Shown: positions 1 to 16,225 of the stretch, piece by piece | How the letters are laid out: every line of letters begins with the position of its first letter | Position numbering within the stretch: the stretch's first letter is position 1 | From: Paramicrosporidium saccamoebae KSL3 | Lineage: Eukaryota > Fungi > Cryptomycota | DNA: 16,225 bases | Assembly (NCBI GenBank): GCA_002794465.1 | Contig: MTSL01000169.1 | Coordinates: 311 to 16,535 of the forward strand | Direction of reading: 5' to 3' | The notes under the pieces: generated by a model | Told to the model about the DNA's origin: nothing | What the model saw: the letters and a program-made list of their open reading frames with translations, nothing else | Databases searched by the model: none | Translations under genes and position numbers: made by a program

Positions 1-1
1 G

Positions 2-379
2 AAATCCAAGTTAAAGGTGCAGTTCTCAAGTCCAGGCGAGCAAACACTCAATACCAAAAAGGGACTCTGGACCGATGAGGGGCTTGAACCGGAACGAGAA
101 ACAAAACTGGGAGATACCATTGCTGCAGGGCCGCAGTATATTAAATTCATCCAACGGGTAGCAAAACTACAGGCAGAGATGTTGGGAATATCGATCGATG
201 AATTGGACATGGACGCCTTAAAGGATGCCCACCAGCATCCCAGTTTTAGCTCTGGAGTGAGGGCTTGTTTTGATGAGCTGGACTTGATTATACAGCCCGC
301 AGTCAATATGATTCAAAGTCTTGTGGAGCTCTTGAATTTTCCATTGGATGAATTTTTGGAGAGAACACGGCGATCATAG
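2..379 (+). CDS. 3' end of a gene starting before the window; hypothetical protein
   Basis: Frame +2 is open from base 2 to TAG at 377-379 (125 codons). The listed GTG start at 17 is probably not the real start. Composition looks like a helical protein; no family recognised. Confidence 0.6.
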   Translation, partial: KSKLKVQFSSPGEQTLNTKKGLWTDEGLEPERETKLGDTIAAGPQYIKFIQRVAKLQAEMLGISIDELDMDALKDAHQHPSFSSGVRACFDELDLIIQPAVNMIQSLVELLNFPLDEFLERTRRS

Positions 380-758
380 CGCGTAGTGGAAGAGGCGTCA
401 TTGTGTTGTTAAAGTCGCGCGGTAAAGTATGAGTATAGGCACAGACACATACGGGCAGATATAGATTCACTTGCTCCTCTTGTGAGGTACTATATCTACG
501 GCCCAGAAATTGCCAAAGCCATTACTACGAATCTCACGTCTTTTGATACGTAGCGAAAAAATTTGCGTTAAGGGATGGTAATATCTATATAAAGTGTGAT
601 CAGACGGGATATATTTAATAAAACCAGTTTTTGCTTCAAGTGTTTGATAGCGGGTTCCTGCACGTGGGTTGTTGTAGCACCACCTAACATCAGAGGATTA
701 TGATTCCAATTTCATTAAGGCTCTTATAGGGGCATCTGGGATCATGAGGTGATCAAGC

Positions 759-834
759 GTGGAATGATAAGCCGGGTGTTTATGTGACCAAATGTGGAAT
801 GATAAGCCGGGTATTCACGTGAACACATGTGGGA
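759..834. repeat. 35-bp tandem repeat, 2 copies plus a partial
   Basis: GTGGAATGATAAGCCGGGT is exact at 759-777 and 794-812; the second halves of the units are similar (gtttatgtgaccaaat / attcacgtgaacacat). Confidence 0.85.
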
Positions 835-1106
835 AATGCCAGAGCAAGAGACGAGAGATGAGAGACGGAAAGATCGTCCCCTTACCCATGTTTTAGCACC
901 TTTTCTACTTTCTGTGGTTTGATGGGTGTGATCACGCCCGCGCGCATCTCACCGGTCGGTCGGTCGTCGAGATTACTCAGAGTTTGTGCCCTCTGACATG
1001 AACCGAGTCATTGGAAAAGTCAATTATTAAGTATTAGCCGAGATACTAGAATCACATGTCCTGGAGGGTTTCCAATGACACCCAAGCACTAGGAGCCAGG
1101 GTTGAC

Positions 1107-1481
1107 ATGACCAGAACAAGCTCGGGATCCAGGAAAAGCGGCCCACCCGCATACTCCAACAGCTACGCTTACAAACAAACGCACGTCAGCACAGAAGCCA
1201 AGGCGCTTCTAGCGACGCCCATTTCCTCCGTTTGCCCACCCTGTCGCGGTGTCTTGGAGTGGCGGAAGCGCTTTAACAAGTACAAGACACTCACTGTGCC
1301 GAAAAAATGTGTCCGATGCGGTGGACGGACGATCAAGGAGCCGTATCATGTGGCATGTGGACAGTGTGTTCGGAAAGAGGCGTGTTGTGCAAAATGTCTG
1401 ACGGCACGGACGGTGTGGCAACAGGCACTTGCTAATGCTGACCAGCCCGTTGTAGATAGCGAAGAAGATGCAGAGAACTAG
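1107..1481 (+). CDS. C9orf85: C9orf85 / DUF2039 family Cys-rich protein
   Basis: CxxC..LEWRK.FNKYK.L..PKKCxxC....IK..YH..CxxC......CAKC matches the family pattern. ATG 1107 (MTRTSSG) fits the family N-terminus better than ATG 1056. Confidence 0.85.
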   Translation: MTRTSSGSRKSGPPAYSNSYAYKQTHVSTEAKALLATPISSVCPPCRGVLEWRKRFNKYKTLTVPKKCVRCGGRTIKEPYHVACGQCVRKEACCAKCLTARTVWQQALANADQPVVDSEEDAEN

Positions 1482-1638
1482 GTGAGGGTGAGGGTAATGT
1501 GTTTATAAGTACCTGCTCTGTACTCATGAGCATTTATACAGTTATTCATAAAAGTTTCGACAAGAATATAAACAGTTAAAGCATTGCGTTTATAAGCCAG
1601 CTTTCACGTTCACTCACTCTATAAGCATTTACAAGTGT

Positions 1639-1896
1639 CTATTTTGCATCCGCAATCCGCCATTTTCCGCCCCACATTTCACGCTCACTAATCTCTCCTC
1701 CCGTAGTACTCCAGACACGTGCCCGTACTCCACCGCGTTCCATCTCCATCCGACCGACAGTCAATTCGCGTCCCGAGAGTGTCTCCTTCACCCGCAGACC
1801 GATGCGTATGGGTTGGCGAAGGAGAAGGGTGGGAAGGGAAGTGACACGAGGAACACGAAGAGCAGCAGTCGGAATTGCCTTGAACAATGCCTCCAT
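1639..1896 (-). CDS. Small hypothetical protein (85 aa), weak resemblance to mitoribosomal mS34
   Basis: ATG 1896 to TAG 1639; GC-richer than the AT-rich flanks; convergent with C9orf85. Basic, Arg-rich sequence with L..LL.R.P..IG.RV...RVW....G...W spacing. Confidence 0.45.
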   Translation of the reverse strand: MEALFKAIPTAALRVPRVTSLPTLLLRQPIRIGLRVKETLSGRELTVGRMEMERGGVRARVWSTTGGEISEREMWGGKWRIADAK

Positions 1897-1966
1897 CAAC
1901 GAATAATATATTTGTGGTTTGGTAAGACCTGACAATACACATGTTCAGTTGACCAATGACTGCACC

Positions 1967-2179
1967 GTCGCGTAGTGGGGATAATACCGCATACTTTGTC
2001 AGGCGGGAAGAGACGAGATGAAATGAGACACGATGAAACGATATGAAAACTCGTTCACTGTTAATCCAACGGGCCCAATTCAGGCGGAAAGAGGGCCTGC
2101 TCACTGCTAATATTGGAATCGTAAGGATACAGATCTCGCTGTTCTCAAATACCTAGCTAATCGATCCACTCTATCACAC
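1967..2179 (+). repeat. Dispersed intergenic element, copy 1
   Basis: Head 1967-2001 matches 9064-9098 at 29/35 ungapped; tail 2101-2179 matches 9362-9440 at 57/79 ungapped (counted by hand). Confidence 0.75.
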
Positions 2180-2250
2180 AAATATGTCTTTTCCAAACTA
2201 ATCAACCCTCTACGTCAAATACCCAAATAATCAATCCTTTACATCACAGC
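2146..2250. repeat. Three degenerate 29-41 bp sub-repeats (core cc.aa(c/a)taatc..cc.ct...tca)
   Basis: (c/a)taatc cores at 2157, 2198 and 2227 with similar flanks, immediately downstream of the gcvT stop. Confidence 0.55.
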
Positions 2251-2251
2251 A

Positions 2252-3414
2252 CTAGCTCGCATTTCGGTAGTAACGATAGGGGACAAATGGTAATTTGGTG
2301 ACGGAAATTGGATACTGTTTGCCCCGGATTTGGACTGCGAGAGAGGTGGAATTAGCTAGAGATTTCAACCCTTCCACGCTGTCTGCATTGACATATCCCA
2401 TCGAAATGTTGCTGTTGGTGTGTGGTGAAAAGGTACCACTTGTAATTTTGCCAACGACGGATCCATTTTCCAACTCAGTAATTACTGCGCCTTCTCGAGG
2501 CAGTGGTCCCTCTGGACTAGTAAAGCCAAGCCGTTTTTTTGTGACGCCCATCCGCATCTGCATACTCAGGCGATCAAATCCAGGATAGTCTTTGCGGCTT
2601 TTGGATATAATCCATTGTAGGCCAGCTTCGATGGGAGTAACAGTTTCATCAACATCATGCCCGTAAAGACACAGTCCAGCCTCAAGACGGAGAATGTCCC
2701 TCGCAGCCAATCCTGCCAGTTTCACTCTAGCGTCTTTCAGCAACAACTCGGCCATTGAGGGAGCTGCTTCGGGTTTCACGCTAATCTCAAATCCATCCTC
2801 GCCAGTATAACCGCATCTGGTAATTGTAAACTCTGCAGATTCCAGCGAATTCATAAACAACAGGCTCGTGGCCTGATGTTCACTCAGTAATCCACAACTT
2901 ACGACAACATCTATTGCTTCAGGGCCTAAACGTTATCACAGCAAACGGACAGTGCCTTGCAGTGCAAACAGTGCATTCTCGCATACGCTGACATTGTCGC
3001 TTAACAGGGCTAACACTGCATTGACACGCGATGCATTGGACACGAGAGTATAGTTCGATTCTCTCTTTGTTAAAATGGCATCGTCAATAATTCCGCCTTG
3101 TTCATTCAAGATGGCAGTGTATTGGGCAGCACCCACTCGCATCGTCTTGGTGTCGACAGGCATGAGTGATTCCACTAGTTTAGAAGCAGAATGTCCCTCC
3201 AACCTACACTTGGAGCACATGAATTGGGACTGAACCGGCATTGCAGCATGTGCGATACGTCGAATAGTGATGCATGGCGTCTTGTATGTCGCACAGATTC
3301 CAGGACAGATGTTCCGTCAAATTGGATGGGCATTAACCAACCTGCAAAGGGCACCATCTTGCCACCGTTTTGCACAAGAGTCTCGTATAACAGAGTCTTT
3401 CTCAACAAACTCAT
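2252..3414 (-). CDS. GCV1: Aminomethyltransferase (glycine cleavage T protein); exons 3414-3236, 3203-2956, 2925-2252; 366 aa (391 aa if ATG 3489 is used)
   Basis: Motifs LRKT.LY, KMVPFAGW.MPIQF, LFDVSHM, GGIIDD, ALQG|P, TRCGYTGEDGFEI, GLAARD.LRLEAGLCLYG, G.ITSG.FSP, KLPFVP..YY. Two introns restore one reading frame (1101 nt). Confidence 0.95.
2926..2955 (-). other. Spliceosomal intron 2 of GCV1, 30 nt, GC-AG (alternative: 21-nt GT-AG, 2926-2946)
   Basis: Contains in-frame TGA TAA, so it must be removed. AAG|GCACTG...TTTAG|GC restores the invariant LQGP motif. Confidence 0.7.
3204..3235 (-). other. Spliceosomal intron 1 of GCV1, 32 nt, GT-AG
   Basis: GTTCAG...GTGTAG; removal joins HMLQCR to LEGHSASKLVESL and gives exactly the frame shift between the two ORFs. 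Confidence 0.85.
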
Positions 3415-3494
3415 GATAACAGCTAAATGTTTACCCGCATTGTAAGCAAGCCGGGGAATCCAATAGCGAGTGTTTATTTCCACTCTCATACACA

Positions 3495-4178
3495 ATGAGA
3501 CCTTTAAAACATGTCGTTTTTGACATGGACGGACTCTTACTTGACACGGAAAGACTCTACACTCAAGTATATACGGAGCTGCTTGCTCAATGGGGCAAGC
3601 TGTTCACAATGAAATTCAAACTCCGTTTAATGGGTCTGAGTGCCGCCGAGTCTGCCGTGTTGACGGTAAAAGAATACGAACTGCCGGTTGAGCCTGCAGA
3701 GTTTCAGCGAATGGCAATGGAGAAACAATTGGAAGCATTTAAGGAGTGTTCATTAATGCCTGGTGTGGAGAGACTGCTAAAGCATCTTGCGTCCTGTCAT
3801 GTGCCCATGGCAGTGGCCACCAGCTCCAGAAAGGACACCTACACTATTAAAACGGCCTCTCATCCGGAATTGTTCAAGCTATTTACCGTCGTGGTTAACG
3901 GAGACGATCCAGCAGTAAAGCGTGCCAAACCCTTTCCTGATATTTTCCTAACGGCTGCTGAGCGACTTGGAGTCAATCCTGCGACGTGTCTGGCCCTAGA
4001 AGACTCTCCTAACGGAGTGCGATCAGCTCTGGCAGCGGGAATGTCGGTTATTTGGATACCTGACGCCGCACATGATTTCAGTGTGGATCACGATGATCTG
4101 CTTGACCACCCAGAAATACAAAGACTGGCTTCATTAGAGGATTTCCGACCCGAACATTGGGGTCTACCATCTTTCTAA
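3495..4178 (+). CDS. PUDP: HAD-superfamily pseudouridine-5'-phosphatase (HDHD1/GS1-like)
   Basis: Motif I FDMDGLLLDTE, motif II ATSS, motif III KP.PDIF, motif IV EDSPNGV; C-terminal SLEDFRPE.WGLPSF typical of the HDHD1 subfamily. Confidence 0.9.
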   Translation: MRPLKHVVFDMDGLLLDTERLYTQVYTELLAQWGKLFTMKFKLRLMGLSAAESAVLTVKEYELPVEPAEFQRMAMEKQLEAFKECSLMPGVERLLKHLASCHVPMAVATSSRKDTYTIKTASHPELFKLFTVVVNGDDPAVKRAKPFPDIFLTAAERLGVNPATCLALEDSPNGVRSALAAGMSVIWIPDAAHDFSVDHDDLLDHPEIQRLASLEDFRPEHWGLPSF

Positions 4179-4182
4179 TAAA
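4177..4182 (+). terminator. AATAAA polyadenylation-like signal overlapping the PUDP stop codon
   Basis: TAATAAA at 4176-4182; the same arrangement occurs at 5134-5139 after the first B3/4 gene. Confidence 0.4.
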
Positions 4183-4299
4183 TTTACTTTATAGTCTGAA
4201 TGGGTACTGTGGGGTTAATAATGGCCTAGGAGCTTTGATCCGTAACATATTCTCGTACAACAAACATCTTATCTCTCATCTCTACAGTTGTGGTGGTCA

Positions 4300-4335
4300 G
4301 AATGTTCCAAATTGTTCCATTTTGCGATGAGTCAT
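4300..4335 (+). promoter_or_regulatory. Composite HSE-like (GAAtgTTC-N7-TTC, 4300-4317) plus Gcn4/AP-1 site (ATGAGTCAT, 4327-4335)
   Basis: Motifs match known HSF and Gcn4 consensus sequences and are conserved in the paralogue's promoter while the surrounding DNA has diverged. Confidence 0.6.
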
Positions 4336-4402
4336 CCCCCTTGGCGTAAATACAAAAGTCACGCCCCGGCTGGGATAACTTGAGCCACTCGCTTATCTTT
4401 AG

Positions 4403-5134
4403 ATGACCAAGAATCAGTTTGTCCTCGCCCCCGAGATCTTGACCCGCATTCCGGGAATTCGTATCCTTTTGTTTACCCTGCACGCTGTGAGTCAATCCGA
4501 TACCACCCTCCAATCAAAGTGTCAAGAGCTGTTGAATAATTGTTGGCGCGATTGTGGTGCCTTGTTTAACGGTCCTACCTATGCTAATGTGCAATCGCAT
4601 CCTCAACTAGCTGCTTGGCGTGACTGTTTCAAGTCTCTGGGAATCTCTGTCAAGAAGCACGTCTGTTCCGCAGAATCATTGGCAAAACGAGCAGCAAAGG
4701 ATCCCTCACCGCGAAGCATTAATCCGCTCGTAGACTTTTACAACGCAATTTCAATTCGCCATCTGGTGCCGTTTGGAGCATTTGATCGGAAGGATCTGGA
4801 GGGCAAATGTATGTCATTGAGATTCACCAAGGAAGGGGACACCTTCATGCCATTGGACGGTGAGCAGGCAGAGCAATTGCCTGCGGGTGAAGCGGCCTAT
4901 ATCTGTGAACCGGGAACGGTAATCACCCGACACATTAACTACAAACAGTCCAAATTTGCCCTGATCGGGGATGAGTCCCAAGACGTGGTAATGATGGCCG
5001 AGCTGCTCCCGTCAGTTGATGATGCAGCATTGGATAAATTAGCAAACGATCTTAAAGAACAATGCAAACAGCTGTTTAATCAGGAAATTGATCTCAAAAT
5101 CATCACTACTGGAGGTGAAATAGTTTCCTACTAA
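4403..5134 (+). CDS. Stand-alone B3/4-domain protein (PheRS-beta editing-like, tRNA trans-editing family), copy A, 243 aa
   Basis: AWRDCF.SLG...KK..CSAESL.KR...SINPLVDFYNAISI...PFGAFD, FT.EGD.F.PLDG, GE..Y, RH.N..Q match the bacterial B3/4 protein pattern; intronless. Confidence 0.88.
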   Translation: MTKNQFVLAPEILTRIPGIRILLFTLHAVSQSDTTLQSKCQELLNNCWRDCGALFNGPTYANVQSHPQLAAWRDCFKSLGISVKKHVCSAESLAKRAAKDPSPRSINPLVDFYNAISIRHLVPFGAFDRKDLEGKCMSLRFTKEGDTFMPLDGEQAEQLPAGEAAYICEPGTVITRHINYKQSKFALIGDESQDVVMMAELLPSVDDAALDKLANDLKEQCKQLFNQEIDLKIITTGGEIVSY

Positions 5135-5389
5135 ATAAAAAATAATAAACATCCAACGTAATCACATAAAGTTTGACTGCTAGTTGTGAGGTTAGATTCT
5201 GTTAACTAATATGCGCTCAAGATTGGTAATTGTAATAGGTATCCCACAATCATGAGGGTAATATCCTGTAATGATGCCTTTAATAAATATATACTCTTAC
5301 GCATTGACAGAGTTCCCCTGTTGCCCTATTTACGATGGTACCCTGCAAATATTTGGACGGGCTCTGTCTACATGGGACAAATACTGATG

Positions 5390-5424
5390 GAACATTCCAA
5401 TTTATTCCATTGTGGATGAGTCAT
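5390..5424 (+). promoter_or_regulatory. Composite HSE-like (GAAcaTTC-N7-TTC, 5390-5407) plus Gcn4/AP-1 site (ATGAGTCAT, 5416-5424)
   Basis: Same module as 4300-4335, about 50 bp upstream of ATG 5472. Confidence 0.6.
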
Positions 5425-5471
5425 TTCTCGAGACACGACTATTTAGTCGTTCGCTCGGCTGGTGATTATAA

Positions 5472-6203
5472 ATGATTGAAAACCGCTTCTTGCTTGATTC
5501 AGAGATCCAAAGGCGCATCCCAGGAATCCGCATCCTCCTCTTTACTCTGCGCAATGTAAACCAATCGGATCCCGTCCTCCAGGAGAAATGCCAGGAGCTA
5601 TTACAAAGTAGATGGCGTGACTGTCGTGCCTTGTTTACCGGTCCCACTTATGCCGGTGTGCAGTCGCATCCTCAGTTGGCTGCCTGGCGCGACTGCTTTA
5701 AATCGTTGGGCATTCCCATCAAAAAGTTTGTCTGCTCCGCCGAATCTCTGGCAAAGCGCGCCGTCAAGGACCCCGAACCCCGCAGCATTAGTCCTCTCGT
5801 CGATTTCTATAATGCAATCTCGATTCGCCATTTAGTGTCATTTGGAGCCTTTGATCTGCAAAGTCTGCAGGGACGCTGCATGACATTTAGATTTACCAAA
5901 GAGGGCGATGTGTATTCGGCACTGGATGGAACACAAGAGGAGAAAATGCCGGTAGGCGAGGCAGCAAATATCTGCGAACCCAATACAGTGCTCGCTCGAC
6001 ACATGAACTGGAGACAATCCAAATTCGCGTTGATTGGAAACGAGTCAAAGGACGTGGTTATGGTAGCCGCGTTGCTCGAGTCACTGGACAATGCTGCGTT
6101 GGACAAACTGAAGACTGATATCCACGAACAGTGCAAAGTCTTGTTCGATCAGGAAACTGACATCAAGATTATCCACACTGCTGGAGAGGCTGTTCCCTAC
6201 TAA
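5472..6203 (+). CDS. Stand-alone B3/4-domain protein, copy B, 243 aa
   Basis: 174/243 residues identical to copy A (about 72%, ungapped hand count); same family motifs, with RHMNWRQ. Confidence 0.88.
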   Translation: MIENRFLLDSEIQRRIPGIRILLFTLRNVNQSDPVLQEKCQELLQSRWRDCRALFTGPTYAGVQSHPQLAAWRDCFKSLGIPIKKFVCSAESLAKRAVKDPEPRSISPLVDFYNAISIRHLVSFGAFDLQSLQGRCMTFRFTKEGDVYSALDGTQEEKMPVGEAANICEPNTVLARHMNWRQSKFALIGNESKDVVMVAALLESLDNAALDKLKTDIHEQCKVLFDQETDIKIIHTAGEAVPY

Positions 6204-6219
6204 GTTTGGGCATCTACTT

Positions 6220-6279
6220 TCTCATTAGTAAGGAGTCTCGCCCGTAATGAATCTCACTAGTAATAAATCTCGCTAGTAA
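6220..6279. repeat. 16-bp-period tandem repeat x4 (core TCTCRYYMGTAA)
   Basis: Cores at 6220, 6236, 6252 and 6268, between convergent stop codons. Confidence 0.75.
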
Positions 6280-6318
6280 CAATTTTTCATTTATTGGATT
6301 GTCATGTGTAAGAAAGCT

Positions 6319-7443
6319 TTAACAAAAGCTCTCGGCATGTAGACGATCAATACGGGCTTCAATAGAAGCATCGTCCGAGGAAAAGTATTCGTACCACTTG
6401 CAAGCCGTAGCCACTCTTGTGCTTTGGTACTGCAGATGCTCAATCATCTGGGCTGCCCCTCCGTATGCTGCAACAAAGCGATCGGCAGTATAGATGGTGT
6501 TACGTATGTACCAGCTGGCCAAGGGGTAAACGATAATAACACCAGCCATCATCACAATACTGGAAATAGTGATGGCCGAGACGGGCGGAAAGACCACCCC
6601 GGGATGCTTAGTGAAGCCAAATAAATCGTAAAACGCACCAGTATTTAGGATGTAGAACGAGAGAAGGAGATTGATCAGACCGGGCAAGACTACAAAAGCA
6701 GCCACTTGTATAGGCCTCACTCGACATCCAAGACCGTAAGTAACAGTCGCCCATAAATGTTCAGGCTTGGCAAGAGTCTTTTTGTCAATGTAGATGCGCT
6801 CAGTCAGCAGATTGCGCTGGTAAAAGACACCTGGTTTCTCTGTAATCGCGAGACCAGTGACAGGGAAGCCTTGTCTTTCGCAAAGTTGAAAGACTTTTTC
6901 AGTGCTTGCATCACGCTTAAGAGGCTGGTCGAAATGAAATTGCAGAGGGAACACTGCAAATATTCCAATTCGCACTACAAGTTGGATGACGAGTTGGATG
7001 ACAAGTCCCATCCAGCCCCAATCGGATAGTCGTGTAAACAGTAGCGCAAACATGAACTCTATACCCAGTCGAAGTGACATTTCGCATATCATTAGCAAGG
7101 TCCAGTTAAAACCCGAACCTACCCCAAAATTCAGTACTGCGAAAAAGGTCAAGAACGGCATGAGGTTCATAAAACAATAGGGCCACTTTCCTGCACCTCC
7201 CATAGACTTCTCTATAGCTATCGCCTGTATCCAAAATAATGACAGGGATCCTTTTAGTATCACCCTGCAGTAGCTGGCAAGCAAAACAGCTAAACAGATG
7301 GGCAGCAGGAGAGTGGACCAGGTGCGGCCGGTATTGTTGTATTTAGGCTTCCAGCGCAAGATGTGCACCGTCTGCCAGGCGAGTGAGACCAGGTGGACAC
7401 TTATGATAGTAGCAAAGAAGCTGATGACGTAGGTGCTGTTCAT
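6319..7443 (-). CDS. Ste24/CAAX prenyl protease (peptidase M48A)-like membrane protein, predicted inactive, 374 aa
   Basis: Multiple hydrophobic segments; L....GFP...L, RI.I, ADRF, IEARI align with Ste24. HExxH position reads YGLGC. ATG 7443 is supported by alignment with the paralogue start. Confidence 0.75.
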   Translation of the reverse strand: MNSTYVISFFATIISVHLVSLAWQTVHILRWKPKYNNTGRTWSTLLLPICLAVLLASYCRVILKGSLSLFWIQAIAIEKSMGGAGKWPYCFMNLMPFLTFFAVLNFGVGSGFNWTLLMICEMSLRLGIEFMFALLFTRLSDWGWMGLVIQLVIQLVVRIGIFAVFPLQFHFDQPLKRDASTEKVFQLCERQGFPVTGLAITEKPGVFYQRNLLTERIYIDKKTLAKPEHLWATVTYGLGCRVRPIQVAAFVVLPGLINLLLSFYILNTGAFYDLFGFTKHPGVVFPPVSAITISSIVMMAGVIIVYPLASWYIRNTIYTADRFVAAYGGAAQMIEHLQYQSTRVATACKWYEYFSSDDASIEARIDRLHAESFC

Positions 7444-7610
7444 TTTTCGAATGACTGTGATTGGACCTGCCCCATAATAGGTCCAAGAATCGGTCCACGG
7501 GACGGGATAGGCCAATCCGCGACGCCTAAAGAATAACAACCCCAATCGTACCAAAAATTCCGACCTATAAAAAACGGTCTCTCCATTGTTTGGGCACTAT
7601 GCCGGGGATG

Positions 7611-7722
7611 CCATGCCAGTTAGTGGTTCCTTATCGTCCGTGCCAGTCAGTGGCTCCTTGTCATCCATGCTAGTTAGTGGCTCCTTGTCGTCCATGCTAG
7701 TTAGTGGCTCCTTGTCTTCCAT
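7611..7722. repeat. 27-bp tandem repeat x4 (reads DDKEPLTSM on minus, MLVSGSLSS on plus)
   Basis: Units start at 7611, 7638, 7665 and 7692; an isolated core GGCTCCTTGTC recurs at 7853-7863. Confidence 0.9.
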
Positions 7723-7900
7723 TTGTATTGACACTATGGTGATACTCCAACCACGCAACAGCGGGGACGATGTGTTTCCGACACGTATAGCAGTGTAAAT
7801 AGGTTTTATTTGGAGGGCCCATATATTATAAACCGGGTGGGGTCGGCCATTGGGCTCCTTGTCCCCAATTTGTTTGGTCGATAAATGCAAAGGCTACTAA

Positions 7901-9010
7901 CTAACACTCACTCTCCGCAAGTAGAATATCGATGCGGGCCTCAAGGGGGGCATCGGGCATGGAAATGTACTCGTGAGGCTTGCATGACGTGAAGTAGTCC
8001 GTCTCCGTACTCTTCAACAGCTCAGCTAGCTGAGACCCCAATCCAGTTGCTGTGACAAACCTATCCGCAGCATAGGTAGCGCGGCGTGTGTACCAATATT
8101 TCAAGGGCGATAGGGTGGTAGAAACGATTCCCACCATTATGTGGGACATGATGAATGCCGCAGCGTAGGGAATAGGCTCGCCAAAGGTGGCAGAGTAACC
8201 AAACAAGCCATGAATAGCCACGTTTGGGTAAATGTATAGAGACAGGAGGAATCGCACTAATTCCGGCAAGATTTTCGGGATAGCCTCTTGGAGGAGACTA
8301 GTGCGAGAACCGAGACAGTGTGCAACGTCCACCAGCAGTTCTGATGGATACTTGAGCGCCTTGTAGTTGATGTAGATGCGCTCTTTAAACATGCTACGGT
8401 AGTAAAAGACGTCGTTGAGATTCACAGGCACTAACCCAGTCACGGGAAAGTTGTGTATCTCGCAGAGCCGGAAGATTCTTTCAGTATCCTTATTGCGCTC
8501 AAGTTGTGGGCCGTGATGCGACCGTAAAGGGAACGCAGCAAAGAGCCCGACTCTCAGTGCAAGTTGCAGAACTAGCAAAATAACGATTCCCGTCCACCCC
8601 CATGGATAAAACCACGTAGCCAGTCCTGCAAAGATGGCCTCTAAGGCTATCCGAGCGGCCAGTTCGCCCAAACCCACAAACCTCCACGACTCCTCGAGGC
8701 CAAATTCGGGGTCTCGTTTTAACTCTGAAGCTCCCACCCACAATGCGATACAGTTAATACTACAAATAACATCGGGGAGTGGCTGAAGGATCCAGAGCAA
8801 TGGCAGGACAGGTAGTCTTGTCAAAAGAAGATATCCAGTGATTTCGAGGATGGGAACAAAGGGCAGATAGAGGGTGCGTGTACTTTTACCGACCACATGA
8901 TATTTAGGCGTCCATTTTGTGAGGTGTACGGCTTGGAATATAAACGAGACCACTTGCAGAAGCACAACGAACCAAAAAAGGTAATAGAACCAAGCGCCAC
9001 CGTCGTTCAT
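7901..9010 (-). CDS. Second Ste24/M48A-like membrane protein, predicted inactive, 369 aa
   Basis: Colinear with 6319-7443 (W.PKY, LCE...FPVTGL, ERIYI, ADRFV, EARID.L.AES.C). HExxH position reads HCLGS. Confidence 0.75.
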   Translation of the reverse strand: MNDGGAWFYYLFWFVVLLQVVSFIFQAVHLTKWTPKYHVVGKSTRTLYLPFVPILEITGYLLLTRLPVLPLLWILQPLPDVICSINCIALWVGASELKRDPEFGLEESWRFVGLGELAARIALEAIFAGLATWFYPWGWTGIVILLVLQLALRVGLFAAFPLRSHHGPQLERNKDTERIFRLCEIHNFPVTGLVPVNLNDVFYYRSMFKERIYINYKALKYPSELLVDVAHCLGSRTSLLQEAIPKILPELVRFLLSLYIYPNVAIHGLFGYSATFGEPIPYAAAFIMSHIMVGIVSTTLSPLKYWYTRRATYAADRFVTATGLGSQLAELLKSTETDYFTSCKPHEYISMPDAPLEARIDILLAESEC

Positions 9011-9063
9011 ACTTTCGAGATACGGTAATTGATCAGATTTAATCAATATTTAAGTAAGATAGT

Positions 9064-9098
9064 GTCGCGTAGTGGGAGAAATACCACGTACCTTGTCA
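9064..9098 (+). repeat. Dispersed intergenic element, head-only copy 2
   Basis: 29/35 identical to 1967-2001, then jumps to the ctgcta module. Confidence 0.7.
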
Positions 9099-9307
9099 CT
9101 GCTACTTATTCGGGAGGCCGGGGTCCTCGTTGATCATCAATGTTCAAGTCCATTTATAGTCTCACCAGTGGCGTAGTAATGACCCTATAATAGTAAAGAT
9201 GTATATCGCGCTAACTTTTATTGGTTGCTACAGATCTACCATCTTCAAAGTAGGGAACCAACCCCAAAGACATGGTGCCCAATCCTCTATATTACAATAG
9301 TGTGTAT

Positions 9308-9440
9308 GTTGCGTAGTAGGGATAAATAGTATGGACTGTCAGGCGAGAAAGGGGGGGTTGTTTACTGCTAATCCTATAATAGTATGGATACACACCTCAC
9401 TGTCCTCGAATACCCAACTAATCAGCCATCTACGTCACAC
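9308..9440 (+). repeat. Dispersed intergenic element, copy 3
   Basis: GTYGCGTAGTRGGGATAA head, TGTCAGGCG module and 79-bp tail shared with 1967-2179. Confidence 0.75.
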
Positions 9441-9636
9441 TTACTATTGGTGAGTCCGACCCAGATGGCGGTCTCACAGTCCAGCCCGGCTATATTACGA
9501 GCGACCACCTATAAAGAAGCCACATGCTTTAATAAAAGATAGTTTGCCCATCAGCAAGAGGTTATACTACAACACAGGCCTATTACAGGTCCCAGCTCTC
9601 ATATGGAGCAGGACCTCTTGGTTCGGCACTGAAATG

Positions 9637-11202
9637 TTAACAAAGTACTGTATTAGAAATGTCTACAGATTGAATAATCCTCTCAATACGTGCCATGGTA
9701 ACTGCTCCGGTGAGATGCAGCATGTATAGGGAAAACTCCAACTCGGAAGTCTTATATACGGAAAAGCCCACTAACGGGGAATTGCCATGCACCGACATGC
9801 CCTTTACACAAAGCGTCAAAGTCTCAAACATGAAACGGACAATGGTAACAAAGCCAGCCTGGTTTCCGAGAATGAGGCAGGAGAGCTCAGGAACCCAGAG
9901 CGACATGCAGTACCGGTTATATTGCAGCCAATCCCGAGGATTGATCGTCTGCCAGTGAAAGGCAGAAAGTTCTATGGAAAGTAGACAGCCGTTGACGGGA
10001 TCGTAAATGCAGAGATCATTGCCGGTGGTGACGGTAAATAAATGGTCACTTTGGATTGCCTCTTCAGTGGGAATGGTTTGAAATGAACGATGCCTTTGAT
10101 TGCGCACAACTTGAGAGATTGAGTCACCGGAGACAGATTCGCCCGTCAAGAGACTGCTCCTCTCCAATCTGCGATGATTCAGAATGCCCGTGTCACTCTC
10201 ATAAGAGCCGTTCTCGGCAACTTCCTCAATATCCTCAGCAGTCCAAACGGCATCAGAGGGAACCAATGCACCCAATTCATCGTCTTGGCTGTGCCAGTCA
10301 GCCTCACTCGGATCGGAATTCAAACTGTCCTCAAAATCCTCCATCCATTCTACAGCATCGCTGTGCTCAATCTGACGAATGTAATCAGCACTATCGCCTG
10401 TATCGCTGTCCCCATTGTAGGATTCTTTGTTGGCGCATCGATATTCCTGGCCATTAATGCCATAGTCAGCGACAGATTCGATATTCTTTACGGAAATGCA
10501 ACGACATGTCCAGCCCCATTTTCCAAGAGGATATCTGCTAGATTTGCCATTCACAGTATCACGGAGACAGAAGGAGGAATCGATGCTGACCGATCCCAAC
10601 CATCTACCATCCGAACTAATGGCTACAGAGGGAATATTGTGATCATGTTCACTCCATGTGCGTACCACTTGCCACGAGCGAGTACACACCTCACTAATAA
10701 CGTGGGCATTACATCCGACAAATATTCTATCAACTGAAAAGGAAATTGACCATGCCGACTCGTCCAACTGAACCACAATTGGAACATCCAGGTTGGCAAG
10801 CGACCATAGACAAAGCTGGCCGGCTGTATCTACAGTAGCCAACGTTTCGACGCCATTGACGTCTCCAATTTCCACCGCATTGATAACTTGTTCGTCAGCA
10901 TCACTGAATGGTTCTTTAACAGGCACGACCAGAGTCTTGGCATCTTGTCGGGATGGTTCCGAGTCGATTGGAATTTTCTTGATAAAGATTTTGCGACCCG
11001 CCGCGATGAAAAGCAACCGGCAGTCTTTATAGATTTTTTTGCTCGCCGTGACCAGATTCATGCGCTATAGCCGTTATGGTCGGGTCGTGTGGAATACCCA
11101 AGATGGAATTGGAGTAAAGGGGGGCAGAACCGTTTCCGGCGATTGAGACCCTTCCACGTATGAAATACGAAGAGAGTCCAGTTGATGCACATGCAAGGTC
11201 AT
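9637..11202 (-). CDS. CRT10: CRT10-like WD40 protein; exons 11202-11098 and 11064-9637; 510 aa
   Basis: IN.V..G......L..VD..G, SAWSIS, GCNAH.I, H.HNIP.V, WGW, M...VPEL.....GNQ.G.V and PL.G fit the CRT10 family. The intron restores the N-terminal WRxNL motif. Confidence 0.75.
11065..11097 (-). other. Spliceosomal intron in CRT10-like gene, 33 nt, GT-AG
   Basis: TGG|GTATTC...CATAACGGCTATAG|CGC; contains an in-frame TAG; removal gives PSW-RMNL and links to ATG 11202. Confidence 0.75.
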
Positions 11203-11427
11203 GGGCCGCAATGATTGGCCGACGCTGCATGAATTGCAAAATTATAGTTTTGGCAAGTTTCCACGAATCCATCCGTACAACGTCTGAGTGTCATAATGGT
11301 GTGCAGAAGTGCTACTGCTAGTCGGAACTGACGACCAGTCTGGGATTAATGACCCAAGCCGACAACATGAAATTAAGTGATAATTGCAAGGGTTGAGGGA
11401 CGCCGCAAGAGGAGCGCGGCAAGACTT

Positions 11428-12966
11428 ATGACGAGTATAACAAGCGAAGAGGTCAATTACCTCGTCGTCCGGTACCTGCAAGAGGCTGGCTTTGTTCATT
11501 CTGCGTTCTCATTTTCACAGGAAAGCTTTATCAACAAGTCGGAAATCCGGGCTGGCGCTGTCGCTCCAGGCATGCTGGTCACACTACTGCAGCGCGGGTT
11601 GCACTACACATCCATTGAATTCCATTTAAACGATGACGGCTCAGAAAGGGAGTGTAGTCGCGCGTACAGTTTACTGGAGCCGCATGTGTGTGAACGGGGC
11701 GTGCAAATGGTGCCAAGGCCGCCAACACCAACCATTCCAAAGGAGAGCAAACGAAGAAAGAAGGAGAATGGAGAGAATGGCAAGAAACGGGCGAGTAAGG
11801 AGATGGAGGACGGTAGTACTGCAAGCGAAAAGACTAATGTTTCAGCGGACCCCAAGCCGCCGAAACCTGTAAAGACGGCAAAGAAGGAAAAGACGACCAA
11901 CAGTCTTGAAGTGTCTATTTTGACAGGACATGAATCAGAGGTCATTACGTGCGCCTGGAACCCCTCTCGGGACATTAGTCTCTTGGCCTCTGCGTCGGGC
12001 GACGGAACTGTCCGACTATGGACAGTCCCTTCGGAGGGACCGTGGAATTTGGAAGATGCAAAAATGTCGGTAAGAATTCTGGAACATGCAGCCAGCGGCG
12101 ACAGTCGAGACGTCACCACAATGGATTGGAGTCCGGACGGAATGACCTTGGCCACAGGCTGTTATGACGGAAAGGCGCGTCTATGGAACTCTGATGGAGA
12201 GTTGTTGTCAGTCCTTAACAAACACAATGGTCCCATTTTCCAACTACAATGGAGTCCGGATGGGGCATATTTGGTGAGTGTTGGGGTGGAACCTGCCGTG
12301 GCTATTTGGGACGTGGCCAGTCGAACATTGCTCCGTTCCTACGATCATCACACTGCGCCTGCATTGGACGTGGATTGGAGGGACGACAGGACATTTGCAA
12401 CCTGTTCCACTGACAAACTAATTCTGATTTACTCATTGGATCAGCCGGATGAGCCGGTACTGACTTTGACCGGACACAGCGACGAAGTCAATTCCATCAA
12501 ATGGAGTCCCAAGGGCGACCTGCTAGTCTCCTCCTCAGACGACATGACAGCGCGAGTGTGGAGGGTGCAGGGCGTGGAGACGTATGCACTGGTGCACACG
12601 TTTTCAGAACATTTGATGGAAATATACACTGCCAAATGGAGTACAAATCCCGAAACACCTCTAATTGCCACGGCGTCATTTGATGGGACGGTAAAGTTGT
12701 GGGATCCAGTACAAGGTCTTTGTCGGCACACTTTACAACAACACACTCAGCCCGTCTACGCCATCTCCTTTTCGCCCTGTGGACGGTATCTCGCCAGCGG
12801 CAGTTTAGATGCTGCACTCTATCTCTGGTCCGTAGCAGATGGTCGATTATTGCAAAATTATCATGGACGGGGCGGCATATTTGAGGTGACCTGGAGTCCC
12901 ACCGGCCATCGCATTGCCGCCTGTACCTCTGATGCAACTTGTTGTGTTTTTGAAGCCAAAATGTAG
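11428..12966 (+). CDS. TBL1: TBL1/Ebi/Sif2 LisH + WD40 corepressor subunit, 512 aa
   Basis: LisH ITSEEVNYLV.RYLQE.GF.HSAF; WD40 repeats GHESEV..CAWNP, DVTTMDWSPDG..LATGCYDGKARLW, GHSDEVNSIKWSP, ASFDGTVKLW. The true start is ATG 11428, not GTG 11377. Confidence 0.93.
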   Translation: MTSITSEEVNYLVVRYLQEAGFVHSAFSFSQESFINKSEIRAGAVAPGMLVTLLQRGLHYTSIEFHLNDDGSERECSRAYSLLEPHVCERGVQMVPRPPTPTIPKESKRRKKENGENGKKRASKEMEDGSTASEKTNVSADPKPPKPVKTAKKEKTTNSLEVSILTGHESEVITCAWNPSRDISLLASASGDGTVRLWTVPSEGPWNLEDAKMSVRILEHAASGDSRDVTTMDWSPDGMTLATGCYDGKARLWNSDGELLSVLNKHNGPIFQLQWSPDGAYLVSVGVEPAVAIWDVASRTLLRSYDHHTAPALDVDWRDDRTFATCSTDKLILIYSLDQPDEPVLTLTGHSDEVNSIKWSPKGDLLVSSSDDMTARVWRVQGVETYALVHTFSEHLMEIYTAKWSTNPETPLIATASFDGTVKLWDPVQGLCRHTLQQHTQPVYAISFSPCGRYLASGSLDAALYLWSVADGRLLQNYHGRGGIFEVTWSPTGHRIAACTSDATCCVFEAKM

Positions 12967-12980
12967 CGTAACGTGTAGTT

Positions 12981-13235
12981 GAGTTGTTTAATAGAACGAT
13001 GATAATCATTCCGTGTGTGATGAGTTGTTGAATTGTTGTGTGTGGTTGAGTTATGTGTGGTTGAGTTATGTGTGTACTTATCAGTTTAATGTGTGTGCTT
13101 ATCAGTTTAATGTGTGTGCTTATCAGTTTAATGTGTGTACTTATCAGTTTTACGTGTATGATTACCGAGTTGTTTAATATAACAAGAATAATCATTGCGC
13201 AATAGTTATTTAATTGAACCACGAGAATCATTCTG
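12981..13235. repeat. Nested minisatellite: 33-bp units (12981, 13167, 13203) enclosing 15-bp x2 (13041-13070) and 21-bp x4 (13068-13151) arrays
   Basis: 21-mer ATGTGTGTRCTTATCAGTTTA x4; 15-mer TGTGGTTGAGTTATG x2; 33-mer (G/T)AGTTRTTTAAT..AAC....(T/G)AATCATT x3. Confidence 0.88.
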
Positions 13236-13301
13236 GTGACATAATAGAACCGTGTCCATAATGTTCATAGCGTTTGACCCACTACGTCTCAATCTGATTG
13301 G

Positions 13302-14189
13302 ATGGTCACTGTGGGATTAGTCGTTGCAGTGGAATCTCTATGTCGTTGTTTGGATATTTGGGTGCTTTGGAGATGGCCGCGGTCACAGCTGTACAGGTTC
13401 ACAGTGGTGAGGAGAATAGTGCTGGTGGTAAAGTGGATGGTTCATTGGGCGACGGGACAGAGTGAACTTCGAAGACTGTTGGGAGCACCAATTCCGACCA
13501 CTGAGAAAATGTCTCTAATATCTGACTTGCTGAGACATTCCATGGTATTGAGACGACAATGGACGTTACTCATGCGCAGTGACCAATTAGAGTCTGTGGC
13601 ACGACAAATAGCCGCCAAGAAAAAGATACCCTCCAAAGGCACCCTCTTCAAGCTGCTACTAAGTGCCATCCAACAGATCCGCGATGGCAGAATGCTATTC
13701 GACTCGATTGAAAGGCTGTGTCGCACCCCCTATGATCACGACAACCCTGCCCATCGGAAACTACTTGTGCGTTTGTGGACAGCCTGGAAGACCGATCCTC
13801 TGCCGGAGATACCCTCTGAAGAGTGGAAGGAGCTTGGCTTCCAAGGCACCGATCCTGCCACCGACTTTCGCGCCATGGGTCTTTTTGCTCTGCATTGCAT
13901 TGTCGTCTTTGCAGAGTCAAAGAATGGAAAGTCCATCTACAAAGAGGCGCAGTATGGTCCATATTGGTACAGCTTTGCAGTGGTGGCGGTCAATGTGGCC
14001 GATGCCATCCATAGGTATTTGCGGGACGACAGATTGCATTGCTCTGACATGACCATGGTGGATGCAGAGTTCATCAGACTCATGACCAGCTTCCATTCAG
14101 TGTGGATGCAATCTAAACCCGAAAACTTGTTTGCCTTCAACAACATCTTTGCCCACACCTTAGCCATATTTGAAAGATCGCTAATATAA
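13302..14189 (+). CDS. ELMOD2: ELMO domain-containing protein (ELMOD1/2-like ARF/ARL GAP), 295 aa
   Basis: KW.....TG.SEL.R N-terminus, H..LL..LW, WKELGFQG.DP.TDFRAMG, YSFAVV.VN. Confidence 0.88.
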   Translation: MVTVGLVVAVESLCRCLDIWVLWRWPRSQLYRFTVVRRIVLVVKWMVHWATGQSELRRLLGAPIPTTEKMSLISDLLRHSMVLRRQWTLLMRSDQLESVARQIAAKKKIPSKGTLFKLLLSAIQQIRDGRMLFDSIERLCRTPYDHDNPAHRKLLVRLWTAWKTDPLPEIPSEEWKELGFQGTDPATDFRAMGLFALHCIVVFAESKNGKSIYKEAQYGPYWYSFAVVAVNVADAIHRYLRDDRLHCSDMTMVDAEFIRLMTSFHSVWMQSKPENLFAFNNIFAHTLAIFERSLI

Positions 14190-14259
14190 ACAGTATGCCC
14201 AAATCGGGTGCATCCCCGGGTGGTATAACAAGGGATGGCGGTATAGTTACCGGGGCTGA

Positions 14260-15944
14260 ATGTCATTTCCGATAAAGACATCGGTGCCATCATTACTGCC
14301 CCATCCGATGACACCTCACCACACCAACTCGCCCTACAACACGGCCATCAGCAGCCAAACAGTGCTGCGACAGCGTACAATTGCGGCGGCAGAGACGACA
14401 TGGCTGCAAGTCGGTACACTACACACTGCAAACGCTTATTTTTAGCATCGACAGCACAGTTGATGGGGGAGACAGAAAGGACACAGGCAGCATTGGAGAC
14501 GGTGCTGAGACATAATCCATATCATGTGGGTGCGTTTGTCAGTCTGGGCCATTTGCTGCACAACCAGCGACAATACCTGCAAGCCGCAGAGTCGTACCAA
14601 AAAGCAATTTCCCTCGTAGAATCACAGAGTGGAAGCAACTCTCCCCTTCTGACCACTGTTTGGGCCTCCTTGGCCCATTGTTGGCTGTTGTTGGAGGATC
14701 TGCCAAGGGCATTCCAGGCATATCAGCAGGCATTGGGTTATCCGGGAGGAGCCCGGGACTCTACCCTTTGGTTTGGCGTAGGTCTGCTCTATGACCGTTA
14801 TGCTGCTAATGAACACGCTTTGGAGGCATTCTCTGCTGTGCTCAAGTTGGAGGCGCCGAAACAGAGGGCCGTCCCGTCTGCCATGATGAGGGAGGTTTAT
14901 TTCAGGGTTGGAATGCTTCTTCGGTTTCGGAAGAATTACGACGCCGCCCTCGCCTGCTTTGACTATGTTTCAATATTCCCCCCAGCGCCCCTCCAGCGGG
15001 CCGATGTCAAGCTGCAGATGGCCGTCACCTTTGACGCCAAGAACGACCCCGCCTCTGCCCGCATCATTCTCGAACGAAACGTCATCAAGGATAATCGTCC
15101 GTCAGTGGCGGCGCGAGGAAAGGCACTTCTTGGATGGATTCTGGTGCGCAGCGGTCCTCCCGGCGAGGAGGCCAGTCCTGAGCAGGAACACGGTCTGCAG
15201 CTCCTCCGCCAAGTTGTCATTGAGGAGACTGGTGATGCACTGGCATGGTACTACCTCGGACGTGCCTATGTTTATCGCAAAATGTACACTCAATCCTACG
15301 AGGCCTACCAGGAAGCCGTCTATCGAGACTCTCAAAATGCAGCATTTTGGAATTCTATTGGTATTCTATATTTAGAAATCCATCAATTCCGCGACGCCCT
15401 AGATGCCTTTAGTCGTGCCATCCACCAGAATCCATCCATTGCCGAAGTATGGTGGAACTTGGGCATTTTGTACGAGTCGTGCAATAATCAAATCAATGAT
15501 GCGATTGATGCTTACCAGCGGGCTGCTGAGCTTGATCCGACAAATGTGAGCATTAGGAACCGCATTTTGCTTCGGAAGGCAGTGAATAATGGCACCTCTT
15601 CCACGCCCATCCCCGTTGCAGTTCCCATGGAATTGGACCCGCTACCCTATCTTATGCGTCCCATTCTTCTGGGAACGACTAATCTCCCCCTCCAAAAGTC
15701 GGGTCCGCCCTCCACCGCCATGGTCACATCTAATCCTTCCGCAATCTCCCCCTCAATTCCGGGACAGCCCCCACGGATGAACATTTCTGCCAGACCGCGT
15801 CCGCATTCGATGCAACCCGTCCAGCCCTCACATCCAGCGTCGTACCATTCGCTGACCAGACCTCTAATGCGTTCTGGCATGCCACCTCCAATGGTTGCGC
15901 CAAGATTTGGATATGGTGCGCCTACCCGTCCCAATGGTCAGTAG
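14260..15944 (+). CDS. CYC8: Cyc8/Ssn6 TPR general transcriptional corepressor; exons 14260-14413 and 14446-15944; 550 aa
   Basis: E.TWLQVA|STAQLMG...LRHNPY, DLPRAF.AYQQAL, LWFGVGLLYDRY, WY.LGR, YEAYQ.AVYRD..N..FWNSIG.LY, EVWWNLG.LYESCNNQI.DA.DAY.RAAELDP.N; Pro-rich tail. Confidence 0.93.
14414..14445 (+). other. Spliceosomal intron in CYC8, 32 nt, GT-AG
   Basis: G|GTACAC...TTTTTAG|CA, phase 1 on both sides; joins TWLQV to ASTAQLMGE as in Ssn6 TPR1. Confidence 0.88.
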
Positions 15945-16015
15945 TGCATAGTTTTTATAAAGTTGTTTATTCCGCTGTTCACAATATGGATATGTTTTGA
16001 GTTAGGGCTAAGATT

Positions 16016-16225
16016 GGAGTTTGAGGAGTTTGAGGAGTTGGACGAGTTGGAGTTGGAGTTGGAGTTGAAGTTGAGGTTGAAGTTGGAGTTGGAATTGGAA
16101 TTGGACGAGATTAAAAGTGAGATTAAAGGTGGGGTGAGACTAAAGCGAGATGAGATTAAAAGTGAGATGAGACTAAAAGTGAGATTAAAGGTGGGGTGAG
16201 ACTAAAGCGAGATGAGATTAAAAGT
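16016..16225. repeat. Satellite: GRAGTT-type 6/9-mers grading into GAGAYTAAAAGT 12-mers with a 62-bp higher-order period; runs off the window
   Basis: 16107-16168 is repeated at 16169-16225 (partial) with one substitution. Confidence 0.9.

What the first reader, a model, noticed from the sequence alone, without database searches (positions are those of the whole stretch)
4300..5424. Both B3/4 promoters conserve an HSE-like + perfect Gcn4 site module
Copy A: GAAtgTTC-N7-TTC (4300-4317) then ATGAGTCAT (4327-4335). Copy B: GAAcaTTC-N7-TTC (5390-5407) then ATGAGTCAT (5416-5424). The consensus bases are kept while spacer bases and the rest of the upstream DNA differ. ATGASTCAT is the optimal Gcn4 site (about 0.12 expected per 16.2 kb at equal base frequencies; the two copies share ancestry, so the evidence is retention, not count). 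Amino-acid analogues are known to trigger both HSF and the GCN2/Gcn4 pathway. Inference: a tRNA quality-control enzyme has been wired to the two stress signals that mistranslation produces.
Basis: partly seen in the sequence, partly recalled or inferred. Interest (0 to 1): 0.8.

Follow-up and report, generated by a model that had tools for sequence, protein, structure and literature searches.

The report
Conserved stress-promoter module, two deacylase genes
Two neighbouring copies of a tRNA-proofreading gene in the amoeba parasite Paramicrosporidium carry the same 36-base control sequence, and related uncultured species keep its two core motifs, so it is very probably a real gene switch, but which stress flips it is untested.

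Summary
The window is from Paramicrosporidium saccamoebae (Rozellomycota). The two genes are tandem paralogues (72% identity) of a free-standing B3/4 protein related to CtdA, a bacterial aminoacyl-tRNA deacylase.

Their synonymous sites are saturated and their upstream DNA is otherwise unalignable. Even so, a 36-nt island is 30/36 identical. It holds a gap-type heat-shock element, GAAnnTTC-N7-TTC, followed by ATGAGTCAT.

New evidence from related sequences:
- A 90% relative keeps the island almost unchanged while its flanks decay.
- More distant orthologues (69-42% identity) keep TGASTCAT 45-75 nt before the ATG.
- Several keep a heat-shock element 11-20 nt upstream of it. Two are perfect three-unit elements.
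- TGASTCA is the most widely shared 7-mer among the 12 promoters compared.
- Fifty-four bacterial-looking loci have none.

So this is a real, selected composite site for an HSF-type factor and a bZIP factor.

An oxidative-stress reading (AP-1/Yap-type bZIP plus an HSF-type factor) fits equally well. The enzyme lacks two pocket residues that the CtdA paper lists among its substrate-binding residues, so its substrate is unknown.

Verdict: a new instance of known element types, of moderate interest.

The parts
4299..4318 (.). Gap-type heat-shock element of copy A: aGAAt gTTCc (aaatt) gTTCc, at -104..-85 from the ATG
   Evidence: Read directly. Matches nGAAnnTTCn(5 bp)nTTCn. It is one of only two such matches in the window. 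The architecture is the same as the human UBC gap-type element GGAAAGTTCT(CGAGC)GTTCC.
4327..4335 (.). ATGAGTCAT, an AP-1/Gcn4-type bZIP site of copy A, at -76..-68
   Evidence: TGASTCAT is kept in 7 of 12 related promoters at -45..-75.
4300..4335 (.). Conserved 36-nt island of copy A (heat-shock element, linker, bZIP site)
   Evidence: 30 of 36 columns identical to 5390-5424, while the flanks do not align.
4347..4352 (+). TAAATA, a possible TATA-like element 11 nt after the bZIP site (inferred)
   Evidence: Sequence only. TATA-like elements lie 15-21 nt after the bZIP site in copy B, L002, L092 and L004.
4367..4373 (.). CGGCTGG, a short block shared with copy B at the same 40-nt offset from ATGAGTCAT; function unknown
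   Evidence: with coordinates read.
4403..5134 (+). B3/4 gene copy A (243 aa), a CtdA-like free-standing aminoacyl-tRNA deacylase homologue
   Evidence: Pfam B3_4, E 8e-18. PDB 9MKL E 1e-15 and 9F7E E 2e-14.
5389..5408 (.). Gap-type heat-shock element of copy B: gGAAc aTTCc (aattt) aTTCc, at -83..-64
   Evidence: It differs at only one base (A to G) across 5390-5407 in the 90% relative L001.
5416..5424 (.). ATGAGTCAT, an AP-1/Gcn4-type bZIP site of copy B, at -56..-48
   Evidence: Unchanged in L001.
5435..5450 (.). Perfect 7+2+7 palindrome ACGACTATTTAGTCGT that encloses a TATA-like TATTTA (5440-5445); role unknown
   Evidence: I3. Partly kept in L001, with one change on both sides of a pair.
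5456..5462 (.). CGGCTGG, the counterpart of 4367-4373
   Evidence: with coordinates read.
5472..6203 (+). B3/4 gene copy B (243 aa), 72% identical to copy A

Best explanation
The 36-nt island in front of each B3/4 gene is a composite promoter-proximal activating sequence. It has two parts: a gap-type heat-shock element for a trimeric HSF-type factor and, 9-10 nt further on, a TGASTCAT site for a bZIP dimer with AP-1/Gcn4-type specificity.

It lies 11-15 nt upstream of a TATA-like sequence and 48-103 nt upstream of the start codon. It was already present before the tandem duplication and has been held by purifying selection since.

It places both paralogues of a CtdA-like aminoacyl-tRNA deacylase, a gene family of bacterial origin, under the same stress-responsive control. 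Proteotoxic stress is the most likely signal.

Shown: the sequence architecture, its conservation and its specificity to these promoters. Inferred: which proteins bind, that the module is not transcribed, and which stimulus acts.
For: 1. Selection between the paralogues. dS is saturated (4-fold sites 40% identical), yet the island is 30/36 identical in otherwise unalignable DNA.

2. Footprint in a close relative. L001 carries a 90% orthologue of copy A and, in tandem, a copy-B orthologue. Identity with the window is 90-95% across 5391-5420, 35-50% upstream and 65-75% downstream.

3. Core motifs kept while spacing changes:
- L002 (69% identity): GAACATTC, 11 nt, TGACTCAT.
- L092 (45%): perfect GAAGCTTCGCGAA, 14 nt, ATGACTCAT, then TATAAG.
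- L091 (42%): GTGACTCAT, no heat-shock element.
- L004 and L006 (44-46%): TTCTAGAA, 14-16 nt, TGAGTCAT.
- L003 (46%): perfect TTCTAGAAACTTC, then TATAAAGA.

The centre of the bZIP site flips G to C in three of these promoters, which is what a pseudo-palindromic dimer site tolerates.

4. Unbiased ranking. TGASTCA is the most widely shared 7-mer among the 12 promoters (7 of 12). No shuffle reaches this, and the shuffle mean is 0.21.

5. Excluding the discovery pair:
- TGASTCAT is in 4 of 9 promoters against 0.08 expected.
- Heat-shock elements of three or more units are in 2 of 9 against 0.039 expected (P about 0.0008).
- The ordered composite is in 3 of 9 against 0.003 expected.

6. Specificity. 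In 134 kb of eukaryotic loci the composite occurs 9 times, and 7 of those are B3/4 promoters. Fifty-four bacterial-looking loci of the same family have no TGASTCA and one heat-shock dyad in the 150 nt upstream. In the window these two are the only intergenic TGASTCA sites and the only gap-type elements.

7. The geometry GGAAnnTTCn(5 bp)nTTCC is that of a documented functional gap-type element.
Against: - No expression, transcription-start or binding data exist here.
- I could not check that P. saccamoebae encodes an HSF-type protein or a bZIP with this specificity.
- Six of 13 related promoters lack TGASTCA (L003, L005, L088, L009, L093, L097). Five of these also lack a nearby heat-shock element.
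- L091 has the bZIP site only. L003 has the heat-shock element only.
- L002 lost the third unit. L004 and L006 have a dyad plus a mismatched third unit (TAC).
- Out of clade, the dyad alone is not significant (2 of 7, P about 0.11).
- If transcription started upstream, the ATG inside ATGAGTCAT would open an 18- or 19-codon upstream reading frame.
Confidence: 0.6

Rival explanations
1. Hsf1 reads misfolded protein and a Gcn4/CpcA orthologue reads uncharged tRNA through Gcn2, so the deacylase is induced by the two consequences of mistranslation.
For: - Both window sites, and L092, carry the full optimal 9-mer ATGASTCAT.
- No orthologous site has Yap-type TTAC half-sites in its place.
- The family includes a proven deacylase for canavanyl-tRNA.
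- From my own knowledge, not tested here: in yeast, amino-acid analogues activate Hsf1.
Against: - The site alone cannot tell Gcn4 from other AP-1-type bZIPs.
- P. saccamoebae has lost or reduced many amino-acid biosynthesis pathways and imports amino acids, so a general-control regulon may be vestigial.
- Gcn2 and Gcn4 were not shown to be in the genome.
- The pocket differs from CtdA at the Cys166 and Glu118 equivalents.
Confidence: 0.2
2. An oxidative-stress module. An AP-1/Yap-type bZIP works together with an HSF-type factor (Hsf1 or a Skn7-like protein), as at yeast oxidative-stress promoters. The deacylase would then clear tRNA charged with oxidised amino acids.
For: - TGASTCA is the AP-1 recognition element (my own knowledge).
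- Skn7 carries an HSF-type domain, binds heat-shock elements and associates with Yap1 at promoters.
- L091 has a second site with a Yap-like half, ATGAGTAAT, 6 nt after TGACTCAT.
- The invariant Phe at the Glu118 position suggests a non-basic side chain as substrate (inference).
Against: - Optimal Yap sites are TTASTAA (my own knowledge), and none of the seven main sites has that form.
- Microsporidia lack the histidine kinases and the phosphotransfer protein upstream of Skn7. Rozellomycota were not reported.
- No evidence here bears on the substrate.
Confidence: 0.2
3. Only the bZIP site is a shared functional element. The upstream half is bound by something else, for example a TEA/ATTS factor at CATTCY or a factor that reads the two TTCCA repeats 10 nt apart, or it matters only in the Paramicrosporidium clade.
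For: - TGASTCAT is the more widely kept part: 7 of 12, including L091, which has no heat-shock element.
- CATTCY is present in copy A (minus strand), copy B and L002.
- The out-of-clade dyad count is not significant on its own.
Against: - The heat-shock reading is the only one that unites copies A and B, L001, L002, L092, L004, L006 and L003.
- L092 and L003 have perfect three-unit elements with no CATTCC at that place.
- Elements of three or more units are far above expectation.
- All six differences between copies A and B fall on bases the two consensus motifs leave free: four on the 'n' positions of the heat-shock element and two in the linker before ATGAGTCAT.
Confidence: 0.12
4. The island is conserved for a reason other than transcription-factor binding: recent gene conversion between the tandem copies, a 5'-UTR RNA structure, or an upstream reading frame that starts at the ATG of ATGAGTCAT.
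For: - In both copies that ATG opens an 18- or 19-codon frame, with CGGCTGG in the same phase (my reading).
- The copies are adjacent, so conversion is possible.
Against: - The A of that ATG is G or C in L002, L004, L006 and L091. In L001 the frame stops after 8 codons.
- RNA folds are not unusual (z -1.5 and -1.8) and are not shared.
- Conversion would not explain retention of the cores in other species with changed spacing.
- The island's 17% divergence is like that of first and second codon positions.
Confidence: 0.05

Closest known systems
Gap-type heat-shock element, nTTCnnGAAn(5 bp)nGAAn; example: human UBC -712/-693, GGAAAGTTCT(CGAGC)GTTCC
   Same: - Two contiguous inverted nGAAn units plus a third in register after a 5-bp gap.
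- The flanks are the same (GGAA..TTCn ..... nTTCC).
- It is promoter-proximal.
   Different: - Binding by HSF has not been shown here.
- The element drives a tRNA-proofreading homologue, not a chaperone.
- In some orthologues it is a perfect three-unit element, in others only a dyad.
Gcn4 response element / AP-1 TRE (ATGASTCAT)
   Same: - Exact 9-mer in both copies and in L092, and 8 of 9 bases in four other promoters.
- The central G/C is interchangeable.
- Its position upstream of a TATA-like box matches yeast general-control promoters.
   Different: - The factor is unknown.
- The host genome has a reduced amino-acid biosynthesis repertoire.
- There is a single site per promoter, fused to a heat-shock element.
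Yap1-Skn7 / Hsf1 co-regulated oxidative-stress promoters of yeast
   Same: A bZIP site next to a site for an HSF-type DNA-binding domain. The factors are known to interact.
   Different: - The sites here are TGASTCA, not TTASTAA.
- Two-component signalling is absent from Microsporidia, and its status in Rozellomycota is unknown.
CtdA, canavanyl-tRNA(Arg) deacylase (PDB 9MKL, 9F7E; PMC10018355, PMC12449066)
   Same: - A free-standing B3/4 fold of about 230-245 aa.
- The equivalents of Asn105, Gly116, Asn170, Trp/Tyr171, Arg/Lys172, Gln173, Ser80 and Leu84 are kept.
- Bacterial origin with transfer to lower eukaryotes, as the CtdA paper proposes.
   Different: - Only about 25-30% identical by eye to the solved proteins.
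- The Cys166 equivalent is Thr (copy A and most of the clade) or Ala (copy B).
- The Glu118 equivalent is an invariant Phe.
- The gene is duplicated in tandem and carries a eukaryotic stress-type promoter.

Membership tests
Heat-shock element (HSF binding site) | At least three nGAAn units in alternating orientation on a 5-bp register (perfect, gap or step type) | tested here: met
   - Copies A and B: GAAnnTTC-N7-TTC, gap type.
- L092 and L003: perfect three-unit elements.
- L002, L004 and L006: dyad only.
Heat-shock element (HSF binding site) | An HSF-type DNA-binding protein is encoded by the organism and binds the element | not testable with these tools
   - Only 16 kb of the genome is available.
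- The genome paper and its supplements do not mention HSF.
Heat-shock element (HSF binding site) | Heat or proteotoxic inducibility of the downstream gene | not testable with these tools
   No expression data could be reached. mRNA-seq data exist for the species.
Gcn4/CpcA response element | TGASTCA core with the optimal flanks (ATGASTCAT) | tested here: met
   - Exact 9-mer at 4327-4335 and 5416-5424.
- Also exact in L001 and L092.
- TGASTCAT in L002, L091, L004 and L006.
Gcn4/CpcA response element | A Gcn4 orthologue (with a leader controlled by upstream reading frames) and Gcn2 are present; the site is enriched at amino-acid metabolism genes | not testable with these tools
Amino-acid biosynthesis is much reduced in this species, which argues for caution.
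Yap1-type response element | TTAC/GTAA half-sites (TTASTAA) | tested here: not met
   All seven main sites are TGASTCA. Only L091 has an extra site with a TAA half, ATGAGTAAT.
TEA/ATTS (Tec1/AbaA) site | CATTCY kept at the same place across orthologues | tested here: not met
   Present in copy A (minus strand), copy B and L002. Absent at that place in L092, L004, L006 and L003.
CtdA-type free-standing aminoacyl-tRNA deacylase | B3/4 fold and significant similarity to characterised CtdA | tested here: met
   - Pfam B3_4: E 8e-18 and 6e-17.
- 9MKL and 9F7E: E 1e-15 to 8e-14 over about 200 residues.
CtdA-type free-standing aminoacyl-tRNA deacylase | Residues shown to be essential: Asn105, Gly116 and Gln173 | tested here: met
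   They align with the invariant N114, G125 and Q182 of the 18-sequence clade.
CtdA-type free-standing aminoacyl-tRNA deacylase | Strictly conserved Cys166 that tunes canavanine specificity, and Glu118, which the paper lists among the residues defining the aminoacyl binding site | tested here: not met
   - Cys166 aligns with Thr (copy A) or Ala (copy B).
- Glu118 aligns with the invariant F127.
- So I file these genes as CtdA-like, not as canavanyl-tRNA deacylases.
CtdA-type free-standing aminoacyl-tRNA deacylase | Hydrolysis of a mischarged tRNA | not testable with these tools
   This needs a biochemical assay.

The most novel reading that the evidence does not exclude
A bacterial trans-editing deacylase was captured by an ancestor of a Rozellomycota-like group. 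It was fitted with a composite HSF-plus-bZIP promoter, and that wiring has been kept through speciation and duplication. On this reading these parasites, which import host amino acids, run a stress-inducible translational proofreading response: misfolding or tRNA-charging stress switches on an enzyme that removes the offending aminoacyl-tRNA.
Probability: 0.2. Interest if true: 0.7.

Novelty: new member of a known kind. Interest (0 to 1): 0.4.

Why it matters
The regulation of free-standing tRNA-editing proteins is barely studied. I found nothing about promoter logic in Rozellomycota in the papers I searched.

This module is short and sharply delimited, and comparison across species supports it. 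It can be moved directly into yeast reporters. It links a horizontally acquired proofreading gene to classic eukaryotic stress elements.

If the link holds, it would show how a transferred bacterial gene is brought under host-style stress control. It would also suggest that some parasites induce translational quality control on demand. If it does not hold, the site is still a useful first cis-element for this uncultivable lineage.

Tried and rejected
- Stramenopile or Blastocystis origin. This was suggested by the TBL1 hits and by introns of 30-32 nt. It was rejected because the Blastocystis 3'-end motif TGTTTGTT is not enriched, and because GcvT, joined from its exons, matched Paramicrosporidium saccamoebae on a contig of the window's own length.
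- Upstream reading frame starting in ATGAGTCAT. Rejected because the A is not kept in four orthologues and the frame length differs even in the 90% relative.
- Conserved RNA hairpin. The folds are not unusual and not shared.
- TEA/ATTS CATTCC site. It fits only three promoters.
- Gene conversion. It cannot explain cross-species retention with changed spacing.
- Searching papers for the sample accession numbers found nothing.
- Searching papers and supplements for HSF or bZIP in Paramicrosporidium, Rozella or Microsporidia gave nothing usable.
- A chaperone-promoter test. The only chaperone-related gene in any fetched locus is GrpE in L094. It has a tRNA-Met gene in front of it and no heat-shock element, so the test says nothing.
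- My early note that the 10-mers of copies A and B are exact reverse complements was wrong. Only the 8-mers GAATGTTC and GAACATTC are.
Full report
WHAT IS IN THE SEQUENCE

- Copy A: GAATGTTCCAAATTGTTC at 4300-4317, ATGAGTCAT at 4327-4335, ATG at 4403.
- Copy B: GAACATTCCAATTTATTC at 5390-5407, ATGAGTCAT at 5416-5424, ATG at 5472.

Both downstream genes are uninterrupted 243-codon frames with a Pfam B3_4 domain. They are 72% identical with no gaps.

In the whole window, ATGASTCAT and GAANNTTC-N7-TTC each occur only at these two places. About 0.2 of each is expected, and 3 of 200 shuffles reach two. The bare 7-mer TGASTCA is not enriched in the window (4 against 2.85). Its other two copies are inside coding DNA. 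No other gap-type element exists in the window.

WHERE THE WINDOW COMES FROM

The first guess from TBL1-like hits was a stramenopile. Introns of 30-32 nt in the GcvT gene suggested Blastocystis, but its 3'-end motif is not enriched.

I joined the GcvT exons by removing three predicted introns at 3204-3235, 2926-2955 and 2873-2902. 

P. saccamoebae is an intranuclear parasite of amoebae in Rozellomycota, the sister group of Microsporidia. It has 3,750 gene models, has lost many amino-acid pathways, and has expressed amino-acid permeases.

WHAT THE GENES ARE

Both proteins match two solved structures of CtdA, the free-standing canavanyl-tRNA(Arg) deacylase: 9MKL from Salmonella and 9F7E from Pseudomonas canavaninivorans. 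E-values are 1e-15 to 8e-14 over about 200 residues.

The 2025 study of that family reports that the CtdA-1 clade was transferred from bacteria to lower eukaryotes at least twice.

My tree of the 49 closest proteins puts all copies that lie in a eukaryotic gene context into one clade of 18, with 100% SH-aLRT support. A long branch separates it from a bacterial group.

Pocket residues:
- The equivalents of the essential residues Asn105, Gly116 and Gln173 are invariant in that clade.
- The strictly conserved Cys166 of CtdA-1 is Thr here (Ala in copy B).
- Glu118 is an invariant Phe.

I therefore call these CtdA-like deacylase homologues of unknown substrate.

IS THE MODULE MORE THAN SHARED ANCESTRY?

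Between the two copies, four-fold degenerate sites are 40% identical and dS cannot be computed, so neutral DNA should be scrambled. The two intergenic regions are indeed unalignable except for one island at 30 of 36 columns. The local score is 23 against 12.3 +/- 2.0 for shuffles, reached by 3 of 2000.

All six differences fall on bases the two consensus motifs leave free: four on the 'n' positions of the heat-shock element and two in the linker before ATGAGTCAT. The central TG of copy A has become CA in copy B. This turns the 8-mer into its own reverse complement, a change that a dyad-symmetric binder would not notice.

Close relative. L001 is a metagenome contig with a 90% orthologue of copy A. 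It carries a copy-B orthologue in tandem. Its intergenic DNA is 35-50% identical to the window upstream of the island, 90-95% across 5391-5420 and 65-75% downstream. This is a clean phylogenetic footprint.

More distant promoters:

| Locus (protein, identity to copy A) | Heat-shock element | Gap | bZIP site | Afterwards |
|---|---|---|---|---|
| L002 (P0004, 69%) | GAACATTC | 11 nt | TGACTCAT | TATAAATA |
| L092 (P0005, 45%; second paralogue, same sample as L002) | perfect GAAGCTTCGCGAA | 14 nt | ATGACTCAT | TATAAG |
| L091 (P0009, 42%) | none | - | GTGACTCAT | - |
| L004 and L006 (44-46%; syntenic with each other) | TTCTAGAA | 14-16 nt | TGAGTCAT | - |
| L003 = L008 (46%) | perfect TTCTAGAAACTTC | - | only a TGACG half-site | TATAAAGA |
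| L005, L088, L009, L093, L097 | none nearby | - | none | - |

Statistics:
- An unbiased count of all 7-mers over the 12 promoters compared (L097 was fetched later) ranks TGACTCA/TGAGTCA first, in 7 of 12. No shuffle reaches this, and the shuffle mean is 0.21.
- Leaving out the two window copies and one of the L004/L006 pair, TGASTCAT is in 4 of 9 promoters (0.08 expected).
- In the same set, elements of three or more units are in 2 of 9 (0.039 expected, P about 0.0008).
- The ordered composite is in 3 of 9 (0.003 expected).
- With the whole Paramicrosporidium-like clade also left out, TGASTCA is in 2 of 7 (P about 0.005). The heat-shock dyad alone is then not significant (P about 0.11).
- In 134 kb of eukaryotic loci the composite occurs nine times, seven of them at B3/4 promoters.
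- Fifty-four further metagenome loci of the same protein family, mostly G+C-rich and many with an AGGAG-like sequence before the start, so probably bacterial, have no TGASTCA and one dyad in the 150 nt upstream.

HOW IT MOST LIKELY WORKS

The first half has exactly the geometry of a gap-type heat-shock element: two contiguous inverted nGAAn units and a third in register after 5 bp. The functional human UBC element GGAAAGTTCT(CGAGC)GTTCC is built the same way.

The second half is the pseudo-palindromic AP-1/Gcn4 site. Its centre switches between G and C among orthologues, as such sites allow.

The bZIP site lies 11-21 nt upstream of a TATA-like sequence in copies A and B, L002, L092 and L004. 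It lies 45-76 nt upstream of the ATG in every case.

I infer a compact promoter in this order: heat-shock element, bZIP site, TATA-like box, a transcription start about 30 nt later, then a very short leader. Steps shown: architecture, conservation, specificity. Steps inferred: the binding proteins, that the island is untranscribed, and the stimulus.

WHICH FACTORS, WHICH STRESS?

The sequence cannot decide.

- It is favoured by the full optimal 9-mer in four promoters and by the absence of Yap-type half-sites.
- It is weakened by the reduced amino-acid biosynthesis of this parasite.
- Gcn2, Gcn4 and HSF genes could not be looked for.

An oxidative-stress reading is equally open:
- HSF-type domains include Skn7, which binds heat-shock elements and associates with the AP-1-like Yap1.
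- However, Microsporidia lack the upstream two-component parts.

A heat-shock element at this gene points most simply to proteotoxic stress.

ALTERNATIVES EXCLUDED

- An upstream reading frame from the ATG inside the site. The ATG is not conserved, and the frame is cut to 8 codons in L001.
- An RNA structure. The z-scores are -1.5 and -1.8, and the folds differ.
- A TEA/ATTS site. It fits three promoters only.
- Gene conversion. It cannot explain other species.

CONTEXT OF THE LOCUS

A syntenic contig from a related organism (L094) has TPR, TBL1-like, CRT10-like, HAD and GcvT genes. It has neither B3/4 gene, nor the two paralogous membrane-protein genes that follow them in the window. So the roughly 5.4-kb block at 4179-9636 is specific to this lineage at this place.

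VERDICT

The module is a genuine, selected composite cis-element of familiar types (heat-shock element plus AP-1/Gcn4-type site) in front of a horizontally acquired, duplicated CtdA-like gene.

This is a new instance of known kinds. It is moderately interesting, chiefly as a directly testable link between stress transcription and tRNA proofreading in an uncultivable early-diverging fungal lineage.

Noticed in passing
window 2252-3414 (minus strand); introns at 3204-3235, 2926-2955 and 2873-2902: The GcvT gene has three tiny introns of 32, 30 and 30 nt. One is in frame and has no stop, so it cannot be seen in ORF lists. One is GC..AG as I modelled it. The public protein model (450 aa) differs from my exon joining (356 aa, 94% identity).
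   Followed up: partly
window 6319-7554 (-) and 7901-9046 (-): Two tandem paralogous multi-pass membrane proteins (411 and 381 aa, 37% identical) have no Pfam family. They lie directly after the two B3/4 genes.
   Followed up: partly
L094 1-20924 compared with window 2252-15944: A syntenic contig of a related organism has the GcvT, HAD, CRT10-like, TBL1-like and TPR genes. It lacks both B3/4 genes and both membrane-protein genes, and its HAD gene is in a different orientation. The block at about 4179-9636 is specific to this lineage.
   Followed up: partly
window 5435-5450: A perfect 7+2+7 palindrome, ACGACTATTTAGTCGT, encloses a TATA-like TATTTA between the bZIP site and the ATG of copy B. 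In the 90% relative it reads GCGGCTAGTTAACCGT: one pair changed on both sides (A-T to G-C) and one pair broken.
   Followed up: partly
L002 about 226-233 and L092 about 183-190: Both B3/4 paralogues of the organism in sample DRR438482 have CTGATTGG (a CCAAT box on the other strand) just upstream of the heat-shock element. The window copies do not.
   Followed up: no
window 4367-4373 and 5456-5462: CGGCTGG is shared by both promoters exactly 40 nt after the ATG of ATGAGTCAT. It is not explained by either motif.
   Followed up: no
window 6220-6279, 7611-7722, 13035-13157, 16016-16225: Several intergenic tandem-repeat arrays with periods of 16, 27, 15/21 and 6-62 nt. The one at 13035-13157 coincides with a strong G-over-C skew.
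   Followed up: no
L006 10001-10069: The automatic gene call for P0011 starts at an ATG that overlaps the TGAGTCAT site. The alignment with its relatives points to the start 69 nt further on, which puts the module at a normal promoter distance.
   Followed up: yes
L094 964-1035: A tRNA-Met (CAT) gene lies directly upstream of a GrpE gene in the related organism. That GrpE promoter has no heat-shock element.
   Followed up: yes
L091 about 1003-1031: The promoter of the 42% orthologue has two bZIP-type sites 6 nt apart, GTGACTCAT and ATGAGTAAT. The second has a Yap-like TAA half. There is no heat-shock element.
   Followed up: no

Follow-up and report, generated by a model that had tools for sequence, protein, structure and literature searches.

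The occurrence of two genes encoding free-standing B3/4 domain proteins, arranged in tandem, in the genome of Paramicrosporidium saccamoebae (Rozellomycota; assembly GCA_002794465.1) raises two questions: whether a eukaryote has recently recruited a tRNA-editing-type gene from bacteria, and what the two proteins might do. The window analyzed here, i.e., the whole stretch of 16,225 nucleotides that contains the pair (Table 1), belongs to contig MTSL01000169.1 (181,930 bp). The products are identical at 174 of 243 positions (72%) and align with 0 gaps (BLASTP; E 2e-135). Both can be aligned end to end with homologs of 230–245 aa (coverage, 92–100%), so both reading frames are full length and require no intron. 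The gene pair is real and far beyond chance, and reading frames, BLASTP, and Pfam agree with the first-pass annotation, which had described two intronless, full-length copies without indels. Intronless genes are the majority in the window; a scan of the window for tRNA genes and Rfam matches yielded none.

Table 1. Features of the tandem B3/4 locus (positions in the window).
Feature	Position	Strand	Details
Conserved upstream block, copy 1	4300..4335	+	68–103 nt before ATG; contains GAATGTTC and ATGAGTCAT
B3/4 copy 1, CDS including stop	4403..5134	+	243 aa; ORF list, Pfam B3_4 65 bits
Conserved upstream block, copy 2	5390..5424	+	48–82 nt before ATG; GAACATTC ... ATGAGTCAT
B3/4 copy 2, paralog	5472..6203	+	243 aa; ORF list, Pfam B3_4 62 bits

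Both copies match the B3_4 family of Pfam (PF03483; 65.0 and 62.3 bits, gathering cut-off 29.3 bits), and the sequence of copy 1 matches the structures of CtdA from Salmonella enterica (9mkl; 1e-15) and Pseudomonas canavaninivorans (9f7e; 2e-14) in the PDB. For copy 1, AlphaFold predicts a structure (pLDDT 95.6) in which residues 34–55, 67–78, and 89–99 are helical. Its best Foldseek matches are the same two CtdA structures, over the full length (TM 0.80–0.86; ~235 columns) and including the long helical insert; bacterial PheRS-beta subunits follow next. The predicted fold is thus that of the B3/B4 editing domain of PheRS-beta with a long helical insert of the CtdA type. Like CtdA (~230–243 aa), both copies are free-standing and consist of a single domain with a B3/B4 core and a long IS1 helical insert, within the size range of the broad CtdA family (~180–260 aa), but share only 24–26% identity with the characterized proteins.

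The two other identities considered were rejected. A PheRS beta subunit is ruled out because the scores for the pheT equivalog TIGR00472 (25 and 15 bits) are far below its cut-off (402.65), the aligned part is the B3/4 segment alone, and the other domains of PheRS-beta are absent. Bacterial PheRS-beta subunits have an Asn residue and the fold of the core in common with the pair (E values of 1e-7 to 1e-5 in Foldseek), and their P-M-H-A-F-D resembles the local motif P-F-G-A-F-D, but the position of their His265 is occupied by Gly, the inserts are of the CtdA type, and identity is 11–15%. An LRRC47-type protein is ruled out by the lack of an LRR match to either copy in a profile search and by the LRRC47 structure 8xp3, which ranks only 31st in the Foldseek list (TM 0.38). 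Stand-alone homologs of synthetase editing domains that clear mis-acylated tRNA in trans are represented also by AlaX, ProXp/YbaK, DTD, and ThrRS-ed, which follow the same logic but are unrelated in fold and substrate.

The CtdA family is about 89% bacterial (PMC12449066), in agreement with the first-pass annotation, which had called stand-alone B3/4 proteins mainly prokaryotic. This bias is all that speaks for bacterial contamination or a chimeric assembly, whose probability we consider negligible. The genes are internal to the 182-kb contig and flanked on both sides by eukaryotic genes (DUF2039, GcvT with an intron, HAD, LisH-WD40, ELMO, and TPR). Their composition is native and shows no anomaly relative to the neighbors, both in GC (copy 1, 0.48; copy 2, 0.50; neighbors, 0.47–0.55) and in GC3 (0.50 and 0.57; neighbors, 0.46–0.57), and their nearest relatives are eukaryotic. 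The eukaryotic surroundings already noted in the initial annotation are therefore genuine.

These closest relatives are 44–47% identical to the Paramicrosporidium proteins, and environmental relatives of the same lineage reach 69–90%, whereas bacterial relatives reach 33–42%. Relatives in eukaryotic gene contexts were found in Vittaforma corneae (P0077) and in four opisthokont-like contig lineages; besides P0077, the sequences with such contexts are P0007, P0008, P0010, P0011, and P0069. The UPF1 encoded at one of these loci (L004) has its best named matches among many fungi (including Rozella) and animals, all at 53–60%, which indicates that the contigs are opisthokont and likely fungus-like. 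A gene model of Rotaria sordida (P0093) contains an intron; Anncaliia algerae contributes a named copy in an uninformative context. The microsporidian homologs (VICG_02064 of V. corneae and H312_02751 of A. algerae, uncharacterized B3/B4 tRNA-binding-domain proteins) and CtdA-like proteins of Ascomycota, which are likewise uncharacterized (e.g., KAH9985938.1 of Xylariaceae sp. and KAI4116196.1 of Seirophora villosa), have the same length and the same or nearly the same signature (YNSGFDYTRH[IL]QE; Phe at position 177 in Anncaliia). They fall into the same clade or its sister clade and share 34–40% identity with the Paramicrosporidium proteins.

In bootstrapped neighbor-joining trees, the only type of tree computed, with two distance measures, the core eukaryotic clade has bootstrap values of 74, 77, 94, and 92. 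The copies of Ascomycota form its nearest outgroup or a weak sister group (bootstrap of the common node, 41–59), and the eukaryotic clade is nested within the bacterial diversity, not sister to it; a bacterial sister group was not resolved in these trees. This placement indicates that the pair is not a fresh bacterial import but part of a eukaryotic branch that is old, although most of the family is bacterial. The gene family would have entered or arisen in eukaryotes long before P. saccamoebae existed.

A recent, lineage-specific transfer from bacteria into Paramicrosporidium, followed by duplication, would agree with the bacterial predominance in the family, with the identity to bacterial relatives, and with the absence of introns. 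It is nevertheless very improbable, because the nearest relatives are eukaryotic or belong to the same lineage, the pair lies inside the eukaryotic clade (bootstrap 74–94), GC and GC3 are native, synonymous sites are saturated between the copies (see below), and most genes of the window lack introns anyway. A recent transfer should entail absence from related eukaryotes, but homologs are known from Microsporidia, Ascomycota, and rotifers as well as from further contigs of eukaryotes. Moreover, eukaryotic members of the CtdA family are known from a study set that included 94 eukaryotes, and were inferred to have been transferred from bacteria at least twice (PMC12449066, NAR 2025). The notable, organism-specific horizontal acquisition proposed in the first-pass annotation is therefore not supported, and the perspective of horizontal transfer adds little, because such genes of lower eukaryotes have already been published.

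Relatives do exist in other eukaryotes, but relationships within the clade in the neighbor-joining trees do not match the species tree. The latter result bears on the possibility that no bacterial transfer took place and that an ancestral eukaryotic or opisthokont gene descended vertically with massive loss. The tendency of Rozellomycota, Microsporidia, Ascomycota, rotifers, and further lineages to form one clade (bootstrap 41–59) and the eukaryote-style fusions of some members fit such a history, which is unlikely given the very patchy distribution, the nesting within bacterial diversity, the at least two transfers from bacteria in the published analysis (PMC12449066), and a branching order in which Paramicrosporidium is separated from Microsporidia and rotifer sequences fall inside the clade. 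A eukaryote-type copy is present also in Amoebophilaceae endosymbionts, which shows that the gene is exchanged across domains among organisms with an intracellular life.

Within the old eukaryotic branch, copy 1 groups with P0002 (bootstrap 89–100), then with copy 2 (82–98), and only then with P0004, an order indicating that the duplication took place after the lineage of Paramicrosporidium had become separate. In comparison with the microsporidian and ascomycete relatives, this lineage alone has the genes in tandem, the second being divergent; no second copy was seen at the Vittaforma and Anncaliia loci examined. The duplication is old, as synonymous sites are saturated (pS 0.81) and dN is 0.19. 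Similarity between the two units is confined to the coding regions and the upstream block, and no flanking repeats mark the duplication event. The copies have evolved asymmetrically: copy 2 has accumulated 31 unique changes versus 9 in copy 1 (3.4-fold faster; Tajima relative-rate test, p=5e-4), and of 36 positions conserved in the family, 8 are altered in copy 2 and 2 in copy 1. An ortholog of copy 2 was absent from all databases searched, and metagenome scans for such an ortholog or for closer relatives yielded nothing above 46% identity.

The catalytic residues of CtdA (Y104/N105/S108, G116, and Q173; PMC12268091, PMC12449066) correspond to Y113/N114/S117, G125, and Q182; both copies contain all five, and the clade as a whole is near-invariant at these positions. 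Most of the basic rim of CtdA is present as well, with K85, K95, R96, K99, R176, and K/R181 kept in both copies. The substrate pocket is different. In CtdA, Glu118 forms the acidic pocket floor and its replacement (E118Q) abolishes activity, as does E191V; Cys166 has been described as strictly conserved and as a modulator of specificity, and the variants C166A and C166S are still active on Can-tRNA. At the position of Glu118, both copies and each of the 47 core-clade members have Phe127. Cys166 corresponds to Thr175 (copy 1) or Ala175 (copy 2), and Glu191 to Glu200 (copy 1) or Ala200 (copy 2). Of the three residues of the canavanine pocket, copy 1 thus lacks two and copy 2 all three. In addition, R168 is replaced by His and W169 by Ile or Met. 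The signature of copy 1 (YNSGFDYTRHIQE) is canonical for the clade, that of copy 2 (YNSGFDNARHMQA) is not identical to it, and the type F127/T175/H177/E200 is common to all eukaryotic members sampled and to many bacteria.

A pocket of this type, with a single acidic residue at its floor, makes canavanyl-tRNA(Arg) an unlikely substrate; most likely, the specificity is for something other than canavanine. That both proteins are true CtdA orthologs, i.e., canavanyl-tRNA(Arg) deacylases that guard against canavanine, is suggested by the common fold and length, the conserved catalytic residues, the tolerance of CtdA for Ala or Ser at position 166, and the assignment of all sampled eukaryotic sequences to 'CtdA-1' (NAR 2025 tree, PMC12449066). 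We regard it as quite unlikely in view of the Phe in place of the essential Glu118 throughout the clade, the further replacements in the pocket, and the low identity to CtdA; an intranuclear parasite of amoebae also presumably has no evident source of canavanine. Of the initial description as tRNA-editing-type proteins, the relationship to CtdA is supported by Pfam, PDB, and Foldseek and an editing role is the best reading, but a CtdA-like substrate is doubtful in view of the replaced pocket residues.

Further evidence against canavanyl-tRNA comes from fusions with aminoacyl-tRNA synthetases. Domains fused to ArgRS have E127 in 5 of 5 and C175 in 4 of 5 cases, and the F/T/H signature, which is the type of the Paramicrosporidium proteins, in none of the 5. 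Fusions with TyrRS have H127/T175 (His type), and two fusions with class II LysRS (P0217 and P0087), both within the eukaryotic clade, have F127/T175. Pocket type thus tracks the fused synthetase across the family: the CtdA type accompanies ArgRS, and the His type accompanies TyrRS. The link to LysRS is based on two gene models. The Rotaria LysRS fusion, in which a low-complexity linker is followed by a separate Met, could be a merged gene model; the contig that carries the fusion P0217 was sought but not found. Two further observations speak against the link: a tblastn search for adjacent synthetase or GNAT genes at 129 loci gave one match, a TyrRS beside a bacterial F-type gene (L024), and one bacterial F-type domain is fused to GNAT. 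Tentatively, two independent eukaryotic fusions with class II LysRS hint at a mis-acylated tRNA(Lys) as substrate. Both proteins are most likely aminoacyl-tRNA deacylases, possibly acting on tRNA-Lys.

In the proposed mechanism, the basic rim would grip the CCA-3' end of the aminoacyl-tRNA and the central pocket would receive the aminoacyl moiety. A water molecule placed by Tyr113-Asn114 together with Ser117, Gly125, and Gln182 would hydrolyze the ester bond and free the wrongly attached amino acid, with the enzyme acting in trans. The pocket of copy 1 represents the ancestral state. Copy 2 has retained the catalytic and tRNA-binding residues, with three pocket residues changed to smaller and uncharged ones (Y166N, T175A, and E200A).

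Because E200A matches the position of CtdA E191, where E191V abolishes activity, copy 2 might be inactive. A dead pseudoenzyme, e.g., with a tRNA-binding or regulatory role, or a gene heading for loss would explain the deviations at conserved positions, the accelerated evolution, and the lack of an ortholog in the databases searched. Such a fate is rather doubtful, as the reading frame has stayed intact and free of indels despite synonymous saturation, with a dN of only 0.19, the catalytic residues and the entire basic rim are kept, and the upstream block is conserved; moreover, three changes all to smaller residues suggest that the pocket was reshaped, not destroyed. Copy 2 has probably undergone a shift in specificity, and a loss of activity is less likely.

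The blocks upstream of the two genes (Table 1) match in 30 of 36 columns, with a local alignment score of 23 that was not reached by any of 1,000 shuffles (12.2 ± 1.9). They contain the only two ATGASTCAT sites in the window (expected, 0.23); ATGAGTCAT corresponds to the Gcn4/AP-1-type bZIP consensus, and GAATGTTC has the form GAAnnTTC, which resembles a heat-shock element. By analogy with these known consensus sequences, the block is a candidate for a shared promoter element.

Taken together, we consider it likely that the locus comprises two native, anciently duplicated genes of the CtdA fold, with a distinct pocket type, that encode putative trans-acting deacylases. To our knowledge, LysRS is generally held to have no such editing domain. 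A more speculative scenario, which we put forward with considerable reserve, is that the F127/T175/H177/E200 type represents an unrecognized post-transfer editing activity for class II LysRS, directed at a lysine analog or another amino acid on tRNA(Lys), that copy 2 was retooled for a second substrate, and that a shared promoter element (GAAnnTTC and ATGAGTCAT) responding to stress or amino acid control drives both copies.

What is new is that the eukaryotic genes, including the Paramicrosporidium pair, have a pocket unlike that of the sole characterized enzyme, which makes it probable that more than one specificity exists within the family, i.e., several. The correlation of pocket type with a fused ArgRS, TyrRS, or LysRS provides concrete hypotheses about the substrates. 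With one copy in the ancestral state and the other remodeled, the Paramicrosporidium pair represents a natural system for the evolution of editing specificity.

The tandem B3/4 genes of Paramicrosporidium saccamoebae are real and native to its genome. The two copies are identical at 174 of 243 positions (72%) with no gaps, which reproduces the identity given in the first-pass annotation, and they match the Pfam family B3_4 at 65 and 62 bits (copies 1 and 2, respectively; cut-off 29.3). Both ORFs match homologues of 230–245 amino acids over their whole length and so are complete and need no introns, again as first described. The pair is surrounded by eukaryotic genes (DUF2039, an intron-split GcvT, a HAD phosphatase, a CRT10-like WD protein, LisH-WD40, ELMO, and TPR) and embedded in a contig of 181,930 bp (MTSL01000169.1 of GCA_002794465.1); the genome (MTSL00000000) is that of a rozellid that lives as an intranuclear parasite of amoebae (PMC5701793). 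GC and GC3 of both copies are in line with the neighbouring genes. The plainly eukaryotic neighbours on this long contig exclude bacterial contamination and bear out the native setting initially claimed for the pair.

Coordinates of features in the window and of the B3/4 genes on two bacterial contigs
Feature	Location	Strand	Remarks
Upstream block, copy 1	4300-4335		30/36 columns identical to copy 2 block
B3/4 copy 1	4403-5134	+	ORF, 243 codons
Upstream block, copy 2	5390-5424		30/36 columns identical to copy 1 block
B3/4 copy 2	5472-6203	+	ORF, 243 codons
Membrane protein	6319-7554	-	multi-pass
Tandem repeat array	7611-7722		27 nt x 4.1; encodes 'DDKEPLT' repeat in minus-strand ORF
Membrane protein	7901-9046	-	multi-pass
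Tandem repeat arrays	13035-13157		15 and 21 nt units; intergenic, GC-skewed stretch
ELMO ORF	13302-14189	+	
TPR ORF	14400-15944	+	
Tandem repeat arrays	16016-16225		3' end of window; 6-62 nt units, GAGTTG/GAGACTAAA type
B3/4 gene	L008:2989-3708		JAIETQ010000073.1, contig binned as Amoebophilaceae MAG
B3/4 gene	L050:6001-6720		ERZ19025701 scaffold_297

A second tandem pair adjoins the B3/4 genes and encodes multi-pass membrane proteins of 411 and 381 amino acids (37% identical, E 1e-73), whose C-termini share the conserved sequence ...EARID.L.AES.C; neither member matches a Pfam family. ELMO and TPR read as separate long ORFs in the window, but the public annotation (locus L001, 13650 onward) joins them into one gene of 835 amino acids; either the merging of two gene models or splicing may account for this.

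Among solved structures, the best sequence matches of the two copies are to the canavanyl-tRNA(Arg) deacylase CtdA of Salmonella (9MKL, E 1e-15) and Pseudomonas canavaninivorans (9F7E, E 2e-14); bacterial PheRS-beta is matched only weakly, and the bacterial pheT equivalog model is far from reached (25 bits, cut-off 403). An AlphaFold model of copy 1, computed from an 18-sequence alignment (pLDDT 95.6, pTM 0.91), retrieves the same two CtdA structures as top Foldseek matches (TM 0.80–0.86 over ~235 columns, 24–26% identity), followed by the B3/B4 domains of bacterial PheRS-beta, with LRRC47 and archaeal/eukaryal PheRS ranking far lower. Sequence and fold matches thus agree with the family originally assigned, and both copies are free-standing CtdA-fold proteins.

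These genes belong to an old eukaryotic lineage of the family. In a word-indexed search with copy 1, identity falls from two environmental relatives (P0002, 90%; P0004, 69%) to 44–47%, and four of the latter matches lie on long contigs with unmistakably eukaryotic neighbours (Rap-GAP, BAR, PTEN-C2, and BRF1; LSM, Rer1, UCH, and Piezo; UPF1, NTF2, histone H2A, and Yme1). The UPF1 on one of these contigs is 53–60% identical to that of many fungi (including Rozella) and animals, and the organisms behind such contigs are unplaced opisthokonts. A profile search brought in two named microsporidia, Vittaforma corneae (VICG_02064) and Anncaliia algerae (H312_02751), as well as the bdelloid rotifer Rotaria sordida. 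Eukaryotic neighbours also surround the Vittaforma gene and the homologue P0069; the Anncaliia contig is gene-sparse and its context uninformative. The Rotaria gene model contains introns. Rotaria sordida has at least two paralogues (84% identical), one free-standing (L055:8169-8861, CAJNOT010002165.1), whose very short first exon, 2 kb upstream, is doubtful, and the other (P0087) joined to the end of a LysRS in the gene model.

Among GTDB species genomes, the best bacterial relatives (Ktedonobacterales, Rubrobacteraceae, Gemmatimonadota, and Firmicutes) are 33–42% identical. Bootstrapped neighbour-joining trees of 215–305 sequences under two distance measures recover a core eukaryotic clade of 47–48 sequences (bootstrap 74, 77, 94, and 92), whose nearest outgroup is a small clade identified by cluster look-up as Ascomycota (Xylariaceae sp., Seirophora villosa). 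The joint clade (bootstrap 41–59) is nested within a bacterial radiation with an unresolved backbone. This placement agrees with a published survey, which counted 94 eukaryotic reference proteomes with the family, most of them from Ascomycota, and inferred at least two transfers from bacteria to lower eukaryotes (NAR 2025, PMC12449066). Eukaryotic relatives and trees together identify the Paramicrosporidium genes as long-standing rather than a recent import. The horizontal acquisition proposed for this locus is therefore at best an ancient, already published event and no property of this particular locus: bacteria do enclose the eukaryotic members in the phylogeny, but the pair lies inside the eukaryotic clade, with native GC and GC3, and no recent Paramicrosporidium-specific import is seen.

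A member of the core eukaryotic clade is also present on two syntenic bacterial contigs (L008 and L050), among genes for sigma-54, CvpA, PssA, TrpRS, ankyrin, LepA, PS decarboxylase, and SHMT. The gene is intact on one contig, where its product (P0072) shares 72% identity with the Vittaforma corneae protein, whereas on L008 one TCA-to-TGA nonsense substitution (3208-3210) breaks it; its GC3 (0.40) exceeds that of its bacterial neighbours (0.27–0.35). Its position within the microsporidian sub-clade (bootstrap 100) suggests an inter-domain transfer between intracellular organisms, which looks like one from a microsporidian-like eukaryote to an intracellular bacterium, this direction being tentative.

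The two Paramicrosporidium copies start 1,069 nt apart and share 69% nucleotide identity, with 57/38/132 differences at the three codon positions. Synonymous sites are past saturation (proportion of differences, 0.81), and dN is 0.19. The duplication is ancient, and purifying selection has maintained both copies. In the trees, copy 1 groups with P0002 (89–100), then with copy 2 (82–98), P0004 (91–98), and P0005 (100); the duplication therefore occurred after the split of the P0004 lineage and before that of the P0002 organism. With P0004 as outgroup, copy 2 has 31 unique changes and copy 1 has 9 (p = 5e-4). At 36 positions conserved at ≥85% in the family, copy 2 departs from the consensus at eight (N107S, I118, which is common to copy 1, P123S, L139F, F148Y, Y166N, T175A, and E200A) and copy 1 at two. 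Y166N, T175A, and E200A affect pocket-lining positions, and each brings in a smaller, uncharged residue. No orthologue of copy 2 was found in any database searched.

Mutations Y104F, N105D, E118Q, and E191V each abolish the activity of Pseudomonas CtdA, whose functional residues are Y104, N105, S108, E118, C166, and E191 (PMC12268091); those of the Salmonella enzyme are N105, G116, C166, and Q173, of which C166 modulates specificity, with C166A and C166S still active on Can-tRNA (PMC12449066). Mapped by HMMER and a 28-sequence alignment, both copies retain Y113, N114, S117, G125, and Q182, and six of the nine residues of the basic rim (K85, K95, R96, K99, R176, and K/R181). By contrast, E118, C166, R168, and W169 of CtdA are replaced by Phe127, Thr175 (copy 1) or Ala175 (copy 2), His177, and Ile/Met178. 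At 13 pocket positions compared across 277 family members, copy 1 has the signature YNSGFDYTRHIQE, which is that of most members of the eukaryotic clade; many bacterial members carry the similar YNSGFDYTRHFQE, and CtdA-type sequences have YNSGE[DN][WY]CRRWQ[DE]. What is conserved is the catalytic machinery together with the tRNA-binding face, but not the canavanine-recognizing part of the pocket. Since defining pocket residues are absent, the function of CtdA, which the first reading had cited as the characterised member, should not be carried over to these copies.

The upstream regions of the copies are unalignable except for a block of 36 nt (local score 23; shuffles 12.2±1.9, 0/1000 reaching it), which begins with GAAnnTTC, the core of the heat-shock element, and ends with ATGAGTCAT. 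The latter 9-mer occurs twice in the whole window, both times in these blocks (expected 0.23); ATGA(C/G)TCAT is the Gcn4/AP-1 bZIP consensus. The block suggests that B3/4 genes may be under amino-acid or proteotoxic stress control. In the homologous locus L004, a similar TGAGTCA precedes the B3/4 gene (at 8001) by about 66 nt; in L005, a close relative of L004, it overlaps the called start at 8001, which is probably an upstream extension of the ORF. No such motif precedes the genes of the other orthologous loci inspected (L002, L003, L047, L048, and L052).

An exhaustive profile search yielded 2,714 clusters (E≤1e-3), and many fusions are present among the best 150 representatives, in which they were sought; the published survey took only sequences of 180–260 amino acids and does not mention fusions (PMC12449066). 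In the HMM alignment, the pocket signature sorts with the fusion partner. Domains fused to ArgRS (P0179, P0228, P0239, P0258, and P0260) have E127 in all five cases and C175, the CtdA signature, in four, and a class I LysRS fusion (P0259) has D127/C175. All six TyrRS fusions (P0212, P0221, P0241, P0250, P0276, and P0263) have H127/T175 with D200, five have R/K177-W178, and five fall into a clade of their own (bootstrap 90). The eukaryote-typical F127/T175/H177 domain is found C-terminal to a class II LysRS in P0217 and Rotaria sordida P0087, on two different sub-branches of the eukaryotic clade. Their flanks match human LysRS 401–510 (E 6e-46 and 1e-25; AspRS, ~1e-11), with the caveats that P0217 has not been traced to a contig and that the B3/4 part of P0087 carries a Met of its own behind a low-complexity linker, so that P0087 may be a merged gene model. 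P0118 joins a domain of the same F127/T175/H177 type to a GNAT acetyltransferase; other fusions involve tRNA_bind (P0254), an OB anticodon-binding domain (P0298), and ankyrin (P0289). A further caveat is the sole synthetase adjacency among 129 loci screened, in a Ktedonobacterales MAG (L024), where a bacterial gene of the F127/T175/H177 type (3001-3702) precedes a TyrRS gene (4147-5286) by ~450 nt.

The Paramicrosporidium locus is a tandem, asymmetrically diverged pair of CtdA-fold putative deacylases with a pocket type that lacks a characterised member. The copies would be aminoacyl-tRNA deacylases with a substrate other than canavanyl-tRNA(Arg), for which one linked to tRNA(Lys) is the best current guess, to be held tentatively.
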